Notes under the pieces: model-generated
Told to the model about the DNA's origin: nothing
Databases searched by the model: none
The model's input: only the letters and a program-made list of their open reading frames with translations
In this document: positions 1 through 64,000 of the stretch, piece after piece
Layout of the letters: every line of letters begins with the position of its first letter
How positions within the stretch are numbered: the stretch's first letter is position 1
Made by a program: the position numbers and the translations under genes
Assembly (NCBI GenBank): GCA_018816445.1
Contig: JAHIVO010000061.1
Coordinates: forward strand, 305-64,304
DNA length: 64,000 nucleotides
Direction: 5' to 3'
From: Patescibacteria group bacterium
GTDB lineage: Bacteria > Patescibacteriota > Patescibacteriia > UBA10025 > JAHIVO01

Positions 1-1308
1 CGTACGGAGGTTGTTCAGAACCAGCAGCTTGTATGTCTGCCAGAGGTTGTAGACCCGAGGCATGGCGTCAAGCATGACTGCCACCTGGAGTTGGAGGGCT
101 GTCATTCCCAGTGGCCGGAATGTCACATGGAGGCCGTCATACTTTGCCCAGTTATGGACAATAATCCGCCCTTGGTCGACAAAACGCCGGTATAGCGGGG
201 CGCCCGGGATAGGTACCAAAATAAGAAACTGCGTCGTTTCTATGCCCCAGCGGATACAGCAGCGGATTGTCTGTTTGACTGTCTCAATAGTGTCGTCGTC
301 AAACCCCAGCACCCACATGGCGTGGATGGCTATCCCATACCTGTGAAAAACCTTGGTCAGCTTACGCATGTCCGCGAATTTAAGTTTCTTCCCCGCGGCG
401 TCAAGGCTGCGCTGGTTGGTTGACTCATAGCCGACAAAGACGCGGGTCACGCCGGCCATACTCATCATGGCGACTATCCTCGGACGCTTGCCTAAATCAA
501 GGCGCACCTGGCAGGAAAACTCGCGGACGAGTCCATTGCTCACGATGCTGACACAGAGCTGTTTCAGCCGAGTCGGGTTGGCGGCGGCATTATCATCGGC
601 GATAAACACCGGTGTTTCGCCATAAATACTGTCATAGAATCTAAGGTCATCGATCACAAGTTCTTTTGAACGGAATCGGTATTCATTACCGAACATCTCA
701 TATTCGGAACAAAAGTCGCAGTCCCATGGACAGCCGCGCGAAGTAATCAGCGGGATGACGCTGGGCTTGTCAAACCCGACGATCAGCCGGAGGTCAGGAG
801 TCGGCAGAGTGTCCAGATCAACCCATTGTCTCGGCAGATTGGTCGTGTTGTGGTGGTTTTCGCTTCCCACCTTGAATGAAAGGTCGGGAATGTCGAAGAG
901 CTCGCGTGGATCACGCCCGTTCTCCCACCACTTCAGCCACATCGGGAAGCTGAGGTCAGCTTCGTGGCGGAAGACGTAGTCCGCGCCATGGTCGAGCGCT
1001 TCGTCAGGAAGAAACGTCACATGCGGCCCGCCGATGAGGATAGGGACCGTTAATTTGAGTTCTTTCCTGATTTTGCGGATGAAGTCATACGCCCGGGGGA
1101 TGGTTGAAGTAATAGAAGAAATGCAGATAATATCTGCCTGCCGGACCCTTTCCCAGTCAATGGGAGCAATATCTTCACAATAAATTTCACCTTGGTGTCC
1201 CATCTTCTTGGCCATGGTGAAAAGCAGCGGCAATCCCAACCGCGGTAATCGCACGCCGGTGAATATATGCATTCCTGGCGCTCGCGGTTCAATTCCAACA
1301 ATAAACAT
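1..1308 (-). CDS. B12-binding-domain radical SAM protein; 3' end runs off the window start
   Basis: Minus-strand ORF starts at ATG (rc of 1306-1308) with upstream AAGGAGAA RBS. CPWDCDFC (CxxxCxxC) radical SAM motif. The ORF track missed it because it runs off the window edge. GC-rich relative to neighbours. Confidence 0.6.
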   Translation of the reverse strand, partial: MFIVGIEPRAPGMHIFTGVRLPRLGLPLLFTMAKKMGHQGEIYCEDIAPIDWERVRQADIICISSITSTIPRAYDFIRKIRKELKLTVPILIGGPHVTFLPDEALDHGADYVFRHEADLSFPMWLKWWENGRDPRELFDIPDLSFKVGSENHHNTTNLPRQWVDLDTLPTPDLRLIVGFDKPSVIPLITSRGCPWDCDFCSEYEMFGNEYRFRSKELVIDDLRFYDSIYGETPVFIADDNAAANPTRLKQLCVSIVSNGLVREFSCQVRLDLGKRPRIVAMMSMAGVTRVFVGYESTNQRSLDAAGKKLKFADMRKLTKVFHRYGIAIHAMWVLGFDDDTIETVKQTIRCCIRWGIETTQFLILVPIPGAPLYRRFVDQGRIIVHNWAKYDGLHVTFRPLGMTALQLQVAVMLDAMPRVYNLWQTYKLLVLNNLRT

Positions 1309-1494
1309 TAAATTCTCCTTCTTTTTTATTAAGAAACGGTTTTTATTATCTTTTTGTTTGCCTAGTAATATTGCTAGCAAAATAGACTAAAGTCAAGCGG
1401 GGTGTGAAAAGTAGCAAAAAAAATTGAAAAAATTCACAAATTTTCTCACCAGGCAACTCGTTTAGTGAGGTGTTTTTTGGTATAATTTAAATAT

Positions 1495-1746
1495 ATGTAT
1501 CACCTCTACATAGTACGCTGTGCTGATAAAACATTATACACCGGCATAGCGCAGGACGTGAATAAAAGAGTAACCGAGCACAATACCTCCGAAGTTGGCG
1601 CTAAATATACCCGATCCAGGCGGCCTGTGAAGTTGGTATACACGCGCAGGTTTCGCAGCCGCTCTACCGCGTCCCGGGCCGAGGCACGCGTCAAACAGCT
1701 ATCGCGACAAGAAAAACTCGCTATGATACAGACAGCCAAGTGTTGA
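1495..1746 (+). CDS. GIY-YIG nuclease family protein (UPF0213-like)
   Basis: YIVRCADKTLYTGIAQDVNKRVTEHN...GAKYTRSRRPVKLVY matches the GIY-YIG motif pattern. Confidence 0.6.
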   Translation: MYHLYIVRCADKTLYTGIAQDVNKRVTEHNTSEVGAKYTRSRRPVKLVYTRRFRSRSTASRAEARVKQLSRQEKLAMIQTAKC

Positions 1747-1763
1747 TTTGATATATTTAAGAC

Positions 1764-2333
1764 ATGCAAAAGAGTATTAATTTAGATAATAACAAAATTA
1801 CTTATACCCTCAAGCAGAGTAGGCGGACGCGGAGGATGCGTCTGGCGGTTTATTGTGACGGCTCGGTGGTGGTGACTCAGCCATATCACCTTGGGGAATC
1901 TGTGGTAGAAAAGTTTTTGAGCGATAAAAGTGCGTGGCTTTTGGCAAAAGTTACTTTTTTTAAACAGTTACAGGACCGGGAAATTACCCATTATAGCAAG
2001 GCTGACTATTTGAAATATAAACAGAGCGCCTATGGATTAGCTTCAGAAAGACTGGCGTATTATAATAGATTTTATCAATTTTCTTTCAACCGAGTAAATA
2101 TTAGAAACCAAAAAACTAGGTGGGGAAGCTGTTCCAGGAAAGGCAACCTCAACTTTAATTATAAGATTCTGTTTCTGGACCATAAGACGCGGGATTATAT
2201 TATTGTGCATGAGCTGTGCCACCTCAAAGAGTTTAATCACTCCCAGAGATTTTGGGGCTTGGTGGAGAAAATATTTCCAGACTGGCGAGTGATTAAAAAA
2301 GAGCTGAGGAAGAATTCCCTGATTTTAGAATAA
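1764..2333 (+). CDS. YgjP-like metal-dependent hydrolase (DUF45, HExxH)
   Basis: HELCHLKEFNHS zinc motif near the C-terminus, typical of the YgjP/WLM-like family. Confidence 0.5.
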   Translation: MQKSINLDNNKITYTLKQSRRTRRMRLAVYCDGSVVVTQPYHLGESVVEKFLSDKSAWLLAKVTFFKQLQDREITHYSKADYLKYKQSAYGLASERLAYYNRFYQFSFNRVNIRNQKTRWGSCSRKGNLNFNYKILFLDHKTRDYIIVHELCHLKEFNHSQRFWGLVEKIFPDWRVIKKELRKNSLILE

Positions 2334-2369
2334 TATTAGTTATAGGTATGGTTATAATCGTGAGTATGG

Positions 2370-2401
2370 TTGACAGTTGACAGTAGGCTGTCAACTGTCA
2401 A
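2370..2401. promoter_or_regulatory. Perfect 14-bp inverted repeat TTGACAGTTGACAG-N4-CTGTCAACTGTCAA
   Basis: Read directly in the intergenic region upstream of the helicase gene. Each arm is a tandem TTGACAG. No T-run follows, so an operator is more likely than a terminator. Confidence 0.45.
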
Positions 2402-2706
2402 TGAGACAGCGGCACAAATACGAAATAAAAAATTATGCATAGGTAAAATTATAGGTTTATCTATTACAGGTAGTTAAAAAGGATTTGATGTTATTAGTGA
2501 AGTCTAGAATTTAAAAATATATATTTATACTCCGGAAGAAATGAAGCAAGCCCAGTAGCTGATAGATAGGATACTGATTTTATGGGAATACTGTAGCTGT
2601 TTTATGTATTTCGTGCTAGTATGCATCTGTAAAGAGCATCAATCAAGGCACATAGTAGGGTACTGCGCCTTGCTCTAATTTTTTATTATCAATTAATATC
2701 ATCAGT

Positions 2707-3909
2707 ATGACACACGAACCCGCAATAAATTTTTATGGACTTGGGATTGCTCCCAAGCTTCTGGAGATACTTAAAAAAAATCGATTTACTAAACCGACGC
2801 CAATTCAGGCAAAAACCATTCCGCTGGCAATTGAGAGCAAGGACCTGATCGGCATAGCGCAAACCGGGACAGGGAAAACACTTGCCTTTGGCATGCCCAT
2901 GATGCAAAACATCGCACGCTTAAAAACGCGAGGGCTTATTTTGGTTCCCACGCGTGAGTTGGCCGCGCAAGTAGATGAGGTACTTGTGAATTTAGGTAAA
3001 TCATTTGGACTTAAAACAGTGCTCATTATCGGCGGCGCGTCCGCCGGCCAGCAGATACGCGCGCTCAAAGCCACGCCGCATATCATCATAGCCACGCCGG
3101 GCAGGCTCATTGACCACCTCTCAAAACAACCCACCTTACTGCAGGGAATCGGCATTGTCGTGCTTGATGAAGCTGATCGGATGCTTGATATGGGATTTGC
3201 ACCGCAGATTGAAAAGATTCTTATCCGTACTCCCAAACAGCGGCAGACAATGCTTTTTTCGGCAACCATGCCGCAGTCTATAGTCGCGATCGCTAACCGG
3301 CATATGCACTTGCCGTTGCGCGTTGAAATTGCGAAATCCGGAACCACAGTCAAGGAAATAGATCAGGAAGTGATTTTTCTTTCAGCCAACGATAAACGCC
3401 CCACCCTAAAGATTCTTCTTGAGCGCTATAGCGGTTCTATTTTGATATTTTCCCGCACGAAATGGGGCGCGAAAAAACTTGCCAATACAATCCGCCATAT
3501 GGGGTATACGGCATCGGAGATTCATTCAAATAGAAGTTTGGCCCAGCGGCGGTCAGCCATTGAAGGATTTAAAAAAGGTGCGCATCGTATTCTGGTCGCT
3601 ACTGATATCGCCGCCCGCGGTCTTGACGTGAATAACATTGAAGTCGTCATTAATTATGATTTGCCGGGCACGCCAGATGATTATGTCCACCGCATCGGGC
3701 GTACTGCGCGAGCTGGTAAAAAAGGTAAAGCAATTTCATTCGCCACCCCTGACCAAAGACGGGACGTTCAGGACATTGAACGGCTGATACGGACGCAGCT
3801 CGTTGTCGGGAAGGAAACCTCGGTGTCTAAATTGCCCCAGCATCAAGCGCATCATCCGCGGAAACGGCATTCTCGTTACCGTTCACGCCAACATCGCAGA
3901 CGACGATAG
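2707..3909 (+). CDS. DEAD-box ATP-dependent RNA helicase
   Basis: Q-motif, AQTGTGKT, DEAD, SAT and HRIGRTARAG motifs are all present. Basic C-terminal tail. Confidence 0.9.
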   Translation: MTHEPAINFYGLGIAPKLLEILKKNRFTKPTPIQAKTIPLAIESKDLIGIAQTGTGKTLAFGMPMMQNIARLKTRGLILVPTRELAAQVDEVLVNLGKSFGLKTVLIIGGASAGQQIRALKATPHIIIATPGRLIDHLSKQPTLLQGIGIVVLDEADRMLDMGFAPQIEKILIRTPKQRQTMLFSATMPQSIVAIANRHMHLPLRVEIAKSGTTVKEIDQEVIFLSANDKRPTLKILLERYSGSILIFSRTKWGAKKLANTIRHMGYTASEIHSNRSLAQRRSAIEGFKKGAHRILVATDIAARGLDVNNIEVVINYDLPGTPDDYVHRIGRTARAGKKGKAISFATPDQRRDVQDIERLIRTQLVVGKETSVSKLPQHQAHHPRKRHSRYRSRQHRRRR

Positions 3910-3963
3910 TTGTGCGGGTAGTATAAAGTTTTTGGTTTATTTATTTGTGCTATAATTGTTTTA

Positions 3964-4784
3964 TGGAAGCAGAATACGTCATAAAAAATGGTGAATTAAT
4001 TTCCAAGGAAAAGGCCTGTATCTCTGTTTACAATAAGGCCATGTTTTTTGATTTTTGCGTTTATTCAAACATCAAAGTGGTACAGGGCCAGATGATAATG
4101 GCCGAGATAGAAGTAGATCGGCTAATCTCTTCAGCAAAAATAATTGGACTGGATCATAAGTTTAAAAAAGAGGAAATTATTAATTGGGCTAAGCAATTAG
4201 TTGAGAAAAATAATTTACACGACTCATTAATTCGTTTACTGTTAATTGGTCCGGAACAGGATTCTGAAGCGCAGTTATTTTTGTTTCCGGTCGGCCTGAC
4301 TTTCCACCAAAAGCAGTGGTATAAGCAGGGCGCTAAGCTGATTACCTTTCAGGGCGAGCGATTTATGCCCACGGCTAAAGTAAAAAGCCTGTTTATGTCT
4401 TATATGGCTTATAGCCAAGCCAGGAAAGCTGGCGCTTATGATGCGCTCCTAATTGACCGTGATGGGAATATTAGGGAAGGGACACGCTCCAGCTTTTTTG
4501 TTATTAAAGACAATGTGTTAATAGCACCGCCAGCAGAAAAGGTATTGGTCGGAGCCACCCGGACGATTTTAATGGCTATAGTGCCAGATATTATGCAGGT
4601 AAAAGAGGAAGATATCCCCTTAAGCAGGATTAAAGAATATGATGAATATTTTGTGACTGGCACTTCAGTTAAGGTGATGCCGGTTCGGCAGATTGATGAT
4701 ACAGTAGTTAAACAAGGAGAGAGCGAGATGGTTATGAAGTTAAGACAGGCATTTAAGGATTATTGTAAAAAGACAATAGCGTAA
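3964..4784 (+). CDS. Class IV aminotransferase (branched-chain / D-amino-acid aminotransferase family)
   Basis: N-terminal IKNGELISKEKACISVYNKAMFFDFCVYS resembles the class IV N-terminus. EGTRSSFFVIKDN motif. Start chosen at the internal ATG (3964); the track ORF begins at 3945. Confidence 0.6.
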
Positions 4785-4900
4785 TTTAGTATAATAGTTA
4801 TATACAGCTAACCAGGCTGTTTTTTCCTTGACAATAAAAATATTTATGATAATATGCGGGATTAAGAAGATGAATATTTTAAAAGGTATCAAGAGGAATA

Positions 4901-5152
4901 ATGGGCAAAGGAAAATTGGTACAGTTCTCTGAATTGCCCTGGAATAGCTGCTTTCGATTACCAGACGGGGATGAGGTGTTATGGAAACACGCATGTGCTG
5001 TTTATCTCCTCAAATCAAACGGAGGTACGGATGGCTGGTTTCTTGGTTCTGACCATGAGATTTTACCTACTACAGAGGTAGTGTTAGTTGATAAATCTGA
5101 GATAAGCCCTACTGAGATTCCGATAATACAAAATTGCAATGGTGTTACTTGA
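4901..5152 (+). CDS. Hypothetical small protein
   Basis: 83-aa ORF followed by a terminator. No recognisable family. Confidence 0.3.
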   Translation: MGKGKLVQFSELPWNSCFRLPDGDEVLWKHACAVYLLKSNGGTDGWFLGSDHEILPTTEVVLVDKSEISPTEIPIIQNCNGVT

Positions 5153-5167
5153 GATATCCAATTCTCC

Positions 5168-5198
5168 GGGCCCTGCTTTTTCTAAGAGGGCCTTTTTT
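5168..5198 (+). terminator. Rho-independent terminator (GGCCCT...AGGGCC + T6)
   Basis: 6-bp GC stem with a 12-nt loop, followed by TTTTTT. Confidence 0.5.
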
Positions 5199-5283
5199 AT
5201 TTGACTAAATAGTACTTAATGGTATGATAAACTAATTAATAAAAACAAATAAACAAAGGGTTTTTTAACAAGGAGGTGTACAA

Positions 5284-6795
5284 GTGAGTACACAAGAATT
5301 TGATAAGCTGATTGAATTACTTCAGCCAGCAAATCAAAAGGGAAGTATTGCTGCCCGTTTGCATTTTGATGATCAGACAGGCAGTCCACCGGATGAGGAG
5401 GCCAAGAAACAATTAGCCCAGTTAATGGCTCTGGCTGAGCGCGAAGCGCACGAGCTGTTTACAGCCGATTCGATTAGCCAAGCACTCACTGGACGTACCG
5501 GCTTATCCTTAACCGAGCAGCGCATGGTTGACCGTTTACAACTTTCTCATGATATGGCCAAACGGATACCGCCGGAGTTCGTACAGAAGCAGAGAGAGCA
5601 TATTCAGGCCGCTAATCGGGTCTGGATCGAGGCGCGTCAAAAAAGCGACTTTACCCTGTTCCAAAATACTTTTACAAAATCGGTGGAACTGGCGCGGGAA
5701 GAAGCGATCATGCTGGGGGCTGATTCCGGCCGGCCGGAAACTTATTATCCGGCCTTACTGCCGATTTACGAGCCGGGCATGGATTTTGCGCGTCTAAGAG
5801 AAATCATTGAGGCAGTGCAGGGACCGACCGTTGACTTGCTAGGCCGGATCACCAGTTCCGGCAAGGAGTTCACTGATAAGCTGTGGCGCGGTTATTTCGA
5901 AATTGACCGGCAAAAGTCTTTGGGTCAGACTGCCGCTTGGCTAATGGGCTATGATTTTAAGCGGGGCATACTGAAAGTCACAGTCCATCCGTTCATGTCC
6001 ACTGTCGGTTTGAATGATTGTCGGATTACTACTCGCTATGACCCGACCTACCTGCCTCAAGCACTGGGCGGCGTGATGCATGAGGCTGGTCACGGACTGT
6101 ATGAGCAGAATGTGGCTGAAGCGATTCGCCGTTTCATCACCGTACCGCTGGTTCATTCGCACGGCATCCATGAATCAAGTTCTCTGTTGTGGGAATGCTT
6201 TGTCGGGCGCAGTAAGCCGTTCCTGCAGTTCTTCCACCCGATCCTGACGGCTCTTTTTGAGCAGTACCGGGATGTGTCAGTGGATGAGCTGTATCAGGCA
6301 ATTAACCGGGTTATGCCCAGTTTTATTCGTGTGGAAGCGGATGAACTGACTTACAACCTGCACATTATTCTCAGGTTCGGTATGGAGCCGGAAATTTTGG
6401 CCGGCAATATCAAACCAGAGGATGTGCCAGCAGAGTGGAACCGCCGGTTTAAAGAGCTCTTTGGCATCGCGGTTGACACTGATGCAAATGGTTGTTTGCA
6501 AGATATCCACTGGTCGCACGGGTACTTCGGGTATTTCCCGACGTATTTGCTCGGCAAGCTGGGCGCGGCTCAGCTCTTTGCCGCCTTTGTTAAGGCTGTA
6601 CCAAGTTGGCAGGAGCAGTTCCGAATGGGCAATTTCAGAGTTTTGCTTGATTGGCTGTGTAAGAACGTCTATCCCTATGGACATGTTTCGGCTATGGACG
6701 ATCTGATGGTTAAAGCCACAGGTGAGAAGCTGAATCCGAAATATTGGTTTGATCATCTGGAGGAGAAGTTTGGCCAATTGTATGGCTTGAATTAG
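5284..6795 (+). CDS. M32 carboxypeptidase (Taq-type thermostable carboxypeptidase family)
   Basis: HEAGHGLYEQ (HExxH), GYFGYFPTY and DxRxT-like motifs. GTG start preceded by AAGGAGG. Confidence 0.8.
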   Translation: MSTQEFDKLIELLQPANQKGSIAARLHFDDQTGSPPDEEAKKQLAQLMALAEREAHELFTADSISQALTGRTGLSLTEQRMVDRLQLSHDMAKRIPPEFVQKQREHIQAANRVWIEARQKSDFTLFQNTFTKSVELAREEAIMLGADSGRPETYYPALLPIYEPGMDFARLREIIEAVQGPTVDLLGRITSSGKEFTDKLWRGYFEIDRQKSLGQTAAWLMGYDFKRGILKVTVHPFMSTVGLNDCRITTRYDPTYLPQALGGVMHEAGHGLYEQNVAEAIRRFITVPLVHSHGIHESSSLLWECFVGRSKPFLQFFHPILTALFEQYRDVSVDELYQAINRVMPSFIRVEADELTYNLHIILRFGMEPEILAGNIKPEDVPAEWNRRFKELFGIAVDTDANGCLQDIHWSHGYFGYFPTYLLGKLGAAQLFAAFVKAVPSWQEQFRMGNFRVLLDWLCKNVYPYGHVSAMDDLMVKATGEKLNPKYWFDHLEEKFGQLYGLN

Positions 6796-6860
6796 CTCTT
6801 TCGTAGGTAATTTTATGTTTATGGTGCGCAACGTACGTTGCGCACTTTTTTTAATAGGAG

Positions 6861-6890
6861 TATATTTAATTATGGGTATATATTCATAAT
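6861..6890. promoter_or_regulatory. Conserved ~30-bp upstream element TATATTTAATTATGGGTATATATTCATAAT (paralog at 21365-21394)
   Basis: Near-identical sequence about 100 bp upstream of both Gly-rich DUF5320-like genes. Confidence 0.45.
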
Positions 6891-6994
6891 AATTCATTGT
6901 TAATAGTATAAAGTTTATAGTCGATTGCCATTAACAATAAACTATCAACTAAAAATAAAGGTCATTAATTAGTTATCCACAAGGAAATAAAACT

Positions 6995-7261
6995 ATGCCA
7001 AATTACGATGGTCAAGGTCCCGGATGGGGCGGCGGACCAGGCGCTGGCTGGGGATATGGTCCGTGCACCTGCCCGCCATTGGCTTCGCCAACAGGCGAAG
7101 GCAGGCGGGGCGCTGGTCGCGGTTGGGGACGCGGCTGGAGACGTAGAATTAAATGGAGTAAAGAGGATGAGATGAAAATGCTGGAAGATGAAGAAGCGGC
7201 TATAACAGAAGAGCTGGCTGAAATCCAAAAAGCCAAGCAGGAACTTAAAGCTGAACAATAA
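6995..7261 (+). CDS. Glycine-rich DUF5320-like protein with C-terminal coiled coil
   Basis: MPNYDGQGPGWGGGPGAGWGYGPC... followed by EDEMKMLEDEEAAITEELAEIQKAKQELKAEQ. Paralog at 21486-21806. The family assignment is from memory of the MPrgDGTGPmG...coiled-coil pattern. Confidence 0.55.
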   Translation: MPNYDGQGPGWGGGPGAGWGYGPCTCPPLASPTGEGRRGAGRGWGRGWRRRIKWSKEDEMKMLEDEEAAITEELAEIQKAKQELKAEQ

Positions 7262-7439
7262 CACCAGTCCCACTTGTTAATTGACAAGAATTAGGCTAGA
7301 GTATAAGAAAACAAGTGGGGCTAATTCTAGCCATTTAATTAAAATATCAAAATACAAAATTTAAATGGCAATTAATAATTTAGTTTTTAATTTTTTCAAT
7401 GTTATTTTCAATTTTTATAATTAAATTTTCATTTTTATT

Positions 7440-7715
7440 ATGACCAGGCCTCGTTTATGCAGAAGAGTAAAATTCAGACCGCGGACTACCTTTTTTAAGC
7501 CGCGCGGAGTTCCTTTGCGATCTTTGGATATTGTTGAATTATCAAAAGAAGAAGTTGAAGCTATGCGTTTAAAAAATATTTCAGGCTTAGACCAAACCGA
7601 ATGTGCCAAAGCTATGCGTACTTCACAAAGCACTTTCCAGCGCATATTATCTTCTGCTTATAATAAAATCAGCCAGGCAATAATTAAAGGCAAGGCAATT
7701 TCAATTCAAAAATAA
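7440..7715 (+). CDS. DUF134/UPF0251-family predicted DNA-binding protein
   Basis: MTRPRLCRRVKFRPRTTFFKPRG...ELSKEEVEAMRLKNISGLDQTECAKAMRTSQSTFQRIL, sigma-70 region-4-like HTH. Paralog at 22109-22384. Confidence 0.7.
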   Translation: MTRPRLCRRVKFRPRTTFFKPRGVPLRSLDIVELSKEEVEAMRLKNISGLDQTECAKAMRTSQSTFQRILSSAYNKISQAIIKGKAISIQK

Positions 7716-7717
7716 TA

Positions 7718-8857
7718 ATGCTTAATAAGATATTAAAATTTATATTTATATTCTCGACACTGTTGTTTTTTGCATTGCCTGTTTCAGCTAAAGATAACGA
7801 TAGTGTTGAAATTAACTTTTTTTACAGCGATACCTGCCCTCATTGCGCCAAAGAAGAGGTTTTTTTAGATGGGCTGGAACAGGAATTAGGCGATACAATC
7901 TTAATTAGCCGATATGAGGTGTCTGATAAGGATAATTTGGAGATATTTGAGAAGTTTATTGAATCGTCAGGCCAGGAAGTTAGGGGCGTGCCGGCCACTT
8001 TCATCGGCGATAAGGAAGTAATTGTGGGGTTCAACTCCAGCACTGATACAGGCCAGCGCATCAGGAATGTAATTAATGAATGCTTAAGTGAGTGTCCGGC
8101 CGATAATTCATTATTAGTTGATTTGCCGTTGTTCGGTGAAACGGATTTATCAAAATATTCATTGTTCGGTTTAACCGCCGTTGTGGCAGCCATTGACGGA
8201 TTCAATCCCTGCGCTATGTGGGTGCTGATTATCCTGATTGGATTTTTATTGGGCATGGAAAACCGGCGGCGCATGTGGACACTGGGCCTGACGTTTATTG
8301 CGGCCTCGGCTTTGGTTTACTTTATATTTTTAGCCGCCTGGCTGAAGTTTTTTCAGTTTATCGGGGTAGTCAGGCCGGTGCAGATTATTATTGGCTTAGT
8401 GGCTATTAGCGTGGCTATATATTATTTCCGGCGGTTTTGGAAATCACGTCCGGGTGAGTGTGAAGTGACCAATGTGGATCAGCGCCGCAAGATTACAGTG
8501 CGCATGAAAGCGGTTATTCAAAAGCGTTCTTTATTACTTGCCCTAATAGGAATTATTGGATTAGCTTTTGTGGTCAATTTGATTGAACTAGCCTGTTCAG
8601 CCGGTCTGCCTGCTATTTTTGCGCAGGTGCTGGCCTTAAGCGACTTGCCGTCCTGGCAGTATTATTTCTATCTGTTATTATATGTGATTATTTTCATGCT
8701 TGATGACATGATTGTATTTGCCATAGCCATGATAACTATGAAAGCGGCTGGCACTACAGGTAAGTACAGCCGTTATGCCACTTTAATCGGAGCTATTGTA
8801 ATACTGTTTTTAGGACTTTTGTTAATGTTAAAGCCAGAGTGGATTATGTTTGGTTAG
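7718..8857 (+). CDS. Membrane thiol-disulfide oxidoreductase: N-terminal thioredoxin-fold (CPHC) fused to a CcdA/DsbD-like transmembrane domain
   Basis: Signal peptide, FYSDTCPHCAKEE, then a polytopic domain with Cys in TM segments (DGFNPCAMW, LACSAGLP). Confidence 0.45.
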   Translation: MLNKILKFIFIFSTLLFFALPVSAKDNDSVEINFFYSDTCPHCAKEEVFLDGLEQELGDTILISRYEVSDKDNLEIFEKFIESSGQEVRGVPATFIGDKEVIVGFNSSTDTGQRIRNVINECLSECPADNSLLVDLPLFGETDLSKYSLFGLTAVVAAIDGFNPCAMWVLIILIGFLLGMENRRRMWTLGLTFIAASALVYFIFLAAWLKFFQFIGVVRPVQIIIGLVAISVAIYYFRRFWKSRPGECEVTNVDQRRKITVRMKAVIQKRSLLLALIGIIGLAFVVNLIELACSAGLPAIFAQVLALSDLPSWQYYFYLLLYVIIFMLDDMIVFAIAMITMKAAGTTGKYSRYATLIGAIVILFLGLLLMLKPEWIMFG

Positions 8858-8949
8858 ATTAGTTTGTAGTGAGTAGTAGGTTGTAGGTAGTTACAATTAG
8901 TGATTACCTTTTTTGTTTTAAATGATTTTCTGGGATATAATAGGCTCAT

Positions 8950-9636
8950 ATGGCTTTTTTAAATAGTGCATTTGATAAGGTATTTCGCAGGAATAAAGAC
9001 ATCTGGAAAACGGATTTATTTGTGGTGGGAGTTTTTTTATTAATTACGCTGATTTATTTGTTCTGGCAGCCGAAATTACCCACACGCGAGGAAATTGAAC
9101 AGTTAACCTACCATTTTGGCAGTATTGGCCCCTTAGCAATTATTGGTGTAATAATCGTAGAAACAGTAATAGCTCCGATTCCCGGGGCGATAATTCCCAT
9201 AGCTGTCGGCGCTTTATACGGTATTTGGCCGGGCATATTATACGTTTGGATCGGCGATGTGGCCGGTTCAATCATTGCTTTTTGGATATCACGCAAGCTA
9301 GGCCGGCCGGTGGTTGAAAAAATTATAAATAGCAAGAAAATTGACCATTATGACAAGTTCTTGCACCGCAACCAGCTGTTTATTTGGCTGATTTATATTG
9401 TGCCGATATTCCCCATTGATATGATCAGTTTTGTTATTGGCTTGTCAAAAATATCCTTTAAACGGTTTTTATATATTGTTGGCGTGGGTTTTGTTTTGAA
9501 TCTTTTGATTTTAACCTTTTTTGGGGATCAATTAATTACTGCTTCTGGTACTGCAAAAATGTGGTATGCAATAATTATTATGGTTGTAATATTAGTAACA
9601 GTGTCCATTGAAAAGAAAGTGTTTAGAAAAGATTAA
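8950..9636 (+). CDS. DedA/TVP38-family membrane protein
   Basis: Polytopic membrane protein. The GxxxPIPGAIIPIAVG and RFLYIVGVGFV segments are typical of DedA. Confidence 0.6.
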   Translation: MAFLNSAFDKVFRRNKDIWKTDLFVVGVFLLITLIYLFWQPKLPTREEIEQLTYHFGSIGPLAIIGVIIVETVIAPIPGAIIPIAVGALYGIWPGILYVWIGDVAGSIIAFWISRKLGRPVVEKIINSKKIDHYDKFLHRNQLFIWLIYIVPIFPIDMISFVIGLSKISFKRFLYIVGVGFVLNLLILTFFGDQLITASGTAKMWYAIIIMVVILVTVSIEKKVFRKD

Positions 9637-9640
9637 AAAT

Positions 9641-10414
9641 ATGAAAATAAAAGAACTCACAAGTTCTGATAATGAGAAAATAAAGTCTTTGCGAAAATTG
9701 AACCAAAAGAAGTATCGGCTGGAGTCAAGACGTTTTTTTATTGAAAATGCGAAAATAATTAATGATGCTTTATCTTCTGGTACAGTTTTTGAATCATTAT
9801 TTATTACGGAGAATTTTGCAGAAAAAAATAAGGCCTGGCTGGACAAGATATTAAGCCAGGCAAAAACCACACAGTACTATTTAATAACGGACAGCATTAA
9901 TGCAACTTTTTCCAACCTTGATACTCCGCCTGGTATTGGGGCAGTTTATAAAAAAATTGAAAGGCCGATTAAATACAATTCGCATATAGTTTATCTGAAT
10001 GGCATTAATGATCCAGGTAACCTGGGTACAATTTTACGTTCAGCCCTTGCCTTTGGAATAAAAAATATTGTGCTGGACGAAGCGTGTGCGGATGTTTACA
10101 ATTTTAAAACTTTGCAGGCGGCCAAGGATTCAATTTTCAAATTAAACATTTCTTTTGATAAAAATTATCTGGAATTAAAGAAAATTAAATCAGCCATGAA
10201 AGTATATTCAACTAAAATGGATAATGCCGTATCAATGAAAAGCATGAAGCAGGATGATAAGTTCTGTTTGGTGCTAGGCAGTGAGGCGCATGGAGTGAGC
10301 CAGGCCATTCAGGATTTATCGGATGGTTTTGTTAAAATAGATATTAGACAAGACATGGAGTCATTAAACGTGGCCAGCGCTGCGGCCATTTTTTTCTATG
10401 AAATGTCCCAATAG
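9641..10414 (+). CDS. SpoU/TrmH-family RNA 2'-O-methyltransferase
   Basis: YLNGINDPGNLGTILRSALAFGI and LVLGSEAHGVS motifs. ATG at 9641 chosen to avoid overlap with the upstream gene. Confidence 0.7.
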   Translation: MKIKELTSSDNEKIKSLRKLNQKKYRLESRRFFIENAKIINDALSSGTVFESLFITENFAEKNKAWLDKILSQAKTTQYYLITDSINATFSNLDTPPGIGAVYKKIERPIKYNSHIVYLNGINDPGNLGTILRSALAFGIKNIVLDEACADVYNFKTLQAAKDSIFKLNISFDKNYLELKKIKSAMKVYSTKMDNAVSMKSMKQDDKFCLVLGSEAHGVSQAIQDLSDGFVKIDIRQDMESLNVASAAAIFFYEMSQ

Positions 10415-10540
10415 GCTTGACTGATTGTTTAAACTAGTATATACTTTATAAGCTATGAAATATTTATACGCTGAATTGAATAATAATTCAAATAACCGAC
10501 TCCTGCCGGCGTAATTTTGTTTATTTCAATAGCGTTAATT

Positions 10541-10568
10541 GCCGGCACCAAAAGAGCCGGTATTTTTT
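10541..10568 (+). terminator. Rho-independent terminator (CCGGC...GCCGG + T-run)
   Basis: Hairpin followed by TATTTTTTAT. Three self-complementary GCCGGC copies allow alternative pairings. Confidence 0.4.
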
Positions 10569-10672
10569 ATTCCTCCTTCGCCCTTCAGGCCACGGAGGAC
10601 TAGTAGTCTGGGGTAGTTCAATTGGTACCCCGTAAAGGATACGGGGCAGGCAACGCCGCAAGTCTATTAAAT

Positions 10673-10879
10673 TCTAGGGTAGTTTCCGCCAAAGGCGGAT
10701 CCGCCTATGGCGGACAATTGGCCCCGCCACAATGTTCTGGGATAGTTTAATTGGTAAAACCCTGCACTGTTAATGCAGTGATCCTGGTCCGAGTCCAGGT
10801 CCCAGAGTTTTGTGGCGGGGTAAAATAGAACGCTCCGCTGTTAACGGAGAGGTTGGAGGTCCAAGTCCTCCCCCTAGAG
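10673..10879 (+). tRNA. Outer tRNA-Asn (GTT)-like gene interrupted in the D-arm by ~135 nt that contain the complete inner tRNA-Asn
   Basis: Acceptor TCTAGGG (10673-10679) pairs with CCCTAGA (10872-10878). Anticodon stem CTCCG/CGGAG with loop CTGTTAA, T-arm GGAGG-TCCAAGT-CCTCC. D-stem GTTT (10682-85)/GAAC (10828-31). Insert clamped by CCCCGCCACA (10722-31)/TGTGGCGGGG (10811-20). Confidence 0.35.
10736..10807 (+). tRNA. tRNA-Asn (GTT), inner gene of a nested pair
   Basis: Cloverleaf by hand: acceptor TCTGGGA/TCCCAGA, D-stem GTTT/AAAC, anticodon stem CTGCA/TGCAG with loop CTGTTAA, T-arm CCTGG-TCCGAGT-CCAGG. 72 nt, no encoded CCA. T-loop has C at position 55, which is unusual. Confidence 0.65.
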
Positions 10880-11134
10880 TTCAGCGGGTAGATAAGTTAA
10901 CGGTAGTTTAGGTTCGCCCAATCATCCGATTGGGCGCCCCGTCGTATGACGGGGCAAGCCCTCCCCCTAGAGTTCGTCAGGTAGTTAAATTGTATAATAT
11001 TTTGGTTCGCCGTGAACCACTAAAGGGTTCACGGCGCCATGTACCCTTGAGTGGTACATGGCGATCCCAGCCCCCAGAGTTTAGCAGGCTTGTCCCGTAG
11101 GAGCGTCAGCGACTTACGGGATTCGAATCCTGCT

Positions 11135-11446
11135 CCCCGAGCCAATTGCCGAAAGTGACAACTTCTGTGGATAAGTCATAAAAGCCTTTAAATATCGGGT
11201 GAAAGTTGTACCCACTAGTTTTCTGTTTCGCAACTAAAATCTCCCCACCCAAGTAGGATTCGAATTTCTCATTCTTTTTAGCCTAAAATTCTTCCTTGTC
11301 CATCAGCAGTTTGAAGAGGTTTATAAGGTTTTCAGCCATGAGCCAGGCTTCGTCATCCGATATTTCTTCCCCATATTGCTTTTTGTAGATTTCCTTGAAT
11401 TTATCTATGTGATGTTGTTCAAGAGGCATTGATATCACCCCCTCAC
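11135..11446. repeat. Direct repeat copy 1 (~312 bp, ~90% identical to 15443-15756), encodes a 48-aa ORF
   Basis: Hand alignment of the two copies. They bracket the DGR-containing modules. Confidence 0.8.
11283..11429 (-). CDS. Conserved 48-aa protein (MPLEQHHIDKFKEIYKKQYGEEISDDEAWLMAENLINLFKLLMDKEEF)
   Basis: Strong RBS GAGGGGGTGATATCA before the ATG. The two copies differ at 12 nt but only 1 aa, which indicates purifying selection. Below the 60-aa track cutoff. Confidence 0.6.
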   Translation of the reverse strand: MPLEQHHIDKFKEIYKKQYGEEISDDEAWLMAENLINLFKLLMDKEEF

Positions 11447-11529
11447 TTATGCATGATTAATTGTTACTTCCAGCAATTGACAATATCCCGTCAGCTGTCA
11501 GAATTAAGGTATAATTACATAAAATTTTA

Positions 11530-11925
11530 GTGATCAAAATGAGCAAAAAGAACGTCGTCACATTGATTATTATACTTATATTTGGGCTAACTTGGGGTAT
11601 GAGTAGTATTTTTTATATCAACGGTTTTTGTGAAGACACGCATTTAAAAACCAACGAGACATTTACAGAGACACCCACTGATATTAGTCGTCCATGTGCG
11701 TATACAATGCCAGGGTCAATCTTGGCGTTTCCTGCCTGGCTGACTGCGCGATTTATTACGCCTGACGGCATTATTGTCTATAACGGTCCAAATAACGATA
11801 CTGACAATCCCGTTTTATATATCCTCTCCGGGTTAATTGGTATGCTCGTTGCAGGGATTGTGTGGCTGATATTATACGCACTGTTACTTCGTAAGACGCC
11901 GAAAGCGCAATCAAATGCGACGTAG
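11530..11925 (+). CDS. Hypothetical membrane protein
   Basis: 131-aa ORF with N- and C-terminal hydrophobic helices. Confidence 0.4.
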   Translation: MIKMSKKNVVTLIIILIFGLTWGMSSIFYINGFCEDTHLKTNETFTETPTDISRPCAYTMPGSILAFPAWLTARFITPDGIIVYNGPNNDTDNPVLYILSGLIGMLVAGIVWLILYALLLRKTPKAQSNAT

Positions 11926-12370
11926 CATTAATAGTAAAATTATGGAAAACCAACAACCTCAGCGGCCAACACTCAAGTCGGAAATACCTAAGAAGTGGTT
12001 TTATAGATATTTTGGATTAATTTTTATTTTGTTTGGATTTATTTATTACTTAATACTTCCATTTATTTTTGTTTTACTTGACCCCTCACCTGATAGGTAT
12101 CATTGCCCGTCGGAATTTACTGAATTTTCAGAATATATTTATACACCTCCAATTTCGTTGATTATTTTAATTATTCTTTTTATCGTCACTTTAATAATTA
12201 CCATACTGAGATATTTACCAAAATATAAAAATAACTCCGATATAATTTTTATTTATAAAAGAATTAATTTTATTGTATTTATTCTGTTTGTCATTTTTTA
12301 TTTTATAGCAATGCTTATTGTAGTCCCAATGGAATTTTTACCTGCAGAGGGGTGGGTTTCTCCTTGTTAA
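11915..12370 (+). CDS. Hypothetical polytopic membrane protein
   Basis: 151-aa ORF, very hydrophobic, overlaps the upstream ORF by 11 nt. Confidence 0.4.
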   Translation: MRRSINSKIMENQQPQRPTLKSEIPKKWFYRYFGLIFILFGFIYYLILPFIFVLLDPSPDRYHCPSEFTEFSEYIYTPPISLIILIILFIVTLIITILRYLPKYKNNSDIIFIYKRINFIVFILFVIFYFIAMLIVVPMEFLPAEGWVSPC

Positions 12371-12451
12371 TATAAATAACCAAAAATACATCTCATTAAA
12401 TTGGGGGATGTCCTTTCTTCGTTGTACAACTTATTTTTAATTAAGTTGTTA

Positions 12452-12494
12452 CTTCCCGCAAATAGGTTCTAACGTCCTCTACGACCCCGAGCCA
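12452..12494. repeat. Module-boundary motif copy M1 (CTTCCCGCAAA-GGTTCTAACGTCCTCTACGACCCCGAGCCA)
   Basis: Same ~45-nt motif also at 15410-15451, 17093-17138 and 28241-28310. A variant is at 11101-11146. Confidence 0.6.
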
Positions 12495-12610
12495 TCATTT
12501 CACTCCCATAAACATTGACCTTTCTGACATAGGCAAGTAGGACACTCGAACCTTCACTAGAAAAGCCAGTAAATACAGGGATATAAATTATCATCTGTGG
12601 ATCACTGATC

Positions 12611-12639
12611 TTGACAGATTGCCGTATCCATGGTAGCAT
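12611..12639 (+). promoter_or_regulatory. Sigma-70-like promoter TTGACA-N17-TAGCAT upstream of the DGR target gene
   Basis: Perfect -35 and a 4/6 -10 with 17-nt spacing, about 190 nt upstream of the target start codon. Confidence 0.4.
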
Positions 12640-12830
12640 CCATTGTTACTTTCCGCACTTTGTAATCCAAGAGCTAAAATCACGTTACCTCTTCATTTAA
12701 GAGCGGCTCCTTGCTGTAATCTCCGGACAGAGATTTCCAGAGAGCTGTTCTTAAATAACCGAAAGGTATCGCCTGGAAACCACAGTGGTTGACAGGCAGA
12801 TGTTTTTCAAAAACCAAGGAGGATGACGCC

Positions 12831-13448
12831 ATGGCAAAGACCATGACCCCATCTATGACTGATGGCCAGATTGACAAGGTTGTCGAAAACATCACAGCAG
12901 GGTTTCGCAAGAGACTTCGCGATCACAGGGATGAACTATCTTCAGACACAGTTCAAACCGTCCTCGGCCAGAAGGATTTTATTTCTGCCCTGTTCGCCGA
13001 GTTTCGCCAGCGCGTGGAAGCGGTCAGCAACATGATCGTTCGTAAGGTCAAGGTGGATCGCACCAGAACCTCGCAAGAGGCGCTGGACGTGACAGGACGT
13101 AAGCAGTATACCGACGACGATGTTGTGAAGTCCATGCCGAACGGCAAGGGCGATGAAACCGAGGTTATTTTCTTCAAGGTAGGTCGTACAATAAGTGACG
13201 ACGATCTGGAGAAAGAATATGAACTGCGCGGCCTGGTACCGGCTGATCCGTATTCACTCTGTGCCGTAAATGGAAATGATCCGGCGTTTGCCGATGAACA
13301 TCCCAATGGCACCCACTGGAAAGATTCCAACGGAAAATGGTGTTTCGCCTCCTTCGGCCGGTGGATCGACGAGCGCGGGGTGAGCGTCGACCGCGACGGT
13401 CGTGACTGGGCTGACTGCTGTTGGTTTGCCGGTGTCCGCAAGAATTAG
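12831..13448 (+). CDS. DGR target (variable) protein; C-terminal ligand-binding-type domain carries the VR
   Basis: AGGAGG RBS 8 nt before ATG 12831. C-terminus ...FGRWIDERGVSVDRDGRDWADCCWFAGVRKN is encoded by the VR. Confidence 0.75.
   Translation: MAKTMTPSMTDGQIDKVVENITAGFRKRLRDHRDELSSDTVQTVLGQKDFISALFAEFRQRVEAVSNMIVRKVKVDRTRTSQEALDVTGRKQYTDDDVVKSMPNGKGDETEVIFFKVGRTISDDDLEKEYELRGLVPADPYSLCAVNGNDPAFADEHPNGTHWKDSNGKWCFASFGRWIDERGVSVDRDGRDWADCCWFAGVRKN
13340..13441 (+). repeat. DGR variable repeat (VR)
   Basis: 102-nt homolog of TR 13778-13879. The 20 differences are all at TR adenines; every other position is identical. Confidence 0.85.
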
Positions 13449-13498
13449 GCACTTGGTCGCTTGAACGCATGGCACTTGATTGGTGCCCTTGGATACTA

Positions 13499-13528
13499 CA
13501 CTCTGCATGAGCTTGCTCATGCAGAGTG
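13499..13528 (+). terminator. Perfect 13-bp hairpin (CACTCTGCATGAG-CTTG-CTCATGCAGAGTG) + T-run, 58 nt downstream of VR
   Basis: Read directly. Candidate target-gene terminator and/or the DGR VR-flanking hairpin used in homing. Confidence 0.55.
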
Positions 13529-13777
13529 ATTTTTATCTGACAACGTGATATAATTTTATTTGGAGAGTAAGCGATTCAGCTTGCGGGCACGCCTGCAGGC
13601 GGCTGAAATCCGGATCATTGGGAAAGCCGGAATGCCTGTGGTTATGGCGACAGGCAGCGCGCTCCTTGATTCAATACCAACAAAGATACTTGGTGCAATA
13701 TGCTGGCGGAGCTTTTCTCCCGAATAAAATACAGCCCGGAGAGAATTCAACGGGCAGTGGTACGGAAGGCATGTTGC

Positions 13778-13879
13778 ATAATTCGCCAACTTCAACCGGT
13801 GGAACGACGAGCGCAAGGTGAACGTCAACCGCAACGATAATGACTGGAATGACAACTGTTGGTTTGCCGGTGTCCGCAA
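13778..13879 (+). repeat. DGR template repeat (TR), noncoding, rich in AAC/AAT codons in the VR frame
   Basis: In the VR frame TR reads FNRWNDERKVNVNRNDNDWNDNCWFAGVRN. 20 of its 30 adenines are substituted in VR. Confidence 0.85.
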
Positions 13880-13901
13880 CTATCTTTTTTGGAGCAATCC
13901 G

Positions 13902-14309
13902 CTATTTTGGCGGATTGTTTTTCATCAGTTGTTTTCGCCACCCGCCCAGCATTTTTCCAACCTCTACCAATGGAGGCGTGAGTTGGCTATATTTTCTGGT
14001 ATCCAGAACTTTCATTTCCCAGGCGATCTGCAGGAAAAATTTTAGGGCATCAAGCTTGGTTGAAGCACGCTCCACTACAGAGAGCTTCTTTTCCCTGGGT
14101 GAGTATCCGGCCAGAAGAATTAGTTCCAGAGCATCATAAAACAGCAGGTCAATCTTAGACCCGAGCGTAAAGCGGGACAGCCGCGGCAGGTTCGTCAAAT
14201 TCGCGTGCCATAACCTATACCCTGCCGCCAGTTTCTGTATAATGGGAATATCGACCGACAAATCCCTGGGGGGGGTAATCTTATTAATATGAAAACGCTT
14301 TTGACTCAT
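13902..14309 (-). CDS. avd: Avd-like accessory variability determinant (four-helix-bundle protein)
   Basis: LLAGYSPREKK (compare NIAEGYGR), FFLQIAWEMKVL and LVEVGKMLGGWRKQL resemble Avd / 23S-rRNA-IVS proteins. On the strand opposite to TR and RT, overlapping the RT start by 21 nt. Confidence 0.6.
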   Translation of the reverse strand: MSQKRFHINKITPPRDLSVDIPIIQKLAAGYRLWHANLTNLPRLSRFTLGSKIDLLFYDALELILLAGYSPREKKLSVVERASTKLDALKFFLQIAWEMKVLDTRKYSQLTPPLVEVGKMLGGWRKQLMKNNPPK

Positions 14310-15284
14310 GGGTTTAAGGATATTGTATCGATAGACAATCTATTGTCAGCCTGGCGTGAGTTTGTCCCGGGCAAAGCCGGGAAAAAGGATGTCAGGGAAT
14401 TTTACCGCCATCTGGCTGATAATATTATATCACTCCACGAGGAGCTTGAAAACGACACTTACCGACATGGCGGGTATATTCACTTCAGGATCTCCGATCC
14501 CAAGCCTAGGGATATTCACAAGGCAACCATCCGGGACAGGCTGGTGCACCATGCCATCTATCGCGTACTCTACCCCTTTTTAAGTGATACATTCATCGCC
14601 GATTCATATTCCTGCCAGTTGGGAAAGGGAACGCATCGGGCTATCAGAAGATTCCGGACTTTCGCCGGTCAGGTAAGCAGAAACAATACCCAAACCTGCT
14701 GGATATTAAAATGCGATATCAGGAAATTCTTTGCCAGCATTGACCATGCTATATTGATGAATATGCTAAGTGAGTATATTACTGACCAAAGAATTAATAC
14801 TTTATTGCGCGAGGTTATCCAGAGTTTCTGCTGGCAACCGGGCAAAGGTTTGCCGCTTGGCAATCTGACATCCCAGTTGTTCGTTAATGTGTATATGAAT
14901 GAGTTTGACCAATTCATGAAACATACATTAAAAGTCAAGTATTATCTGCGTTATGCTGATGATTTTGTTGTAATGTCTGATAACAGATCGTGGTTAAAAG
15001 GACTCATACCGATTATCAGTAATTTTCTGACGGTCAAACTCAAACTCACGCTTCATCCGAGCAAGGTATTTATTAAAACACTGGCTTCAGGAGTTGATTT
15101 TCTGGGCTGGGTGCATTTTCCGTATCATCAGGTACTCCGCACTTCCTCCAAAAGGCGCATGTTAAACAGGATTACTGAAAACCCGGAAACATCTACTATG
15201 CAGTCATATTTGGGTCTACTACAACATGGCAATGCATACAAGCTGGCAGAGCAGGTGATTAATCAGACCTATCTATGGAAGTAA
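14289..15284 (+). CDS. DGR reverse transcriptase
   Basis: RT motifs 1-7, YADDFVV (YxDD). The DGR-specific LGNLTSQLFVNVY ([I/L]GxxxSQ) replaces the retroviral QGxxxSP. N-terminal NLLSAWREF...VHHAIYRVL is typical of DGR RTs. Confidence 0.85.
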   Translation: MKTLLTHGFKDIVSIDNLLSAWREFVPGKAGKKDVREFYRHLADNIISLHEELENDTYRHGGYIHFRISDPKPRDIHKATIRDRLVHHAIYRVLYPFLSDTFIADSYSCQLGKGTHRAIRRFRTFAGQVSRNNTQTCWILKCDIRKFFASIDHAILMNMLSEYITDQRINTLLREVIQSFCWQPGKGLPLGNLTSQLFVNVYMNEFDQFMKHTLKVKYYLRYADDFVVMSDNRSWLKGLIPIISNFLTVKLKLTLHPSKVFIKTLASGVDFLGWVHFPYHQVLRTSSKRRMLNRITENPETSTMQSYLGLLQHGNAYKLAEQVINQTYLWK

Positions 15285-15409
15285 CCTTATCCACATTTAT
15301 TGTTGGAATACGCAATTGCAAACAAAGTGATTGAAGTATACAGTAAGATTGGGGCACGAGAATATTTCTTAATTTATTTAAAACAGTTTTCAGGAGAATT
15401 AAGTTGTCG

Positions 15410-15451
15410 CTTCTCGCAAAAAAGTTCTAACGTCCTCTACGACCCCGAGCC
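15410..15451. repeat. Module-boundary motif copy M2
   Basis: CTTCTCGCAAAAAGTTCTAACGTCCTCTACGACCCCGAGCCA, immediately followed by direct-repeat copy 2. Confidence 0.6.
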
Positions 15452-15756
15452 AATTGCCTAGAACGACAACTTACTGTGGATAAGTCATATTAACCTTTAA
15501 ATATCGGGTGAAAGTTGTACCCAAGAGTTTTCTATTTACGCAATTAAAATCTCCCCACCCAGGTAGGATTCGAATTTCTCTATCTTTTTAGTCTAAAATT
15601 CTTCCTTATCCATCAGCAGTTTGAAAAGATTTATCAAGTTATTGGCCATGAGCCAGGCTTCGTCGTCCGATATTTCTTCTCCATATTGTTTTTTGTAGAT
15701 TTCCTTAAATTTATCTATGTGATGTTGTTCAAGAGGCATTGGTTATCACCCCCTTT
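15443..15756. repeat. Direct repeat copy 2 (~312 bp)
   Basis: Aligned to 11135-11446 by hand. Confidence 0.8.
15593..15739 (-). CDS. Conserved 48-aa protein, copy 2 (differs at one residue, E33N)
   Basis: Same RBS and frame as copy 1. 10 of the 12 nucleotide differences are synonymous. Confidence 0.6.
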   Translation of the reverse strand: MPLEQHHIDKFKEIYKKQYGEEISDDEAWLMANNLINLFKLLMDKEEF

Positions 15757-15823
15757 GTATAAAAAAACAAAAAACTACTGTAGGTATTGCTTACAGTAGC
15801 CAATGTAAAAAGTTTAACTTAGT

Positions 15824-16153
15824 TTAAATATTTTTAAGCTCTTCAAAATTAACCTCTGGAATTTCAGTGTTTAGTTTTCGTTTGCTGTTCTTTTGTTTTT
15901 CAACAATTGCAAACATCTGATTTACTTCAGGAGATATGTTTTGATAGCTCACTTTTTTAAAGTTCCAGAATTTGTTATGCTGGTCTTTAAGTTGTAGTAA
16001 TTCATGCGCGGCCGAGCGAGAAATAAAAGAGATATTTGAGAAATCCAAAACTACACGACGGTCTGTAGTTTCCTGAATCCGCTGTTTTATAATGCTAATT
16101 ACATCCCTCGATGAGAGCATTGGGGATATATCTTTTAATGCAATATTATTCAT
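15824..16153 (-). CDS. STAS-like / DUF4325-type anti-sigma-factor-antagonist-like protein
   Basis: RVVLDFSNISFISRSAAHELL has a STAS/DUF4325-like signature. Lies downstream of the GHKL gene in the same operon. Confidence 0.45.
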   Translation of the reverse strand: MNNIALKDISPMLSSRDVISIIKQRIQETTDRRVVLDFSNISFISRSAAHELLQLKDQHNKFWNFKKVSYQNISPEVNQMFAIVEKQKNSKRKLNTEIPEVNFEELKNI

Positions 16154-16194
16154 ATATAATCATTATATCACAGTTATATTGTGGATATCCAATT

Positions 16195-17076
16195 TTACTC
16201 TGTATAGGGTGTTATGTCAATAGGACCTTTGGGATAAGGTATTTGATAGGAGATAATAACTCCTTGCCAGTAGAAATTTGGGAGCTGTACAATTACTTGT
16301 TTACCTTGTGAACCTAAAAAGACGCTATTACCAGTGAGAAGTAAAAATTGGCCACCTAGTGCTTTCCTAACTACCAACTGTGATGTACTTAATCCGTAAC
16401 CTCTTCCTTCCATTTTTTTGGTTGACTGTCCTTGAAATGCACGTCGAATTGCTTCATCGTCACCAACTTCTTGTTTCTGAACATCAAAGTATCTTCCAGC
16501 AATGCCCCTGCCGGTGTCAATTATACAAATATCTAATAACTTCTTCTTCGGATAATGTTGTGCAAATATCCAACCATAATTCTTTTGGCTATGTTCGAAT
16601 ATGTTGCCGACTAATTCGCTAATAGGGTACAAGATTGCATTGCTTGCACCCGCTACATTACCTGTTAGTTTTTCGATAATTCTATAAAAATTACTTTCCA
16701 GACCTTGTCTACTTGTTTCGTCTGCTTTCTTAAGAAAACCAATTGGAATTGTATAGCTTAATAAGCTCAATTGATTGGCATTCTCTATTCCATTAGGAAA
16801 AGAAATATCTCTTAAATATCTCTTTACTTGTTCTGATTGAGGTTGTTGATAATTGCTCTGATATTCTCTAACGTGGGCACACACAGTAAGTGTTAATAAA
16901 GGGTGCATCCAAGTACAGGACGATAATCGAAAATTAACTGGATTTTGTTTTATCCCTTTAAAAGTATCATATAGAGCTTTGATTTGATCTTTAAGGTCGT
17001 CAGATTTAGGATTGTTGACCCTTACTTCCTTTAGCATTAATATTTTATTATAGATTATTTGTATATAGTATACCAT
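16195..17076 (-). CDS. GHKL-family ATPase (histidine-kinase-like ATP-binding domain) with ~140-aa N-terminal extension
   Basis: N-box ELVGNIFEHS, G1 box IDTGRGI, G2 box GRGYGLS. Confidence 0.55.
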   Translation of the reverse strand: MVYYIQIIYNKILMLKEVRVNNPKSDDLKDQIKALYDTFKGIKQNPVNFRLSSCTWMHPLLTLTVCAHVREYQSNYQQPQSEQVKRYLRDISFPNGIENANQLSLLSYTIPIGFLKKADETSRQGLESNFYRIIEKLTGNVAGASNAILYPISELVGNIFEHSQKNYGWIFAQHYPKKKLLDICIIDTGRGIAGRYFDVQKQEVGDDEAIRRAFQGQSTKKMEGRGYGLSTSQLVVRKALGGQFLLLTGNSVFLGSQGKQVIVQLPNFYWQGVIISYQIPYPKGPIDITPYTE

Positions 17077-17092
17077 CTAGTAATTAATCTTT

Positions 17093-17138
17093 TAAGTTGT
17101 CTCTTCCCGCAAAAAAGTTCTAACGTCCTCTACCACCC
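17093..17138. repeat. Module-boundary motif copy M3 with an inserted GC hairpin CACCCAGAGCTGGGTG
   Basis: CTTCCCGCAAAAAAGTTCTAACGTCCTCTAC + hairpin. The 3' CCCCGAGCC part is missing. Confidence 0.55.
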
Positions 17139-17290
17139 AGAGCTGGGTGCTTATGCGCAGTGAAAGACGAAATATTGTTTCGTCTTCTTTGGATTGATTT
17201 TAATCCCTTTATGAGGGATAATATAGGCGGGATTACTTGGTTATTATTGAAAATCATGCTGAAGCGAAAAATTAAAATAATCAATAATTT

Positions 17291-17866
17291 ATGGCTAAAA
17301 AGATAAAACCTAATTGGGAAGCTTATCCCGTATCTGATAATGCCTTAGATGAAATGAATTTTCTTTTACTTTGCCCGAGATGTTTAAAAAAGACAGACCT
17401 TACTGATTATACCGTGAAAGTAGGAAAGAAAAAAAGAAAGAAAAAAATGACCATGCCTATCTGCCAGCCGTGCAAGAAGGCGGCGGTTCGGAAATTAAGA
17501 AAAGAGATGTTAATAATATTTGCTATTTGGGCTCCGGTGTCCTGGGGTCTTTTTATAGTTTTAGCAAAAACAGGTATTCTGGGAAGAACTATAGAAGCCT
17601 TGGGATTTCCTTGGGGGCTATTTCTTCCGGCGATTTTGCTTGGGATACCCCTGTATGCCCTGTACCTGCTTATTAGTTGCTTTATTCCTCCGAAAAAAGG
17701 AGGTTGGCCAATTGAATTGAAAGAACCATTATGGTCTCTCATGTTTGAAAACGAGACTTATGTCAGAGAGTTTACAAAGGCCAACGTCCAAAGGCTTAAT
17801 AGTGTTACGAATTACAACGTCGAGCCGCCTGAAGAGTTAATGAAAGATGGTCGTCTGCTTATCTAA
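17291..17866 (+). CDS. Hypothetical membrane protein with N-terminal CxxC...CxxC zinc-ribbon-like region
   Basis: LLCPRCLKK...MPICQPCKK followed by three hydrophobic helices. Confidence 0.4.
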   Translation: MAKKIKPNWEAYPVSDNALDEMNFLLLCPRCLKKTDLTDYTVKVGKKKRKKKMTMPICQPCKKAAVRKLRKEMLIIFAIWAPVSWGLFIVLAKTGILGRTIEALGFPWGLFLPAILLGIPLYALYLLISCFIPPKKGGWPIELKEPLWSLMFENETYVREFTKANVQRLNSVTNYNVEPPEELMKDGRLLI

Positions 17867-18022
17867 GCGGTGGTACACTCAAGAGGAAACCAAGAAAATT
17901 TTTTATCACCTGTCGCATAAGACTTTTGGAGGTGGGTCAGTTCGTCTTTCTTGGAGTGTGGGGTGTTGATTTTTAGTATATTTTTTCTTGATTAATGGGC
18001 TAAGTTGCGGGATAATCAAGGT

Positions 18023-18050
18023 GTATGATTATTATTATTATAAATCATGC
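18023..18050. promoter_or_regulatory. Putative NikR operator GTATGA-N16-TCATGC
   Basis: Matches the E. coli NikR site GTATGA-N16-TCATAC at 11 of 12 half-site positions. Lies ~190 bp upstream of nikR. Only a TCATGC half-site is present in the related repeat at 17237-17290. Confidence 0.4.
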
Positions 18051-18242
18051 TGAAACGAAAAACTAAAAAAATTAATAAAGCGGATCCGCCTTTGGTGAAG
18101 ATTTTGGCCCACGGAGTTCGGGGTTTATTATGTTGTTTTGATTTAAGGTGAGAGTCTCAGAGCACCGCGGCCGCGGGGTGAAAATCCCGCCATATGGCGG
18201 GGCGACTCGCGAAGTTAGGATCTGATGTGATATAATTAAATT

Positions 18243-18662
18243 ATGAGTACAATAAAGAGATTTAGCATTTCTCTCGACAACGCCCTCCTGGAAAAATTTA
18301 AGAGGAAGATAATGACCAAAGGCTATGCCAACCGCTCACAGGCCATGGCGGATTTAATTAGGAAATCTTTGGTAAATATAGAATGGGATGCTTCGCAAGG
18401 CGAGGTTATTGGGACAGTTACCCTCGTGTACAACCATCACCGTAAGGATATCGTCAATCAGCTTGTCTCTTTACAGCATCAATTTCACCAAGGCATTCTC
18501 GCCACGACACACATTCACATGGACAAGGAAAATTGTTTGGAGGTTTTAGTGGTTAAGGGTAAGGCGAAAAAGATTCGAGAGGTTTATAATCAGTTGGGGA
18601 GACTTAAAGGAATTAAATTCAGCGATTTATCCACAGCCACCACCGGCAGGCATTTGACTTGA
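18243..18662 (+). CDS. nikR: Nickel-responsive regulator NikR
   Basis: N-terminal ribbon-helix-helix (KRFSISLDNALLEKF) and C-terminal metal-binding domain with H-rich motifs (HHRKD, HIHMD). Confidence 0.75.
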   Translation: MSTIKRFSISLDNALLEKFKRKIMTKGYANRSQAMADLIRKSLVNIEWDASQGEVIGTVTLVYNHHRKDIVNQLVSLQHQFHQGILATTHIHMDKENCLEVLVVKGKAKKIREVYNQLGRLKGIKFSDLSTATTGRHLT

Positions 18663-18740
18663 TCCTTAATTTTTTTTATAATAACAGTGTTACGATATTT
18701 AAATTCGTAATACTTATTAACTATTAAACTATAATAATTT

Positions 18741-19436
18741 ATGCACATTCCAGACGGATTTTTGAATTCCGGCACCTCGGGAAGCCTGATTGTGGCAGCA
18801 GTTGGGTTTTTAAGCTTGGCAGTGAGCCGGGTGAGGCAGGGATTTTTTGAGAAAGTAAGAACGGCAACACTGGCAACGCCAGAGGGCGCTGAATTCGGCA
18901 GCACTACGGTTGCCAAGCTGACCTCATACGGCCGAAATAAAATGTTTCGCATGGCGGTAGTCGGTGCTTTTGTGTTCGCCGCGCAGATGGTAGATTTTCC
19001 GGTGGTGCACGGAACATCCGGTCATCTTTTGGGCGGTGTGCTAGCGGCAATCCTGCTCGGACCCTGGGCAGGCATGTTGGTTATTGCCGCGGTTTTGGCC
19101 GTGCAGTCGCTGATGTTCGCTGACGGCGGCCTGGTGGCTTTGGGCGCTAATATTATTAATATGGGTGTTATTGGCGCTGTTGGCGGTTATTATGCTTATA
19201 GGTTTTTGTTTAAGCGAATTAAAAAAGTTTTGCCAGCGGCTTTTATTGCGGCTTGGCTGTCCGTGGTGGTTGCCGCTTCGGTTTGCGCGGTTGAATTGTC
19301 AGTTTCAGGCACGGAAAACCTGGCGCAGTCTTTTTCAGCCATGGCAGGTATTCACGCCCTGATTGGTTTGGGAGAGGGTCTGATTACCGTTATGGTTTTA
19401 ATCGGATTAAAGCATAAGGAGAAAAACAATGAATAA
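18741..19436 (+). CDS. cbiM: ECF-type cobalt/nickel transporter substrate-capture component CbiM/NikM
   Basis: Begins MHIPDGFL, the canonical CbiM N-terminus. Polytopic. Confidence 0.8.
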   Translation: MHIPDGFLNSGTSGSLIVAAVGFLSLAVSRVRQGFFEKVRTATLATPEGAEFGSTTVAKLTSYGRNKMFRMAVVGAFVFAAQMVDFPVVHGTSGHLLGGVLAAILLGPWAGMLVIAAVLAVQSLMFADGGLVALGANIINMGVIGAVGGYYAYRFLFKRIKKVLPAAFIAAWLSVVVAASVCAVELSVSGTENLAQSFSAMAGIHALIGLGEGLITVMVLIGLKHKEKNNE

Positions 19437-19722
19437 AAAATATATTTATTTAGCCCTTATTGCGTTTTTAATTGGTGGCATTGTTTCCTTGTTTGCTTCT
19501 TCGTCACCAGACGGCCTGGAAAAAGTAGCTGAAGACAAAGGTTTTATTCAAACAGCTCTGGACTATCCTTTTCAAACATTGTTGCCGGATTATACTTTCC
19601 CAGTGAACAATGAATACTTAGCTACTGCCTTGGCTGGTACTATTGGTACAGTCGTGGTTTTTCTGATTATTTTGCTGGCAGGGAAGGTTTTATTTCCCGC
19701 CCGGCCCGGGGCAGGGACATGA
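19429..19722 (+). CDS. PDGLE-domain small membrane protein (CbiN/NikN-like)
   Basis: SSPDGLEKV motif and two TM helices. Overlaps the cbiM stop. Confidence 0.55.
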   Translation: MNKKYIYLALIAFLIGGIVSLFASSSPDGLEKVAEDKGFIQTALDYPFQTLLPDYTFPVNNEYLATALAGTIGTVVVFLIILLAGKVLFPARPGAGT

Positions 19723-19793
19723 AATGCGGGATAGTGTCGTCACCAGAAAATTTTTTTAGTTAAAAACGACGGTAATTTTCCACTCCAGTTATT

Positions 19794-20840
19794 TCAATCA
19801 CCTAATACGTAGGCAAAAATGAGAGGCGCCACGATTGTAGCGTCGCTTTCGATGATGAAGCGCGGGGTTTCCGGTTCCAATTTATTCCAGGTGATTTTTT
19901 CGTTAGGTACGGCGCCGCTGTATGAGCCGTATGAAGTGGTACTGTCGGATATCTGACAGAAGAATTGCCACGGTCGGCATTTTCTCTGCAGGTCAAGGCG
20001 GATCAGCGGCACCACGCAAATGGGGAAATCTCCGGCTATGCCGCCGCCGATTTGGAAAAAGCCGATTCCCGCTCCCGCAGCGTCAGTTTTTTCGTACCAT
20101 TGTACAAGTTCAAGCATGTATTCAATTCCCGATTTGACCGTGTGCGGATTTTTCAATGTTTTTTGCATGATGAGTTCACTGGCGAAACTATTGCCCATAG
20201 TGCTGTCTTCCCAACCTGGTACGAATAGGGGAAGGTTTTTTTTCGCGGCCGCCAATACCCAGGAGTCTCTGGGGTTAATTTCATAGTATTGTTCAAGCTT
20301 TCCCGATAGCAAAATTTCGTAAAAGAATTCGTAAGGAAATTTGCGCTGGCCTGATTTTTCAGCTAAGGACCAGATTTCTACCATTATCTGGTCGATTTTT
20401 GTCATTGCCTCATCTTCGGGAATACAGGTATCCGTGACCCGGCTTAGGCCGCTTTGGCGGAGTTCGTTTTCCTGCTGCGCGGTCAGTTCGCGATAATGAG
20501 GCAGACGTCGGTAGTGATTATGGGCCACGAGATTGAAGATGTCCTCTTCCAGGTTGGCTCCGGTGCAACTGACGGCGTGGATTTTGTCCCGACGGATCAT
20601 TTCTGCCAGCGACACGCCCAGTTCAGCTGTACTCATAGCTCCGGCCAGAGTAGCCATCATTTGGCCGCCTTTTTGCAAGTGTTCGCAATAGGCATGAGCT
20701 GCGTCTTTGACAACTGCCGCGTTAAAATGACGGTAGTTATGGTTGATAAACTGCCGTATTTCCTTATAATTATTTTTATTTTTTGTATTGATTATCTCAT
20801 ATTGGTTATTTGTAGCCATAATTAAAAAACAGTTATTCAA
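19794..20840 (-). CDS. Deoxyhypusine synthase-like protein
   Basis: HAVSCTGANLEEDIF, QIGGGIAGDFPI and SDSTTSYGSYSGA align with DHS family motifs. Confidence 0.7.
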   Translation of the reverse strand: MNNCFLIMATNNQYEIINTKNKNNYKEIRQFINHNYRHFNAAVVKDAAHAYCEHLQKGGQMMATLAGAMSTAELGVSLAEMIRRDKIHAVSCTGANLEEDIFNLVAHNHYRRLPHYRELTAQQENELRQSGLSRVTDTCIPEDEAMTKIDQIMVEIWSLAEKSGQRKFPYEFFYEILLSGKLEQYYEINPRDSWVLAAAKKNLPLFVPGWEDSTMGNSFASELIMQKTLKNPHTVKSGIEYMLELVQWYEKTDAAGAGIGFFQIGGGIAGDFPICVVPLIRLDLQRKCRPWQFFCQISDSTTSYGSYSGAVPNEKITWNKLEPETPRFIIESDATIVAPLIFAYVLGD

Positions 20841-21364
20841 TTTAGTTAGAATGTCTTGTTAAATTAAAAATGGCTAGGCCGCAAACACCAAGTGAATAAA
20901 ATTGATGCTAGTTTTTTTCTGAATGAATATACGAAAAAATACTGCTCAAATTTGTTGAAAGCAAGATGGTTTGACTGCGGCCGTTTAATATAATTTTTAT
21001 AACGCATCTGATTGGAAAAAATATTTATTTTATTATACTACATCTGTTTTATTATACTATAATATTTGGCAATGTAAAGGTTTTTTAAAAATATTTTTTT
21101 AGGCACTTTAAAAGGAATTGAGTTATAAAATTAGAGGCGAAGAATTTCTAAGATTATATTCATTTATCTTATTGAACATTTTAAATGATTAAAAGGGTAG
21201 AGTGATAATTTTGGAGAATATGGCAGAGTTAGTGAAGTTGGTGAAGAGTAGAATAAGGGTAAGATAAGAAATTATTAAACAATTAAGTAAGTATTTAGAA
21301 AAAAGCAATATAGATTTAAAAAATGGTGATTGGTTCCTATACTTGACAAAAGAAGTTGGAGGAA

Positions 21365-21394
21365 TATACTTAATTATGGGTATATATTCATAAT
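21365..21394. promoter_or_regulatory. Conserved upstream element (paralog of 6861-6890); a TTGACA hexamer lies at 21343-21348
   Basis: ATATACTTAATTATGGGTATATATTCATAAT versus TATATTTAATTATGGGTATATATTCATAAT. Confidence 0.45.
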
Positions 21395-21485
21395 TGTTGA
21401 TAACTCATTAATTTAGCTAGTTTTGGGTAAATATTCAATATCAAAAAAGTCGAATTTAATAATTAACCAATAAGGAAATAAATAT

Positions 21486-21806
21486 ATGCCAAGACAAGAT
21501 AGTCAAGGTCCCAGATGGGGCGGCGGTCCAGGCGCTGGTTGGGGCATGGGACCCTGCGGTGCAGGTTGGGGTGGCGGCCCATGTTTCGGTAGAGGTGGAA
21601 GGCGAGGCCGAGGACGCGGCATGGGCTGGGGTTTCATGCCCAGCAGAATGTACGGCGGATATAATTACGGCTACCAACTAAGCAAGGATGACGAGCTGAA
21701 AATGATAGAAGATGAGGAAGCAGCCCTTAAAGGTGAGCTTGAGGCCTTACAGCAGGCCAAGCAGCAATTGCGATCCGAAAAAAATCCGCCAAAAGCGGGC
21801 AAGTAA
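21486..21806 (+). CDS. Glycine-rich DUF5320-like protein with C-terminal coiled coil (paralog of 6995-7261)
   Basis: MPRQDSQGPRWGGGPGAGWGMGPCGAGWGGGPC... followed by ELKMIEDEEAALKGELEALQQAKQQL. Confidence 0.55.
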   Translation: MPRQDSQGPRWGGGPGAGWGMGPCGAGWGGGPCFGRGGRRGRGRGMGWGFMPSRMYGGYNYGYQLSKDDELKMIEDEEAALKGELEALQQAKQQLRSEKNPPKAGK

Positions 21807-21916
21807 GATAGTCCTGTTCCATTAACTCTAAATAATGGGCTAGAGCTTTGAACATTCAACAGGACTATCTTTAGCCCAATTTTTAATCAGTTTATAATAG
21901 TAAATCAAATAAATTT

Positions 21917-22099
21917 ATGACAATAGGAGATCAGGCAGGAGGTGGCCGTGTATTAAGTGGCCGTGGTTTGGGACCGGCCGGTTCAAGTATTTGCGTTTGT
22001 CCGAAGTGTGACTATAAAGAAGCACACAAACGTGGTGTGCCCTGCAATCAGATATCGTGTCCTAAATGTGGAACAAAGATGAGGGGTGAAAATTGCTAG
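21917..22099 (+). CDS. Small Gly-rich N-terminus + 7-Cys zinc-ribbon-like protein
   Basis: GGGRVLSGRGLGPAG followed by CVCPKC...CNQISCPKC...C. Present only in cassette 2. Confidence 0.4.
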   Translation: MTIGDQAGGGRVLSGRGLGPAGSSICVCPKCDYKEAHKRGVPCNQISCPKCGTKMRGENC

Positions 22100-22108
22100 G
22101 GTATACAT

Positions 22109-22384
22109 ATGCCACGACCCCAATTATATCGGAGAATTAAATTTAGCCCACGAGTCACTTATTTTAAGCCGCAGGGTATTCCTTTGCGTGCTCTTGAAGT
22201 TGTAGAGTTAAGTAAAGAAGAAGCTGAAGCCTTGCGTTTGAAGAACGTGACCGGACTTGATCAGCATGAGTGCGCTAAAAAAATGCATACTTCGCAAAGC
22301 ACGTTTCAGCGTATTTTATCGTCAGCCTATCGTAAAATCAGCTATGCCCTGATAAAAGGTAAGGCCATTTCAATAGAGAAATAA
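22109..22384 (+). CDS. DUF134/UPF0251-family predicted DNA-binding protein (paralog of 7440-7715)
   Basis: About 70% identical to the 7440 product by eye. Confidence 0.7.
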   Translation: MPRPQLYRRIKFSPRVTYFKPQGIPLRALEVVELSKEEAEALRLKNVTGLDQHECAKKMHTSQSTFQRILSSAYRKISYALIKGKAISIEK

Positions 22385-22495
22385 AATATCATAAAAAGTA
22401 ATTAATTTTTTATATAAACCGTCTCATCTTCATTGTTGACAATTTTTTATTATGGTGATAATTTTAAAGTTAAGTATACTTAACTTATAATCACT

Positions 22496-22900
22496 ATGGT
22501 TAAACAAAACCAGGAAGATTATTTGCGAGCAATCTATAACTTTTGGGAACACCATGATAGAGTTATTCGTTCCGTGGATATTGCCGGGTATTTGAATATT
22601 TCCAAAGCGTCAGTTTCTCAAATGTTAAAAAAGCTGGCTCAACAGAGGTACGTAAAAATTAAGCCTTATTCATATGTATTATTTACCACTAAAGGTTTAG
22701 CATTGGCCAAAAGATTGATGTACAAACATAGAATTATTGAAGTTTTTTTAAGGGAGATACTGGGTATTAATAAAAAGAATGTTCATGAGGAGGCAAACAG
22801 ACTCGAACACGGTTTTTCTGATGAGACAATCAGGAAATTAGCAAAATTTATAAATAATCCGAAATATTGCCCAGGTGGTAAAAAAATTCCAAAATTATAA
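22496..22900 (+). CDS. DtxR/MntR-family metal-dependent transcriptional repressor
   Basis: EDYLRAIY, ISKASVSQMLKKL HTH and a dimerisation helix. Confidence 0.75.
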   Translation: MVKQNQEDYLRAIYNFWEHHDRVIRSVDIAGYLNISKASVSQMLKKLAQQRYVKIKPYSYVLFTTKGLALAKRLMYKHRIIEVFLREILGINKKNVHEEANRLEHGFSDETIRKLAKFINNPKYCPGGKKIPKL

Positions 22901-22906
22901 AAAATT

Positions 22907-23134
22907 ATGAAACAAGCTTTAATTACTTTTAGGGAGGGCGACAAGGTAAAAATAGAATGTGTGCATTGCGGGAAGAATTTTAGGAAGCGGTTGATTGATT
23001 TAGGTTTGTTTGATGGCGCAGAAATAGAGATTATTAAAAATGATAAATACGGTCCCCTGATTCTTAAAATTTTTAATTCCCAAATTGCCTTGGGTCGAGG
23101 CCAGGCTGCTAAAATATATGGAAATAAAATCTAA
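22907..23134 (+). CDS. feoA: FeoA
   Basis: 75-aa SH3-like protein. [12 protein letters not shown]...[11 protein letters not shown] is a FeoA pattern. Confidence 0.7.
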
Positions 23135-25175
23135 TCTAATTATTGGTTTAGCCGGCAATCCTAATGTTGGTAAATCTACCTTGTTTAACACTTTAACCGG
23201 GGCTCATCAGCATGTCGGTAATTGGCCGGGCAAGACCGTAGAGAAGAAGCACGGGGAATTTACTTATTTAGACAAAAAGATTAAGGTCGTTGATTTACCC
23301 GGTTCCTACAGTCTGACTGCCTATACTGAAGAAGAGACAATCACGGCTGATTTTATTTTAGAAGAAAAACCGGATGTAGTGGTGCAGATAATTGATGCAC
23401 AGAATCTGGAAAGGAATTTGTTTCTGACCATCCAATTGATTGAACTGGGTGCTCCTTTAGTTATTGCTTTAAATATGGTTGATTTGGCAATAAATACTGA
23501 TCAGAAAATAAATATAAAAGCACTGTCTGAACTCTTATGCGTACCGGTTGTTGAAATGGATGCCAGAAGTAAAAAACATCTTGGTAGTTTTATGAAAGCT
23601 GTTTTTGAAAAAGCTTTTTCCGATAAAAAAGCGGATAAAATAAAATTAACGTACGGCACTGATATTAATGATGAGTTGGGAAAAATTAGGCAGTTTTTAC
23701 GAGAAAAAGAAAATAATGTTACTGAAGAGGAAATAAATTGGACAGCAATAAAGTTATTAGAAGGTGATTACCGGGCTGAGCAAAAAGCCAGCAATAAAGC
23801 CCATTATTCGGAACTTAAATTGTTAGTAAAAAGAAGCATTGCGCGTTTGCATAAAATTTGTAATAAGGATATTAATACAATTTTAGCTCGTGCTCGCTAT
23901 GGTTTTATCAAAGGTTTAAGCGAGGATGTTATTGGTCGACATACAATTTCCGGGCATAAAAAGTTGGCAGACAAATTTGATCACATCGTTACAAATAAGT
24001 ATTTAGGTATTCCGTTTTTTGCGATTGTGGCCTGGGTTTTGTTTCAGACGACATTTAAGTTATCAAAACCACTGATGGGCTGGATAGAGTTACTTTTTGA
24101 ATTTCTCGGCGCCAACCTCACTTCTTTAATGGCAACATGGAATGCACCTACCTGGGTAAGCTCATTGTTAGTTGATGGTGTTATTGGCGGAGTGGGCGGT
24201 GTATTGGTATTTGTCCCAATTATTGGTATTTTATTTTTACTAATGGCTTTATTGGAAGATTCCGGATATATGGCGCGAGTGGCTTATGTAATGGATAAAT
24301 TTATGCACCGCATTGGTTTGCATGGCAAAGCTTTCATCCCTCTCATATTGGGTTTTGGATGTAATGTACCTGGCATAATGGCTACACGTACTCTGCCAAC
24401 AAAAAAAGACAGGTTATTGACCATTTTAATTAATCCTTTTATGTCTTGTGGGGCCCGCTTGCCCGTATATATTTTATTTGCCGGTGCTTTTTTCTCTGCA
24501 TATCAGGGCTGGGTAATATTCTCATTATATTTTTTAGGAATTATCGTAGCTATTGTTATGGGATTCCTATTTAAAAAATTCTTATTCAAGAAACTTTCCT
24601 CGCCATTTGTAATTGAATTACCACCATATCGCTGGCCAGCCATTAAGGGTGTATTAATTCACGTTTGGGAGCGGGTTTGGATTTTTATTAAAAAAGCAGG
24701 CACAATAATTTTAGCCTTCTCTATTATAATTTGGTTGTTGGCAAGTGCGCCATTTGGCGTAGATTATGGTTCGCAGGATAGTTTGGCAGGTTCAATCGGC
24801 CAGACAATATCGCCGGTATTCAGGCCGTTGGGTTTTGACAATTGGCAGTCTTCCGTTGCTTTGATGTTCGGTTTTGTAGCAAAAGAAGTCATAGTCAGTA
24901 CCTTTGGCACGCTTTACGGCATTGATGATGTAGAAGATGGCGAGGGAGGCACTTCGTTGAGTAATGCTTTACAGGATAATTTTACGCCTTTGGCTGCATA
25001 CGCGTTTATGATATTTGTTTTATTATATGCTCCATGCTTGGCTGTTTTAGCAGTAGTTAAGCGTGAGACTAATTCTTGGAAATGGCCGTTATTTATGGTT
25101 GGGTATACAACAGCTGTTGCTTGGATTTTTGCCTTTATTGTTTATCAAGGAGGGAATTTATTAAACTTTGGATAG
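23118..25175 (+). CDS. feoB: Ferrous iron transporter FeoB
   Basis: G-domain [17 protein letters not shown]. Gate motifs in the membrane domain. Start taken at ATG 23118. Confidence 0.85.
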
Positions 25176-25176
25176 T

Positions 25177-25323
25177 ATGAATTTATTAGGGATTTTAATT
25201 GTTATATTAATTACCATAGCGTGTTTGGCGTATATTGTTTCTTATATAAAGAAGACATTTAATAAAGTAAATAGTTCGTGCGAGGAGTGTCCCTATTCGG
25301 ACGCTTGCAGTAAGAAGCAATGA
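25177..25323 (+). CDS. FeoB-associated Cys-rich small membrane protein
   Basis: 48 aa: one TM helix plus CEECPYSDAC. Starts 2 nt after the feoB stop. Below the track cutoff. Confidence 0.5.
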   Translation: MNLLGILIVILITIACLAYIVSYIKKTFNKVNSSCEECPYSDACSKKQ

Positions 25324-25397
25324 TTTGGTAAGTAAAATATTATTTTTTAATATTATTATTAATAAAAAAATTGCATCTAATTAGTATGGGATTCTTT

Positions 25398-26543
25398 ATG
25401 AAAAAATATTTATTTATCATTGTTATCGCTTGTTTGTTTGTTGTTCCGCTGTTAGTCAATTCGCAAGAGGTTAATATCGGCGAAGAAGAAGTTCTTAAAG
25501 CTCGTGTCATTGAAGTTATTGAACAAAATATTGTTACTTCAGAGGATGGTTCTTCCGTAATACAACAAAAACTGAAATTAAAAGGTTTATCAGGCAATTG
25601 GGCAGACAAAGAGTTTATTTTTGACGGTACACAGTATGAAGTCATTTCCGCTAGTGCATATAAAATAGGCGATAAAGTAATGGTATCTTACTCTCCGGAT
25701 ATGGAAGGTAATGACATTTTTTACGTTACTGATTATGTCAGGCAAGGTAAGATATATTGGTTAGCCTTGTTGTTTGCGATTGCAGTGATTGCAGTTGGCC
25801 GGCTAAAAGGAGTCAGGGCGTTAGTTGTTTTGGTATTAACCTTTCTGATTATTCTTGGATTTATTATCCCCAGAATTTTAGCTGGCAACAGTCCTTTGTT
25901 TATTAGTATTATTGGGTCATTATTTATTCTGATTTTAGCTATTTACATCACTGAAGGGTTTAAACGTACCTCAACAATTGCTGTTGTTTCAATATTCATT
26001 TCTTTGATTATCACCGGATTTTTATCAGTTTGGTTTACGGCACTGACTAAATTAACTGGCTTTGCGAGCGATGAAGCTATTTATTTAATGGGGCTAAAGG
26101 GCGGAGATATCAATGTTCAGGGTTTGCTTTTAGCCGGTATAATTATCGGCGCGCTTGGTGTTTTGGATGACGTGATTATTTCCCAGGTAACGTTAGTGCG
26201 GGAATTAAAACAGGCAAATCCACATCTGCCAATAAAGCAGTTGTACGGCAAGGCAATGAAGGTCGGCGTTTCCCATATGAGTGCCATGGTAAATACTCTG
26301 TTTTTGGCGTACGCGGGTGCTGCATTGCCATTACTAATATTATTCAGCGTGAAAGAACCGCCGTTTTTAACTTTAGGGCAGGTTTTAAATAATGAGATGA
26401 TTGCCACGGAAATAGTTCGGACAATAACGGGCAGTATTGGTTTGGTATTAGCCATACCGATCGCTACTCTGTTGGCGGTTCATTTTATACGGTTCACTGG
26501 GCATAAAGAGAGTGTGACGAATGAATTATCCACAATGAACTAA
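25398..26543 (+). CDS. YibE/F-family membrane protein
   Basis: Signal-anchor, extracellular domain, then 7-8 TM helices with the YibE/F-like GxxDDVIISQ region. Confidence 0.45.
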   Translation: MKKYLFIIVIACLFVVPLLVNSQEVNIGEEEVLKARVIEVIEQNIVTSEDGSSVIQQKLKLKGLSGNWADKEFIFDGTQYEVISASAYKIGDKVMVSYSPDMEGNDIFYVTDYVRQGKIYWLALLFAIAVIAVGRLKGVRALVVLVLTFLIILGFIIPRILAGNSPLFISIIGSLFILILAIYITEGFKRTSTIAVVSIFISLIITGFLSVWFTALTKLTGFASDEAIYLMGLKGGDINVQGLLLAGIIIGALGVLDDVIISQVTLVRELKQANPHLPIKQLYGKAMKVGVSHMSAMVNTLFLAYAGAALPLLILFSVKEPPFLTLGQVLNNEMIATEIVRTITGSIGLVLAIPIATLLAVHFIRFTGHKESVTNELSTMN

Positions 26544-26588
26544 TTGCAAATCATTTGCAATTATATTCATGCCGTGCTACCATAGGTT

Positions 26589-26975
26589 ATGCCTATGGAT
26601 TTTGTGGATAACATCAAAAGAAACGATTACAAGCTGACACAGCCCCGGCTTAAGATACTACGCTGTCTTCAGAATAATCAGAAGCCGCAGACTCCTCAGG
26701 AAATTCATTTGTCATGCCGAAAACAAGGAATTGATTTAGTAACGGTATATCGCACGTTGGAGCTATTTCAACGTATTGGAATAGTTCATCGTGAGGAAAT
26801 TTTTAGAGAAACAAGATATTACCTTGACCAGAATGAACACCATCACATTGCCTGCCGAAAATGCCTTACGATTAAGTGTATCCCGTGTAAAATGGAGTTT
26901 TCTAAGATCAAAGGTTTTTCCAATATTCAGCATTTCCTAACGCTGACCGGCATATGCAAACAATGCAGTAGTTAA
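26589..26975 (+). CDS. Fur-family metalloregulator
   Basis: Winged-helix N-terminus (TVYRTLELFQRIGIVHRE), HHH, and CxxC pairs. Confidence 0.7.
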   Translation: MPMDFVDNIKRNDYKLTQPRLKILRCLQNNQKPQTPQEIHLSCRKQGIDLVTVYRTLELFQRIGIVHREEIFRETRYYLDQNEHHHIACRKCLTIKCIPCKMEFSKIKGFSNIQHFLTLTGICKQCSS

Positions 26976-27031
26976 TTCAGTCGTTTAGTTATAAAATAAT
27001 CTTTATTAATTATAAAATGTATTAGTGTTAT

Positions 27032-27781
27032 ATGACAGAAGTTTGGTTATATACAATTTTAAGTGTTTTTATCGTTAGTCTCGTTTCTCTGATAGGTATT
27101 TTGACGATTTCAGTAAATATGGAGAAGTTAAAAAAGATTCTTCTGTTTTTAGTTAGTTTTGCGGCGGGTTCATTACTTGGTGGTGCTTTTATTCATTTAT
27201 TACCGGAAGCGTTCGGGGAGTTAGAAGATACAGCACTTTTACCCTTTTATATCCTTCTAGGGATTGTTCTATTTTTTATTTTGGAGAAAATATTGAATTG
27301 GCGCCACTGTCATATACCAACGTCAGATAAACATCCTCATCCTTTAGGTATTAATAATATTATTGGTGACGGATTCCATAATTTTATCGATGGTATGATT
27401 ATTGCCGCTAGTTATATGGTAAGTGTACCGTTGGGTATTGCTACTACAATCGCCGTTTTGTTGCATGAAATTCCGCAGGAAATAGGTGATTTTGGCATTC
27501 TTGTTTACGCTGGATACACAAAAAAGAAAGCATTATTTTTTAATTATCTTTCCGCTTTTACGGCTGTTGTGGGTGCGGTTTTAACTCTTATTATCGGTTC
27601 ATCAATTACTGGCATGAAAGATTTTTTAATTCCCTTTACCATTGGCGGTTTTATTTATATTGCCACGGCGGATTTGATCCCTGAATTAAAGAAAGAAACT
27701 GATCTTGGTAAATCAGCCTTACAGCTCGTAGCCTTTTTATTTGGGATAGGGATTATGACACTCTTACTATTATTAGAATAG
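27032..27781 (+). CDS. zupT: ZIP-family zinc transporter (ZupT-like)
   Basis: HEIPQEIGDFGIL and H-rich motifs, 8 TM helices. Confidence 0.75.
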   Translation: MTEVWLYTILSVFIVSLVSLIGILTISVNMEKLKKILLFLVSFAAGSLLGGAFIHLLPEAFGELEDTALLPFYILLGIVLFFILEKILNWRHCHIPTSDKHPHPLGINNIIGDGFHNFIDGMIIAASYMVSVPLGIATTIAVLLHEIPQEIGDFGILVYAGYTKKKALFFNYLSAFTAVVGAVLTLIIGSSITGMKDFLIPFTIGGFIYIATADLIPELKKETDLGKSALQLVAFLFGIGIMTLLLLLE

Positions 27782-28030
27782 TTAATATTACGCTGAAGTA
27801 AGCCAAATGAGTCTCAGCCAGAGGCTGATCCGCCTTTGGCGGAAATAATGAGACACCCCTATGTACTGTCTTACTTGTTCCGTTACGAGCGCGAGTTTAC
27901 GGGATTTGTCTCATTTCCTGCCCCGTTGAATGACGGGGTCGCTTCTTGAAAGACTCCCTAAAAGTTTTTGAAAAAAGCAAGCCTAATCTCGGCTCTTATT
28001 AAAAGGGATTAGCTGCTCTGTAAACAACTA

Positions 28031-28219
28031 AGGACAATACTGTTGCCATTGAGGACTCGGCATCCGGCGTTAAGTCAGCAAAAGCTGCGGGTATTAAATG
28101 TATCGCTGTCCTTCATACTACTCATAAGGATCGCCTGTGGGAAGCTGATAAGATTGTAAATTCGATCATGGGCATTGATAGCTCGACAATCCAACAAGTA
28201 TTCCCTCATTTGCAATGAA
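28031..28219 (+). pseudogene. C-terminal fragment of a HAD-family hydrolase (beta-phosphoglucomutase-like)
   Basis: Translates to KDNTVAIEDSASGVKSAKAAGIKCIAVLHTTHKDRLWEADKIV..., with no N-terminal half or start codon. Confidence 0.5.
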
Positions 28220-28240
28220 TCACAGACAGTTTATTGTCCC

Positions 28241-28310
28241 TTTCCGCAAAAAGGTTCTAACATCCTCTACCCAGCCTCTCGCGAGAGGCTGGGTCTACAA
28301 CCCCGAGCTA
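28241..28310. repeat. Module-boundary motif copy M4 with inserted GC hairpin CCCAGCCTCTCGCGAGAGGCTGGG flanked by duplicated TCTAC
   Basis: CTTTCCGCAAAAAGGTTCTAACATCCTCTAC-[hairpin]-TCTACAACCCCGAGCTA. Confidence 0.55.
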
Positions 28311-28390
28311 ATTTATAAGTATTACTTGACTAAGTTTATAAAATTGATTACAATTTATTAATCAAATTATTAATAACTAACAATAAATTT

Positions 28391-28696
28391 ATGGGCGATC
28401 CAGAAAATAGAGAATTCGATCCAGGTGAAAACCGCGTTGAAGCAGAAATAAATCACGTTGCTAATGACACAGCTAGAAAAGACTGGCCAGAGGTTTTACA
28501 GGAGCTTCAATCAGAAGTGCCTCGTGAGCTTGATGAGGCTTTAAGTGGTGGAATATTGAATGCCAAGCAAAGGGTTGATTATTTTAAAACGTTAACTGGA
28601 GTAGCGGATAAGGTAAAGGCAGAGGATGATTTTGAACAGAAGCAACAGATACTTGATGCGATTGAAAAAATCCAAAAAAAATTAGAAATTAGCTAG
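28391..28696 (+). CDS. Hypothetical acidic protein
   Basis: 101-aa ORF with no recognisable family. Confidence 0.3.
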   Translation: MGDPENREFDPGENRVEAEINHVANDTARKDWPEVLQELQSEVPRELDEALSGGILNAKQRVDYFKTLTGVADKVKAEDDFEQKQQILDAIEKIQKKLEIS

Positions 28697-28755
28697 AAGG
28701 TTAATTTTTTTAAAGGCGTATATTTAAGTCGCTTGATTTGTGTTATTTTTAGAAT

Positions 28756-29748
28756 ATGGACATAGACCGACTGGAAAAAATATTAAAGGACGAGAAGCCA
28801 TACCGCCTGCGGCAGGTTCGGCGCGCGGTTTTTCATGACTTTATTGATGATTGGAGTCAGGCTACCACCTTGGCGGCTGATTTGCGGAAAAAATTGAACA
28901 GCCAGTGCCCGCTGGGGGTTAAAAATAAATTATTTATTTCAGCTGACAAAAAAACAATTAAAGCACTGCTGGAATTTGCCGACGCACAAAAGGCGGAGGC
29001 GGTGCTGATGCGGCATCGGGACGGCCGCAATACGGTTTGTGTTTCTTCCCAGATTGGCTGTCCGGTAGGCTGCGTTTTTTGTGCTACCGGCCAAATGGGG
29101 CTTAGAAGAAATCTGGCGCTGGGTGAGATTATTGAACAGGTGCTGGTTTTTAGCCGATTTTTGAAAAAAGATTCAGGCCGGATTACCAACGTTGTATTCA
29201 TGGGCATGGGCGAGCCGTTTCTAAATTATGATAATGTCGTAGCCGCTCTGCGTCTGCTGAATTCTCCGGACTACTTCGGTTTGGGTTCTAGAAAATTGTC
29301 CATTTCAACTGCGGGCATCGTGCCCGGAATAGAAAAGTTTGGCCGGGAAGATTGGCAGGTCAATCTAGCTGTCTCGCTGCACGCGCCCGACAATGCTTTG
29401 CGAACCAAGCTGATGCCCATCAATAAGGTCTATCCAATTGAAAAAGTTTTGGCAGCGGTTGATGATTATATTGCAAAAAAGAATAGAAGGGTGATGTTTG
29501 AATACTTGATGATCAAAGGAGTCAATGATTCTGAGGAGCAGGCCCGGCAGCTTGCCAAAATTTTAAATAAGCCGCTGTATATGGTTAATCTAATCAGATA
29601 CAATCAGACCGGCTCGTATTACCCTTCTGAAAGCGATACAATTTCAAAATTTATGCAGGCACTGCTTGATGCCGGCCTGACTGCTACCCAGCGCTACAGC
29701 TTTGGCCATGACATCAAAGCGGCGTGTGGACAGCTGGCAGCCCAATAG
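28756..29748 (+). CDS. rlmN: 23S rRNA (adenine2503-C2)/tRNA methyltransferase RlmN (radical SAM)
   Basis: VCVSSQIGCPVGCVFCATGQMGLRRNL and GMGEP motifs closely resemble RlmN/Cfr. Confidence 0.8.
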   Translation: MDIDRLEKILKDEKPYRLRQVRRAVFHDFIDDWSQATTLAADLRKKLNSQCPLGVKNKLFISADKKTIKALLEFADAQKAEAVLMRHRDGRNTVCVSSQIGCPVGCVFCATGQMGLRRNLALGEIIEQVLVFSRFLKKDSGRITNVVFMGMGEPFLNYDNVVAALRLLNSPDYFGLGSRKLSISTAGIVPGIEKFGREDWQVNLAVSLHAPDNALRTKLMPINKVYPIEKVLAAVDDYIAKKNRRVMFEYLMIKGVNDSEEQARQLAKILNKPLYMVNLIRYNQTGSYYPSESDTISKFMQALLDAGLTATQRYSFGHDIKAACGQLAAQ

Positions 29749-29879
29749 TAAATATATATTTAGAGAAAATTCCGTATTGGTTCATTTGATGCTGGGGTAA
29801 GTTTGACAATTATTAATCTAAATGATAATTATTAAGTACAAATAAAAACACACACAGCAACTTTTGGTGGAGGACCTTT

Positions 29880-30062
29880 ATGGAATGGCAACAGGTAGGA
29901 TTAGGCATAAAAGTACAATGTACAAAAGATGGCAGCCGCACTGGCTCAGGAGAAGTCACCAAACTTCACCCTGATAGGCAGCGGTTTGATATGAGTCAGG
30001 AATGCGATGGTGCTACTGCAAACGTGCTAAACTGCAATCCAGAGGATTTTGATCCAGCATAA
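29880..30062 (+). CDS. Small Cys-containing protein; candidate precursor peptide for the downstream rSAM-SPASM enzyme
   Basis: 60 aa with three Cys in the C-terminal half. Its own terminator follows at 30080-30107. Confidence 0.3.
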   Translation: MEWQQVGLGIKVQCTKDGSRTGSGEVTKLHPDRQRFDMSQECDGATANVLNCNPEDFDPA

Positions 30063-30079
30063 ATAGTGATTAGGCATAT

Positions 30080-30107
30080 AGCAGCTCCCATGGGGCTGCT
30101 TTTTTTG
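30080..30107 (+). terminator. Rho-independent terminator (GCAGCTCCCATGGGGCTGC + T8)
   Basis: Read directly. Confidence 0.5.
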
Positions 30108-30177
30108 TTGACATAAAGCTTTGGCCTTGATAAGGTGTGGGGAATTGATCTTTTCATGCATGAAGGAGGATGTGCAA

Positions 30178-30300
30178 ATGGCTAAATTGGCTAAATCTGC
30201 AATTATCTGGGTAATTACCTCGGTCGTTACAGTACGGTTGTATCTTTGGGTCTCAGTTGCCTTTTTTTACTGTCAAACGCTTGGCGCAAGAATTGGGTAG
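30178..30300 (+). CDS. 40-aa hydrophobic peptide (MAKLAKSAIIWVITSVVTVRLYLWVSVAFFYCQTLGARIG)
   Basis: GAAGGAGGA RBS 6 nt upstream. Below the track cutoff. Confidence 0.35.
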   Translation: MAKLAKSAIIWVITSVVTVRLYLWVSVAFFYCQTLGARIG

Positions 30301-30335
30301 CCCTTACCTATCGGCAGGTAGGTTCCGAAGAGTTT

Positions 30336-31361
30336 ATGAGATGGATTACTACGCTGGAGAAGACGCTAGCCAACAGTTCCAAGAACAGAAAGCTACGCCA
30401 GGAAGGGCTGCTGTTTCCGTCCGCGCAGACTTGGTTTATCACAGATGAATGCACCAAACATTGTGCCGGCTGTCCAAATGCGGATGGCAAGCTGGACGGC
30501 GATATGTCTGAAGACGATTGGGTTGCCTTGGGGCAAGAGTCGATCAAGTTTGGCTGTATGATCGCCATGATTTTAGGTGGAGAACCGATGCTGAAGAAGG
30601 AGATGGTCAAGCGCATTAAGCAGCGTCTGGGCAATCAAATGTTATTTCTGGTTTTCACCAATGGTGATTTAATTACCGATCAGGACATGCAGGACTTCCG
30701 GCGTTTGGGAATTGCCCTGGCTGTGAATATCGGCTCGGGCAGGAAAAGTGATGATGGCGCCTTGCGGACGCTACAGCTGGCCAAGAAGCACGGAGTAATG
30801 GCTGGCGCTTCGATTACCATAACCCAGCAAAATTATAAGCAGGTAACTTCACAGGCCTATATGGATTGGCTGGTATTACAAGGCGCACTGTTCGCCTTCC
30901 ACTTCCATTATGTTCCGACCGGTTGCGATGCTGATCAACGTTTTACGTTGCAAGGCGACACTTTTTACGACGTGGAAAGGCGCTTAATTGCTTTACGCGG
31001 ACCGATTCGGGTAATTCACTACTCTCAATGCCGTGCCGCGCATGCGTTGGCTTCAGTAGACCTGGACGGCAACGTGAAGCTATGCGCGTTTTGCGGCGGC
31101 AAGAAATCTGTCGGGAATGTACTGGGTTCGTCGATGCTGGACGTGTTCAATAATGATCGCTTCGGTCAGCTTCGTAGATTAAATAAGGGTCAGGCTTGCA
31201 TGGTTCTGCAGCATACTGATAGGCTGGGTGAACTTGGTTATTTGCCGGCTAAAACAGTACAAGCTGTCAATCAGTGCCAGTATCCGCGCGGCTATATCCG
31301 AAGACCAGGCTGGTGGCACGAGTTAAGCGTTAGGCTCAGAGATTGGGCCTGGGCTCGATGA
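30336..31361 (+). CDS. Radical SAM / SPASM-domain peptide-modifying enzyme
   Basis: CTKHCAGC (Cx3Cx2C) near the N-terminus and a C-terminal Cys cluster (CAFCGG...). Start taken at ATG 30336; the track ORF starts at 30246 in the same frame. Confidence 0.6.
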   Translation: MRWITTLEKTLANSSKNRKLRQEGLLFPSAQTWFITDECTKHCAGCPNADGKLDGDMSEDDWVALGQESIKFGCMIAMILGGEPMLKKEMVKRIKQRLGNQMLFLVFTNGDLITDQDMQDFRRLGIALAVNIGSGRKSDDGALRTLQLAKKHGVMAGASITITQQNYKQVTSQAYMDWLVLQGALFAFHFHYVPTGCDADQRFTLQGDTFYDVERRLIALRGPIRVIHYSQCRAAHALASVDLDGNVKLCAFCGGKKSVGNVLGSSMLDVFNNDRFGQLRRLNKGQACMVLQHTDRLGELGYLPAKTVQAVNQCQYPRGYIRRPGWWHELSVRLRDWAWAR

Positions 31362-31430
31362 TAGTTGAGCGGAAATTCATTTTGGACTTCCGCTTTTTAA
31401 TTAATCTTATTATGTTAATATAAACTTATT

Positions 31431-32184
31431 ATGGACTTAAGCACCTATGGAGTTATTATAATACTTGCGCTTTTATCCGGCATGACCACGATCGTGGGCG
31501 TGTCGCTTGCGTACGTATTTAACAAAAAACAGAAAAAATTTTATTGTCATCGGCATTAGTTTTTCTACCGGGATCATGGTGCTGGTCTCTGTTTTTGAAT
31601 TAGTGCCGGCCGCACTTATTAATGGAAGTTTTTTTTCGGTTGCAACAGCAGTCTTAGCAGGAATTTTTTTGGCAGTCTTGGCCAATCATCTGGTGCCTCA
31701 TTCACATATCATTAAGGAAGAACATAGGCACAGACGCATTGCCCTAAAAACAGCATATTTAATTGCTGCCGGCCTGATACTGCATGATTTTCCCGAAGGC
31801 TTTGCTATGGCCAATTCGTATGTTTATGCCCCGTCGTTGGGTATTATAGTAGCCATGGCCATTGCCTTGCATAATATTCCAGAAGAATTTGCCATGGCTA
31901 TGCCATTGATTGCCGCTGGTGAGAAAAAGAAAACAATTTATAAAATTGCATTTTTGTCCGGTTTGGCTGAGCCAGTCGGGGCTGTAATTTGCTTACTGGC
32001 TATCCAGTTTTTTATCGGCCTGAATGCCTGGCTCATGGCCTTTGCCGCGGGGATTATGGTTTACGTGGCAATTCATGAGCTATGGCCCATGGCGAGATCA
32101 TACGAAAAACCTCGGTATTTACCAATTGGAATATTACTAAGTCTAATTGTTTATTTAATTTTAATTTATGCTGTACCAAGCTAG
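31431..32184 (+). CDS. ZIP-family metal transporter interrupted by a frameshift at an A-run (~31521-31536)
   Basis: Frame-0 ORF from ATG 31431 encodes the TM1 segment MDLSTYGVIIILALLSGMTTIVGVSLAYVFNKKQKK. The rest (KNFIVIGISFSTGIMV... HNIPEEFAMAMPL) is in the +1 frame starting at 31507. Confidence 0.55.
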
Positions 32185-32302
32185 AGCAGGAATTATTTTT
32201 TGTATTAATTATGTATTTGCTTAAAATTAATATTATTGATAAAATTAAGGCAGAAATTAGCCAAGAATTTAAAATACTATTAAGTAATTAACAATCACAA
32301 TT

Positions 32303-32725
32303 ATGGATGATCAAAAAATTTCCACCAGCGTAAAAACAAATGTAACTACTGGCCAAAAAGTGTTGCTAGTTTTAGCCGTGGTGGGATTGATAGGATTTGG
32401 TTTTGCTATTGCTCTGGTTTCTAGCAAGTCGCTAGGGATTGAATCTAAGCCAGTAACTTATACTTTTGCTGGTACAACGCTTGATGCGGTAAAGGAGCAA
32501 ATGTATAAAGAAGCAGAAAATATGTACTATAACCAAACAGAAGTTGATATGATAGTTGATATTTTTTCTAAGTACAGCAGTGATGTAGAAAAAGGCATTA
32601 TCAAATGCCGACCATGTGATTTTGATAGTGAGAGTGGAGTTTGCGCTTTAGGCGCTTGTGTTGGCGGTCATGCGCGCCCGGGCGATTATGAAATTAGGGT
32701 GACTATACATTTTGATGTTTGGTAA
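32303..32725 (+). CDS. Membrane-anchored Cys-rich small protein, paralog A
   Basis: N-terminal TM (GQKVLLVLAVVGLIGFGF) and C-terminal CRPCDFDSESGVCALGACVGG. Confidence 0.45.
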   Translation: MDDQKISTSVKTNVTTGQKVLLVLAVVGLIGFGFAIALVSSKSLGIESKPVTYTFAGTTLDAVKEQMYKEAENMYYNQTEVDMIVDIFSKYSSDVEKGIIKCRPCDFDSESGVCALGACVGGHARPGDYEIRVTIHFDVW

Positions 32726-32747
32726 TTATCATTAATAATAGTCAAAT

Positions 32748-33200
32748 ATGGAGAACAGCCAGGATTTGAAAAAAACTAACATTACCACAAAAACCCAAAC
32801 TACAGTCGGGCAAAAGGTCTTATTAATTCTGGGAGTTATTGGTTTAATTGGTTTTGGCATGATGGCGGCTGTTATAGCCAATCAGGCCACCGTGGTTGAG
32901 CATGAAACGCCGAACTACAAAACAGCCAGCTTTACAGCAATTTCCTTGGCAGAAGTTGAGGATAAGACCAAGGAAGCAATTATGGACATCCGGCCGCAGA
33001 CCACTCCTACTGATCTTAATACCTATACTCAGAATATGGTAAATTTTGTTGAAGAGCAGGATGAAGGTATGATTACTTGGCCCAGTTTCAGATGCAGCGG
33101 ATGCGGAGGGGGTTCAGGCGCGTGTTTAGGTGACATGCTGTGTGGCAATGCCAGTGGCAGTTTTAACCGCTGGCGGGCAACTATTACTTACCACTTTTAA
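32748..33200 (+). CDS. Membrane-anchored Cys-rich small protein, paralog B
   Basis: N-terminal TM (GQKVLLILGVIGLIGFGM) and C-terminal CSGCGGGSGACLGDMLCG. Confidence 0.45.
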   Translation: MENSQDLKKTNITTKTQTTVGQKVLLILGVIGLIGFGMMAAVIANQATVVEHETPNYKTASFTAISLAEVEDKTKEAIMDIRPQTTPTDLNTYTQNMVNFVEEQDEGMITWPSFRCSGCGGGSGACLGDMLCGNASGSFNRWRATITYHF

Positions 33201-33209
33201 ATGTAGAAC

Positions 33210-34751
33210 ATGCCCAGATCATGGTTTAAGGAGCTGACAGCTTCAATTATTGAGAGGATTGAGCAAAGGAAGCTGCCATTAATTTACTGGCTGCTTTCTT
33301 TTGTTGTGATTGCGCTATTAAGGATGTATATCGAAGATTTTACCGTACCGGGCGGCAGCCGGGGATTTTTTAATGCCGGTAATCAAATCCATGAATTTAT
33401 GTTTTATGCCGTGGCCATGCTGGTGATTGCGGCAATTTTGCATTTATTTACCAGGACGGAAATCAAAAATGTATTTAAAACAGTAATCAGCTTTTCACCG
33501 ATTATACTAGCTGCTCCGGTGATTGATTATATTGTGACCTTGGGCCAAGGTTGGCGCATATCGTATGTGTATGATTTAACTGTGCAGAGTCCCTGGATAC
33601 GATTTATAACTTTAGGCGGAGAATGGAGCGGGGGCGGAGCCACGCCCGGGATAAAGATAGAGATCCTGTTTATTTTAGCATTTATTTTCCTTTATATTTG
33701 GTCTAAGACGGGGAGAAAAATAAAGTCAATGGCCGGCTCGTTCTTATTGTATTGTTATTTATCAGTAGCCGCTTTACTGCCGTGGTGGGTAGCGCAATAT
33801 TATTCTTGGTTTGGATTAGTGGGGGAGGGCGAGCATACCATCTTTGGGATTAAACTTCTGCTGTTGGTATTTTTAATAATTTCCCTTTGGCTATATAAAA
33901 GTAAAAGCCAGAAAATTTTTCTTGCTATACTGGCTGAATTGCGCATATCCAGAATTATTTTTTATCTTGCCCTGCTAGGCATGGGCTTGGTTCTGTCGGT
34001 AATGACCATTGTTAATAATAAACCGACTCCAGAATTAATTATTGATGCAGTATTAGCTGCGGAGGCGATTATATTATCATCTGTATTCCTGATGATGGTT
34101 AATGATCGGGAAGATTACGAGATTGATAAAGTATCAAATCCAGAGCGGATTTTACCCTCGGGCCGCATAAGCGAGTTATCTTACAGCCAGATTGGCATTT
34201 TCTGCATTATATTTGCTTTATTATTTGCAGCAGCTGTAGGTGTAGAAATATTCTTTTTAATTTTATTGGGCAATTTACTGTTTGTGCTATATTCAGCGCC
34301 CCCGTTTAAACTAAAGAATTACATTATATTATCAAAAATGACTATTGCCAGTGCAGGTGTAGTTGTCATGACTACCGGGTTTCTGTTAGACCATACCAGG
34401 TGTTCAGCTTTTCTGCCTACGCCAATTTTAATATCCCTCTGGATTGGAGTGTTGGCAGGATCGTTTGTTATTGATCTGAAAGACTTTGAGGGTGATAAAA
34501 AAGCCGGTGTGATTACCTTGCCAGTTAAAGTGGGTTTAAAAAATGCTAAATTGATTATCAGTACCTTGGTCATTATTGCCTTTGTAGCAATTACCCTATT
34601 ATTGGAAAAAAGTGGATATATATTGTATTCGATAATTCTCGGATTGCTAGTGGCTGCAGCCATGCATAAAAAACCATATAATGAACCATTAGTATTTTTT
34701 GGATTCATTTTGAGTTTGATATATTTTTCTATAGTATACTTATTTTTTTAA
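33210..34751 (+). CDS. Polytopic membrane protein with C-terminal UbiA-family prenyltransferase domain
   Basis: NDREDYEIDKVSNP (NDxxDxxxD) and DLKDFEGDKKAGV (DxxxD) motifs. An extra N-terminal ~280-aa TM domain. Confidence 0.55.
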   Translation: MPRSWFKELTASIIERIEQRKLPLIYWLLSFVVIALLRMYIEDFTVPGGSRGFFNAGNQIHEFMFYAVAMLVIAAILHLFTRTEIKNVFKTVISFSPIILAAPVIDYIVTLGQGWRISYVYDLTVQSPWIRFITLGGEWSGGGATPGIKIEILFILAFIFLYIWSKTGRKIKSMAGSFLLYCYLSVAALLPWWVAQYYSWFGLVGEGEHTIFGIKLLLLVFLIISLWLYKSKSQKIFLAILAELRISRIIFYLALLGMGLVLSVMTIVNNKPTPELIIDAVLAAEAIILSSVFLMMVNDREDYEIDKVSNPERILPSGRISELSYSQIGIFCIIFALLFAAAVGVEIFFLILLGNLLFVLYSAPPFKLKNYIILSKMTIASAGVVVMTTGFLLDHTRCSAFLPTPILISLWIGVLAGSFVIDLKDFEGDKKAGVITLPVKVGLKNAKLIISTLVIIAFVAITLLLEKSGYILYSIILGLLVAAAMHKKPYNEPLVFFGFILSLIYFSIVYLFF

Positions 34752-34943
34752 TATTTTAGGGTTGACAAGGGAACGTTGATGTGATAATATTGGACGTTGA
34801 ACATTGAATATTAAACTCAAGGAGTCCTAATGCGTTTTATTGCAGTTTTGTTGGTACTGATCATATTTCTGTTTTCTGGCTGTGCTTGGAAAAGCAAGCT
34901 GGCCTGAAAAGGCGGTCAAGAACCCGCTGGTCAGCGGATAACC

Positions 34944-35171
34944 ATGGTCAGGTTGATACCTTCGGAGCAGGGCCAAGATAGCCTACAGTTAGTATTATCC
35001 AGTGATTTCCGCCGGGAGGTTATGTCTATTGCCAGAGATCAAATCGAATTTAAATATGATTCTGGCGTGAAGGACTATCCTATTCTGGCCCAGGAACTGA
35101 CTGGTTATGTAGTATATTGTAGGGATTGGGAACAGAAAATGAAGAAGTTCCCCTTCGCTCTTATGGATTGA
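34944..35171 (+). CDS. Hypothetical protein
   Basis: 75-aa ORF. Confidence 0.25.
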   Translation: MVRLIPSEQGQDSLQLVLSSDFRREVMSIARDQIEFKYDSGVKDYPILAQELTGYVVYCRDWEQKMKKFPFALMD

Positions 35172-35295
35172 TAAACCGGGGGTTTCACGACTGCCGGTTT
35201 TTTTTATCCTGCATCATACTGGGGCGGGGGTAAATTTGACTTTTTTTGTGTGACTCGCTAGACTTAGGACTATTAACAATTAATATTTTTTCAAT

Positions 35296-35547
35296 ATGCC
35301 ATCAGCTAAGAAAAAATCTAAGCCAAAGAAGAAAATTAAAAAAATTAAGCCAGCTATTACAAAAAAAATATTAATGGGTGAGCTAATTGAAAAATATCCT
35401 GGGTCAGCCGAAGTATTAGCTGATTACGGTATTCACTGTATTGGCTGTATGTTTTCACCTTATGAATCGTTAGAAGCAGGCGCAACAGTACATGGCATAC
35501 CTTTGCAGCCATTAATAAAAAAACTTAACGCTGCTATTAAAAAATAA
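35296..35547 (+). CDS. DUF1858 (hybrid-cluster-protein-associated redox disulfide) domain protein
   Basis: ILMGELIEKYPGSAEVLADYGIHCIGCMFSPYESLE pattern with a CxxC. Confidence 0.6.
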   Translation: MPSAKKKSKPKKKIKKIKPAITKKILMGELIEKYPGSAEVLADYGIHCIGCMFSPYESLEAGATVHGIPLQPLIKKLNAAIKK

Positions 35548-35649
35548 GCATTATTTTATTAAAACATTAACCGAATAGTAGGATAGTGTTTTTATTACTA
35601 TTGATTTTTTCAGTAAAATATAGTATAATAGAATATATAATGACTTAAA

Positions 35650-36582
35650 TTGCTTTATATGTCTTTAAAGACGGTAGCCATTTTTAAGTTACGGTGGATT
35701 CATATCAGCCCTATCTCTGATGAGGATATTGGCTACTTGGAGCAGAATTTTCGTTTCCACAACTTGGATCTAAAAGACTGCCGCGAAGGGGTTCAGCGGC
35801 CTAAGCTTGATATTTATAAACATTATTTATTCATGATTTTTCACTTTCCCATGTTCAACAAGCAGACCAGGCGGGTGGGCATACAGTCCTTGAATGTATT
35901 TTTGGGGGAAGATTATTTGATTACCGCCACCAATGACAGGGATCATTTTTTAGAAAGATACTTCAACCGCTTTCGCAAGAGCGGCAAGCGCAGTTTGCAC
36001 TATGATCCGTTTAAAAATAACGCCAGTTACCTGCTTTATAAAATAATTGACATCATGTACCATCGCACTTTGCCTGTTATTAATGAGATTGGAGTTTACT
36101 TAAGTGAGGTTGAGGAAGAGGTTTATTCTCATAAAAACAAGGATGCAACCACCAACTTGTCAATTATACGCCGCAATATCCTGAATTTGAGGAGGATTCT
36201 GGAACCCCAGCTGAAAATGGTAGATCGCTTGGTACACATGAAGGCCAGCTTTTTTTCAGAAAAATTGTCAGTTTATTATGATGATGTACATGATTACCTG
36301 GAAAACATGTGGGCTGCCCTGGGCAATTATAAGGATACTCTTGATGGTTTATTCAATACTAACGAGTCATTCATTAACCAAAGAACCAATGAGGTTATCA
36401 AGACATTGACCGTTATTTCAGTGGCCTTGCTGCCGATGACTTTAGTGGCCAGTATTTATGGCATGAATGTCACAAATTTACCGCTAGCTGATCACCCTAT
36501 CGGCATTTGGGTGATCCTTTTTATTTTAGCCAGCATTGTTTTGGCTAGCATATATTTTGCCAAACGAAAAAAAATTATTTAG
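35650..36582 (+). CDS. corA: CorA magnesium/cobalt transporter
   Basis: YGMNV (GMN) motif before the last TM pair. Confidence 0.8.
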   Translation: MLYMSLKTVAIFKLRWIHISPISDEDIGYLEQNFRFHNLDLKDCREGVQRPKLDIYKHYLFMIFHFPMFNKQTRRVGIQSLNVFLGEDYLITATNDRDHFLERYFNRFRKSGKRSLHYDPFKNNASYLLYKIIDIMYHRTLPVINEIGVYLSEVEEEVYSHKNKDATTNLSIIRRNILNLRRILEPQLKMVDRLVHMKASFFSEKLSVYYDDVHDYLENMWAALGNYKDTLDGLFNTNESFINQRTNEVIKTLTVISVALLPMTLVASIYGMNVTNLPLADHPIGIWVILFILASIVLASIYFAKRKKII

Positions 36583-36591
36583 GGTCATAGT

Positions 36592-36669
36592 TAATGGTTG
36601 ATAGTTTATCTCCCTACGGGAGATCACCCGAAGGGTGATTGTATATGGTTAATGGTTGATAGTTGATGG
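36592..36669. repeat. Tandem TAATGGTTGATAGTT motif (x2) flanking two small hairpins; related to the 2366-2383 half-palindrome
   Basis: ATGGTTGATAGTTGATGG here versus ATGGTTGACAGTTGACAG at 2366-2383. Confidence 0.4.
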
Positions 36670-36722
36670 TCATGTATTAATAAACTCGATTTCAGTTAAA
36701 AATTAAAAAAATAATATAAAAC

Positions 36723-38252
36723 ATGCCTTTTTTTCTCAGGGCCAGGAAACTAGATTTTTCCTCAGGCGGACAGCCATGGGTCGTAGTCCTGCAGGAAAAG
36801 GAAGCGCGCACTCTCGGCATAGTCATGGGCGACCTGATTGAGATACGCTGGGGACGCCAGCGGGCTATTGTTATTGCTTATTATACCCGTAAAAAGGTTA
36901 CCTCAGGTGAAGTCGGCTTGTTCAGGGAAATCTGGAAATACCGGCACGTTAAGAACGGGGAGGTTGTGTCTGTGAAAGTGCTGTCCCGGCCGCCTTCCAT
37001 TGAAGCTATCACAAAAAAACTATTGGGCGAGGAATTGTCATATAATGAGATGCGGTCAATAATCAGCGATATTGTCCATCATAAGCTGAGCAAAGTTGAA
37101 ATCACATATTTTGTGGCCTCCAGTTTTTCCAAAGAGTTTACAGACCAGGAACTGTATTACATGACCAAAGCTATGGCAGAAACCGGCGAGATGCTTCATT
37201 TACCCAGTAAGGTAGTGGCGGATAAGCATTCTGTCGGCGGCGTGGCCGGTAACAGAACAACCATGGTGGTTATCCCGATAGTTGCTTCATACGGCGTGGT
37301 AATTCCTAAAACCTCTTCTCGGGCTATCACCTCACCGGCTGGTACAGCTGATACCATGGAAGTATTAGCTCCTGTTTCATTGCGGTTCAGCAAAGTTAAG
37401 GAGATTATCAAGAAAATTAATTGTTGTATGATCTGGGGCGGAAGCGTGAGGATGGCCCCGGCTGATGATTATATTATTCGCGTCCAGCGTTCATTAGCGC
37501 TGGAGCCGCTGGATAAAATGGTAGTCAGCATTATGGCTAAGAAAGTGGCCATGGGCGTTACCCACCTGGTGGTTGATATGCCTTATGGCACGAATATAAA
37601 AATTAAAAGCCTTCAGGACGCCTTAGAGGTAAAAAGGAAGTTTGAATATTTGGCCAAGCGTTTTGGCATAAAAATTGAGGTAGTCATGGCTGATACCAAG
37701 GAGCCGGTAGGCCGCGGCATAGGGCCATCTTTGGAAGCGCGGGACGTACTTCGTGTTTTACAGCGTAAGGATTACCGGCCTTCAGATTTAGAGAAAAAAA
37801 GCATTAAATTAGCCGGCCGCTTGCTGGAGTTGTGCGGCCGGGCGCGCAAAGGCAAAGGCCATATGATGGCTTCCGAGGCCCTGACTTCAGGCCAGGCCTG
37901 GAAAAAAATGCAGCAGATTATTAAAGCACAAGGCGGCAACTCCACCGTAGACTCAGAAGACTTGACCATGGCCGCGGTCAGGCATCGTTTTCATGCGCCT
38001 TACAGCGGTAAGGTGGTGGTAGTAAATGATAAGATGGTTGACCAGGTAGCCCGTATTTTGGGTGCGCCGCATGAGAAATTAGCCGGTATTTACATTAACA
38101 AGAGATACGGCCAAAAAGTACGGAAAGGTGAGAGGCTGTATACTTTGTATGCAAAAAATAATGACAGGATTAAACTTGCCCTGGAAGCCTTAAAGCTGAA
38201 AAAAATATTTGAAATCAAGAGGATGAATATCCGCGAAAGCAAAAAGGGGTAA
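36723..38252 (+). CDS. AMP phosphorylase (archaeal-type DeoA, thymidine-phosphorylase family)
   Basis: KHSVGGVAGNRTTMVVIPIVAS, KTSSRAITSPAGTADTMEV and the N-terminal AMPpase-specific domain are collinear with T. kodakarensis AMPpase. Confidence 0.85.
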   Translation: MPFFLRARKLDFSSGGQPWVVVLQEKEARTLGIVMGDLIEIRWGRQRAIVIAYYTRKKVTSGEVGLFREIWKYRHVKNGEVVSVKVLSRPPSIEAITKKLLGEELSYNEMRSIISDIVHHKLSKVEITYFVASSFSKEFTDQELYYMTKAMAETGEMLHLPSKVVADKHSVGGVAGNRTTMVVIPIVASYGVVIPKTSSRAITSPAGTADTMEVLAPVSLRFSKVKEIIKKINCCMIWGGSVRMAPADDYIIRVQRSLALEPLDKMVVSIMAKKVAMGVTHLVVDMPYGTNIKIKSLQDALEVKRKFEYLAKRFGIKIEVVMADTKEPVGRGIGPSLEARDVLRVLQRKDYRPSDLEKKSIKLAGRLLELCGRARKGKGHMMASEALTSGQAWKKMQQIIKAQGGNSTVDSEDLTMAAVRHRFHAPYSGKVVVVNDKMVDQVARILGAPHEKLAGIYINKRYGQKVRKGERLYTLYAKNNDRIKLALEALKLKKIFEIKRMNIRESKKG

Positions 38253-38369
38253 TTAATAAAAAAATCAGCCAGTTTAATAATGGCTAGTTTTGTGTTGGCT
38301 TTGAGTGGCGCTGGGTTAGTCTGGGAGATTATCCAGGGCTGAAGCAAGCTCTGAGGTACATAGGCATTT

Positions 38370-38567
38370 TTAATCAGCTTCCCCGGCGAATCTAACGATG
38401 TAGAATGGGCCTTGTTCAGAAGAACTGGGATTACTGGCAAGAGTTGCCCTATTTGAAATAGCGAACGTCATAACCTCAGTAAATGACGGTTTTTCGCCGT
38501 CTCCCAGTTGCACGCAATTTATGGCGCCGATTTCAGTATGATTACCCTTGGCTGGTATAGCCAGCAT
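38370..38567 (-). CDS. Hypothetical 65-aa protein
   Basis: AAGGAGG RBS 5 nt before the ATG. GC-rich. Confidence 0.35.
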   Translation of the reverse strand: MLAIPAKGNHTEIGAINCVQLGDGEKPSFTEVMTFAISNRATLASNPSSSEQGPFYIVRFAGEAD

Positions 38568-38689
38568 ATCTGCCTCCTTGAATATGGTAATAATTTACGA
38601 TTTTTATTATTAGGGAAGTATAGGTAAATATAAGGGATGTGTCAAGACTAGTAATTGATTTTCATTAGTAATATGTGTAAAATTTAAAT

Positions 38690-39448
38690 ATGAAGGTAGT
38701 TAAAAAAACCATAAATATATTGCTAGTACTTAGTATTATTGTATTTGCAGCTACCTTTTTTTTGCGCCATAGCTTGCCGGCTGTAGAAGCGATAATGCCC
38801 GAGGTTTATATTGCGCCGCAACAGGAGCAGGTTCAAGAAAACGTTGTGTCTATTGAAAAGGACGGTTTTGTGGCAGTGGTTACAAAAAAGTATAAGTATA
38901 ATTTAAGCGGCCTGGTGGTTTCCCAGCATAATTCTAATGTTTGGTATGATTATTATCACAAGTCAGATCCATTCAACACTAAAGATTTATGCGTTACCTG
39001 GGGGGATAATATTACGAATGGCAGCTACCTGAATGGTAAATACAAAAGCGGGGACTTTACATGTTATTGGGATTTTAAAACCTGGGAGGATTATGAAGAG
39101 CTTGACGATTACCAGATTGCCAACAACCATTTAATTCCGGCTAATGACGAGATTGAAAAGAAAATTAAGAGCGTTAAAATTGGCGACCAAATTTCCTTTT
39201 CCGGTTATTTAAGCAATTATTCCACCACTACGGCTGATGGGCAGACATTAGGTACACGCGGCACCAGTATTACCAGGGAGGATACGGGTGATAATTCCTG
39301 CGAGGTGGTTTATGTTACGGATTTTAATGTTTTAAAAAAAAATACTAACATTTTCGTTTTAGCTTACCAGTATTCAATATATTTGGTGGCAGGTTTTTTA
39401 ATTTTCAGGATAGCGCTGTTTTTCACCGGGGGAGTGAGATGGAACTAA
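38690..39448 (+). CDS. Hypothetical secreted/membrane-anchored protein
   Basis: N-terminal signal anchor and C-terminal TM helix. Confidence 0.4.
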   Translation: MKVVKKTINILLVLSIIVFAATFFLRHSLPAVEAIMPEVYIAPQQEQVQENVVSIEKDGFVAVVTKKYKYNLSGLVVSQHNSNVWYDYYHKSDPFNTKDLCVTWGDNITNGSYLNGKYKSGDFTCYWDFKTWEDYEELDDYQIANNHLIPANDEIEKKIKSVKIGDQISFSGYLSNYSTTTADGQTLGTRGTSITREDTGDNSCEVVYVTDFNVLKKNTNIFVLAYQYSIYLVAGFLIFRIALFFTGGVRWN

Positions 39449-39575
39449 AAAAAGACCGAGAGAGTATTTTGTCCGTCTTTTTGAATACCATCGGTTAGAA
39501 TGCGTATTCTTGGATTTTCCCCTGGTTCGAGAATCAGAGGCGCGGTTTTGGTTTTCCTCTCTCGGTTAATTTGTG

Positions 39576-39782
39576 CTAGTCAGAGGAGTTGACACTACAA
39601 GGTTTATCATCGGGTACGATTCCGATGACTGTCTCACCTTCTTGACATCGTTTTGCAGCGTTTTGCATGCGCTCATCTTCAGTCTGGCCGGTTATCCCAT
39701 GGATTTCCCGTGTGCCACTGGTTTTACATCGGATTGTAGCAATAAATTTACCTACTCCGCCGCCACCATCTTCAATACCCAT
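39576..39782 (-). CDS. Hypothetical 68-aa protein (MGIEDGGGGVGKFIATIRCKTSGT...)
   Basis: AAGGAGGAAAAA RBS directly upstream of the internal Met. The track ORF extends to 39824. Three Cys. Confidence 0.35.
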   Translation of the reverse strand: MGIEDGGGGVGKFIATIRCKTSGTREIHGITGQTEDERMQNAAKRCQEGETVIGIVPDDKPCSVNSSD

Positions 39783-39965
39783 TTTTTCCTCCTTTTGGTG
39801 CTTTTCTATTTTTAAATTTATCATAGATAATTTATTTTTACAACTTGGTTTTAAAAAAGTACCATTAGTATTATATTATTAGGTAGTAATCCGTTTTTCA
39901 ATTGACAAATAATTAGCATAGTAGTAAAATTCTTATTAAGAATCATTCCTAATAAGGATTTTAAT

Positions 39966-40517
39966 ATGGCTACAAAAATAGCTAAAATAAGCGAAAAACG
40001 TGATTATAGGCTGACAAAACAGCGATTGATTATCTTGGAACAGGTCCGTAAGAATTATGCGCATCCTACGGCTGATGTAATTTTTAATCAGGTTAAAAAA
40101 AGAATTTCTAGTATTAGCCTAGGAACGGTTTACCGCAATTTACGGTGGTTGGCCGAACACGGATTATTAAAGGAATTTATGATTGGTAAAGTGTCGCATT
40201 TTGAAGCGCGGGTGGACTCACACGTGCATTTTGTGTGTGAACAATGCCATGGCATTGAAGATTTAGAAGGCTATAAAGACAAAGGTTTAATCAAGCAGCT
40301 ACAGAGTTTAGCCAAGAAAAATAAGTTTATGATTCGATCAGAAAACTACGAGGTCAGAGGAATATGCAAAAAGTGCCGTAAGACCGCGTCGCCGAAAAAA
40401 CTGGTACCTGAATTATTTTGCATTGCTTGCGGGTCATTAAATGATGATCTTAAACAGGAGACACCGGTATGTCAGGCATGTTCGTTTAAGGTTAATTGTA
40501 ATTATATTAAGAAATGA
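39966..40517 (+). CDS. Fur-family regulator with Cys-rich C-terminal extension, upstream of the suf operon
   Basis: Fur-like DNA-binding domain (LGTVYRNLRWLAEHGLL), HVHFVCEQCHG, plus additional CxxC pairs. Confidence 0.6.
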   Translation: MATKIAKISEKRDYRLTKQRLIILEQVRKNYAHPTADVIFNQVKKRISSISLGTVYRNLRWLAEHGLLKEFMIGKVSHFEARVDSHVHFVCEQCHGIEDLEGYKDKGLIKQLQSLAKKNKFMIRSENYEVRGICKKCRKTASPKKLVPELFCIACGSLNDDLKQETPVCQACSFKVNCNYIKK

Positions 40518-40560
40518 CCAATAATCAATTTCCAATTATTCAATAACCAATATTTTAAAT

Positions 40561-41295
40561 ATGTCACAATTACAGATAAAAGACCTTCACGTATCAATTG
40601 AAGGAAAGAAAATATTAAAAGGCATTAACTTGAATATAAAGCCCGGGGAGATTCATACGCTTATGGGCCCCAACGGTTCTGGCAAGTCCACCTTAGCTTC
40701 TACGCTGATGGGGCATCCGAATTTCAGGATCACCAAGGGAACGATTTTACTGAACAAAAAAATGATAAATACCAAATCTCCGGATGACAGGGCGCAGTTA
40801 GGTTTGTTTTTATCATTTCAGTATCCAGTAGAAATTGCCGGGCTGTCATTTGAACATTTTTTACGCCAAGCCTATAACACGTTAAATTCTGATGCAATTT
40901 CTCCAATTGATTTTAGAAAACTTGTTGAACAGAAGATGAAATTACTGCGAATAAAAAAAGAATTCATGGAGAGATACTTAAATGAAGGATATTCCGGCGG
41001 AGAAAAGAAAAAGTCAGAAATTTTACAAATGGCTGTATTGCAACCCAAGGTGGCAATTCTTGACGAAACGGATTCCGGGCTTGACGTTGACGCACTAAAA
41101 GACGTGGCTCAGGGAATCAATAAAGTAAAAACGCCAGAGATGAGCATTTTACTGATTACGCATTATTATAGGATCCTAAAATATATAAAGCCAGATAAAG
41201 TACATATCATGGTGGATGGCCGGATTGTAAAATCAGGGGGTAGGGATTTGGCAACTCGGGTTGAGAACAATGGATATAATGGATTAACCGGTTAA
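40561..41295 (+). CDS. sufC: SufC Fe-S cluster assembly ATPase
   Basis: Walker A GPNGSGKST, ABC signature and D-loop. Confidence 0.85.
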   Translation: MSQLQIKDLHVSIEGKKILKGINLNIKPGEIHTLMGPNGSGKSTLASTLMGHPNFRITKGTILLNKKMINTKSPDDRAQLGLFLSFQYPVEIAGLSFEHFLRQAYNTLNSDAISPIDFRKLVEQKMKLLRIKKEFMERYLNEGYSGGEKKKSEILQMAVLQPKVAILDETDSGLDVDALKDVAQGINKVKTPEMSILLITHYYRILKYIKPDKVHIMVDGRIVKSGGRDLATRVENNGYNGLTG

Positions 41296-41301
41296 ACTCT
41301 A

Positions 41302-42699
41302 ATGCCCAGTCATCCAATTATAAATAAGTCTTTTACCAAGCAACGACCGGATAAGGTCAGTTATTTGTATAGGACAAAAAAAGGCTTAAATGAGCGTATT
41401 GTTAAGGAAATATCGCATATAAAGAATGAGCCAGACTGGATGCGTAATGTCCGTTTAAGGGCCTATCAGACTTTTAAAAAAAAGCCCATACTGAGCTGGG
41501 GGGCTGATTTGTCCGCTTTAGATCTGGACGATATTTATTATTATATGAAACCGACGGACAAGGTTGGACGAAAGTGGTCGGAAGTGCCGCAGAATATTCG
41601 TAAAACCTATGATAGACTAGGTATACCTGCTGCGGAAAAAAAATGGCTGGGCGGAGTCATGGCCCAGTATGAATCAGAAGCCGTGTACCACAGTATAAAA
41701 AATAAAATGTCCAACCTCGGCGTAATTTTTGAAGATATGGACACGGCTTTGAAAAAGTATCCGGATATAATTAAAAAATATTTCAGTACAGTAGTACCAG
41801 CTGGTGATAATAAATTTTCTGCCTTAAATACAGCGGTCTGGTCAGGCGGCAGTTTTCTGTATGTACCCGAGGGTGTGCATGTACAATTTCCTTTGCAATC
41901 GTATTTTAGGATAAATGCAGAAAAAGTTGGTCAGTTTGAGCGTACGCTTATCATTGCCGAGCCGGGTTCGTTTGTGCATTATATAGAAGGCTGCACTGCG
42001 CCGATCTATTCTACCAGCTCGTTGCACGCGGCAGTGGTTGAAATCATAGTCAAACCGGGCGCGCGGGTCAGATATACCACTGTTCAGAACTGGTCAAAAA
42101 ATGTGTTCAACCTGGTGAGCAAGCGGGCCTTTGTCTATGAGGAAGGAATTATGGAATGGGTAGACGGAAATCTGGGCAGCCAGGTGACTATGAAGTACCC
42201 GTCGATTTATTTGCTCGGCCGCAAAGCTAAAGGTGACGTGTTATCAATTGCCATGGCCAATAATGGCCAGCACCAAGACGTTGGTTCCAAGGCCATTCAC
42301 GGGGCGCCAGAAACCTCCTCGTCAATTATTTCAAAATCTGTTTCCAAGGGCTCAGGCCGAACTTCTTATCGTGGCCTTGTTAAAGTACCAAAATGCATGA
42401 AAGGCTGTAAGTCAAGCGTTGTTTGCGATGCCTTGCTGTTGAGTAGAAATTCCAGGTCAGATACTTATCCAACTATGGACATAGAAGAAGCTGATACGCA
42501 AATTAGCCATGAGGCCTCGGTTGGCAGGGTGGGCGAGGAGCAATTGTTTTATTTAATGAGCCGGGGGTTGTCTGAGCAAGAAGCCGTGTCCATGATTGTG
42601 TCGGGATTTATAGAACCAATTGCCAAAGAACTGCCCATGGAGTTTGCCGTAGAATTAAACCGTTTAATTGAATTAGAAATGGAAGGAAGCGTGGGTTAA
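41302..42699 (+). CDS. sufB: SufB
   Basis: 465 aa with SufB-family C-terminal motifs (RGLSEQEAVSMIVSGF). Confidence 0.85.
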   Translation: MPSHPIINKSFTKQRPDKVSYLYRTKKGLNERIVKEISHIKNEPDWMRNVRLRAYQTFKKKPILSWGADLSALDLDDIYYYMKPTDKVGRKWSEVPQNIRKTYDRLGIPAAEKKWLGGVMAQYESEAVYHSIKNKMSNLGVIFEDMDTALKKYPDIIKKYFSTVVPAGDNKFSALNTAVWSGGSFLYVPEGVHVQFPLQSYFRINAEKVGQFERTLIIAEPGSFVHYIEGCTAPIYSTSSLHAAVVEIIVKPGARVRYTTVQNWSKNVFNLVSKRAFVYEEGIMEWVDGNLGSQVTMKYPSIYLLGRKAKGDVLSIAMANNGQHQDVGSKAIHGAPETSSSIISKSVSKGSGRTSYRGLVKVPKCMKGCKSSVVCDALLLSRNSRSDTYPTMDIEEADTQISHEASVGRVGEEQLFYLMSRGLSEQEAVSMIVSGFIEPIAKELPMEFAVELNRLIELEMEGSVG

Positions 42700-42703
42700 A
42701 TAT

Positions 42704-43363
42704 ATGAAACCGATATTATTAAATAAAAACCAAGTATTAGAAATAGGCCAAAAAAAGGCTGAATTTGTGATAAATTCGGGCATAAAAGCAGTTTTAATTA
42801 TTAAAAAAAGTGGTAAATTTACAGTTAATATTAAAAAGGATGGCAATGTACAAGTGCTGTATTTTATTCGGCATCAGTCCGCGCTTGATAGTAAAGTAAT
42901 AATTAATCTTGAAGGTACAGGAGCCGAAGCCAGGGTATCCGGCGCTTTGCATGGTCATAGGAATGACAGACATCAGGTTAAAATTAATCTAAATCATAAT
43001 GTTAAACAAACTAAGGGATATATTCTTGTTAAAGGAGTGTATGAAGGCAAGTCACGCGGTAATATTAATGGATTAATAAAAATTGATAAAAAAGCGCAAC
43101 AGGTTGATTCATTATTTACTAATAATGTATTATTATTAGATCAAGCTATGGCTATTTCAAAGCCTCAGCTGGAAATTGAAGCCAATGATGTCAGAGCTTC
43201 CCATGGTTCCACGACCAGCCGCGTTGACCAAGAGCAATTGTTTTACCTTACCTCGCGGGGGATTAAAAAAAAGGTGGCAGAAAAAATGATCATTAGCGGA
43301 TTTTTGAATGAAGCCATAAGGCGTTTTCCCAGGAAAGTTTTACCATTAATTGTTAAAAAATGA
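42704..43363 (+). CDS. sufD: SufD-like (short form)
   Basis: The C-terminal QEQLFYLTSRGI...ISGFL is shared with SufB/D. Only 219 aa. Confidence 0.6.
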   Translation: MKPILLNKNQVLEIGQKKAEFVINSGIKAVLIIKKSGKFTVNIKKDGNVQVLYFIRHQSALDSKVIINLEGTGAEARVSGALHGHRNDRHQVKINLNHNVKQTKGYILVKGVYEGKSRGNINGLIKIDKKAQQVDSLFTNNVLLLDQAMAISKPQLEIEANDVRASHGSTTSRVDQEQLFYLTSRGIKKKVAEKMIISGFLNEAIRRFPRKVLPLIVKK

Positions 43364-43513
43364 CTAATCTAATATAGACAATATTAATTATATCTTTCGG
43401 CGGAGATAAATCTCCACCTACGCGGTTGAATGTAATCCCATTCGCTACGCGTAACTGGGGATTCATCCCTAGTTAATAATTAAATAAATTTTTCTATTAA
43501 TTATAGAAAAACA

Positions 43514-44017
43514 ATGCAAATAAATCGTTATAAACAAAAAAATAAATTATCCTGCGGGCCAGTGGTTTTAAAGATGACTCTATCTTATTGCAGCAAAAGT
43601 GTATCCGAAAGGGATATTATTAACGGGGTGGGTGGCTTAAAGAAATTCGGCGTAAGAACTGTAAAATTGGCGGAGTTTGCCAGGAAATTAGGATTTAAAG
43701 TTGCGTATTATTCATTTAATAGGCAATTAGCTGATAATAGAGCGGTTATAAAGAAGCCATCCATTAAAGATGTTAAAAAGTTTTTAAAGAGAAAGATTCC
43801 GGTAATTTTATCAGTAAATTCTAGGATCTTATATAACAATTTAAAGCAGAAAATCACCGGTCATTTTATCGTCATCACAAAGTATAAGAATGGAATTTTT
43901 TGGTATAATGATCCTAAGGATGGAAGACGACATTCAATTAAAGAAGACGATTTAATTTTTGCATGGCATAATAATATTTTGGATTCAAGCGGTTATTTAT
44001 TAATAATAGAAAAATGA
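43514..44017 (+). CDS. Papain-like peptidase C39-like domain protein
   Basis: Catalytic Cys context KLSCGPVVL and His context GHFIVITKY. Confidence 0.45.
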   Translation: MQINRYKQKNKLSCGPVVLKMTLSYCSKSVSERDIINGVGGLKKFGVRTVKLAEFARKLGFKVAYYSFNRQLADNRAVIKKPSIKDVKKFLKRKIPVILSVNSRILYNNLKQKITGHFIVITKYKNGIFWYNDPKDGRRHSIKEDDLIFAWHNNILDSSGYLLIIEK

Positions 44018-44844
44018 AAACAATTTTAGTGACAAGATCGTGGGATGATATAAAGATTAAAGAATTTACCAAGAGAATGATTGGCGCGGTTGATCATATA
44101 ATCGTATGTATCAACGTAAAAAAGGAGAATAAAGTTGATACAAGAGCGTTATTGCAGGAAATGAAGAATATGACAACTATTCCTATTGAACAGTGGGGAG
44201 CTTCTAATCCATTGAATATTGGCTTTACAGAGGCAATAAAAAGAAAGGCAGATTTTATTTTAGCAATATCGCCCGAAGTTAATCAGTTAAAGAAAGAGCA
44301 CATTGATGAAATGGAAAAGGAATTAAATAAAGATACAGAAAATAATTTAGTGATTGGTTATTCACTTAAAAGTGAATGGCCAAAAAAGAGGAAATGGCCT
44401 AAGGATTGTCGAAACAAAGACTTTTTTAAAAAAGATTTTATTAAAGGACATAGTTCAAATTCAAGTGAATTTGCCTATCGGATACCATGGAATACATGCG
44501 CCTTATGGAACGCTAAATTATTTAGAAAATATGTAATTACATTTAACACCATATGTGACGTGAATGAATTTGATGAAATACCAGTAAAGATTGGTAAATG
44601 TTATTATTGTACGCCTGTAGAAGGTATGGAGGACGGTTTAGCGATTATGCAGGCTTACGAAAGAAATTGCAAATTAAAGTGTTTTTTAATCAAAAGGCCA
44701 CAGGTTTGGGATAAGATGGAATTTGATGAGCATAAATTATTGGGTGATCAAAAAAAATTAAGCAGAAAACAAAAAGTATTAGAAGTTTATCGGAAAAAAT
44801 TTGATTTGGAGTTTCCTCCTGCCAGTAATGTGCTAATTATATGA
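44014..44844 (+). CDS. Hypothetical protein
   Basis: 276 aa, inserted in the suf cluster. No recognisable family. Confidence 0.35.
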   Translation: MKTILVTRSWDDIKIKEFTKRMIGAVDHIIVCINVKKENKVDTRALLQEMKNMTTIPIEQWGASNPLNIGFTEAIKRKADFILAISPEVNQLKKEHIDEMEKELNKDTENNLVIGYSLKSEWPKKRKWPKDCRNKDFFKKDFIKGHSSNSSEFAYRIPWNTCALWNAKLFRKYVITFNTICDVNEFDEIPVKIGKCYYCTPVEGMEDGLAIMQAYERNCKLKCFLIKRPQVWDKMEFDEHKLLGDQKKLSRKQKVLEVYRKKFDLEFPPASNVLII

Positions 44845-46067
44845 AAGATATTTTAGGCAAACAAATAAAAAAAGATTTCCCAATTTTTAAGAACAATCCG
44901 GATTTAATTTTTCTGGATTCTGCGGCCAGCACCCAAAAACCCCAAGTGGTTATTGATGCGATAAAAGACTGTTATGAAAAATATTACGCTAATGTGCATC
45001 GCGGCCTGTATCAATTATCAGCAAAGTCTTCTGAAGCGTATGAAGGTGTACGTGACAAGGTGGTTAAGTTTATTAATGCCAGCAGTATTTCAGAAATTAT
45101 TTTTACCAAAAATACAACTGAAAGCATCAATCTAGTAGCTTATGCCTGGGGCCGGCAGAATATTGATAAGGGCGATGAGATAATTCTCACTGCCATGGAG
45201 CACCACGCCAATATTGTGCCTTGGCAGCAATTAGCCAAGGAAAAGAGTGCTGTTTTAAAATTCATTCCGGTTGATAAGGATTATCGATTAGGTATCAGCG
45301 AATTAAGCAAGCTGTTAACAAAAAAAACGAAGTTAGTTGCAGTAACTCATATGTCTAATGTGCTGGGGACGATAAATCCGGTTAAGGATATTATCAATAA
45401 AGCGAAAAGCTTTAATAAGGATATCAAGGTAATTGTTGACGGGGCGCAGTCTGTGCCACACTTTGCAGTTGATGTGCAGGATTTAAACGCTGATTTTTTT
45501 GCTTTTTCCTCGCATAAAATGGCAGGCCCTGGCGGAGTTGGTGTTTTGTATGCCAAGCAGGAATTATTGGAAAAAATGCCGCCTTTTTTAACCGGCGGCG
45601 ACATGATTACAGAGGTAACATTAAAACAGGCTACCTGGAATGAGCTGCCGTACAAATTTGAAGCAGGTACGCCGGCTATTGCTGAGGTTATTGGTCTGGG
45701 AGCGGCCATTGATTATTTGTATAAAGTAGGTTTGGATAAGGTTTTCCAGCATGAGGAAGAGCTGACTAAAATAGCTCTTAAGAAAGTTAGCGCAATTCCC
45801 GGTGTTGAGATATTCGGCCCTAAACAAGTTAAGGATCGGGGCGGGGCAGTAGCCTTTACAGTTAAGGATGTGCATCCGCATGATGTAGCTTCCATTTTGG
45901 ACAACCAGGGAGTGGCAGTCCGAGCTGGCAACCATTGTACCCAGCCTTTGCATGATAAGTTTGGCATACAGTCTACTGTGCGGGCCAGTTTTTATTTATA
46001 CAATCAGCCAGAGGATATTGATGCATTAGTTAAGGGCATTAATAAAGTAAAGGAGGTTTTTAAATAG
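44841..46067 (+). CDS. sufS: Cysteine desulfurase SufS
   Basis: PLP-binding lysine context SSHKMAGPGG. Class-V aminotransferase fold, group II desulfurase loop. Confidence 0.85.
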   Translation: MKDILGKQIKKDFPIFKNNPDLIFLDSAASTQKPQVVIDAIKDCYEKYYANVHRGLYQLSAKSSEAYEGVRDKVVKFINASSISEIIFTKNTTESINLVAYAWGRQNIDKGDEIILTAMEHHANIVPWQQLAKEKSAVLKFIPVDKDYRLGISELSKLLTKKTKLVAVTHMSNVLGTINPVKDIINKAKSFNKDIKVIVDGAQSVPHFAVDVQDLNADFFAFSSHKMAGPGGVGVLYAKQELLEKMPPFLTGGDMITEVTLKQATWNELPYKFEAGTPAIAEVIGLGAAIDYLYKVGLDKVFQHEEELTKIALKKVSAIPGVEIFGPKQVKDRGGAVAFTVKDVHPHDVASILDNQGVAVRAGNHCTQPLHDKFGIQSTVRASFYLYNQPEDIDALVKGINKVKEVFK

Positions 46068-46069
46068 AA

Positions 46070-46378
46070 ATGCTAGTTTGGATTTTGATTTTTATAATCT
46101 GTGCAATAATCGGCTACGTAGTGGCTAAACTAACCTCAGGGCCAAGCGAAGGGGTAACTGGAAAATGGCCTTCGTTACGTTTTAGTATCGGAGAATATAC
46201 GATTTGGCTGCACCATTGGTTTTACTTGAGTATGGTAATAATAATTTTGATTTTTTTCAGAATTAGCTATGCCTGGCTTTATGGTCTTTTTTTTGGAGCA
46301 ATAATCCAAGGATTGGGATATAAAGATTTTTATTATTTATTTTTTAAAACTAAAAATTATCCATACAAAAAAATATGA
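46070..46378 (+). CDS. Hypothetical small membrane protein
   Basis: 102 aa, three TM helices. Confidence 0.35.
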   Translation: MLVWILIFIICAIIGYVVAKLTSGPSEGVTGKWPSLRFSIGEYTIWLHHWFYLSMVIIILIFFRISYAWLYGLFFGAIIQGLGYKDFYYLFFKTKNYPYKKI

Positions 46379-46755
46379 GTTTAGATATGTATAGGGAAAT
46401 TATCCTTGACCATTACAAAAATCCCAGGAATTTTGGGGAGCTTAAAAAGCCAGATAAAAAAGCAGGCAAGAGCAACGCTGTCTGCGGCGATCATATTGAT
46501 ATTGCTTTGAAACTTGATAAGAGAGGTAAGATTGTTGATATCAAGTTTTCAGGTGCAGGTTGCAGTGTTTCCCGCGCTGGAGGCTCAATATTAACAGAGA
46601 TTGTAAAAGGGAGAACCGTTAATACAATAAAGAAATATACAGATAAGCAATTTATGGCTGACATGGACGTCCCGATAACGCCAGCCAGGAAAAGGTGTGC
46701 TTTGTTAGCTTTGGAAACATTACGCCAGGCTTTAGATATTCCCAAAAAAAAGTAA
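46375..46755 (+). CDS. sufU: SufU/IscU-like Fe-S scaffold (NifU N-terminal domain family)
   Basis: AVCGDHIDIAL, GAGCSVSRAG and a C-terminal Cys. Confidence 0.7.
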   Translation: MSLDMYREIILDHYKNPRNFGELKKPDKKAGKSNAVCGDHIDIALKLDKRGKIVDIKFSGAGCSVSRAGGSILTEIVKGRTVNTIKKYTDKQFMADMDVPITPARKRCALLALETLRQALDIPKKK

Positions 46756-46875
46756 TCCCGTTAGAAATCAATTAAAAAATAAAAACATTGCGATGATTAT
46801 AAATTTCTAACGGGATAAAATGCACGTTTTGCATTTATCAAAATATAAGCTTATACTAGATAAGCAAGATTTTTA

Positions 46876-47502
46876 ATGTTCAAATTTATGAAAAAACAGT
46901 ATCAAACTCCAGAACTTCCCTATAAGTATGATGCTCTTGAGCCTTATATTGATAAGGAAACAATGGCCATTCACCATGATAAACACCACGAAGCTTATAC
47001 AAAAAAACTAAACTCCACTTTAGAAAATAACCCAAAAATGTTTGACAAAACACCAGTAGAGTTATTAATGGACTTAAGCGCTATTCCAGAGTCTATACGC
47101 ACAGCAGTTAGAAATAACGGTGGCGGCCATGTTAACCATAATCTTTTTTGGGAAGTTATGGGTTCAGAAGCAGGCGGCCAGCCGCAAAGCGATTTACTGG
47201 CAGCTATTAAAAAGAATTTTGGCAGTTTTGAAGAATTCCAAGAGGAATTTGAACAGGCTGCTACCACTCAGTTTGGTTCAGGTTGGGCCTGGCTGACTCT
47301 AAGTGGCGGCAAGTTAATGGTAGAAAAAACTGCTAACCAGGATACGCCTTTATCAGAGGGTCGTACTCCATTGCTGGCGCTTGATGTATGGGAGCATGCT
47401 TATTACCTGAAATACCAGAACAAGCGCCCTGATTATATCAAAGCCTTTTGGCAGGTAGTGAATTGGGACGCAGTTAATGAAAAGTATCAGCAAGCTAAAT
47501 AA
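46876..47502 (+). CDS. sodA: Fe/Mn superoxide dismutase
   Basis: [21 protein letters not shown]. Confidence 0.9.
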
Positions 47503-47529
47503 TTTTAAAATTAAATTTGGAACAAGTTT

Positions 47530-48024
47530 ATGATTAATAAAAAGATTGAATCCGCAATTAATGGCCAAATACAGGCTGAACTGTATTCATCTTATCTGTA
47601 TTTAGCCATGTCAGCCTATTGCCAGTCCCTGAATTTCAAGGGATTTGCGCATTGGTTAAAAATGCAGGCCGAGGAAGAGGTTGAGCATGCTCTGAAGTTT
47701 TATAACTTTCTGCTGGATAGAGGCGGCACAGTAGAACTATTAGCCATTCAAAAGCCACCAGTGTCGTTCGTGACGCCAGCCAAGGCATTTTCCCAGGCTT
47801 ATGGACATGAACAGAAAGTAACTGGTCTGATTAATAAGCTCTATGAATTAGCAAGACAGGAAAAAGACTATGCTTTTGAGCAGTTACTGCACTGGTTTAT
47901 TGACGAGCAGGTGGAAGAGGAAGCGCAAACCCAGGAAATTTCTGAAATATTAGCCAAGCTAGGCGGCAAGGGCAATGGGATATGGATGCTGGACCACCGC
48001 CTGGGCAAACGTAAGGGAGAATAG
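47530..48024 (+). CDS. ftn: Non-heme ferritin
   Basis: Ferroxidase-centre residues (E..EEE.H pattern). 164 aa. Confidence 0.75.
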   Translation: MINKKIESAINGQIQAELYSSYLYLAMSAYCQSLNFKGFAHWLKMQAEEEVEHALKFYNFLLDRGGTVELLAIQKPPVSFVTPAKAFSQAYGHEQKVTGLINKLYELARQEKDYAFEQLLHWFIDEQVEEEAQTQEISEILAKLGGKGNGIWMLDHRLGKRKGE

Positions 48025-48106
48025 TATTCATATGATTTAAAAATATAAGCAGTATGTGCTATAATTAGCAGGTACTGTTTTTATCATTAATAATAAAACA
48101 TAAAGT

Positions 48107-48316
48107 ATGAAAATAAAAATTCTACGAGATAAATGCATTTCTGCCGGCACTTGCGTGGCTATTGCGCCGGATGTTTTTGAATTGGATGACGAGGGTAAGG
48201 TAACCCTAAAAAATGAAAAAGGGGCGGACGAACAAACAATTATTGATGCTGCCAAGTCATGCCCAACCCAGGCCATTGAAATTTATGATGACGAGGATAA
48301 GAGACTATTTCCATAA
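48107..48316 (+). CDS. Single-cluster [4Fe-4S]/[3Fe-4S] ferredoxin
   Basis: DKCISAGTC...SCP pattern, 69 aa. Confidence 0.65.
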   Translation: MKIKILRDKCISAGTCVAIAPDVFELDDEGKVTLKNEKGADEQTIIDAAKSCPTQAIEIYDDEDKRLFP

Positions 48317-48322
48317 AAAATT

Positions 48323-49033
48323 ATGGATAACAAAGAAAATTATAAGTCAGCTTCCACAACAAAATCTAAAAAGAAAAAGAAATGGCCATGGATTGTGGGT
48401 GCAGTTTTGTTAATATTTATTATCCTGATTTTTTATTTCTACTCGCTAGTTGTAAATAACCTGGAAAATTTAAATGCCGGTATTGATGGTGAAGGCACTT
48501 TTACCAGGATTACCACCACTGACGATCCTTATCTTGGCAATCCGGATGCGGATATTGTTATTGTTGAATTTTCTGATTTCCAATGCCCTTACTGTTTCCA
48601 GACATTTCCCATTATGCATGATGTTGTAGATAAGTATGCTGATGAAATTAAATATATTTATAGAGATTTTCCATTATCTGATATTCACCCCCAAGCGCAA
48701 ATGGCTGCTGAAGCCGGAGAATGTGCCCAGGACCAGGGTAAGTTTTGGGCCATGCATGACAAGATGTTTATTAACAGGGATGACCTGTCGTTAGCTTCTT
48801 TAAAAAACTATGCTACAGAGATTGGATTAAATATTGCTGAATTTGTTGTATGTTTAGAAGGAAACAAATATAAGGAAGAGGTGGAAGAGGACTATTTTGA
48901 TGGGCTGATAGCCGGCGTAGATGGCACTCCTACTTTTTATGTAAATGACCATAAATTTGAGGGCGTGCCGACTTATGAGAATTTCCAGGAGCTTATTGAG
49001 GAATTAATTACAATATACGAAGCAGAACAATAA
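48323..49033 (+). CDS. DsbA-like thioredoxin-fold protein (CPYC)
   Basis: Signal anchor and FSDFQCPYC. Confidence 0.7.
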   Translation: MDNKENYKSASTTKSKKKKKWPWIVGAVLLIFIILIFYFYSLVVNNLENLNAGIDGEGTFTRITTTDDPYLGNPDADIVIVEFSDFQCPYCFQTFPIMHDVVDKYADEIKYIYRDFPLSDIHPQAQMAAEAGECAQDQGKFWAMHDKMFINRDDLSLASLKNYATEIGLNIAEFVVCLEGNKYKEEVEEDYFDGLIAGVDGTPTFYVNDHKFEGVPTYENFQELIEELITIYEAEQ

Positions 49034-49112
49034 TTATTTAATCTTGACATAACAATGTGTTTTGTTATGATGTAATATAAGTATTAATTAATAATTAACT
49101 AGGAGTAATAAT

Positions 49113-49871
49113 ATGTCTGAACATGATCAGGAGAATAAAGAAAATGTAGTGTATAAAACTCCCCCAAAAATTGCTTTTATATTAGGCATTTTAGTTGGAG
49201 TTTCCGTAGCTTCGTTAACCGCCTTTGGATTGACCTACTCTCTTCTAAGGGCAGAGACTGGTGATGGGACAACCAATACTAACGCAAAAGTAGCTGGAGT
49301 GGAAGCTAATACGAATACTGCCGTTGTCAATACAGCACCTACAGTACCAACTAAGGTTGATATTGAGGTTAAAGATGGGGAATATGTTAGAGGTGATGCA
49401 AATGCAGCAGTAACTCTGATTCAGTATTCCGATTTTGAGTGCTCATACTGCGGCCGCGTACAACCAACTTTGGATCAATTGTTAGAAGATTATGACGGCC
49501 AAATTAATCTTGTCTACCGCCATTTTCCGTTGAGCTTTCACACTACCGCCCAAAAAGCTGCGGAAGCATCAGAGTGCGCCGGAGAACAGGGTAAATTTTG
49601 GGAGATGCACGATATGATGTTTGCCAACCAAACGGCTCTTAGTGTAGACAACTTAAAGAGTTATGCAAAAGATTTGGGTTTAAGCACATCCCAATTTGAT
49701 AGTTGTCTAGATGATGGAAAATTTGCTCAAAAGGTAGAAGATGATTTTAATGAGGGCGCTGCTTATGGCGTACAAGGCACACCTGCCACTTTTGTAAATG
49801 GTACCATGGTATCTGGTGCACAGCCATATGAGAATTTTCAGTCTGCAGTGGAGAATGCATTAAACGAGTAG
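49113..49871 (+). CDS. DsbA-like thioredoxin-fold protein (CSYC), paralog
   Basis: Signal anchor and SDFECSYCGR. Confidence 0.7.
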   Translation: MSEHDQENKENVVYKTPPKIAFILGILVGVSVASLTAFGLTYSLLRAETGDGTTNTNAKVAGVEANTNTAVVNTAPTVPTKVDIEVKDGEYVRGDANAAVTLIQYSDFECSYCGRVQPTLDQLLEDYDGQINLVYRHFPLSFHTTAQKAAEASECAGEQGKFWEMHDMMFANQTALSVDNLKSYAKDLGLSTSQFDSCLDDGKFAQKVEDDFNEGAAYGVQGTPATFVNGTMVSGAQPYENFQSAVENALNE

Positions 49872-49899
49872 ATTACATTTCGTGCCAATATAATAGGAG

Positions 49900-50706
49900 A
49901 TGAATATTCTTCATTCAGCTTATCCAAATTATGTTGCTTTTTCACTATTTGGCCTGGATATCCGCTGGTATGGAATAATTCTGGCCTTGGCCATACTTAT
50001 AGGTTTTATACTCATTTTAAAAATAGCCAAAGAAAAGCAGGTTGATACGAACCATTTCTACAACCTGTTTTTCTTATTTGTTTTTTTTGGCTTAGTTGGC
50101 GGCCGGCTTGGTCATGTAATTGCTGAATGGAGTTATTATTGTACTAACCTTTTGCAGATACCTAAAATATGGGAAGGAGGATTAGCAATACATGGGGTTA
50201 TAATTGGCAGTATTATCACGCTATTTTTATACAGCAGATACAAGAAAATATCATTTTGGCTGATATCAGATATAATTATTGTTATCTTACCTCTGATGCA
50301 GGCTATTGGCCGCTGGGGGAATTATTTTAATCAGGAGATATTTGGTACGCCTAGTAATTCAGCCTGGAGCATTCCTATTGCTCAAATCAACAGACCAGCT
50401 GGATTTGAAAGTTATGAGTTTTTTCATCCGTTATTTTTATATGAGTCAGGTTTGATGCTTTTAGTATTTTTAATAATGGTGTTATTATTCAGATCTGAAA
50501 AATTAAAAACAGGGCAGTTAACTCTGGTATATTTTATCTTATTTTCTGTAGTTAGATTTTGTCTTGAATTTCTGCGTATTGAGGCGCCAGTAGTTTGGTG
50601 GTTGAATCTTGGCCAGTGGGTAAGTCTGTTATTTTTTGTAATGCCGCTGATTATTTTGTTACGGAAGTCGGGTCAGATCAGAAAGGGTAAAGTGCCAGTA
50701 CAATAA
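49900..50706 (+). CDS. lgt: Prolipoprotein diacylglyceryl transferase Lgt
   Basis: Lgt signature GRWGNYFNQEIFG. Confidence 0.8.
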   Translation: MNILHSAYPNYVAFSLFGLDIRWYGIILALAILIGFILILKIAKEKQVDTNHFYNLFFLFVFFGLVGGRLGHVIAEWSYYCTNLLQIPKIWEGGLAIHGVIIGSIITLFLYSRYKKISFWLISDIIIVILPLMQAIGRWGNYFNQEIFGTPSNSAWSIPIAQINRPAGFESYEFFHPLFLYESGLMLLVFLIMVLLFRSEKLKTGQLTLVYFILFSVVRFCLEFLRIEAPVVWWLNLGQWVSLLFFVMPLIILLRKSGQIRKGKVPVQ

Positions 50707-51205
50707 ATAATCCTAAATATAAAATTTGAATGGCTACTCCCAAACCACTGGGGGTAATTTTTTTATTGACTAGGCTATCAATATAATTATGAATTTTTCG
50801 GTGGTGGTTGAGTATCCTTTCCAGCTGTGACTTAACCATAGGATAACGAAAAACCCTAAATTGTTCAAAGTATCTTTTATACAGTTCATAGATAACCCAA
50901 AGCACGTCCGGCAGCATGCCGCCGATTATGGCAGCCGCGAATATCGGGGCGGAGGGGAAGGCCATTTTCTGCGATAAAGTGAAAAAGAAAATGGTAATTA
51001 AGATTATGTCAGTAAAGAATACCGTAATGGCGCGTTTGAAATATGATCCACGCTTAATCCATTCGTCTATCGGCTTATCGCCATGAGGCACAAGATCAAG
51101 CAGGTAATGTGATAATAAGGAAATAAAAAAAGCCCACCAGGGACTGGGAGTATGCTGACTTATTACTACACTAGCTAAAACGTGCGTAGTAGCAAACATA
51201 CATAC
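50678..51205 (-). CDS. DUF457-like membrane-bound metal-dependent hydrolase
   Basis: HVLASVV...HYLLDLVPHGD motifs. Start set at the internal Met. The longer track ORF runs into the GC-rich tRNA-flanking segment. Confidence 0.45.
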   Translation of the reverse strand, partial: VCMFATTHVLASVVISQHTPSPWWAFFISLLSHYLLDLVPHGDKPIDEWIKRGSYFKRAITVFFTDIILITIFFFTLSQKMAFPSAPIFAAAIIGGMLPDVLWVIYELYKRYFEQFRVFRYPMVKSQLERILNHHRKIHNYIDSLVNKKITPSGLGVAIQILYLGLFIVLALYPF

Positions 51206-51240
51206 ATTATTGTTAATGATTTTATATTTGTCAACTAAAG

Positions 51241-51258
51241 TAGCAGGGGGGGGATTCT
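51241..51258. repeat. 18-bp duplicate of the tRNA-Met 3' end (GTAGCAGGGGGGGGATTC)
   Basis: Identical to 51450-51467 inside tRNA-Met. About 190 bp of GC-rich, hairpin-rich sequence lies between the copies. Confidence 0.6.
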
Positions 51259-51446
51259 CGTCCTGGGCAGCGGTAATAGAATCACTTTTCCCGGGGTGCC
51301 ACGGCGGTTCCCGCACCGTGCCACCCGCGTTCGCGGCCTCGACTGAAACTATTCAGTCGCTCTTCTCCGCTCACGCCCCGTTCGAATCCATTTATTTTAA
51401 TATACTCGTGTTGTTTTAATCTGTTTTGGATTTAAAAATTGGCTTA

Positions 51447-51523
51447 TGGTAGCAGGGGGGGGATTCGAACCCCCGGCCTAAGGCTTATGAGTCCTTCGCT
51501 CTAACCAACTGAGCTACCCTGCC
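51447..51523 (-). tRNA. Elongator tRNA-Met or tRNA-Ile2 (anticodon CAT), CCA encoded
   Basis: Folded by hand: acceptor GGCAGGG/CCCTGCT (G1-U72), D-arm GCTC-AGTTGGTTA-GAGC, anticodon loop CTCATAA, T-arm GGGGG-TTCGAAT-CCCCC. Confidence 0.75.
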
Positions 51524-51529
51524 GCGTCA

Positions 51530-51589
51530 GAATCGTACTTCGCCTTCCGTTTCCAGTAATGGCTGAAAACTACAGGCTTCGTACGATTC
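51530..51589 (-). promoter_or_regulatory. Conserved ~60-nt structured leader upstream of tRNA-CAT (copy 1)
   Basis: About 85% identical to 52135-52194. Terminal 9-bp inverted repeat GAATCGTAC...GTACGATTC. Confidence 0.4.
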
Positions 51590-51684
51590 TTCTTTGCCTC
51601 GCTCAAACTACTATTTGAGCTCGGTTTTTATTTTAATAGTTGACTTACCAGCCAAAACTTCCAAGGGAAACGAAGGTTGGTTAT

Positions 51685-51927
51685 TTAAATTAATCTTTTA
51701 TTCATAAAAGCTATACCAGATCCTGACTTTAAATACCTTTCAAAGGTTAATGCTTTCTGTTTGGTAGTAAAAACGCAATAAAAGATTAATTTCCAAGGTT
51801 TATATTTTGCAGAATAAGTAGTACTTTTTGAGTTATGTTTTTTAAGGCGCTGCTGTAGATTAGTGGTATATCCTTTATATATCATTTTTGGATATTTTAT
51901 ACTCCTTAATATATAAACTATATGCAT
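51685..51927 (-). CDS. GIY-YIG nuclease family protein
   Basis: MHIVYILRS...IYKGYTTNLQQRLKKHN. Confidence 0.55.
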   Translation of the reverse strand: MHIVYILRSIKYPKMIYKGYTTNLQQRLKKHNSKSTTYSAKYKPWKLIFYCVFTTKQKALTFERYLKSGSGIAFMNKRLI

Positions 51928-52052
51928 ATTATTTCTTGATGCCCACCTTCGCTAAAGCTTCGGTGGACAACCTTCTCTGAATGGTGAAATACTTAGTTGG
52001 TAATTTATATATGGTTGGCGTGCCAACCGAAGCTTCCGAAGGAAGCGGAGGT

Positions 52053-52127
52053 TGGTTGCCGGGGGGGGATTCGAACCCCCGACCTCGGGATTATGAGCCC
52101 CGCGAGCTGCCACTGCTCTACCCGGCG
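52053..52127 (-). tRNA. Initiator tRNA-fMet (CAT), CCA encoded
   Basis: C1xA72 mismatch, three consecutive G-C pairs in the anticodon stem (CGGGG/TCCCG), anticodon loop CTCATAA, T-arm GGGGG-TTCGAAT-CCCCC. Confidence 0.75.
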
Positions 52128-52134
52128 GCGTTAG

Positions 52135-52194
52135 GAATCGCACTCCGCCTTCCGTTTCCAGTAGTGGCTGAAAACTGCAGGCTGCGTGCGTTTC
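52135..52194 (-). promoter_or_regulatory. Conserved ~60-nt structured leader upstream of tRNA-CAT (copy 2)
   Basis: GAATCGCACTCCGCCTTCCGTTTCCAGTAGTGGCTGAAAACTGCAGGCTGCGTGCGTTTC. Confidence 0.4.
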
Positions 52195-52387
52195 CTCCTT
52201 TCCTCGCAAATATCTCTTAACTTTTAGCTTGGATTTTTTTATTTAGTTAAAATCAAAGTATCTCTAGTATTATAAGTTATTAAAGATAAAATAGCAAGGT
52301 TTAGGTATTTATTGGTGCCGGGAGAGACCCCGTATAATTTCTCACTACGTTCAAAATATACGGGGCAGGGAGTCTCACTAATTCACA

Positions 52388-52569
52388 TGCCGAAGGTGGG
52401 AGTCGAACCCACACGAGGTTGCCCTCATGCGATTTTGAGTCGCACGCGCCCGCCTGCCTCTGCCGAGAGGGAGAGTCGAACTCCCATGAGGTTGCCCCCG
52501 CAGGATTTTGAGTCCTGTGCGTCTACCAGTTCCGCCATCTCGGCAAAGGCAGGCGGGCGCCACTTCGGC
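52388..52569 (-). tRNA. Outer tRNA-Leu (CAA)-like gene with the D-arm replaced by a 13-bp clamp helix that carries the inner tRNA-Leu
   Basis: Acceptor GCCGAAG (rc 52563-69)/CTTCGGC (rc 52389-95). Clamp GCGCCCGCCTGCC/GGCAGGCGGGCGC. Anticodon stem TGCGA/TCGCA with loop CTCAAAA, T-arm GTGGG-TTCGACT-CCCAC. Confidence 0.4.
52461..52544 (-). tRNA. tRNA-Leu (CAA), inner gene of a nested pair
   Basis: Acceptor GCCGAGA/TCTCGGC, D-arm GCGGAACTGGTAGACGC, anticodon stem CAGGA/TCCTG with loop CTCAAAA, 15-nt variable arm, T-arm GGGAG-TTCGACT-CTCCC. 84 nt. Confidence 0.75.
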
Positions 52570-52813
52570 TTATTAACTATTTCGCTAATTACGTCTACCA
52601 ATGGAGTTTATCCCGTACTTGGAGTGGTAGCGACATAGTACGGGACCATCCCGGCATGTAGTTATTTGAATGAATCAGCCATTAAAATATATTAGGCCCC
52701 TCGCTTGCGCTCGGGGTGAGTTTGTTGAGTTGATCAACAAACTCAATTCTAAATAAAAACGCTGTTTTTGTCAATGAATATTTGCTATAATATACGTATC
52801 AATTTACCAATAT

Positions 52814-53581
52814 ATGCCAAGAATTATTTCAATTGTTAATCAGAAAGGCGGAGTAGGCAAAACCACCACGGCGGTTAACTTAGCCGCTTATTTAGCAAAT
52901 ATGGGTAAGTTTGTGTTACTTGTAGACCTGGATCCGCAGGGCAATGCTTCATCAGGCATTGGCATTGATTACCGTTCAATAGCCAAAGGGATTTATGATC
53001 CCTTAGTATCTGAAACTTCAATAAAAGATATAATAGTTCCGTCCAAAGTTGACGGCTTAAGTGTAGCTCCAGCTACGGCAGATTTAGCCGGAGCCCGGAT
53101 TGACCTGGTTGACCTGGAACTAAGGGAATTCCGGTTGCATAATAATGTACTAGAAGTACGCAATGATTATGAATATATAATTATTGATTGTCCTCCTTCA
53201 TTGTGTTTATTAACAGTTAATGGTTTAGTAGCTTCTGAAGAGGTTCTAATACCAGTACAAACTGAATATTACGCCATGGAAGGGCTTAGCCAGCTGATGA
53301 ATACGATAAGTTTAGTCAAAGACAGCCTCAAACCCGAATTGAAAATTTTAGGCGCTTTAATGACGATGTATGACACTAAGAGTAAATTATCAGGCGATGT
53401 CTTCAATGAATTATATAAATTTTTTCCTGATAAAATTTTCAGAACGGTAATTCCCCGTAATGTCAAGCTGGCAGAAGCACCCAGTTTTGGTAAGAGTATT
53501 CTGCATTATGATAAGCATTCGTCAGGCAGTAGGGCTTATAAACGATTGGCTCAGGAAGTTGTGGCTCAAGAAAATTCTTAA
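52814..53581 (+). CDS. parA: Chromosome partitioning ATPase ParA
   Basis: KGGVGKTT deviant Walker A. Confidence 0.85.
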   Translation: MPRIISIVNQKGGVGKTTTAVNLAAYLANMGKFVLLVDLDPQGNASSGIGIDYRSIAKGIYDPLVSETSIKDIIVPSKVDGLSVAPATADLAGARIDLVDLELREFRLHNNVLEVRNDYEYIIIDCPPSLCLLTVNGLVASEEVLIPVQTEYYAMEGLSQLMNTISLVKDSLKPELKILGALMTMYDTKSKLSGDVFNELYKFFPDKIFRTVIPRNVKLAEAPSFGKSILHYDKHSSGSRAYKRLAQEVVAQENS

Positions 53582-53591
53582 TATAAAAATA

Positions 53592-54455
53592 ATGCCAACA
53601 AGTACATTAGGTAGGGGATTGGAATCGTTAATCCCGCAAAAACAAATAAGGGGTAATGTGGGTTCGGTTCCTGATGCATCAGCCAAGGATCAGATCAAAG
53701 AGATTGAGGTAGGTTTAATACAGCCCAATCCTCACCAGCCAAGAGAGGACTTTGACAGGGCATCCCTGGAAGATCTTATTAATTCCATTAAGGAGCACGG
53801 CATAATTCAGCCTTTGGTGGCCCAAAAGCATGAGGATGGGTACCAGCTGATAGCTGGGGAGCGCAGACTGAGGGCGGCTAAGGTTTTGAAAATGAAAAAA
53901 GTGCCGGTAGTAATCAGAAGCGCCACCGAGCAGCAAAAACTGGAATTAGCTCTGGTTGAAAATGTCCAGCGTCAGAATTTAAATGCTATTGAAAGGGCTT
54001 ATGGTTATCTGCAGTTAGTTGATGAGTTTAATATTACCCAGGAAGAAGTAGCAAAAAAAGTCGGCCAAAGCCGGGCAGCTGTGACTAATACCATTCGCTT
54101 GCTAACTTTGCCTATTGACATCCAGACTGCCATTAAGAGCAAAAAGATTACAGAAGGCCATGCCAAGGTACTGCTGGGTGTTAAATCCCAGGAAGAGCAG
54201 AACAAAATATTTAAGGATATTTTAAGAGACAATTTAAGCGTTCGCTCAGTTGAGTCAGCAGTAAAAAAAGTAGTTGTCAGAAAACATACTCGTAGCAGGA
54301 GTAAAGATCCTAATTTAGAAGCCAAAGAGCAGCAGCTGCAGGAAGCTTTGGGCACTAAAGTGGAGATAAGCAAAACAGGGCAGCAAGGGACTGTTAAAAT
54401 TCATTTTTATTCAGGGGAAGAATTATACGAAATTATTAAAAAAATAAGCAGATAA
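53592..54455 (+). CDS. parB: ParB
   Basis: GERRLRA ParB box and HTH. ATG at 53592 (MPTSTLGRGLESLIP). Confidence 0.85.
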   Translation: MPTSTLGRGLESLIPQKQIRGNVGSVPDASAKDQIKEIEVGLIQPNPHQPREDFDRASLEDLINSIKEHGIIQPLVAQKHEDGYQLIAGERRLRAAKVLKMKKVPVVIRSATEQQKLELALVENVQRQNLNAIERAYGYLQLVDEFNITQEEVAKKVGQSRAAVTNTIRLLTLPIDIQTAIKSKKITEGHAKVLLGVKSQEEQNKIFKDILRDNLSVRSVESAVKKVVVRKHTRSRSKDPNLEAKEQQLQEALGTKVEISKTGQQGTVKIHFYSGEELYEIIKKISR

Positions 54456-54457
54456 AT

Positions 54458-56671
54458 ATGTGGCGGAAATTTTTATTTAGAAAAAAAACATTTGAAGTGC
54501 CTGACCAAAAACAGGATTCTTTTATTAAGGTAGCGCGCTGGCTGATAATAGCTGTTGTCTTCCTGACGCCAATTTTTTTCCTGCCGATTAGTTCTGATCC
54601 TTTTGAATTGAATAAGGTTTTCTTGTTCAATATTATTATTTTGGTATCTGCCTTGTGCTACCTAATTTCTGAATTTAGAAAAAGAGAGGTTATGTTTTTT
54701 TCCGGGCCATGGCAATGGTGGATGGCAGGATATTGCTTTTTTTATTTATTATCGTTTTTTCTTTCTAAAAGCTATTACCAGAGTGCCGTTGGCGTGAGCG
54801 GTTATTTCAGTGCCAGTATAATCAGTGCGTTTTGTTTTGCTATATTTTTCTATTTAATAATTAAATTATTCCGTACGAGGCGAATAATTTATTATCTGCT
54901 AGGATCACTGCTGGCCTCTTCCTTTGTAATAATAATACTAAATTTATTTCAGCTATTTGAGGTTTATTTGCTGCCTTGGGACATGACCAAGAATGCAAAT
55001 TTTAACCTGCTGGCCAACTCATCAACTACCTTAGCGGTTTTTTGCGCGACGACTTTGTTTATCGGCTTTGGGCTGTTTCTATTTACTAAGATCCGCTGGC
55101 AAAAAATTGTTCTGGGAGTGTATCTGCTGGCGGCGCTGGCATTATTATTCTTTATTGACAAGGAAATCGCTTTTTATCCTTTAGCCCTTGTGTTATTTGC
55201 CTGGTTGATATTTATCAGCCTGAAAGCCAAACAATTTTCCAACTGGTGGGTTATTTTACCTACCTTAATTTTATTAATTGTGGTGGTTTTTATTTTTATT
55301 AATGGTTCAGCCTTGTTAAAGAATCCGGTCAGTGAAAGCATATTCCTGGATAATGAAACGTCTTTATCAATAACCTGGCAAAGCATACTGAAGTCGCCAT
55401 TATGGGGTTCTGGACCGCAGACCTTTAGTTATGATTTCGCAACTTATCGGCCGGTTGAATTCAATGATTCTGCATTTTGGAGCTTAAGGTTCATCAAAGC
55501 TTCCAATGAGTGGTTTACCCAAGCCGCTACCCTGGGTCTAGCTACCGGCCTGGCCATGCTCGGCTTGGTACTCTGGGTATTAGTAAAAAGTGTGAATAAG
55601 ATTGTCACTGCCAAAGGCGATGAGAAAGACTGGGTATTGGGCTTAATCATATTACTGGCCTGGTTCATGATTTTTGTAACTAGCTTAATGATGCCCTTTA
55701 ATTTTATTTTATTTTTATTGGATTGGCTGTTATTAGCATTAGCGGCCAGGATATTCGTTGTTAACCGCGATAAGATAAAAGTTTTCAAGCTAAATAAAAA
55801 CACGGCCGTGAGATTAGTTATTATGGGCGGCCTGGCTTTAATGTCAATAAGTATAGTCTTATTGTTTTTATTCGGCGGCCGGGTGTGGCTGGCTGATTAC
55901 TATACTCAGCAGGCGCAATCCGGCATTGCTGCCAAGCAGGAGTTTAAAGATATTGAAAAGAATTTAATCAGGTCTACGGAATTAAATCCATATGAGATTC
56001 AGCCCTATATTACCTTGGCTCAAGGGTATGCTACGCAGGCGCAACTAGCTGCCCTGGAAGGCGAAACACAAACCGTGCCTGCCCAGCAATATACCCAGCA
56101 GGCCTTAGACACATTAAAATCATTAAAAGAAAAACAACCTGACAATCCAATAATATATCGGCAGGAGGCTCTGTTGTATGAATCATTGCGTAGTTTAGTT
56201 GGTAATGTGGATGAATTAGCAGAAAAAGCTTATACCAGGATTGTTGAGCTGGAGCCGAATGACGCCCTGGCACGTTTTAACTTGGGGCGCACTAGGCTGT
56301 TTTACGGCCAGACGCTGTTAGCCAGTAATCCGGAACTGGCACAGGAAATATTAATTAAGGCAATAAGCGATTTCCGGCAAGCTGCTGAATTAAAGACAGA
56401 TTACCACGCCGCCTTGTTGAATACGGGATATGCGTATGAAGCTTTGGGCGACCCGCAGGCCGCCCTGACTAATTACACCACACTGGCACCTGATGAATCA
56501 GTAGATTCAGAAATCAGGGCAGAAGCGTACTGGCGGCAGGGCAATATTTATGAAGCACTGGAGCAAACGGATTTAGCTATTAGTGCTTATGAGGCTATAT
56601 TGTTATTAAGTCCTGAAAATCAGGTAGTTAATGAAAAATTAAATCAGCTGCGGGTTCCGGCAGAAGAATAA
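54458..56671 (+). CDS. O-antigen ligase (Wzy_C)-family membrane protein with C-terminal TPR repeats
   Basis: Polytopic N-terminal domain with a large periplasmic loop. The C-terminal ~250 aa carry TPR-like repeats. Confidence 0.55.
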   Translation: MWRKFLFRKKTFEVPDQKQDSFIKVARWLIIAVVFLTPIFFLPISSDPFELNKVFLFNIIILVSALCYLISEFRKREVMFFSGPWQWWMAGYCFFYLLSFFLSKSYYQSAVGVSGYFSASIISAFCFAIFFYLIIKLFRTRRIIYYLLGSLLASSFVIIILNLFQLFEVYLLPWDMTKNANFNLLANSSTTLAVFCATTLFIGFGLFLFTKIRWQKIVLGVYLLAALALLFFIDKEIAFYPLALVLFAWLIFISLKAKQFSNWWVILPTLILLIVVVFIFINGSALLKNPVSESIFLDNETSLSITWQSILKSPLWGSGPQTFSYDFATYRPVEFNDSAFWSLRFIKASNEWFTQAATLGLATGLAMLGLVLWVLVKSVNKIVTAKGDEKDWVLGLIILLAWFMIFVTSLMMPFNFILFLLDWLLLALAARIFVVNRDKIKVFKLNKNTAVRLVIMGGLALMSISIVLLFLFGGRVWLADYYTQQAQSGIAAKQEFKDIEKNLIRSTELNPYEIQPYITLAQGYATQAQLAALEGETQTVPAQQYTQQALDTLKSLKEKQPDNPIIYRQEALLYESLRSLVGNVDELAEKAYTRIVELEPNDALARFNLGRTRLFYGQTLLASNPELAQEILIKAISDFRQAAELKTDYHAALLNTGYAYEALGDPQAALTNYTTLAPDESVDSEIRAEAYWRQGNIYEALEQTDLAISAYEAILLLSPENQVVNEKLNQLRVPAEE

Positions 56672-56959
56672 TAAAGTAAATAATAAATATTGGGGAATAC
56701 CTATATTTAGCTTATTTTTGTTGATTAATTTGACAATTATTTAAATATGTGTCATTAATAAGGCATGTACATTGAGAAGAGATATTTTTTCGTTTTTACC
56801 TATTAGCAGGTAATTCTTATCACATTTATACTATTTTACGAAAGGAGGGAGTATTTTTCGTTTACGCATAATTATGTGATAAGTATCTTTGAGTATGCAT
56901 TTGGTAAAATGCGAAAAGTGTCGACATGGAGTTAACCTTTTCTAGAAGAGGAGTACAGT

Positions 56960-57580
56960 ATGTCAAAGAAGTTGTTTTTCTTCGCTGTATTCATTCTCGC
57001 TCTTGCAGTTCTGACAAGCACAGCGTGTTCGTACTCATTGATGGGGCATTCGAGCGCCATCAACCCGAACGGTGAGCAGCAGATCACGAGCGAGAAGGCG
57101 ATTCTGGCAAATTTGCATAACCCGATGACCCAGAACTATCCGAATCCGTTTAACTATGCTGATGGTATTAACTCGGCGTGGATGATCAACGTCCAAAACT
57201 TGCCTTCCGCGAGTATCGAGAACAATGCCAATGTGACGGACGAGGAGAATACCCCCACGTATCCTGATAGGGAAATGTGGGGTGGCGATACCGGTTTACG
57301 GCGTTCGAGTGAGGTTTCGATGCCCAATAAAGCGATGATCGCCGACGATTCCGAGGATAACTCGCTGGCCAAGCTAGCACCATTTGCGACGCCAGTTGGT
57401 ATCTACAACGTTTCTGGGAATTCAATGTTTGACGGCTCCGGTAGTGGACCGATGGCAGTAGTTGACGAAGAGAATAGTCGCGGCGACCCACACTCTGTTT
57501 TACAGTGTGAGAATCCGAATATTATGGCCACCGGTATCGCGAATCTGACTACGACGACGGCCAGCACCTGCCACGCTTGA
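56960..57580 (+). CDS. Hypothetical secreted protein / lipoprotein, GC-rich
   Basis: Signal peptide with LTSTAC lipobox-like cysteine. GC content far above the surrounding sequence. Confidence 0.45.
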   Translation: MSKKLFFFAVFILALAVLTSTACSYSLMGHSSAINPNGEQQITSEKAILANLHNPMTQNYPNPFNYADGINSAWMINVQNLPSASIENNANVTDEENTPTYPDREMWGGDTGLRRSSEVSMPNKAMIADDSEDNSLAKLAPFATPVGIYNVSGNSMFDGSGSGPMAVVDEENSRGDPHSVLQCENPNIMATGIANLTTTTASTCHA

Positions 57581-57607
57581 CGGGAAATGGTCGTGAATTC
57601 TACAAGC

Positions 57608-57641
57608 CCCTGCTGTTTTACAGCTGGGGCTTTTTTTAATA
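57608..57641 (+). terminator. Rho-independent terminator (AGCCCC...GGGGCT + T7)
   Basis: Read directly. Confidence 0.55.
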
Positions 57642-57737
57642 CAGACAAGCTCACCCGCGGAGAGGTGAGCTTGGGGTTTGGAAGTTGGATCCGCACGCTG
57701 GAGAGCGTTTATTCCGCACCCTAGAAAGGGTGCGGTG
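57641..57737. repeat. Hairpin pair A (GCACGCTGGAGAGCGT + TTATTCCGCACCCTAGAAAGGGTGCGG)
   Basis: The same two hairpin motifs recur in permuted order at 60701-60755. Confidence 0.45.
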
Positions 57738-60164
57738 TTAGTGTTCTTCTATGTAGTGGTTAATAAGCCCGCGGCTGTTGCCTAGGGCATCAAGTAATTC
57801 CTGTTCTTGTTCTTCGGTAAAGCTATAATATGGTTTTAGAATTTCTGATTGGTTGGCAAACAGCATAGCCAGATTTTCAATAGGATTAAACTTGGCATAA
57901 TATTCCAGATCAGAAAATTCCAAAATAGGATGGTCATCTGTATGCAGATCTTTACCATAAACCAGATCACCAACATCTTCTTCTCCTAACAGCAGGGTAG
58001 CACTTAGGTCATAAGCATTATTTATGGCAATGCTCTGTAGGTCGGTAGCCACAGGTTCTATTTTAGCAGCCAGTGTATTGATATCAATAACCAATTTTTC
58101 TGGAGTACCGATAAATACCAAGAAGCCAGTTGGTTCTGGGTAATAATACCAAATAGTAGTATGCGGGAAAATTGATTTAAAGCTGGCAATCAATATGGTT
58201 AGGTCATCAGGGGAAATACCGCCTAAAGGCGCCCAGGCAGCAGCTACGCCACGGGGAGTTAACTGGTCTTTCATTATCTGGAAATAGTCAGTGGTGTATA
58301 AATACGGATTATTTTTATACTTCAGGTTAGTAACATCAGTAACAATAGTATCAAATTTCTGATCAGTATTTTTTAAATAATTTCGCGCATCATCAATAAC
58401 TATGTCAACGTTAGATTTTGTATCAGCGCGGTGATTAACATCGCTAAATTGGTCTTTTGCTGCTTCGACAACTTGCTGTTCAATTTCCAAAGCGGTTACT
58501 TGTGCATCATAAAGTGACATACTATAAGTAGTAATGCCAGAACCATAGCCGATGGTGGAAATTTGTTCTGGGCTATCAGTTAATAAAACAGGCAGATGAG
58601 CAAGAATTTTAGCATCAATTATTCCGGTTAAATAAGTACCAGCCACGGTCTGACTGTCTACATTAAGGTATTTATTTTGTGAGTCACCAATTGTTTCACC
58701 ATGTACAGTGATGGTGGCTGATAGCCCTTCCGCATAAAACAATTGTTCGTTATCAGCCGGCGAGCGGTAAAAAGTCGGGCCGGTAAAAAATATTATCAAA
58801 ATAGTGATTACAATTGAAGTAATTGAAAAAGTTATCAACTTTTTATTATTTCGTAATTTTATTAAAAAATAAATACCGATCAGCAGGCACATGGCAATTA
58901 GTATGATGGCTGTGTTTTTAATACCCGCGAAAGGTATCAAGACAAATCCGGCTGCCAAACTGCCCGCTATCATACCCAGGGAGTTGATAAAATATGCCCG
59001 GCCGGTTTTTTTCCCGATTAGGTTTTTATTGCCGGCATAAAGGCGGACACCCAGCGGAAAAAAGGTACCCAGTACAATGGCAATTATAAATGACAAACCA
59101 AAGCCGATCCATGATTCTGAAAGAAGTACGAAATAACTGCCAAACTGGTCTGATAATATACTCTGTAAACGACTAAAAATAAAAAGTATGATAGCGCTAA
59201 GCAATCCAGCCATGACAGCATATACAGAAAAATGCCAGGTCATGTTTTTCATTCGGTCAATTACCCTGGAAATATAAATACTGCCTATGACAAAGCCAAT
59301 TAAAAAACCGCCCAGTATTAAAGTAGAAGCTAGGGTTGTGCCTGAACCGAAATTTGTCAGTACCCTAATCCACAGCACTTCCAGGCCAAGGGTTATAAAC
59401 CCGGTTAAAAAAAGTATCGGCAGCATACATTTATTTGGTTTAAAATTTTTTTCATCAGCACTATCTATAATTTCGTGTTGGTCAATGTCATTTGGCCGGA
59501 TATTTTTCTTTGCTAACAGTACAATTATGGCAAAAATCATCAGATTAATGATTACCGCTGTGGCAAAGGTTATGATTGTGCCAAAAAACCTGACCAGCAG
59601 TAAGCCGGTTAACATAGCACCACAGAAAGCGCCTAGAGTGTTCAGATAGTATATAACGCTGAATTGGGAGCCCAGTTTTTTATTGCTCTTCACCAGACAT
59701 TTTGTAACTACGGGGACAGTGCCGCCCATAGCAATAGTTGGGGCTATTAGTATAACTGCAGCTATTACCAGTCTAATGATTGACTGCCCATAAAAACCAA
59801 ATTGGTTATAGCTGGTTGACATGATTTGGTCAAAAAACGAGGTATACTGCAGGATAATAAATATTGAGGCTGATAATAAGCCAATACTAAGTTCTAGCCA
59901 GGCGTAGAGTTTAAGAATGTTTTTTGTTTTTTCTGATTTTTTGCCAAAAAATATACTGCCCAAACCTAAGCCAAGCAAGAAAATTGCAAAGACCGTGGCT
60001 ACAGCACAACTACTGACCCCGAAAGTAAGGTTCAATAGGCGGATCCAGACAAGCTCATAGATCAGGGCGGCTAAGCCTGAAAAAAAGATTAAGGCATACA
60101 ATAAATTACGGCTGGCGAGCCAGCCAGCAGTGTTTATTTTTTGTTCGTTTTGTATTTTTTCCAT
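57738..60164 (-). CDS. Fused MFS-like transporter / spermidine-synthase-like (aminopropyltransferase fold) membrane protein
   Basis: About 12 TM helices, then IGYGSGITTYSM...ALEIE...DIVIDDARNYL...DTIVTDVTN (SAM-binding fold). Confidence 0.55.
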   Translation of the reverse strand: MEKIQNEQKINTAGWLASRNLLYALIFFSGLAALIYELVWIRLLNLTFGVSSCAVATVFAIFLLGLGLGSIFFGKKSEKTKNILKLYAWLELSIGLLSASIFIILQYTSFFDQIMSTSYNQFGFYGQSIIRLVIAAVILIAPTIAMGGTVPVVTKCLVKSNKKLGSQFSVIYYLNTLGAFCGAMLTGLLLVRFFGTIITFATAVIINLMIFAIIVLLAKKNIRPNDIDQHEIIDSADEKNFKPNKCMLPILFLTGFITLGLEVLWIRVLTNFGSGTTLASTLILGGFLIGFVIGSIYISRVIDRMKNMTWHFSVYAVMAGLLSAIILFIFSRLQSILSDQFGSYFVLLSESWIGFGLSFIIAIVLGTFFPLGVRLYAGNKNLIGKKTGRAYFINSLGMIAGSLAAGFVLIPFAGIKNTAIILIAMCLLIGIYFLIKLRNNKKLITFSITSIVITILIIFFTGPTFYRSPADNEQLFYAEGLSATITVHGETIGDSQNKYLNVDSQTVAGTYLTGIIDAKILAHLPVLLTDSPEQISTIGYGSGITTYSMSLYDAQVTALEIEQQVVEAAKDQFSDVNHRADTKSNVDIVIDDARNYLKNTDQKFDTIVTDVTNLKYKNNPYLYTTDYFQIMKDQLTPRGVAAAWAPLGGISPDDLTILIASFKSIFPHTTIWYYYPEPTGFLVFIGTPEKLVIDINTLAAKIEPVATDLQSIAINNAYDLSATLLLGEEDVGDLVYGKDLHTDDHPILEFSDLEYYAKFNPIENLAMLFANQSEILKPYYSFTEEQEQELLDALGNSRGLINHYIEEH

Positions 60165-60187
60165 TAACTGTATTATATAGGCTGAAG

Positions 60188-60700
60188 CTATTTTTCGCCA
60201 GCCTGGGAAAATTTACATGCCTTATTTGAGCAGCGAATTTTATTGTTGGCAGTAATGGTTAAAAGCGAATTACAGTCAGAGCACTTTTCTCCGGTAGGTT
60301 TTTGCCATAGTGCAAATTTGCACTCAGGATATTTATTGCATGAATAGAAAATCCGGCCCTGACGAGAACGCTTGGCTACTATGTCGCCCTGCTTGCATTT
60401 CGGACAGGCAACGCCGGTTGATTGTTCAATATTCTTGATATTCCTGCAGTCAGGATAACCACTGCAGGCGATAAAAGGGCCATAACGGCCGTTTTTTTCA
60501 ACCATTGCTGAGCCGCATTTTTCACATTTTTCATTAGTAGGTTTTACTGCTGGAGGTTTATTGAAGTTTCCGTTGTCATTTAGGGGTTTAGTCGTTTTAC
60601 AATCCGGATAACCAGAGCAAGCAAAAAACTGGCCAAAACGACCTTCCTTGATGTTCATGGTGGAGCCGCATTTGGGGCAAATTTCGTTGTTTTCAGTCAT
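60188..60700 (-). CDS. Stand-alone topoisomerase-I-type zinc-ribbon protein (YrdD-like)
   Basis: Four repeats of CPKCG...GRFGxFxxCSGYPDC. Confidence 0.65.
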   Translation of the reverse strand: MTENNEICPKCGSTMNIKEGRFGQFFACSGYPDCKTTKPLNDNGNFNKPPAVKPTNEKCEKCGSAMVEKNGRYGPFIACSGYPDCRNIKNIEQSTGVACPKCKQGDIVAKRSRQGRIFYSCNKYPECKFALWQKPTGEKCSDCNSLLTITANNKIRCSNKACKFSQAGEK

Positions 60701-60755
60701 ATGCTTTTATTCCACATCCTAGAAAGGATGCTTTTCGCATGCTGGAGAGCATGCG
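60701..60755. repeat. Hairpin pair B (TTATTCCACATCCTAGAAAGGATGC + GCATGCTGGAGAGCATGC)
   Basis: Lies between the topA stop and the Zn-ribbon gene start. Confidence 0.45.
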
Positions 60756-62957
60756 TTACTTTAGTTTATGCGGATTATGGTTAGGGCAGGTTTTATCACT
60801 GCATCTTTCAGGAATGGTTTTGGTACCTTCCATCATCAGGGCGCCACAAGTTCCACTCTCCCTGACGTAGTCGCAATTTTTTCCAGTCGGTTTAGCTTTA
60901 ATCGCGTATTTGCATTTTGGATATTCAGAGCAGCTGTAAAACAGTCCAAAACGACCCCGGCGTTCAACCAGTTCTCCTTTTTTGCATTCTGTACATTTAA
61001 TGCCGGTTGAATTTTGATTATTTTCGCTATTTTTTATATGTTTGCATTTCGGATAATTTGAACACGAAATAAATTTTCCAAACCGCCCTTCCCTTTCTAC
61101 TAATTTTCCATCTTTGCAATCCGGGCACTTTTCTCCAGTTTCTTTCGGTCCTTCCAATTCTATACCCTCAATAGTCCTGGCGCCGACACAGTCGGGGAAC
61201 TTAGCGCAACTTAGAAATTTTCCAGAACGTCCTAGTTTGATAACCATTTTTAATCCGCATTTAGGGCATTTGATGTTTTTATCAGCCTCGCCAAGAGTAG
61301 TAATTTTTTTAATATTTTCTTTGTCTTTTACGTCTTTGGAAAAAGGGCCATAAAAATCTTTTAGGGTTTTTAAATATTCCCTCTTACCGTTGGCGATTTC
61401 ATCAAGCTCATCTTCCAATTCGGCTGTAAAGGAATCGCTGATATACTTAGCAAAATTATTTTCCAGGAATTCGCTGACTACTTCACCCGTGTCAGTCGGA
61501 TGCAGTGACCTGTTTTCTCGTTCAACATAACCTCGATCAACAATAGTCTTGATAATTGCAGCGTAAGTACTGGGTCGCCCAATACCTCGTTTTTCAAGTT
61601 CTTTAACTAGTCCAGCCTCAGAATAACGCGGTAAAGGCTGGGTTTGCTTTTCTTCAGAATTAATATCAATAAGAGTTAAGGGATCTTTGGCAGCAACTTT
61701 TGGCAGATCCACTTCTTTATTACGCGCGGCGGGATCAGCCAGCAGCCAGCCGGGGTAGGTAATTCGTGAACCATTAACAGAGAAGTCCGGAATTTTTTGC
61801 TTATTGATGGTGGCGATAATTTTAGTTTTTTTCAGTTGTGCATCAGCCATTTGCGAAGCCAGGGTCCTTTGCCTGATTAATGTATAAAGCCTTTTTTGTT
61901 CATCATTGTGGCCGGCAATTTGCTTGTATAGTTTAGTTGGCCGAATAGCTTCGTGAGCTTCTTGTGCGTTTTTGGAAGTGGTTTTGTAATTCTTAAGTTG
62001 CAGGTGCTCCTGGCCGTATTCTTTATTAATTACTGATGCTATTTGTGGAATTATTTCTTTACTAATATTAACACTATCCGTCCTCATATAAGTAATGTGT
62101 CCGGCTTCATATAGCCGCTGGGCAGTACGCATGGTGCGTGATGGCGCATAACCCAGGCGTGAACTGGCAGTCTGCTGCAGGGTTGAGGTGGTGAAAGGAG
62201 CTCGCGGCACGCGGGTCATTTTTGATTCTTTAACCTCAGCTACCTGCCATGGTTCCTTTTTCCCGGCTTGCAGTATTCCTTCAACGGTTTTTTTATCTTT
62301 CGGCTCTTTGTGGCAGGTGAATTTGATTTTATCTCCGGCTTTTGTTTTCAGGTCAGCGGTTATTGACCAATAGGTGACAGGTTTAAAAGCTTTAATTTCC
62401 CGTTCCCTTTCTACTAAGATTCTTAGGGCAGGTGACTGTACGCGGCCGGCTGATAAGCCGTACCTTACTTTTTTCCAGATTAGCCCGCTTAAATCATAAC
62501 CAACCAGCCGATCAAGCACGCGGCGTGCTTCCTGAGCCTTTCTGAGCGATTGGTCAATCAGCCGCGGATTTTTTATGGCCTCTTCAATGGCTGATTTAGT
62601 GATTTCATGAAAGACCACCCTTTTAATATCATATTGCTTGGGATTATCACCATTTTTTAAGATTTCTGCTATATGCCAGGCAATAGCTTCTCCTTCCCGG
62701 TCAGGGTCAGTAGCCAGGTAGATTTGATCTGCTTTGGTTGCTAGTTTTTTCAGTTCCTGGACAATTTTTTCTTTGCCTTTGGAAATTTCATAATGCGGGA
62801 CAAAACCCGCTTTAATGTCAATTGCTTTTTTATTGCTCTTCGGCAGATCTCGGATATGGCCTACGCTGGCTTTAACATCAAAAGGCAGACTGCTTAAGTA
62901 TTTAGAAACAGTTCTTGCTTTGGTGGGGGATTCAACTATAATTAAATTTTTCGCCAT
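60756..62957 (-). CDS. topA: DNA topoisomerase I
   Basis: TOPRIM (IVESPTKA), active-site region, three C-terminal Zn ribbons. Confidence 0.9.
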   Translation of the reverse strand: MAKNLIIVESPTKARTVSKYLSSLPFDVKASVGHIRDLPKSNKKAIDIKAGFVPHYEISKGKEKIVQELKKLATKADQIYLATDPDREGEAIAWHIAEILKNGDNPKQYDIKRVVFHEITKSAIEEAIKNPRLIDQSLRKAQEARRVLDRLVGYDLSGLIWKKVRYGLSAGRVQSPALRILVEREREIKAFKPVTYWSITADLKTKAGDKIKFTCHKEPKDKKTVEGILQAGKKEPWQVAEVKESKMTRVPRAPFTTSTLQQTASSRLGYAPSRTMRTAQRLYEAGHITYMRTDSVNISKEIIPQIASVINKEYGQEHLQLKNYKTTSKNAQEAHEAIRPTKLYKQIAGHNDEQKRLYTLIRQRTLASQMADAQLKKTKIIATINKQKIPDFSVNGSRITYPGWLLADPAARNKEVDLPKVAAKDPLTLIDINSEEKQTQPLPRYSEAGLVKELEKRGIGRPSTYAAIIKTIVDRGYVERENRSLHPTDTGEVVSEFLENNFAKYISDSFTAELEDELDEIANGKREYLKTLKDFYGPFSKDVKDKENIKKITTLGEADKNIKCPKCGLKMVIKLGRSGKFLSCAKFPDCVGARTIEGIELEGPKETGEKCPDCKDGKLVEREGRFGKFISCSNYPKCKHIKNSENNQNSTGIKCTECKKGELVERRGRFGLFYSCSEYPKCKYAIKAKPTGKNCDYVRESGTCGALMMEGTKTIPERCSDKTCPNHNPHKLK

Positions 62958-62975
62958 GAAATTAAGTTATTAATA

Positions 62976-63995
62976 CTAGTCTGAGAGAACGTAGTACGCT
63001 CCTCCTAAGTTTCTTACAAATCCTTTCATTTCCAGCATGGTCAGGCAGGAATTTACGATACTGCTTTTTAGTTTACTACTCTTAATTATTTCGTCAATAT
63101 GCAGGGCTTCAGATGATAAATATTCCAAAATTATTTTTTCTTCCTGAGAAGCAGGAATAATTTTTTTATTAGTTTTAAATTGCTGTGCCTGCTCAATGTT
63201 AAGCGCCTGTAAAATATCATTAGCACTAGTCACAACTGAAGCGCCCATTTTTATCAATTTGTTAGGGCCGCGGGAAGACTGGCTGAAAATGTTGCCCGGT
63301 ACGGCAAAAACCTCGCGATTCTGTTCCAGGGCGAAGTTTGCCGTGATAAGCGAACCCGAATCCTGGCCGCCTTCAATTACTAGGACGCCTTTTGACAGGC
63401 CGGAAATAATCCTGTTTCTGGCTGGAAAATGGTATTTTAGCGGCTGGGTGCCAGGAGGGTACTCAGAGATTAAAGCGCCTTTCTCCCTGAGAATTTTTTC
63501 AGATAATTGGCGGTTAGTAGCTGGATAAATGATATCCAGGCCGCAGCCCAATACTGCTATTGTTATACCGCCCGCTTCAAGTGCTGCCTGGTGAGCCAGG
63601 GCGTCAATTCCCAGGGCTAGCCCAGAGATGATTGTTAGTCCAGCCTTGCTTAGTTCTGATGTAATCTCTAAAACCGCTTGGCGGCCGTAGCTGCTTGTTT
63701 TTCTTGTACCTACCACGGCCAGAGAATATTCTGAATCTACAGGCCATTGTCCTTTAACATATAAAAGAGCGGGTGGTAAGTGGATTTGCTTTAACAGATG
63801 CGGATAATTTGCATGTTTTATAGTAATAACTTGAATATTATTTTCTGTCAAATCTTCCCAAAGCTTATCAGGATTAATACCTCCCCTTTTAGTAAATATT
63901 GTTTCAGCATCTTTATTTGTTAATCCCGCAGCATGCAATTCTGAATAACTGGCTCGCCAGGCGTTTTTCATGCTGGAAAAATGATTGTAAAGCAT
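62976..63995 (-). CDS. dprA: DNA processing protein DprA
   Basis: Rossmann-fold motif GLALGIDALAHQAALEAGGITIAVLGCGLD. Confidence 0.85.
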   Translation of the reverse strand: MLYNHFSSMKNAWRASYSELHAAGLTNKDAETIFTKRGGINPDKLWEDLTENNIQVITIKHANYPHLLKQIHLPPALLYVKGQWPVDSEYSLAVVGTRKTSSYGRQAVLEITSELSKAGLTIISGLALGIDALAHQAALEAGGITIAVLGCGLDIIYPATNRQLSEKILREKGALISEYPPGTQPLKYHFPARNRIISGLSKGVLVIEGGQDSGSLITANFALEQNREVFAVPGNIFSQSSRGPNKLIKMGASVVTSANDILQALNIEQAQQFKTNKKIIPASQEEKIILEYLSSEALHIDEIIKSSKLKSSIVNSCLTMLEMKGFVRNLGGAYYVLSD

Positions 63996-64000
63996 TTTAA

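Follow-up and report, generated by a model that had tools for sequence, protein, structure and literature searches.

The locus described here lies in DNA of a Patescibacteria group bacterium, of which a stretch of 64 kb was analysed as a whole (hereafter the window). Unless otherwise stated, features are on the forward (+) strand. A target (variable-protein) gene of 205 aa (12831–13448) carries the variable region (VR) at its C-terminus and is followed by the intergenic template region (TR), by avd (accessory variability determinant) on the reverse strand, and by the gene of a reverse transcriptase (RT) of the diversity-generating retroelement (DGR) type. This layout, target-TR-(avd)-RT, is the B3 architecture of Wu et al. 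2018 (PMC5758913), in which the target lies upstream of TR-(avd reverse)-RT and which made up 90% of their CPR set. Since the B3 layout is typical of a Patescibacteria-restricted clade, the locus joins an already described kind of DGR. The DGRs of CPR bacteria were placed in a separate, cellular, aquatic clade (“DGR clade 2”) by Roux et al. 2021 (PMC8144416), and their targets were without recognisable domains. Host phylum, gene order, the reversed avd, a chromosomal rather than viral setting, the C-terminal VR, and a small target without recognisable domain or transmembrane segment are all common to these DGRs and the present locus, and the architecture does not differ in any respect. The VR class is possibly one of the “UVR” classes of Wu et al. 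2018.

Genes and repeat pair of the cassette

The VR (13340–13441; conservative core 13344–13441) comprises the final 34 codons of the target gene (codons 171–204 of the 205-aa ORF), and the TR (13778–13879; conservative core 13782–13879) lies outside the genes. Ungapped alignment at an offset of 438 gave 102 positions with 20 mismatches, all of them on TR adenines (13 A>G, 4 A>T, 3 A>C; hypergeometric P = 3.6e-14), and 10 of the 30 TR adenines were unchanged in the VR. These are the figures that a preliminary description of this DNA had reported from a hand alignment; tabulated base by base, the 102-nt block held no non-A mismatch, the translations given there for TR and VR were correct, and its reading of the pair as TR and VR agrees with the adjoining RT, avd and target gene, i.e., the rest of a DGR. 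In the 98-nt core, 17 of 17 mismatches were on TR adenines (P = 1.8e-12), and a separate repeat search also recovered the pair as a 98-nt repeat of 83% identity. At the 5′ edge (13340–13343/13778–13781), three of four positions are mismatched, and the mismatch at 13777 involves a base other than A, hence the homology ends there. When the TR was written as an A-to-N degenerate pattern and searched against the 64-kb window, only two copies were found, the TR and the VR themselves. Read in the VR frame, the TR begins with a TAA stop and is therefore non-coding at this locus; its codons include 8 AAC and 2 AAT. Because 28 of the 30 adenines occupy the first or second position of a codon, the repertoire of the C-type-lectin-like binding surface could reach about 5e14 protein variants, and only one codon can turn into a stop.

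The 3′ ends of both repeats are formed by a GC-rich, invariant block of 24 nt (CTGTTGGTTTGCCGGTGTCCGCAA; VR 13418–13441, TR 13856–13879), a candidate for an IMH-like boundary. The preliminary description had noted that this block is identical in both repeats despite containing A. The identity stands, whereas the adenine argument is weak within a single locus, because the block has just two adenines, the terminal AA. Across 42 related loci (see below), the two terminal adenines were changed in 0/37 and 1/37 VRs and the adenines 25–26 nt further upstream in 29/37 and 33/37; the 3′ block without mutagenesis is thus real, although selection on the Lys codon could contribute to the invariance of the terminal AA. 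Of the proposed IMH-like boundary, a single locus is only a partial test, and what the 37 VRs show is the non-mutagenised block. For the comparison of IMH and IMH*, the block is identical in VR and TR while the flanks beyond it are divergent; no internal difference was seen within the 24 nt in the VR/TR alignment, and a direction determinant would have to be placed in the flanks.

Thirty nucleotides 3′ of the VR, a small hairpin (GGCACT-TGATT-GGTGCC, 13471–13487) is a suggestive candidate for a target-site hairpin. About half of the related loci have a hairpin with another stem sequence about 25–30 nt 3′ of the VR. The mean best stem of these post-VR hairpins was 5.6 bp in a per-locus scan and the best score after shuffling was 4.8, the two values being different measures. 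A conserved post-VR cruciform as in the Bordetella phage was not recovered from the related loci by MAFFT/RNAalifold. Further downstream, a hairpin resembling an intrinsic terminator (13-bp stem and T-run, 13499–13535) would end the target gene transcript, and an equivalent hairpin with a T-run after the VR was found in related loci.

The target protein consists of an N-terminal three-helix region followed by an alpha/beta region with a C-type-lectin-like end. The structure model of the target was confident, and the placement of the variable residues on a C-type-lectin fold, one of the folds (besides Ig) expected of DGR targets, is taken from this prediction. Searches against the PDB yielded nothing meaningful with the sequence and no significant match with the predicted structure (Foldseek). 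Neither a signal peptide nor a transmembrane segment was found by eye, and the target is cellular and apparently cytoplasmic. A phage origin was discarded as no relatives of the target were present among IMG/VR viral contigs. An in-frame TTG upstream of the gene, at 12789, is a possible alternative start.

The RT (331 aa, 14289–15284; RVT_1, 5e-23) had its best PDB match over residues 11–308 in 8ub7, a 328-aa chain deposited as “Reverse transcriptase” (E = 7.5e-43). We take 8ub7 to be the bRT of the Bordetella phage, because the complex of that phage is the subject of the cryo-EM preprint of Handa et al. and the chain agrees with bRT in length. Both proteins have the motifs I/LGxLTSQLFxNVY and YxDD, which read LGNLTSQLFVNVY and YADD in the window and include the I/LGxxxSQ and YxDD signatures of a DGR-type RT. 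The avd gene (13902–14309, − strand) encodes 135 aa from an ATG at 14309; in other assemblies, the gene call begins with a TTG at 14261 and gives 119 aa. Its product matched the PF22296 (bAvd) model (8e-12, 46 bits, cut-off 40) and stayed below the cut-off of NF033474 (DivGenRetAVD; 71 bits, cut-off 80); by PF22296, the accessory protein of this DGR is Avd, the place being taken by HRDC, MSL or CH1 in other classes.

Related loci and recent diversification

For comparison, 80 related loci were fetched, about 45 of which, from other species, have the same cassette with order and spacing unchanged. In 42 of these, the TR/VR pair was clean and about 100 nt long. Pooled over all detected repeat pairs, 736 of 761 mismatches were on TR adenines; the scoring used for this penalised non-A mismatches more heavily. 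Roughly 30 of the 80 loci hold a homologue of the target with neither RT nor avd nor TR within 5 kb. Leader fragments (the leader is described below) are all that some loci without the cassette retain, and we conclude that DGR cassettes decay in these relatives.

An independent assembly (L001) was 99.75% identical to the window over 5,194 nt and encodes an identical RT protein. Of its 13 differing sites, 12 were in the VR (13357–13416), all opposite TR adenines, and a third near-identical contig (L002) has yet another version of the VR, including a 2-nt insertion that possibly arose when reads of a mixed population were assembled. The VR is hence diversified between near-clonal genomes. Because the window and L001 may come from the same study, these VR differences represent population heterogeneity and not a measured rate, and the evidence for ongoing mutagenic retrohoming is indirect and at the level of populations (12 of 13 differences). 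Judged from these sequences, the element is recently active.

Direct repeats of 56 nt and roughly 300 nt bracket the cassette in the window, L001, and L002 only; 35 other cassettes were without flanking repeats and one had a different repeat. Since the bracketing repeats are confined to this lineage, mobility was dismissed as a general property of these cassettes. A search upstream for a tmRNA or another RNA gene as integration site (ARAGORN, Rfam) detected no tmRNA and only a tRNA-Asn together with one sub-threshold tRNA-like remnant at 10817–10875.

We consider the locus to be a complete, recently active DGR of a Patescibacteria (CPR) lineage (probability about 0.95), and weighed two other origins of the repeat pair. 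If the element were a fossil that no longer works, the adenine pattern would record past mutagenesis, as might be expected where cassettes decay and roughly 30 of 80 related loci have lost RT, avd, and TR around the target homologue. Against this, the RT, avd, and target ORFs of the window are all intact and the RT retains YADD, the differences to a 99.75% identical assembly are almost exclusively at TR-adenine positions of the VR, and L002 contributes a third VR version; such a loss of function is thus very unlikely. Ordinary duplication or gene conversion of a coding segment, with reverse transcription uninvolved, would explain the existence of a direct repeat and nothing more. It is scarcely credible here, given that all mismatches are on a single base and in only one of the copies, the TR is non-coding with a stop first in the VR frame, a DGR-type RT and Avd adjoin the pair, and about 45 loci of other species are built in the same way.

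Predicted structure of the TR RNA

In an alignment of 34 loci, an extended −10 element (TGaTATAAT, 13546–13554) was recognised upstream of the TR, with T1, A2, and T6 of the hexamer invariant; it is the putative promoter of a TR RNA. It is followed by a non-coding leader of about 220 nt (13563–13779), which was folded with RNAalifold across the 34 loci. The consensus consists of two hairpins with UNCG/YAMG-like loops (H1, 13563–13610; H2, 13621–13667), an invariant ACUUGGU (13688–13694), and a three-way domain (H3, 13693–13779), the 3′ strand of which abuts the 5′ edge of the TR. Out of 56 pairs, with 96% of cells paired, 44 showed double changes. Double-change cells numbered 348 compared with 98 ± 12 in shuffled alignments (0/500 reaching the observed value) and 45–77 in slid controls. 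Predicted pairs inside the TR, which served as negative control, had 0 compensatory changes, and a structure inside the TR was rejected on that basis. Likewise, conserved structure in the avd-antisense region was rejected, as the TR-to-RT interval that includes it yielded 0 consensus pairs when 28 loci were folded with RNAalifold.

Beyond the TR, a strand of 9 nt (UCUUUUUUG, 13883–13891) that starts 4 nt past its end is predicted to pair with the leader at 13678–13686 (CAACAAAGA). This clamp helix would loop out H3 and the TR between its two strands. Its 9 pairs were paired in 85% of cells (78% in shuffles, 39–61% in slid controls), and 7 of the 9 showed double changes (16 cells compared with 4.2 ± 1.8 in shuffles, 0/500), so that the clamp is predicted with moderate support from covariation. 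It is followed by a hairpin (CAATCCGC/GCGGATTG) and UUUUU (13895–13922), overlapping the final avd codons on the other strand; this hairpin and GAGTTTTGTTTT are conserved among related loci. The hairpin may be an intrinsic terminator of the TR RNA, an Avd-binding stem-loop, or both. An “Avd-binding stem-loop” was proposed for many DGRs (207) by Handa et al.

Among known RNAs, RT-10 (the DGR Sp element) and RT-7 (RF03028), both described by Weinberg et al. 2017, are structured RNAs beside bacterial RT genes, as is the leader. No Rfam family matched the leader at threshold, and the leaders of typical family members had no match even at E ≤ 10. Membership in a known family was discarded, since only RT-7 gave a partial match in the window (21.4 bits compared with a gathering score of 116.8 for the 191-position model) that was confined to one hairpin, and 18 other family members were without a match to RT-7. 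H2, which reads CGAGAAU-stem-GAUUACGGUU-stem-AGAGUG, is similar to the first hairpin of RT-7 (CCAGAGU-stem-GuCAaGgC-stem-AGaGUG). RT-10 was without a match, and an RNA of the Bordetella type, i.e., TR followed by a 3′ Sp, was not found.

The DGR of the Bordetella phage (BPP-1, mtd-avd-TR-brt) has in common with the present one the adenine-specific transfer from TR to VR, the Avd partner, an RT that is about 40% alike and has the same signature motifs, a CLec-type variable protein (here by predicted fold), and the GC-rich unmutated 3′ block. In the BPP-1 RNA, the TR is looped out between helices of the flanking RNA, and the same arrangement is predicted here. However, avd of BPP-1 is upstream and on the same strand, whereas it is reversed and 3′ of the TR in the window. 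The essential RNA scaffold of BPP-1 (Sp, 140 nt) is likewise 3′ of the TR, in contrast to a covarying RNA 5′ of the TR here, where only the clamp strand and one hairpin are found on the 3′ side. The BPP-1 target is a phage tail fibre, unlike the cellular, apparently cytoplasmic target of this DGR. A structured leader ahead of the TR appears to be previously undescribed.

Repeat tract at the avd/RT junction and interpretation

A poly-G tract (G8, 14268–14275) precedes the RT ATG by 13 nt and falls within the ATG-initiated avd frame, where it is a poly-C with the codons T-P-P-R. The window and L001 both have G8, whereas L002 has G9 and L003 has G10, and the resulting indels are the sole ones outside the VR between the window and L001–L003. 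Such a junction repeat was present in 40 of 41 related loci as G≥7, (CTGG)10, (TGAC)13, or (GT)9, whereas the remainder of these loci has 2 G/C≥7 runs per 100 kb. Simple-sequence-repeat contingency loci of Haemophilus, Neisseria, and Bordetella have homopolymeric or tetranucleotide tracts at the 5′ end or promoter of a gene, where relatives may differ in the unit that is repeated, with unit lengths indivisible by three and length polymorphism in near-identical genomes, and the junction repeat resembles them in all these respects. Here, avd and RT are both candidates for the gene that would be affected, through either translation or promoter spacing. As G8, G9, and G10 occur in near-identical assemblies, the tract suggests a phase-variable switch acting by slipped strands. 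We know of no simple-repeat tract attached to a DGR, and a junction repeat beside DGR enzyme genes appears to be previously undescribed.

For both the leader and the tract, another role has to be weighed. The leader might stand outside the RNA used for reverse transcription, for example as an sRNA of its own, a regulatory 5′ UTR, or the gene of a small protein; the scaffold would then be 3′ of the TR as in the Bordetella phage, in a read-through RNA antisense to avd. NCBI gene calling indeed places a 55-aa ORF at 13560–13727, and if the post-TR hairpin is the Avd-binding stem-loop of Handa et al., read-through would produce a Sp-like 3′ segment. A protein gene was rejected, however, since no ORF is conserved (the longest has 21 to 76 aa across loci, in no shared frame), and compensatory double changes affect most leader pairs. 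In addition, nhmmer detected the leader in every complete-cassette locus, ending no more than about 10 nt from the TR start, and as missing or fragmentary where RT and avd are absent, and the covarying clamp connects it to nucleotides immediately past the TR. We therefore regard a leader unrelated to the TR RNA as unlikely. For the tract the balance is different. With a slightly better than even chance, it is no switch and instead a G-rich ribosome-binding or spacer element, the lengths G8, G9, and G10 being homopolymer assembly errors: it is close enough to the RT start to act in a Shine-Dalgarno-like manner, homopolymer lengths are error-prone, and only 13 of 32 loci have an avd-frame start codon beyond the tract, which is near the one-third chance level. 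On the other side, (CTGG)10, (TGAC)13, and (GT)9 at the same place cannot be Shine-Dalgarno sequences and have repetitiveness as their only common trait; the unit lengths are 1, 2, and 4, none divisible by 3; the avd frame passes through the repeat from an upstream ATG at the tetranucleotide loci; and no other indels were seen outside the VR.

For a working DGR with the leader in its RNA, the following course of events is proposed. The extended −10 element would serve as a separate + strand promoter for an RNA of about 370 nt, which is expected to start about 7 nt past 13554. The structured leader of 220 nt would be followed in this RNA by the TR of 100 nt and by a short 3′ tail that includes a hairpin and ends near 13922. 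RT and Avd would copy the TR into cDNA with random bases opposite template adenines, and the cDNA would replace the VR at the 3′ end of the target gene, with the invariant GC-rich block as anchor. As a result, a C-type-lectin-like binding surface would be rewritten within the repertoire given above. By analogy with the Bordetella phage DGR model, we infer the ends of the RNA, the priming site, and the homing step; RT-Avd would presumably bind to the leader, and copying of the TR may be halted at its 5′ limit by the H3 helix, near 13779. A broader proposal, drawn from the sequence comparisons and regarded as possible but doubtful, is that this lineage has its own DGR on/off switch, by which slippage in the junction repeat would frameshift or de-tune Avd or RT and make hypermutation phase-variable, together with a reverse-transcription RNA that is inverted relative to Bordetella, its 220-nt scaffold 5′ of the TR forming a self-contained small-RNA unit.

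The TR/VR pair alone is one further example of a well-catalogued class and carries little weight by itself. The locus as a whole is a clean example, with demonstrable activity, from the DGR clade that is least understood, which is cellular and Patescibacteria-specific. The leader, the clamp, and H3 bear on RNP assembly and cDNA priming in DGRs with reversed avd, and they define an RNA construct (about 13556–13925) with specific helices to mutate. The junction repeat, kept in position and not in sequence, suggests that stochastic switching may be the control of this mutagenic device.

Template and variable repeats, cassette genes and recent activity

The preliminary description had proposed a template region (TR) and a variable region (VR) of a diversity-generating retroelement (DGR), and the underlying direct repeat with an offset of 438 nt was seen both by reading positions 13200-14100 and by an independent repeat search. 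Position-by-position tabulation of VR 13340-13441 against TR 13778-13879 bore out the claimed 102 aligned positions with 20 mismatches, all 20 of which have an adenine in TR (13 A>G, 4 A>T, 3 A>C; P = 3.6e-14 if randomly placed); none falls on another TR base within the aligned block. The count of 10 unchanged among 30 TR adenines and the translations of both repeats were likewise reproduced. The 5' limit of the repeat is less certain, as 13778-13781 has three differences in four positions and 13777 a mismatch not on adenine; the conservative repeat is therefore 98 nt long (13344-13441 / 13782-13879), and all 17 of its mismatches are on A (P = 1.8e-12). Of the 30 TR adenines, 28 occupy the first or second position of a codon, the codons include eight AAC and two AAT, and only one TR codon is able to mutate to a stop; the theoretical VR repertoire is ~5e14 proteins. 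Scanning the 64-kb window with TR as an A->N degenerate pattern gave no additional VR.

VR makes up the final 34 codons of the target gene (12831-13448, 205 aa), the exact product of which is recorded in NCBI as a hypothetical protein of Patescibacteria group bacterium. Downstream of TR, on the opposite strand, lies the accessory variability determinant avd (13902-14309, 135 aa), whose product matches Pfam bAvd above the cut-off and NCBIfam DivGenRetAVD at 71 bits (cut-off 80). The reverse transcriptase (RT) gene (14289-15284, 331 aa; RVT_1 5e-23) has 8ub7 as its nearest solved relative (E = 7.5e-43), with LGNLTSQLFVNVY and YADD common to both. The deposited name of 8ub7 is just “Reverse transcriptase”; it is taken to be Bordetella phage bRT because its length of 328 aa fits and the cryo-EM preprint of Handa et al. 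describes that complex. G+C content of the cassette is ~0.47-0.55, higher than in the flanks.

The identical RT protein is encoded on three other public contigs. The alignment of the window with one of these near-identical contigs (L001, GCA_018813575.1) is gap-free over 5,194 nt and contains 13 differing positions, 12 of which lie at 13357-13416, each opposite a TR adenine, and the 13th is a silent change in RT; a second such contig (L002) carries yet another VR version. Mutagenic retrohoming that continues in a near-clonal population would be expected to leave just such differences, which no ordinary process would produce. The DGR reading of the TR/VR pair is supported and, judged from these sequence comparisons, the element is active.

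An IMH-like 3' boundary, i.e., a non-mutated terminal block, had also been proposed from the identity of the last 24 nt. At one locus this argument is weak because these nucleotides have adenines only at the very end (CGCAA), but comparison with 42 relatives points to an A-poor, GC-rich, non-mutagenised 3' block as a real family property, as the two terminal adenines were changed in 0/37 and 1/37 VRs and the adenines 25-26 nt upstream of them in 29/37 and 33/37. Selection for the Lys codon could contribute to the unchanged terminal adenines. Past this block the flanks of VR and TR diverge, the TR flank itself being conserved (CTCTCTTCATTTCTC). A small hairpin (13471-13487) lies ~25-30 nt downstream of VR and has equivalents in about half of the related loci; its stem sequence varies by locus, and a conserved (C)TTTGRMCTT motif comes after the hairpin. 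On weak statistics, it may be the counterpart of the Bordetella target-site hairpin.

A structured leader RNA 5' of TR

Between the terminator hairpin of the target gene (13499-13535) and TR lies an extended -10 box, TGaTATAAT (13546-13554), with key bases invariant in 34 loci, followed by ~220 nt that are much more conserved than the neighbouring proteins (55-65% identical). This leader (13563-13779) has no conserved ORF that would make it a protein gene. In a structure-blind MAFFT alignment, RNAalifold predicted 78 pairs, and compensatory changes were seen in 49 of these. For the 56 leader pairs alone, 96.0% of cells were paired (80.0% in shuffled and 36-52% in slid controls) and 348 cells were changed on both sides (98 ± 12 shuffled, 0/500 reaching the observed value; 45-77 in slid controls), such double changes being carried by 44 of the 56 pairs. 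Inside TR, where 17 pairs were predicted, there was no compensatory change, which makes for a clean internal negative control.

The leader comprises two hairpins, H1 (13563-13610) and H2 (13621-13667), each with a UNCG/YAMG-type loop in a GAUUACGGUU-like motif, an invariant ACUUGGU (13688-13694), and H3 (13693-13779), a three-way domain closed by a 12-bp helix that stops exactly at the TR start. A long-range helix pairs 13678-13686 with 13883-13891, the 3' strand starting 4 nt past TR; it was 85% paired, with double changes in seven of nine pairs (16 cells vs 4.2 ± 1.8, 0/500), which is moderate but significant support. As this helix would join the leader to the 9 nt beyond TR, TR and H3 would be looped out between its strands. 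A hairpin with a U-run (13895-13922) follows downstream.

Using nhmmer, the leader was found in every complete-cassette locus, ending at the TR start or no more than ~10 nt from it; loci that lack RT and avd had no leader or only fragments of it. No Rfam 15 family was matched at threshold; H2 gave a 21-bit partial match to hairpin 1 of RT-7, whose gathering score is 116.8, with flanks and loop design alike. This may reflect distant kinship, but no hit was obtained with other members of the leader family. No description of such a leader was found in the DGR literature searched.

In Bordetella phage BPP-1, the essential scaffold Sp (Rfam RT-10) is 3' of TR and pairs both with the 3' end of TR, as a template:primer duplex, and with the RNA directly preceding TR, as a “cPRT stop” duplex, TR being looped out between the duplexes. 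The RNA of the window is alike in having helices around a looped-out TR and a stable helix at the TR 5' edge, but the bulk of its conserved RNA sits 5' of TR. The DGR survey of Handa et al., CPR included, was limited to the 40 nt before and the 100 nt after TR. By analogy, H3 would fix the 5' limit of copying and Avd would bind H1 and H2 and/or the post-TR hairpin; the leader-TR unit is probably transcribed separately from RT.

Distribution and surroundings of the cassette

With at least 593 members, the target family is almost confined to Patescibacteria. Species-representative genomes contained 109 genomic stretches with target relatives, the best 80 of which were kept as loci. In ~45 of these 80 the cassette recurs with almost constant spacing as target, ~330 nt, a ~100-nt TR, reversed avd, and RT. 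Across pooled detected repeat pairs, 736 of 761 TR/VR mismatches fell on TR adenines, a proportion somewhat inflated because the extension score penalised non-A mismatches more. A strong A>G skew is seen among these 736 (467 A>G, 147 A>T, 122 A>C) as well as in the window (13 of 20 substitutions), and may reflect misincorporation bias of RT or selection for Gly, Asp and Ser codons. The TR-(avd)-RT order is the “B3” architecture of 90% of the CPR set (Wu et al. 2018, PMC5758913), and a Patescibacteria-restricted DGR clade, cellular, aquatic and with targets without recognisable domains, has been described (Roux et al. 2021, PMC8144416). No target relatives were found on IMG/VR viral contigs. 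The DGR belongs to this known CPR/B3 class.

In about a third of the loci (~30/80), the target homologue has none of RT, avd and TR within 5 kb (L004, L007, L008, L010, L012 and ~25 further loci; L016, L033, L061, L073 and L074). These may be decayed cassettes, as suggested by leader fragments that alone persist in several of them, or orphaned or remotely served targets. In one related locus (L062) the leader occurs twice, at 5725-5944 and 8156-8376; one copy stands beside the target with a TR, and the other precedes avd/RT by ~160 nt. This points to insertion of a second target or to two template units in a single cassette.

Two copies of a 56-nt repeat (12439-12494 and 15397-15452) enclose the cassette (12495-15452), and a third, more diverged copy follows 1.7 kb further on (17118-17143). 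This repeat ends in CCCCGAGCCA, a motif that occurs three times, and two of these sites are followed by a ~300-nt repeat (11135-11431 vs 15443-15741, 91% identity) with a 51-aa minus-strand ORF inside. Both repeats resemble boundaries of the cassette or scars of attachment sites; near the cassette no integrase was apparent, and the repeats are lineage-specific, being absent around cassettes of other species. All bracketing repeats lie downstream of a tRNA-Asn and a run of tRNA-like remnants. At 10735-11144, the tRNA-Asn precedes ~330 nt of GC-rich, hairpin-rich sequence. CCC(C)(T)AGAGTT terminates four units in it, one of them scoring as a truncated tRNA-Asn-like element (28.9 bits); the last segment contains a T-loop-like motif, TTCGAATCC, and has CCCCGAGCCA at its end. 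No tmRNA was detected. The region may represent remnants of repeated integration at a tRNA or an unrecognised RNA gene. The minus strand directly downstream of the cassette (15824-17076) encodes an anti-sigma-factor-like pair, a small STAS-like protein and a GHKL/HATPase_c protein, between the second and third 56-nt-repeat copies.

A repeat tract where avd and RT meet

When the TR-RT intervals were aligned, a poly-G tract, G8 in the window (14268-14275), was seen where avd and RT stand head to head. The tract precedes the RT ATG by 13 nt and falls within the avd frame as read from the putative avd ATG. At the same position (common to L005-L081; e.g., 6434-6474 in L021 and 6496-6547 in L067), 40 of 41 related junctions carry a run of at least seven G (G7-G12, mode G10) or another repeat, namely (CTGG)10 twice, (TGAC)13 once and (GT)9 once, against a background of 2 G/C runs of at least 7 per 100 kb in the rest of the same loci. 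None of the unit lengths (1, 2, 4) is a multiple of three. Tract length differs between the near-identical contigs (G8 in the window and L001, G9 in L002, G10 in L003), with the caveat that homopolymer lengths in assemblies are error-prone; avd was called at 119 aa in the latter two because only G8 or G11 leaves the 135-aa frame open. A start codon beyond the tract was present in 13 of 32 loci, no more than expected by chance. The conserved position and variable length of the repeat suggest a slipped-strand contingency tract that would place the DGR, through Avd or RT expression, under phase-variable control; no paper on both DGRs and phase variation was found in the literature search.

The covarying 5' leader RNA and the junction repeat lift this locus above a routine DGR call. 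Both are properties of the whole lineage, and both are directly testable features of it.

Follow-up and report, generated by a model that had tools for sequence, protein, structure and literature searches.

Reverse transcriptases of the DGR type carry an [I/L/V]GxxxSQ motif in domain 4 and a YxDD catalytic site. The control of DGR activity is largely unknown, and unchecked mutation of a target protein that already works should carry a cost. The closest described relatives of the element analyzed here are found among the DGRs of CPR bacteria. In the parts of Wu et al. (2018, PMC5758913) on which we draw, the arrangement TR-(avd)-RT is termed "architecture B3" and accounts for 90% of a CPR DGR set that was itself drawn from Paul et al. 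2017, and the pI of Avd proteins is given as 9.5 +/- 0.7. For a Patescibacteria-restricted group of these elements, DGR clade 2, the portion of Roux et al. (2021) that is used here describes activity that is significantly lower than average.

In this study we provide a detailed description of a DGR cassette contained in a stretch of 64,000 nucleotides from a Patescibacteria group bacterium (GCA_018816445.1, JAHIVO010000061.1:305-64304). This whole stretch is called the window, and coordinates are counted from its first letter unless another contig is named. As far as the B3 elements are covered by the parts of Wu et al. (2018, PMC5758913) cited here, the cassette shares with them its gene order, strands, lineage, adenine-specific TR/VR mismatches and a target protein that has no recognizable domain. 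We regard the cassette as an ordinary, active CPR DGR of architecture B3. In addition, we describe a simple repeat that lies in the leader of avd at the same place in most related loci, and we propose that this repeat acts as a switch of the avd reading frame.

Results

Composition and activity of the cassette

The cassette is composed of a target gene with its VR, followed by TR (+), avd (-) and RT (+), and contains no other accessory gene (Table 1). The RT protein matches RVT_1 at 82 bits. For the target gene, the longest ORF has its start at TTG 12789 and the VR is located at the 3' end of the ORF, with 7 nt separating the VR end from the stop codon. At their 3' ends, VR and TR share an identical sequence as far as positions 13441 and 13879, respectively, and are divergent beyond. 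Pfam and NCBIfam searches with the target protein gave no match, and an Rfam scan of 12700-15400 at E<=1 gave none either. A region of ~220 nt that extends from the candidate TR promoter to the start of TR/VR homology (13555-13781) is likewise free of Rfam matches and might make up a structured 5' portion of the DGR RNA; a VR-to-TR spacing of ~330-500 nt is found in related loci too. The hairpin located 3' of the target gene may be the inverted repeat that is known to occur after VR/IMH in some DGRs.

Table 1. Positions of the features that make up the DGR cassette, in window coordinates
Feature	Position	Strand	Description
DGR target gene	12831..13448	+	205 aa according to gene callers; VR at 3' end
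VR	13344..13441	+	98 nt, 83% identity with TR; 17 of 17 mismatches at TR adenines
Hairpin of 13 bp, then T-run	13499..13528	+	terminator-like, 3' of target gene
TGaTATAAT, extended -10 match	13546..13554	+	candidate TR RNA promoter, by reading of the sequence
TR	13782..13879	+	from TR/VR comparison
Hairpin GGAGCAATCCGCTA / TGGCGGATTGTTTT into T-run	13891..13921	+	covers avd stop and last codons
avd	13902..14309	-	135 aa; ON frame in the window
G8 tract	14268..14275		C8 in avd sense, Pro-Pro; proposed frame switch
TAATCT, -10-like hexamer	14276..14281	+	abuts G tract, 7 nt 5' of RT ATG
avd/RT coding overlap, head-to-head	14289..14309		21 nt; avd MSQKRFH / RT MKTLLTH
DGR reverse transcriptase	14289..15284	+	331 aa; LGNLTSQ at residue 190, YADD at residue 222
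CTGACA-16-TACAAT	14322..14349	-	promoter-like, in RT codons 12-21, 12 nt 5' of avd ATG

Comparison of sister assemblies provides a view of VR diversification. When the window is aligned with a sister assembly that encodes an identical RT protein (L082), 12 of the 15 differences over ~6 kb fall within the VR, where they span 13357-13416. The VR of another assembly (L083) is yet another variant, and the flanks are nearly identical between sister assemblies. Judged by these differences, the DGR has recently been active in the window's species.

The first-pass annotation had called the minus-strand ORF Avd-like on the basis of two motifs, and the ORF does extend over 135 aa with both LLAGYSPREKK and EVGKMLGGW present. 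The profile family named in that annotation (PF05635) gives no match to the product at E<=0.01; the family that does match is Pfam bAvd (PF22296), with 46 bits against a gathering cut-off of 40. The NCBIfam equivalog DivGenRetAVD (NF033474) is matched with an E of 8.9e-20 and 71 bits, for which the curated cut-off is 80. In an AlphaFold model (pLDDT 85.6) the protein is predicted to form a four-helix bundle of four long helices. The best PDB fold match of this model is the Bordetella phage Avd 4dwl (target TM 0.90, rmsd 1.5 A), which bears out the four-helix-bundle fold that had been expected of an Avd, and the next matches are DGR ribonucleoprotein structures that include 8ub7. A PDB sequence search with the Avd profile yielded no match, with the likeness instead found by the fold search. 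The protein is strongly basic (pI = 10.18), and its residues 1-14 are predicted to be disordered, by which the leader should tolerate a change in length.

The surroundings of the cassette have several features of their own. The cassette is bracketed by direct repeats of ~91% identity (11135-11431 versus 15443-15741, and 12439-12494 versus 15397-15452), which include a small ORF twice, as 51 aa at 11283-11438 (-) and as 48 aa at 15593-15739 (-). The right-hand repeat block brings together sequences that are separated by 1 kb on the left, a pattern suggestive of an earlier duplication or insertion in this region around the cassette. Directly 3' of the cassette, 15824-17076 (-) encodes a protein of 109 aa that is weakly similar to STAS / STAS-like (DUF4325) beside a 293-aa HATPase_c protein, and the two look like a partner-switching or anti-sigma-type pair. 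Farther away, ARAGORN reports two overlapping tRNA-Leu(CAA) genes at 52388-52463 and 52460-52545 (-), which probably represent a single gene that was called two times, or else a tandem pair.

The inverted layout is the norm in related loci

The first-pass annotation considered the orientation of avd unusual and raised the possibility that an inversion had disabled the gene. To place the layout in context, we scanned relatives with one genome per species, which gave 80 loci with an RT that is 45-70% identical to that of the window, all of them located in Patescibacteria/CPR-type genome bins. A profile search of six-frame ORFs detected avd on the strand opposite RT and directly abutting it in 76 of these 80 loci, and three of the four exceptions have RT at a contig edge. 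A TR/VR pair with adenine-specific mismatches accompanies this arrangement in 61 loci that extend far enough upstream, and the distance from TR end to avd stop ranges from -20 to +71 nt. The orientation is therefore standard for this lineage. Furthermore, since B3 has been published for CPR bacteria, an inverted avd is already known and carries no weight on its own.

Across relatives, the residues of the Avd domain are conserved and synonymous sites vary freely; on this pattern avd is judged to be under purifying selection. A one-off inversion that moved avd to the wrong strand and thereby disabled the gene would have only the orientation to speak for it, and this same orientation is shared by nearly all relatives and constitutes the published CPR norm. 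In addition, the ORF is intact, its conservation is at the protein level and the VR has recently diversified. We consider the probability of a disabling inversion to be negligible.

The avd and RT genes start within each other

The positions of avd relative to its neighbors are as first described, with avd ending 23 nt past the TR 3' end and its start overlapping RT over the initial 21 nt of the latter. The overlap is in antisense codon register, such that the avd ATG complements the CAT codon of RT His7 and the RT ATG complements the CAT codon of avd His7. The existence of this overlap hinges on start-codon choice, as some gene callers took TTG 14261 instead, which gives a product of 119 aa and no overlap. 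An alignment of Avd homologues contains a conserved leader, M-x-Q-x-x-F-H ... P-P-P, before the domain. Read on the opposite strand, the codon of the conserved leader His gives the RT start codon and that of the leader Met gives a conserved RT His, so that conservation of MxQxxFH is confounded with that of the antisense RT N-terminus. On balance, the evidence favors ATG 14309 as the probable avd start.

There is no intergenic DNA between the two genes, and thus the start signals of avd and RT would be located inside each other's coding sequence. An earlier claim of unusual transcriptional organization is upheld to this extent; it does not hold with regard to the layout, which is not unusual. 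The 14 most distant loci, in which RT is ~45-49% identical to that of the window, have no repeat at this junction. In 12 of these 14 the avd and RT starts are arranged back to back, either as CAT-0..3 nt-ATG or as a shared CATG.

A simple repeat occupies the avd leader

When all loci were aligned on the RT ATG, a plus-strand G run became apparent in the stretch that separates this ATG from the Avd domain. In the avd sense this run is a poly-C, which encodes the PPP motif of the leader. The G8 of the window lies between the overlapping avd ATG and the Avd domain. A simple repeat is present at the identical spot in 59 of 73 scored loci. Most of these repeats are G7-G14, and the other types are (GA)8-10, (CT)10, (TTGG)10, (TTCG)9, (TGGC)6-8 and (CTGG)10. 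In 819 kb of related DNA, G/C runs of at least 8 occur 47 times at the avd/RT junction versus 5 times scored elsewhere, and four of these five are also at the junction, in loci that have no scored avd. Within the 64-kb window, the G8 tract is the only G/C run of at least 8 outside of tRNA-Met genes and a nearby tRNA-3'-end-like stretch. Of the 52 Pro codons in the tract, 45 are CCC, whereas at other conserved Pro columns all four codons occur. This bias points to selection on the repeat itself and not on the amino acids that it encodes.

Two other roles for the tract were considered and set aside. A function as the RT Shine-Dalgarno sequence is ruled out by a distance to the RT ATG that varies from 7 to 57 nt, and a G-quadruplex is unlikely because (TTCG)n, (GA)n or (CT)n take the place of the tract in some species. 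A metagenome pattern search with the tract flanks of the window's species returned 0 matches.

The window has three other G8 runs (51246-51253, 51455-51462 and 52061-52068). Two of them are in the T-arm/acceptor 3' ends of tRNA-Met genes at 51447-51523 and 52053-52127 (-). The run at 51246 is in a tRNA-3'-end-like stretch for which there is no tRNA call, and which could be a remnant or an attachment-site-like fragment. A different repeat is present in two distant relatives that have no avd repeat. These contain (GGTT)11 or (GGAT)11 (L067 7086-7129, L079 ~7084-7127), an 11-unit tetranucleotide repeat located ~55-70 nt 3' of the RT stop codon. In L067 the repeat occupies intergenic DNA, with a promoter-like AT-rich stretch and the next ORF (at 7204) just 3' of it, and the L067/L079 repeat may be another repeat-controlled promoter.

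In many loci the upstream ATG and the Avd domain are in different frames across the repeat

Reading frames across the repeat fall into three groups. An ATG located 5' of the repeat shares the frame of the Avd domain in 19 repeat-bearing loci, the window included (ON), only an in-frame GTG or TTG is available in 5 loci, and in 35 loci there is a displacement of one or two bases (OFF). All 35 OFF loci have an open ATG 5' of the repeat in another frame. The Avd domain exhibits no decay when out of frame, with scores of 138 +/- 15 bits in ON loci versus 141 +/- 12 bits in OFF loci. Eight OFF loci have no canonical in-frame start anywhere from the repeat to profile position 22. Just past the repeat, Pro11 is conserved in 81% of loci and is encoded by all four codons, and residues that are conserved at the protein level start 2-4 codons past the tract. 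The presence of conserved residues this close to the repeat argues that translation starts at or before it.

Taken as a sequence pattern, an intact ORF on either side, a break at the repeat alone and frames that are near a random 1:2 ratio is a phase-variable signature. This near-random 1:2 ratio is equally expected if the upstream ATG is irrelevant. In out-of-frame populations (L088-L097, L098-L101, L113-L121) the automated avd calls are 81 or 95 aa, or are missing. Gene finders likely mis-call or truncate some two thirds of these avd genes, and as a consequence DGR surveys may under-count Avd in CPR genomes.

Tract length differs among nearly identical contigs

Contigs that encode exactly the RT protein of the window are present in four assemblies. 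Their tracts, read as assembly consensus in which short-read homopolymer lengths can be wrong, are G8 (the window's contig), G8, G9 and G10. The G8 tract keeps ATG 14309 in frame, and the G9 and G10 tracts do not. Between the window and one of these contigs (L084), the tract indel is the sole difference over 1858 aligned nt. Similar variation is present in a second species, whose tracts are G9, for which Avd is full-length at 135 aa, G10 (three contigs) and G11; these contigs have 0-1 further differences in ~2 kb. When the G9, G10 and G11 alleles are translated, the otherwise intact ORF moves in and out of frame.

In seven of nine within-species contig sets the tract length is invariant (C11 n=10, C9 n=4, C9 n=5, G10 n=6, G9 n=9, G9 n=3 and G7 n=5), with three of the seven having been retrieved via an identical truncated Avd call and so being biased against frame changes. 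These invariant sets indicate that the consensus tract length is often stable.

Several contigs have irregular ends in this region. L061 begins with a G26 run at the avd/RT junction (1-26) that is artefact-like, L048 ends 51 nt 5' of its RT match, and L034 and L066 end ~100 nt past their tracts. Such contig breaks at the junction may result from tract heterogeneity or from poly-G sequencing artefacts.

Candidate transcription signals

Promoters and terminators were assigned as consensus matches in a phylum whose own signals are poorly characterized, and it is from these matches that we infer their sites of action. The segment at 13891-13921 has a folding energy of -21.5 kcal/mol and a z of -4.6, and the median z is -2.9 over 72 loci. 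A GC-containing hairpin of at least 6 bp is found at the avd 3' end in 59 of 70 loci, and a T-run follows the hairpin on the plus strand in 48 of the 70 and on the minus strand in 0. The hairpin of the window looks like an intrinsic terminator of a short TR RNA that is located inside the avd 3' end. A terminator-like hairpin at this place would also explain the fixed AAA-AAC codons at the Avd C-terminus. Given a plus-strand hairpin and T-run at the TR/avd boundary in most loci, co-transcription of TR and RT through antisense avd need not be assumed.

Downstream of the G tract, the pattern TAnnnT occurs at -13..-8 in 13 of 43 repeat-bearing loci versus a mean of 1.3 per position. This suggests that the TAATCT hexamer of the window is a candidate promoter for a leaderless RT mRNA, and there is a possibility that the tract also affects the spacing of this promoter. 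On the other strand, the match of CTGACA-16-TACAAT to consensus makes it a candidate avd promoter. Conservation of a minus-strand promoter within RT is inseparable from RT coding constraint, and TAnnnT peaks on both strands. We also searched for a conserved antisense RNA inside avd that could be an equivalent of the BPP-1 spacer. This candidate was rejected, as synonymous sites of the avd body vary freely and RNAalifold on a codon-anchored alignment detected no consensus structure on either strand.

Discussion

A proposed frame switch and its alternatives

In the mechanism that we propose, avd translation would start at ATG 14309, inside RT codon 7, and the ribosome would cross a disordered leader containing C8 before it reaches the four-helix-bundle Avd domain. 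The C8 would be a hypermutable repeat in which one base gained or lost puts the Avd domain out of frame with the start codon. In this way avd, and with it mutagenic retrohoming, would switch heritably and reversibly between ON (G8) and OFF (G9, G10). The cassette would be expressed as three compact transcription units. These would be a short TR RNA that ends at the terminator within the avd 3' end, avd that is initiated inside the RT 5' codons, and RT that is initiated just past the G tract. From the sequence comparisons we infer that a frame change would abolish Avd and that switching would be frequent and reversible in populations.

That the window contains an ordinary active B3 DGR with a functional, phase-variable avd, gated ON and OFF by the tract, is in our view fairly likely. 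The broader proposal is that the avd-leader repeat is a conserved, heritable and reversible ON/OFF switch of mutagenesis across a large Patescibacteria DGR clade, one with at least 7,978 RT homologues at E<=1e-60, and on this the evidence appears evenly poised. The low activity of clade 2 would fit the presence of many elements that are OFF, which is consistent with the proposal but not specific to it, and is no proof.

The alternatives differ in whether the tract is translated at all. If it is non-coding, avd would start at TTG 14261 as a 119-aa protein with no true RT overlap, and the tract would be part of a shared 5' control region, and its length would tune transcription of RT and/or avd through promoter spacing. 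The 119-aa form was the gene callers' choice in three assemblies, the TAnnnT that follows the G run in 13 of 43 loci could make the tract an RT promoter spacer, and the frame of the upstream ATG looks random. However, a start just 3' of the tract is not conserved, with TTG present in 14 of 73 loci at the commonest position. The eight OFF loci without a canonical in-frame start before profile position 22 also speak against this reading, as do the protein-level conserved residues from 2-4 codons past the tract. Moreover, an Avd of the P0079 species that began at its first canonical start in frame would lack helix 1. A non-coding tract is therefore unlikely, although a role in spacing is not exclusive of the frame switch, as the reading frame of avd and the tuning of RT could both depend on a single tract.

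In a second alternative, the tract is translated and the frame is restored by RNA polymerase or the ribosome. Ribosomes readily shift +1 at proline CCC-C sites, and RNA polymerase tends to slip on long homopolymers. Polymerase slippage or a +1 shift at CCC-C could rescue the OFF frame, such that every tract length would yield some Avd and the tract would set Avd dosage in place of an ON/OFF choice, which would account for OFF alleles that are fixed over 9-10 contigs in two species with an undecayed Avd domain. On the other hand, the di- and tetranucleotide repeats found at the same place are classic substrates for slippage of DNA and not of RNA polymerase or the ribosome, and length differences are seen directly at the DNA level. 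We regard such rescue as decidedly unlikely. It is highly improbable that avd is always in frame and that the OFF alleles result from sequencing or assembly error. Homopolymers are error-prone, the G26 run of L061 does have the character of an artefact, and the contigs L048, L034 and L066 end near the junction. Nevertheless, an out-of-frame tract is carried by 35 of 59 species representatives, which is far beyond any plausible error rate, independent assemblies concur on the same length (G10 n=3, C11 n=10, G9 n=9), and tetranucleotide repeats give the same frame pattern. The repeat-based avd frame switch remains the reading that we consider probable, with a confidence that lies between even and fairly good.

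If the frame switch does exist, then a contingency locus would control hypermutation, which would amount to a stochastic heritable switch in bacteria with minimal genomes. A lineage could fix a useful VR variant and later reopen diversification. Such a switch could also help explain the below-average metagenome activity of the Patescibacteria DGR clade.

Comparison with known systems

We found no prior report of an avd repeat frame switch, of the start overlap or of a TR terminator in avd. The parts of Wu et al. (2018, PMC5758913) that were available make no mention of a start overlap, an avd repeat, out-of-frame avd or a TR terminator in avd, and the overlap, avd repeat, out-of-frame alleles and TR terminator are likewise unmentioned in the available portions of Paul and Eren 2022 and Roux 2021. 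A search of the literature on DGRs together with phase variation or simple repeats, with Paul et al. 2017 outside of its scope, found nothing relevant.

The element of Bordetella phage BPP-1 (mtd-avd-TR-brt) has in common with the window's cassette the RT motifs [I/L]GxxxSQ and YxDD, adenine mutagenesis, a basic four-helix-bundle Avd and a target gene that carries the VR at its 3' end. The two elements differ in organization, as the BPP-1 avd is 5' of TR and on the same strand. In BPP-1 a ~140-nt spacer RNA that extends from TR to brt is needed for priming, whereas the TR-RT interval of the window is an antisense avd with no conserved RNA structure and a terminator-like hairpin ~10-40 nt past TR. 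To our knowledge, no repeat-based switch has been described for BPP-1.

Repeat-based switching is well represented outside of DGRs. For example, coliphages T2/T4 have contingency loci in which hypermutable repeats serve as bet-hedging, and these are unrelated to DGRs in the part of that report used here (bioRxiv 10.1101/2025.10.21.683753). The contingency loci of Neisseria, Haemophilus and Campylobacter include poly-G tracts in 5' coding regions and the promoter spacers of porA/opc, and a further example is the TA repeats between the divergent genes hifA/hifB. The avd locus differs from these pathogen loci in that its hosts are free-living or episymbiotic CPR bacteria, and in that the gene proposed to be switched, as read from sequence alone, is a mutagenesis accessory factor and not a surface structure. 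Nevertheless, avd shares with contingency loci a G/C homopolymer of 7-14 nt or a di-/tetranucleotide repeat near the 5' end of the ORF, frame-shifting length changes with an intact downstream ORF, length polymorphism in near-identical strains, and a position between divergent genes such as that of hifA/hifB.

Follow-up and report, generated by a model that had tools for sequence, protein, structure and literature searches.

A putative mobile VapK/CapK-type kinase-STAS gene pair in a repeat-bounded cassette of a Patescibacteria genome

Genes, domains and repeats at the locus

The DNA analysed here, referred to as the window, is a stretch of 64,000 nucleotides from contig JAHIVO010000061.1 of a Patescibacteria group bacterium (assembly GCA_018816445.1). 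An ORF check of the window returned two adjacent ORFs of 293 and 109 aa on the minus strand, both at the positions given by the first-pass annotation, which had described a histidine-kinase-like ATPase with a novel N-terminal domain of ~140 aa followed by a STAS/DUF4325-like protein (Table 1). The 293-aa ORF (16195-17076) is real, and its protein is probably shorter than that length, since the homologues are all ~280 aa and an identical database protein, P0001, has 280 aa; we therefore place the probable start at Met14 (position 17037), which gives a 280-aa product. This length was consistent throughout the 81 close kinase homologues, with P0001, from a Patescibacteria assembly, being 100% identical and the other 80 also measuring ~280 aa, and a promoter-like site at 17095-17067 is compatible with the Met14 start.

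Table 1. Features of the kinase-STAS cassette and of the surrounding array (positions in the window)
Feature	Position	Strand	Basis or remark
Kinase gene, VapK-like STAS-GHKL Ser kinase (predicted)	16195..17037 (ORF to 17076)	-	ORF, homologues, AF2, hhalign, phrog_3364
N-terminal STAS-like sensor domain (predicted), residues 1-128	16654..17037	-	AF2 topology, VapK alignment
C-terminal GHKL (Bergerat) kinase domain	16198..16653	-	N-box, G1 box, G2 box, K165
STAS-domain substrate/partner gene (predicted), 109 aa	15824..16153	-	AF2 pLDDT 83, Foldseek, residue conservation
Promoter-like site, TTAAAA-17-TATACT with TG	17067..17095	-	consensus match only; overlaps edge of repeat copy 3
48-aa ORF, 3' of partner, same orientation, inside 312-nt arm	15593..15739	-	second copy, L005 homologues
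Terminator-like hairpin, end of kinase-STAS-small ORF unit	15553..15568	-	inside 312-nt arm
312-nt arm, starting at CCCGAGCCA core; carries 48-aa ORF and terminator	15443..15754	+	duplicated at 11135-11443, 90% identity
56-nt repeat copy 1, left edge of DGR cassette	12439..12494	+	repeat search
56-nt repeat copy 2, cassette edge by partner and right edge of DGR cassette	15397..15452	+	repeat search
56-nt repeat copy 3, cassette edge by kinase	17090..17145	+	repeat search
tRNA-like 3' end, terminating in CCCCGAGCCA (same ten bases)	11080..11142	+	follows tRNA-Asn and a further, degenerate tRNA-Asn copy

The C-terminal half of the larger protein carries the ATPase features that had been read from the sequence. 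Pfam HATPase_c covered residues 152-266 (E=2.3e-8, exceeding the gathering score), and the N-box (E141/N145/H149, N145 codon 16603-16605), the G1 box (D174-G176-G178) and the G2 box (R212-G213-x-G215) had every one of these residues kept in 74/74 kinase homologues. Elsewhere in the protein, P46 was kept in 73/74 and K165 in 71/74 of the sequences, and position 43 (codon 16909-16911) held W in 62 of the 74, with F in 11 and R in the remaining one. The AF2 model (pLDDT 93) consisted of a beta-alpha-beta-alpha-beta-alpha N-domain followed by a Bergerat fold. The secondary structure of this N-domain (E3-6, H15-26, E34-37, H46-59, E62-64, H69-77) is similar to that of the 109-aa partner, and a direct profile-profile comparison of the two gave a weak match (P=0.0075 over 26 columns) in identical register.

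To place the protein, we used the VapK, VapS and CapK sequences from the supplementary files of Chambers et al. (EMBO J 2026, PMC13373217), who described CapK as HTH-STAS-GHKL and CapS as STAS-wHTH, VapK (302 aa) as STAS-GHKL, VapS (116 aa) as a STAS domain with a short tail, and VapC as a PIN toxin. In hhalign, the kinase family aligned with VapK at 95.7% probability (E=1.1e-8) over 228 columns (residues 18-263), covering both domains, and phrog_3364 was matched nearly full-length by the present kinase (E=8.8e-34) as well as by VapK (3.6e-38); positions 20-87 of the same family were also matched weakly by the partner. CapK aligned with the kinase family over the GHKL core only (80.5% probability). 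In the resulting residue map, N145 corresponds to CapK N218 (the catalytic Asn), K165 to CapK K239, and W43 to CapK W68 and VapK F54 (ssDNA stacking), and the position of CapK K237 is occupied by P163, so that one of the two groove lysines is matched. Because of the model topology and the homology to VapK, we assign the N-domain as the STAS-like sensor domain of the VapK/CapK family, and its supposed novelty falls away. Judged by sequence and model, the 280-aa protein is a VapK/CapK-type STAS-GHKL Ser kinase with an intact active site and predicted activity, belonging to a wider family of 4,935 clusters at 50% identity (E<=1e-3). A PDB sequence search with the kinase profile gave nothing relevant (a thioredoxin at E=0.16 only), and an NCBIfam search gave no meaningful match. 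PADLOC, which the first-pass annotation had proposed as one means of neighbourhood analysis, returned a single match, to DrmA, the large helicase-type protein of DISARM operons; we rejected it as a local alignment of the GHKL domain (residues 146-258 on positions 138-250 of a model with 1750 positions).

The STAS/DUF4325-like character of the smaller protein was borne out by its AF2 model (pLDDT 83), which has a STAS fold with SpoIIAA, TM1442, RsbS and SLC26 STAS domains as top Foldseek matches, and by Pfam matches to STAS (E=5e-4) and DUF4325 (E=4e-3), both under the gathering score. Its family comprises at least 604 clusters and has the invariant motifs SSRD, LDF and SRSAAH; within the last of these, S45 (codon 16019-16021), R46, S47, A49 and H50 were kept in 45/45 sequences. 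In the joint alignment, S45 lies opposite the VapS S48 phosphosite, and Ser45 is accordingly the predicted phospho-acceptor. Two other alignments, a pairwise HMM comparison with TM1442 and the VapS alignment when extended without gaps, are shifted by one residue and place the phosphosite opposite R46 rather than S45, so that S47 could be the acceptor instead. VapS itself matched DUF4325 far more strongly (E=2.7e-17), the hhalign comparison of the partner with VapS gave 11% probability over 12 columns, and the two proteins belong to different PHROG families (phrog_20761 for the partner, phrog_9989 for VapS). By these profile comparisons, the partner probably belongs to a STAS subfamily separate from VapS.

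The pair sits between direct repeats. A 56-nt repeat occurs in three copies in the window (0 expected by chance), each terminating in CCCCGAGCCA or a near variant; copies 2 and 3, 1693 nt apart, enclose the kinase-STAS module, and a DGR lies between copies 1 and 2. The order along the window is thus arm with two membrane-protein genes, repeat 1, DGR, repeat 2, arm with STAS and kinase genes, repeat 3, and the region reads as a tandem cassette array downstream of a tRNA-like gene, whose 3' end at 11080-11142 would probably have served as the first attachment site for the array. No recombinase or integrase was found in the cassette or near the array within the window. An empty-site variant of the locus was not found either, the only other contigs being from the same strain, and two of these same-strain contigs end within the 312-nt duplication. 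As RNA gene or attC-like site the 56-nt repeat was rejected, with no Rfam match even at E<=1, and a conserved structure was likewise unsupported, copy 2 alone folding significantly better than shuffles (z=-3.4). The window is chromosomal, with NikR/CbiMN, deoxyhypusine synthase, SpoU methylase and M32 peptidase among the flanking genes.

Downstream of the partner, the duplicated arm carries the 48-aa ORF, a second copy of which (11283-11429) encodes a 98% identical protein differing in one residue. No Pfam or PHROG match was obtained for it, and among the other loci homologues were present in L005/L006 only; in L005 they lie on either side of a recombinase-kinase-STAS block, and the ORF may be linked to a mobile element.

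Context and flanking repeats in other genomes

Eight neighbourhoods were collected by exact protein look-up and 54 further loci by a scan of species-representative genomes, the latter nearly all from Patescibacteria and spread over many classes, and 58 non-redundant loci were analysed. In the eight looked-up neighbourhoods, the kinase gene was always followed by a gene of 110-120 aa, and the flanks were wholly different each time. Across the analysed set, 57/58 loci had the partner gene directly downstream of the kinase gene and in the same orientation, the exception being truncated by a contig end, and no third gene family recurred at a fixed position in the 58 loci. The 143 neighbour proteins encoded within two positions of the pair fell into 129 Pfam families, the commonest of which (AbiEii, Fic/SoFic, DUF2779 and DUF3800) had three members each; defence or toxin-antitoxin genes made up about a fifth of the neighbours, which also included the housekeeping genes rplJ/rplL, SecDF and CTP synthase. 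The 25 Pfam families listed as commonest for these 143 proteins included no PIN family, and no linked HTH partner was present among the neighbours of the pair. In IMG/VR, relatives of the kinase at 34-42% identity were found on many viral contigs, and in all five viral loci inspected (5/5) the kinase was followed by a partner of the present subfamily, not of the VapS subfamily. The pair is an autonomous two-gene unit without a linked effector.

We further searched for flanking direct repeats (>=25 nt, E<=1e-5), with gene pairs from the same loci as controls. Such repeats were present around 14/40 testable cassettes and 0/49 control gene pairs (Fisher p=3e-6), and the duplicated segment differed by genome, with repeat lengths of 27-156 nt. 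In L060 the duplicated target was a tRNA-Lys-like gene (its 3' 37 nt), in L008 and L019 it was rplL (3' end), and in L021, L036 and L045 a terminator hairpin; in the simplest cases, L021 and L045, ~1.3 kb separate the repeats and the two genes alone lie inside. The 56-nt repeat of the window was absent from the other kinase-partner loci searched. In L005, which holds the closest kinase homologue (54% identity), 31-nt direct repeats 1,768 nt apart enclose the kinase, the STAS gene and the small ORF, and a gene for a large serine recombinase, the only recombinase observed beside a cassette, contains the left copy in its 3' end. The first-pass annotation had called the pair an isolated cassette bounded by motifs, and this holds both in the window and for the cassettes of other genomes: flanking direct repeats are a family trait, not a peculiarity of the window.

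A candidate kinase/substrate switch and its alternatives

Taken together, we consider it reasonably probable, with confidence somewhat above an even chance, that the module is a self-contained mobile VapK/CapK-type kinase/substrate switch with its output in trans; this grading applies to the reading as a whole, including the mobility of the cassette, for which the insertion signature is observed and the mobilisation mechanism is a proposal, and a stress or anti-phage role of the pair. In CapK and VapK, the STAS and GHKL domains together form an ssDNA-binding sensor groove; ssDNA activates CapK, which then transfers phosphate to a conserved helix-alpha2 Ser of its STAS substrate, and the stimulation by ssDNA was observed in vitro for CapK only and is inferred for VapK (PMC13373217). 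By analogy, the N-terminal STAS-like domain of the present kinase would form such an ssDNA-sensing groove with its GHKL domain, the latter being of the anti-sigma-factor (SpoIIAB/RsbW) kind. Since W/F43 and K165 are conserved, ssDNA is the likeliest trigger, and it would most likely arise from phage replication or DNA damage. The activated kinase would phosphorylate the STAS partner on Ser45, at the N-terminal end of its helix alpha2, and this would alter what the partner binds. Because no effector is linked to the pair, the output would have to act in trans, either by way of the freed kinase or on some conserved component of the host or phage. Together with the 48-aa ORF, the two genes would form a ~1.7-kb cassette that has a promoter and a terminator of its own, standing in a tRNA-linked array with att-like direct repeats between cassettes, in which the DGR would be a mere neighbour cassette. 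The earlier suggestion of a signalling or defence-type function agrees with the closest characterised relatives, VapK and CapK (PMC13373217). Weighing against the switch reading are the distant relation of the partner to VapS, the restriction of the CapK alignment to the GHKL core, the share of defence or toxin-antitoxin genes among the neighbours, about a fifth, and the lack of a recombinase and of an empty-site variant at the window locus.

A bolder version, which we put forward as a speculation with perhaps one chance in several of being right, is that the pair represents a new minimal two-gene immune or addiction system, in which the ssDNA-sensing kinase would be sensor and effector at once or would control a universally conserved host target via the STAS protein. 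The cassette, having no recombinase of its own, would take the 3' ends of tRNA genes, of rplL and of terminators as insertion sites, with long duplications of 27-156 nt, and might be mobilised in trans, perhaps by the joint action of large serine recombinases and the 48-aa protein.

Among the alternatives, the pair might be a minimal toxin-antitoxin, abortive-infection or addiction module, the kinase being a toxin that phosphorylates essential host or phage proteins, the STAS protein a pseudo-substrate antitoxin, and the benefit cassette stabilisation or phage exclusion. In favour of this, the two genes are autonomous, mobile and without a linked effector, and the pair occurs on viral or prophage contigs beside lysis-region genes and has AbiE, SoFic, HicA, restriction-modification systems and a type VI retron among its neighbours. 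To our knowledge, however, no GHKL Ser kinase acts as a toxin, and many of the cassettes are inserted between housekeeping genes and not within defence islands. The related vapKSC is indeed an antiphage toxin-antitoxin system, yet in it the PIN protein is the toxin and the kinase the sensor (PMC13373217). We regard a kinase toxin as a plausible reading of low probability.

Less plausible still is classical partner switching, in which the kinase would be the anti-sigma factor for a distal sigma factor and the STAS protein its anti-anti-sigma antagonist. The first-pass annotation had likened the two genes to an RsbW/RsbV pair, and part of this comparison stood: the best PDB matches of the partner are SpoIIAA and TM1442, some database sources name its homologues 'anti-anti-sigma regulatory factor', and the kinase/STAS logic is the same. 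What did not carry over is the gene context and the architecture, as the extra N-terminal STAS-like domain of the kinase is missing from RsbW and SpoIIAB, and neither a sigma factor nor a PP2C phosphatase is syntenic across the 58 loci, a sigma-70-like cluster occurring in 4 loci at scattered offsets; the case of an anti-sigma factor with conserved sigma-factor synteny, which had been raised beforehand, was thus not what we found. Moreover, a mobile cassette with variable insertion sites and a presence on phage contigs is atypical for a core sigma-factor regulator. A functional link to the neighbouring hypervariable-receptor system, with the pair as a DGR accessory that regulates, for example, retrohoming or the variable receptor, is highly improbable: the pair adjoins the DGR and the same 56-nt repeat bounds both units, but the pair is convergent to the RT with a repeat copy and the terminator in between, the one RT neighbour seen elsewhere, in L037, belongs to a type VI retron that comes with its HTH, and the adjacency is incidental because homologues of the DGR's RT, Avd and target protein are missing from all other loci (0/58).

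The VapK/CapK kinases were characterised only in 2026, always with a linked output, either a wHTH repressor or a PIN toxin, and the clade described here is large, has no linked output of any kind, and is centred on the reduced genomes of Patescibacteria, with further members on phage contigs. This raises the question of what an ssDNA-type sensor kinase targets when nothing is encoded alongside. The searchable literature contains no description of the effector-less two-gene form, the dominance of Patescibacteria, the apparently distinct STAS partner subfamily or the cassette-like insertion, and our search of it found no paper joining Patescibacteria with anti-sigma antagonists. The consistent flanking duplications offer a rare view of small accessory cassettes, the DGR included, moving in CPR genomes, and trans-mobilised cassettes would, if true, be a mechanism of cassette exchange new for Patescibacteria. 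For annotation, the kinase-STAS module should be excluded from the accessory genes of the DGR.

Comparison with known kinase-STAS systems and cassette arrays

Of the characterised systems, vapKSC is the closest. VapK and the present kinase share the STAS-GHKL architecture and a similar length (302 and 280 aa), and both VapS and the present partner are STAS proteins of ~110 aa with a short C-terminal tail, encoded immediately downstream of the kinase. The systems differ in that the cassette described here has no VapC/PIN toxin or other conserved third gene, in that its partner has the SRSAAH motif and belongs to phrog_20761, whereas VapS is a DUF4325 protein of phrog_9989, and in that its clade is almost exclusive to Patescibacteria. 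With CapK-CapS, the pair shares a GHKL Ser kinase that carries a STAS sensor domain, followed immediately by a STAS substrate gene, and the N-box, the G1 box and the YxxK hairpin of CapK align with the present kinase; unlike CapK, the kinase starts at the STAS domain with no N-terminal HTH, the 109-aa partner lacks the wHTH of CapS, and no conserved immune operon follows the pair as it does capKS.

SpoIIAB/SpoIIAA and RsbW/RsbV are the best structural matches for both proteins, and the predicted logic is common to all of them, in that a Ser kinase transfers phosphate to a STAS domain where its helix alpha2 begins. RsbW and SpoIIAB have no counterpart of the STAS-like N-domain, and their gene pairs differ from the present one, which is mobile and phage-borne and has no linked sigma factor or phosphatase.

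At the level of the array, the nearest parallels are tRNA-linked arrays, such as tycheposons and satellite or cis-mobilisable elements, whose cargo cassettes lie between partial att repeats. The present array differs from tycheposon-type arrays in having no integrase in it or near it within the window, and the targets of its relatives in other genomes are diverse (rplL 3' ends, terminators) and 27 to 156 nt long. It shares with them conserved arms with variable cargo, and tandem cassettes downstream of a tRNA or tRNA-like gene whose direct-repeat borders contain the tRNA-like 3' core CCCCGAGCCA.

The DGR and the tRNA-Asn end of the array

Copies 1 and 2 of the 56-nt repeat enclose the entire DGR (window 12439-15452), and because it is bounded by these two copies of the same repeat, the DGR looks like a cassette of the tRNA-linked array as well. 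Approximately 60 nt downstream of the VR (window 13499-13528), two 14-nt arms separated by 2 nt (CACTCTGCATGAGC/GCTCATGCAGAGTG) form a perfect inverted repeat, at a position where a hairpin or cruciform promoting retrohoming often sits in DGRs. In the tRNA-Asn region (window 10735-11142), three more structured units follow 3' of tRNA-Asn and a degenerate second tRNA-Asn, each terminating in CCC(C)(T)AGAGTT or CCCCGAGCCA, with the final unit displaying a T-arm-like sequence (GCAGG...TTCGAAT CCTGC) split by an inserted hairpin. These units could be leftovers of repeated integration or unusual CPR tRNA genes.

Coordinates of features in and around the cassettes
Feature	Locus	Position	Strand	Remark
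tRNA-Asn	window	10736-10807		
Degenerate second tRNA-Asn	window	10817-10875		28.9 bits, slightly below the Rfam gathering score of 29 bits
DGR target gene	window	12789-13448		
VR	window	13344-13441		within DGR target gene
TR	window	13782-13879		
Avd	window	13902-14309	minus	
DGR RT	window	14289-15284		
48-aa ORF copies	window	15593-15739 and 11283-11429	minus	in duplicated cassette arm
48-aa family copies	L005	4085-4243 and 7320-7538		
191-aa membrane/zinc-ribbon-like gene	window	17291-17866		adjoins kinase-STAS cassette

A small protein family and a sub-clade of STAS partners

The window and L005, the locus carrying the closest kinase homologue, share a family of acidic proteins of about 48 aa (MPLEQHHIDKFKEIYKKQYGEE...) that had no match in Pfam or PHROG. 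In L005 a large serine recombinase has one copy upstream of it, the other copy is found downstream of the STAS gene, and the family could represent an accessory factor of mobile elements. The C-terminal motif MLRIVAANRAxPK is otherwise near-invariant across the STAS partner family, and both the window partner (15824-16153) and its L005 relative deviate from it at three positions (R82 to A, N87 to Q and P91 to K). These changes mark a partner sub-clade found where the 48-aa ORF is also present.

Other duplications in the window

The 191-aa gene is flanked by a 47-nt direct repeat (17241-17287 and 18032-18078, 87% identical), with which it may form another small inserted unit. Two further stretches of 200-280 nt are duplicated about 14.5 kb apart at 70-73% identity (6856-7053 at 21360-21544, and 7464-7745 at 22133-22415), upstream of the ORFs 7718-8857 and 22496-22900. 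They could represent small genes, or else leader or regulatory regions that are paralogous. A 157-nt duplication (51447-51602 and 52053-52207, 80% identical) contains two tRNA-Met genes. ARAGORN additionally made two overlapping tRNA-Leu(CAA) calls, at 52388-52463 and 52460-52545, only the second of which is backed by Rfam.

Kinase-STAS pairs at other loci

At L060, another locus with the pair, a tRNA-Lys(UUU)-like gene whose D-arm is followed by an inserted 16-nt hairpin was observed at 5866-5947, where ARAGORN made no call. A second copy of its 3' 37 nt, directly following the STAS gene (7261-7297), marks the site of cassette insertion. The RT beside the pair at L037 (the same locus as L010) is not that of a DGR; it belongs to a type VI retron located directly upstream of the pair (4112-5417; HTH_VI, E = 1.5e-12; RT_VI, E = 1.7e-22).

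Follow-up and report, generated by a model that had tools for sequence, protein, structure and literature searches.

The 64-kb stretch of DNA analyzed here (the window) carries on its minus strand, at 52569-52388, a canonical tRNA-Leu(CAA) gene within a second tRNA-Leu(CAA), and every element that the initial annotation had named for this nest was found at its minus-strand position. The inner copy (layer 0; 52544-52461, 84 nt) is the working gene. Rfam matches it to RF00005 with 57.4 bits against a gathering score of 29, ARAGORN calls it as tRNA-Leu(caa), and it has a full cloverleaf with a class II variable arm, a CAA anticodon and A73, which bears out its earlier description as canonical; CCA is not encoded. 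The outer copy (layer 1) is split in two. Its 5' piece (52561-52569) consists of the acceptor strand GCCGAAG (52569-52563) followed by TG, and has the same sequence as the 5' ends of the active allele in L100, a locus from a relative, and of the tRNA-Leu(CAG) of the same genome. The 3' piece (52388-52445) holds a G, the CAA anticodon arm TGCGA-CTCAAAA-TCGCA (52444-52428), a long variable arm, the T arm GTGGG-TTCGACT-CCCAC (52412-52396), and the acceptor strand CTTCGGC with A73 (52395-52388).

Between these two halves, the inner tRNA is enclosed by a clamp that forms a perfect 13-bp inverted repeat. The left clamp GCGCCCGCCTGCC (52560-52548, followed by TTT) comprises the outer D-stem strand GCG and a trimmed left palindrome arm, and the right clamp GGCAGGCGGGCGC (52458-52446, preceded by GA) the right palindrome arm and the outer D-stem strand CGC. 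Every stem of the outer copy is intact, and its D-loop, including G18 and G19, is absent. As had been noted before, the two copies differ by compensatory changes, which we see in the acceptor stem (inner GCCGAGA/TCTCGGC, outer GCCGAAG/CTTCGGC), the anticodon stem (CAGGA/TCCTG and TGCGA/TCGCA) and the T stem (GGGAG/CTCCC and GTGGG/CCCAC). The earlier judgment that the nest is no coincidence also holds: together with the inner acceptor stem, the clamp is the longest inverted repeat of the window (26 nt, 92% complementary), and the minimum free energy fold of 52569-52388 is a nested double cloverleaf of -108.4 kcal/mol (z = -8.8) that none of 200 shuffled sequences equaled. Among the 22 tRNAs of the window and 80 control loci, flanking stems of at least 7 bp occur only at the Leu nest (14 bp) and at an Asn locus of the window (11 bp).

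At this Asn locus, a plus-strand array (10598-11135), a tRNA-Asn(GTT) at 10735-10808 lies inside the D-loop of an outer tRNA-Asn and is accompanied by relics with hairpins. The inner tRNA-Asn is flanked by the arms CCCCGCCACAA/TTGTGGCGGGG, so that the design described for Leu does recur here. Hairpin ends of the CCCCGT/TCCCGT type are confined to the Asn and Leu loci within the window.

The view of the Leu locus as two nested layers was right in that two genuine tRNA-Leu(CAA) copies are nested, and fell short in their number. The locus is a three-layer tRNA-Leu(CAA) stack in which only the innermost copy (52544-52461) is intact. An older, GCCGGGA-type shell with hairpin insertions (layer 2; 52655-52313) encloses layers 1 and 0. 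Its 5' fragment (52592-52655, minus strand) is composed of GCCGGGATGG, the hairpin TCCCGTACT...AGTACGGGA (52645-52611) and TAAACTCCATTGGTAGACG, and its 3' fragment (52313-52375, minus strand) of AGACTCCCTG, the hairpin CCCCGTATA...TATACGGGG (52365-52328) and TCTCTCCCGGCA with CCA. This oldest shell has no anticodon arm at all. Its acceptor is that of the plain active gene in L002 and L098; the 5' fragment with the same hairpin is also present in L003, and the 3' fragment with its hairpin has orthologs in L003 and L097, in which the stem changes are compensatory. An AT-rich 22-nt spacer (52570-52591, minus strand) separates the 5' ends of layers 2 and 1 and is not present in L003 and L004. Upstream of the entire array lies a promoter-like TTGACA-17-TAGAAT (52746-52774, minus strand; 11/12 matches), at which a TTGACAAAAACAG block is kept in relatives. 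A known RNA family was found neither for the outer part nor for the arms or hairpins; a weak Y-RNA-like match merely mirrors their likeness to tRNA.

The arms of the Leu clamp are the ends of a dispersed palindromic element, CCTGCCCGCC...GGCAGGCGGG, lengthened by the outer D-stem strands GCG/CGC. Both ends are kept, as terminal inverted repeats, in five cassette copies and two cargo-free copies. The 64-kb window has two copies of the element only, and a cargo-free one lies at 7070-7109 (plus strand) inside a DUF5320 ORF. In L097, a cargo-free arm copy is located at 3404-3438. The cargo-free copies thus sit at non-tRNA sites, one in a protein gene and one in the parA-parB spacer. The same arms together with the inner tRNA body recur upstream of parA in L003 and L004 (CAA) and between an SBP_bac_5 gene and the gene for RNase J in L083 and L106 (CAG). 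The tRNA-bearing element splits tRNA-Leu of two anticodons at two unrelated loci; the position is the same in both, with the break following the last base of the D-loop and preceding the 3' strand of the D-stem. Removal of the 122-nt insert from the outer copy in L083 yields a complete 87-nt tRNA-Leu(CAG)+CCA; at the orthologous sites L107 and L110 the gene is plain, and the tRNA-Leu(CAG) site of the window's own genome is also empty. A second cassette family with the arms CACTACCCA/TGGGTAGTG and another inner allele occupies the same D-loop/D-stem junction in L096 and L097.

The inner tRNA of the window differs by one substitution from that in L003 and by one from that in L004. One ancestral insertion could account for the copies at the CAA locus of the window, L003 and L004, and clearly independent insertion of the CCTGCCCGCC...GGCAGGCGGG family therefore rests on the CAG locus (L083, L106). 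CAA and CAG cargos have the acceptor, D and T arms in common and differ in the anticodon and variable arms, which would require recombination with resident genes. The inserts are flanked by inverted rather than direct repeats. No target-site duplication was found at any junction, and the insert-free tRNA of L083 has a normal length and an 11-nt D-loop with no duplicated bases; likewise, the cargo-free copies in L097 and at window position 7070 have no flanking repeat. The insert consists of the 84-nt tRNA and the arms. A transposase or recombinase was not identified among the window ORFs scanned, the window and one further contig being the parts of the genome covered, and the ORFs in the insert, like the others over the Leu region, are spurious translations of tRNA sequence, in agreement with the initial annotation. 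Carriage of the inner tRNA by phages was considered and discarded, its 3' 25-mer being present in no viral contig; a 17-mer taken from one of the hairpin families had a single chance match, within coding sequence. The sequences neither favor nor disfavor a reading of the solo hairpins as deleted cassettes, i.e., acceptor-stem minihelices.

The ParA protein of the window has its nearest match in Patescibacteria (Ca. Kerfeldbacteria, 75%), and no relative with more than 78% ParA identity was present among 5.8 billion proteins. An organelle or phage origin of the window was rejected, as it encodes ParA/ParB, TopA, Lgt, SufB, and FeoB. At the syntenic CAA locus, close relatives (window, L002-L004, L095-L104) have five different active alleles, and the distant relatives L001 and L005-L007 have further or shared CAA alleles. 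Plain loci without a nest were found in L002, L098, L102, L104, L107, and L110. Leu shells are decayed in L003, L004, L096, L097, and L100, as is the outer copy in L106; in L003, L004, and L108, the shells have undergone partial deletion or scrambling. Simple tandem tRNA-Leu genes, which would have told against the initial reading of the site, were not seen in relatives; these carry either a plain single gene or nested or relic arrays of their own. Of the cognate tRNAs at each locus examined, exactly one is uninterrupted. L095 and L096 encode identical ParA proteins and have flanks that are 99.5-100% identical, yet the segment between these flanks measures 635 nt versus 340 nt; the swapped segment has its end in the anticodon loop of the tRNA and introduces a GIY-YIG ORF. 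In this clade, tRNA genes often have tRNA fragments beside them, which the control loci from other phyla almost entirely lack.

The two Leu copies of the window also differ in their affinities. The inner tRNA, which deviates from the outer copy in every stem, is identical at 76/84 positions to alleles active in other lineages (L098). Layer 1 shares 68 of 73 retained nucleotides (93%) with the active tRNA-Leu(CAA) of L100, the sole gap being the 11-nt D-loop, and over its last 30 nt it does not differ from the plain tRNA-Leu(CAG) that the same genome (GCA_018813575.1) carries. Judged by these matches, the outer copy is the native Leu allele of the lineage's previous resident gene, now a dead shell. 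Its perfect helices, compared with the decayed shells of L003 and L004, could reflect a recent insertion, gene conversion from the Leu(CAG) paralog, or residual function.

It thus appears that essential tRNA genes of this bacterium undergo serial replacement by insertions, each of which supplies a substitute of its own. The sequence comparisons make it probable that a palindromic element with a replacement tRNA colonizes the cognate gene and that old copies remain as dead shells. The mobile cassette would be the unit of arm, tRNA and arm (about 110-122 nt). A hit on a single-copy essential tRNA gene would be lethal unless the cassette brings a working cognate tRNA, and therefore only cognate-into-cognate insertions would survive; alternatively, the shell halves of the donor locus might serve as homology arms that guide the cassette to the cognate gene. 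The disrupted resident copy would then decay and gather cargo-free hairpins, and the next invasion would strike the new working copy, giving rise to concentric shells. Transcription of the array probably starts from the promoter-like site at 52774-52746. Ordinary 5' and 3' processing would free the inner tRNA, to which an enzyme would add CCA, and the arms would pair into a leader-trailer helix. The symmetry of the window clamp may be due to secondary trimming of imperfect arms, in which the left arm would have lost the D-loop and CCTG and the right arm about 7 nt. Among the mechanisms that had been listed initially, the comparative data thus favor mobility and replacement, and split-tRNA biogenesis is not supported. 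In its widest form, the proposal is that palindromes with a complete central tRNA constitute a new class of selfish DNA, which rescues its own insertion and drives horizontal turnover of tRNA alleles (Leu-CAA, Leu-CAG, Asn, and probably Met) in Patescibacteria, perhaps in concert with miniature GIY-YIG nucleases. We advance this generalization tentatively, as an idea with a little less than even chances.

A different driver, endonuclease homing, is possible, though we regard it as rather doubtful. By analogy with the "intronless homing" of SegB in the tRNA region of T4, a GIY-YIG enzyme would cut the resident tRNA gene, repair from the shells or flanks of the donor would co-convert a working tRNA, and the arms would be passengers. 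GIY-YIG ORFs of the UPF0213 type are the sole candidate seen in relic arrays for a moving enzyme. They are located inside or beside relic arrays in the window, L095, L096, and L108, and none was called in the five plain loci with gene tables (L098, L102, L104, L107, L110). The candidate driver in the window is an 80-aa UPF0213-type ORF (51685-51927, minus strand) between two tRNA-Met genes, with one copy of a 34-nt direct repeat on either side (52056-52023 and 51682-51648); the ORFs within the relic arrays of L095 and L108 are homologous to it. The sole strain-level swap, that between L095 and L096, brings such an ORF and has conserved end points, namely the promoter -35 block and the anticodon loop, and mosaic alleles break in the T-loop and the anticodon loop. 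T4 SegB, a homing endonuclease of the GIY-YIG type, is encoded by a free-standing gene within a cluster of tRNA genes; it drives co-inheritance of neighboring tRNAs, recognizes a conserved T-loop motif of tRNA, and has been demonstrated experimentally to cleave site-specifically (PMC2330249). The GIY-YIG ORFs among the tRNA genes and the breakage of several relics in T-loops resemble this system. However, the ORFs of the arrays are only 80-87 aa long and comprise the UPF0213 catalytic domain, of predicted activity, with no DNA-binding domain, and no nesting or palindromic arms have been described for T4. Moreover, the window cassette contains no ORF, the closest GIY-YIG gene being that of the tRNA-Met cluster at a distance of about 0.5 kb, a 5' homology arm of only about 12-23 nt would be available, and the cargo-free arms in a protein gene and in the parA-parB spacer are left unexplained. 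As a separate matter, we looked at cleavage resistance, i.e., inner alleles differing from the target at the insertion site, and found it unconvincing, as the inner TTGGCAGACGC of cassette (b) nearly equals the target.

The structure of the array raises the question of an RNA-level role, in addition to an insertional origin. In this model, which we consider unlikely, shells and arms would be kept to guide processing or to avert misfolding of a long precursor. The region 52660-52310 folds as three concentric shells (-165.9 kcal/mol, z = -8.2). As judged from its sequence, the promoter-like site at 52746-52774 probably drives a single long precursor of the entire array, and no terminator-like sites were found on the minus strand within the array. 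The window arms are trimmed to a perfect helix, whereas those in relatives are bulged and imperfect, and the pairing of the relic hairpins is kept by compensatory changes across species that are about 25% apart in ParA (window, L003, and L097 at the Leu locus; the window and the relative L113 at the Asn locus). This conservation hints either at selection or at self-correction of palindromes. Against a role in the RNA speak the six plain loci, which do without such a structure, and the deleted or scrambled shells in L003, L004, and L108; in addition, DNA-level repair can preserve the symmetry of a palindrome.

The initial annotation had spoken of an outer gene. In a functional reading, the D-region of this gene would host a tRNA as an intron-like insert, and its product would be spliced or joined from two pieces by the 13-bp helix. 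In favor of this, the acceptor, anticodon, variable and T helices of the outer copy are perfect and A73 is present. Without its insert, the outer copy in L083 makes a complete tRNA, and if RNase P and RNase Z cut out the inner tRNA, two paired halves would remain. Nevertheless, we regard a functional outer gene as highly improbable. After in silico removal of the insert, i.e., treated as an intron-bearing gene, the outer copy is rejected by ARAGORN because the D-loop with G18/G19 is absent, and it is called only when an 11-nt D-loop is supplied artificially. The native ARAGORN call at 52388-52463 is a mis-registered truncation, and the Rfam scan gave no RF00005 match to the outer part even at E <= 10. 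The boundaries lie inside the perfect, uninterrupted 13-bp helix and show no bulge-helix-bulge motif; in L083, the D-loop forms one large bulge at the boundary. No group I or II intron was matched in the window or at the Leu locus, for which Rfam lists tRNA only. Furthermore, outer copies are decayed in L003 and L004, the equivalents of that in the window, as well as in L096, L097, and L106, and the oldest shell has lost its anticodon arm. The outer copy is redundant because an intact cognate tRNA is always present. The same observations argue against split-tRNA biogenesis, and we know of no splicing endonuclease in bacteria.

An origin in place, by slippage or fold-back repair that duplicated the resident gene and was followed by divergence with no mobile element, is scarcely credible. 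Inner and outer copies have the anticodon and the class II design in common, and fold-back synthesis can make palindromes, but the inner copy differs in every stem and resembles the L098 alleles while the outer one matches L100 and the Leu(CAG) of its genome, and the arms occur with the inner body at an unrelated locus elsewhere and also alone. The chance of an assembly or binning artefact is negligible, as had been argued: although the sequences all come from metagenome assembly and the two Logan contigs, from other runs, break inside the locus, an ENA assembly and the NCBI MAG GCA_018813575.1 match the 440 nt around the nest with 100% identity, both Logan contigs are identical over the parts that they cover, and related architectures are present in many other assemblies.

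Serial replacement by a tRNA-bearing palindrome has partial counterparts among known systems. Integrase-mediated islands and prophages enter tRNA genes and restore them with their own copy of the 3' part. As in those islands, a tRNA gene is the target, the incoming DNA keeps the tRNA functional, and a displaced old fragment remains. In contrast to them, the insert described here is about 110-122 nt long, is integrase-free and brings a whole tRNA where islands bring a 3' segment. Islands use the anticodon loop, T-loop or 3' end, whereas this insert enters where D-loop and D-stem meet; inverted repeats bound it, and the old gene persists around it as a 5' and a 3' fragment. Neither a recombinase gene nor a direct repeat of the tRNA 3' part, the marks of an integrase-type island, is present in the insert. 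The arms resemble dispersed GC-rich palindromes such as REP/REPIN sequences, MITEs, Rickettsia palindromic elements, mitochondrial GC clusters, and repetitive hairpin-forming elements (PMC2800124, PMC4478555). Like these, the element also exists cargo-free, nests in other hairpins and, as Rickettsia elements do, lies once in a protein-coding gene. To our knowledge, no family among these holds a complete functional gene in the center of its hairpin or replaces the gene that it disrupts. The element further differs in that a target-site duplication was not seen and a cognate transposase was not found, so that of the features of a MITE only the terminal inverted repeats are present.

With archaeal split, permuted, and multi-intron tRNAs (PMC3218864), the nest shares a GC-rich helix that joins two halves, a break in the D-arm region, and the tendency of standard finders to miss or mis-call the gene, whereas here neither a bulge-helix-bulge motif nor the outer D-loop is present, relatives have decayed halves, and there is always an intact copy. 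Group I introns of Patescibacteria prefer tRNA genes, tRNA-Asn among them, and self-splice at position 35/36 of the anticodon loop (PMC13011429). Phylum and type of target are thus the same, but the insert described here is a tRNA in a palindrome at the D-arm and has no group I signature; nested tRNAs or hairpins are not mentioned in that paper. In the full-text literature searched, we found no description of nested, embedded or replaced bacterial tRNA genes.

tRNA genes commonly count as markers that change slowly and are inherited vertically, and as passive landing sites of large integrative elements. The Leu nest looks like tRNA-targeting mobile DNA of a new variety: an essential tRNA-Leu gene appears to have been overwritten at least twice by insertions bringing their own replacement, and active alleles differ between related genomes, even between strains with identical ParA. 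Introns and inteins splice out of their host genes, and islands copy the 3' end of theirs. If the cassette is mobile, it represents a new way for selfish DNA to live in an essential gene, by carrying a whole substitute gene, and could explain horizontal sweeps of tRNA alleles through genome-reduced bacteria. The relic stacks would then be a record of past gene replacements that can be mined over thousands of MAGs. Nested loci also yield spurious ORFs and duplicate or truncated tRNA calls, which would distort the tRNA counts used in MAG quality checks; at the Leu locus, ARAGORN counts two tRNA-Leu(CAA).

The initial annotation described a tRNA nested within a tRNA at the Leu locus, and this architecture is real. 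Read on the minus strand, positions 52569-52388 comprise GCCGAAG-TG-GCGCCCGCCTGCC-TTT, an 84-nt tRNA-Leu(CAA) (52544-52461), GA-GGCAGGCGGGCGC-G-TGCGA-CTCAAAA-TCGCA, a variable arm and GTGGG-TTCGACT-CCCAC-CTTCGGC-A. The inner gene is canonical, as had been stated, scoring 57.4 bits with the Rfam tRNA model (gathering score 29) and being called by ARAGORN as well. The clamp, i.e., the inverted repeat hugging the inner gene, forms together with the inner acceptor stem the longest inverted repeat of the window, and a test of 22 window tRNAs and 80 control loci found flanking stems of at least 7 bp at the Leu and Asn genes of the window alone. Minimum-free-energy folding yields the nested double cloverleaf (-108.4 kcal/mol, z = -8.8). 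Protein ORFs over the locus, already suspected to be artefacts, translate tRNA sequence. ARAGORN reports two tRNA-Leu(CAA) here (52460-52545 and 52388-52463), the latter a mis-registered truncation of the dead shell; standard tRNA finding at loci of this kind would raise or otherwise distort the tRNA totals that MAG quality statistics rely on.

A third, oldest shell surrounds this pair and derives from another tRNA-Leu. Its 5' part (52655-52592, minus strand) consists of GCCGGGATGG, a 35-nt hairpin and then ...CTCCATTGGTAGACG, and its T-arm remnant (52375-52313, minus strand) is cut by a 38-nt hairpin and continues with TCTCTCCCGGCA-CCA. As a whole, 52660-52310 folds into three concentric shells (z = -8.2). 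The single good promoter upstream of the array is TTGACA-17-TAGAAT (52774-52746, minus strand), and no terminator-like site was found within the array on that strand. The leader between promoter and first tRNA fragment contains two conserved hairpins (52716-52697, minus strand, and 52739-52715), CCCCGAGCGCAAGCGAGGGG and GAGTTTGTTGATCAACTCAACAAACTC, which are found in L096 and L097, two loci from other assemblies, too; this region has a weak, sub-threshold likeness to the GA-cis RNA model (15.3 bits).

The window, which encodes ParA/ParB, TopA, Lgt, SufB, and FeoB, is part of a bacterial chromosome; its host belongs to the Patescibacteria (CPR), with top ParA matches, Ca. Kerfeldbacteria among them, being 75-78% identical. 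Relatives conserve the gene order tRNA-Met, tRNA-Met, tRNA-Leu(CAA), parA, and the active Leu allele at this single locus varies from lineage to lineage. The active acceptor is GCCGGGA in plain genes without relics (L002, L098, L102, L104), GCCGAAG where a 3' relic of another allele lies behind the gene (L100, L101), GCCGCCG where relics precede it (L095), and GCCGCGG (L096, L097) or GCCGAGA (window, L003, L004) in nested genes. The window's oldest shell is of the GCCGGGA type and its middle shell, the outer gene, of the GCCGAAG type. The outer copy equals the active L100 gene at 68 of 73 retained nucleotides, the sole gap being exactly the 11-nt D-loop of L100. Its final 30 nt match perfectly a plain, uninterrupted tRNA-Leu(CAG) that this genome has on a different contig (L110), and the outer copy therefore carries native Leu sequence. 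The acceptor and T arm of the inner gene are unlike the outer ones, and this gene is identical at 76 of 84 positions to GCCGGGA-type genes of other lineages. Direct comparison identifies the outer gene as the dead shell of a resident tRNA-Leu(CAA), split at the D-arm by a palindrome-armed cassette with a working cognate tRNA, and shows one earlier round of the same replacement at this locus.

Alignment shows that arms and inner tRNA are conserved as one unit in five sequences. In the window, L003, and L004, this cassette holds the CAA gene upstream of parA, and in L083 and L106 it holds a tRNA-Leu(CAG), with SBP_bac_5 and RNase J genes on either side. The arms in relatives are CCTGCCCGCCTCTGCC and GGCA(nn)GGCAGGCGGG, those of the window being a trimmed, perfectly pairing form. 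The CAG cargos agree with the CAA cargo in their acceptor, D and T arms, but have the CAG anticodon arm typical of their clade. The insert in L083 measures 122 nt and sits precisely at the junction of the final D-loop base (GGCAGA) with the D-stem strand CGC; its deletion yields a complete 87-nt tRNA-Leu(CAG)+CCA. L107 and the window's own genome (L110) have no insert at the orthologous site. A second cassette family (L096, L097) uses the same junction with another inner allele and the arms CACTACCCA/TGGGTAGTG, and the window's Asn cassette occupies the D-loop of its outer copy.

The Leu arms also occur free of cargo. One palindrome, CCTGCCCGCC ATTGG CTTCGCC AACA GGCGAAG GCAGGCGGG (7070-7109, plus strand), lies in frame inside a DUF5320 ORF (6996-7262), resembling the in-frame insertions of Rickettsia palindromic elements; a DUF5320 paralogue (21486-21806) is without it. 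Another copy in the parA-parB spacer of L097 interrupts a small double hairpin that is intact in the window, so hairpin elements nest in one another. This double hairpin (CCGCCAAAGGCGG-ATCAGCCTCTGGCTGA) recurs in intergenic DNA (window 27842-27808, minus strand; L097 3390-3460; L007 around 1131).

Because the cassette is found at two unrelated loci, at filled sites with empty orthologues, at a shared insertion position and as cargo-free arms, we infer that it is probably a mobile element, in line with the duplication or mobility mechanism first offered. The cassette would split the resident tRNA gene at the D-arm and supply a working cognate, leaving the old gene as a shell. A candidate reason for cognate entering cognate is a viability filter, in which an insertion into an essential gene present as a single copy survives only if it rescues itself. 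Alternatively, insertion would be homology-guided homing from donor loci, perhaps with GIY-YIG nucleases as trigger, as SegB triggers such homing for the tRNA cluster of T4 (PMC2330249).

That the outer helices in the window are perfectly kept could mean that the insertion is recent, that the copy was converted from the Leu(CAG) paralogue, or that it has a function. The data speak against a working outer gene: Rfam finds no tRNA match in the outer part even at E <= 10, ARAGORN recognises the copy with its insert deleted in silico only when a D-loop is supplied, the equivalent shells in L003 and L004 are decayed, and exactly one intact cognate tRNA is present at every locus examined. Extra hairpins lie in the shell D-loops of L096, L097, and L106, and in the anticodon stem of L096 and L097. 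Split-tRNA biogenesis, the other mechanism proposed initially, and an archaeal-type split or intron tRNA are rejected, as the outer/inner boundary is a perfect 13-bp helix without a bulge-helix-bulge motif and the outer copy has no D-loop. A group I intron, as recently described in Patescibacteria tRNAs (PMC13011429), is rejected by the absence of a ribozyme signature at the Leu locus. Nor is the locus an assembly artefact, since its sequence is identical in NCBI MAG GCA_018813575.1 (contig JAHJBL010000107.1), an ENA assembly and the covered parts of two Logan contigs.

Like tRNA-targeting integrative elements, the replacement cassette mends what it breaks, but it has no integrase, carries a whole gene and has inverted rather than direct flanks. 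It looks similar to REP, MITE and Rickettsia-type palindromic repeats, but lacks target duplication and carries a whole gene. The cassette thus belongs to neither group. No account of nested cognate tRNA genes came up in full-text literature searches. We rate the cassette as a new variety of tRNA-targeting mobile DNA; that it forms a distinct class of self-rescuing element is a tentative proposal, to which we give slightly less than an even chance.

Allele turnover at these tRNA loci is ongoing. L095 and L096 have identical ParA and 99.5-100% identical flanks, yet the segments between measure 635 and 340 nt, with end points in a conserved promoter block and the tRNA anticodon loop. This strain-level replacement (340 to 635 nt) joins an imported 5' half to the resident 3' half and so restores an intact tRNA-Leu(CAA) of the GCCGCCG type; a relic half may thus be in use again. 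In L095, an 83-aa GIY-YIG ORF is flanked by two copies of the 5' tRNA relic, and in L108 three 5' relics in tandem are followed by a GIY-YIG ORF and this by the active gene. The window's own 80-aa ORF (51927-51685, minus strand), located between the tRNA-Met genes, is bracketed by a hairpin-forming 34-nt direct repeat (52056-52023 and 51682-51648, minus strand; 27/35 identical); duplicated relic and hairpin segments bracket its homologues in L095 and L108 in a similar way. All three proteins are UPF0213-type with the catalytic domain only, and the nuclease ORFs appear to travel with allele turnover.

Fragments adjoining tRNA genes are frequent in the clade (Leu-CAA, Leu-CAG, Asn, Met) and rare and weak in control loci from other phyla. 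A tRNA-Met 3' relic (GAGAATCCCCCCCCTGCTAC, around 51253-51234, minus strand) is found 190 nt downstream of the active tRNA-Met (51523-51447); the DNA that separates the two contains GC-rich hairpins (51400-51290). The annotated ORF 50678-51316 therefore probably begins further downstream, close to 51204, with a TTGACA promoter-like site ahead of it. Upstream of each tRNA-Met lies a hairpin of about 60 nt, conserved and covarying (52196-52133 and 51590-51529, minus strand; z = -5.0 and -7.2), which ends 5 nt from the tRNA and matches no Rfam family; it could be a processing leader, a regulatory leader or another element. Within the window, the Asn and Leu loci are the only sites of hairpins with ends of the CCCCGT/TCCCGT type. 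Besides its nested pair, the Asn locus (10598-11135, plus strand) contains an outermost 5' fragment, TCTGGGG..., of the allele that is the active one in L113, a relative. It also has at least three other relics, whose T-loops are broken after GGTT by single or double hairpins, e.g., CGCCGTGAACC-ACTAAAG-GGTTCACGGCG. This hairpin family has kin in the Leu relics of L095, L106, and L108, and relic hairpins are conserved between species with compensatory changes.
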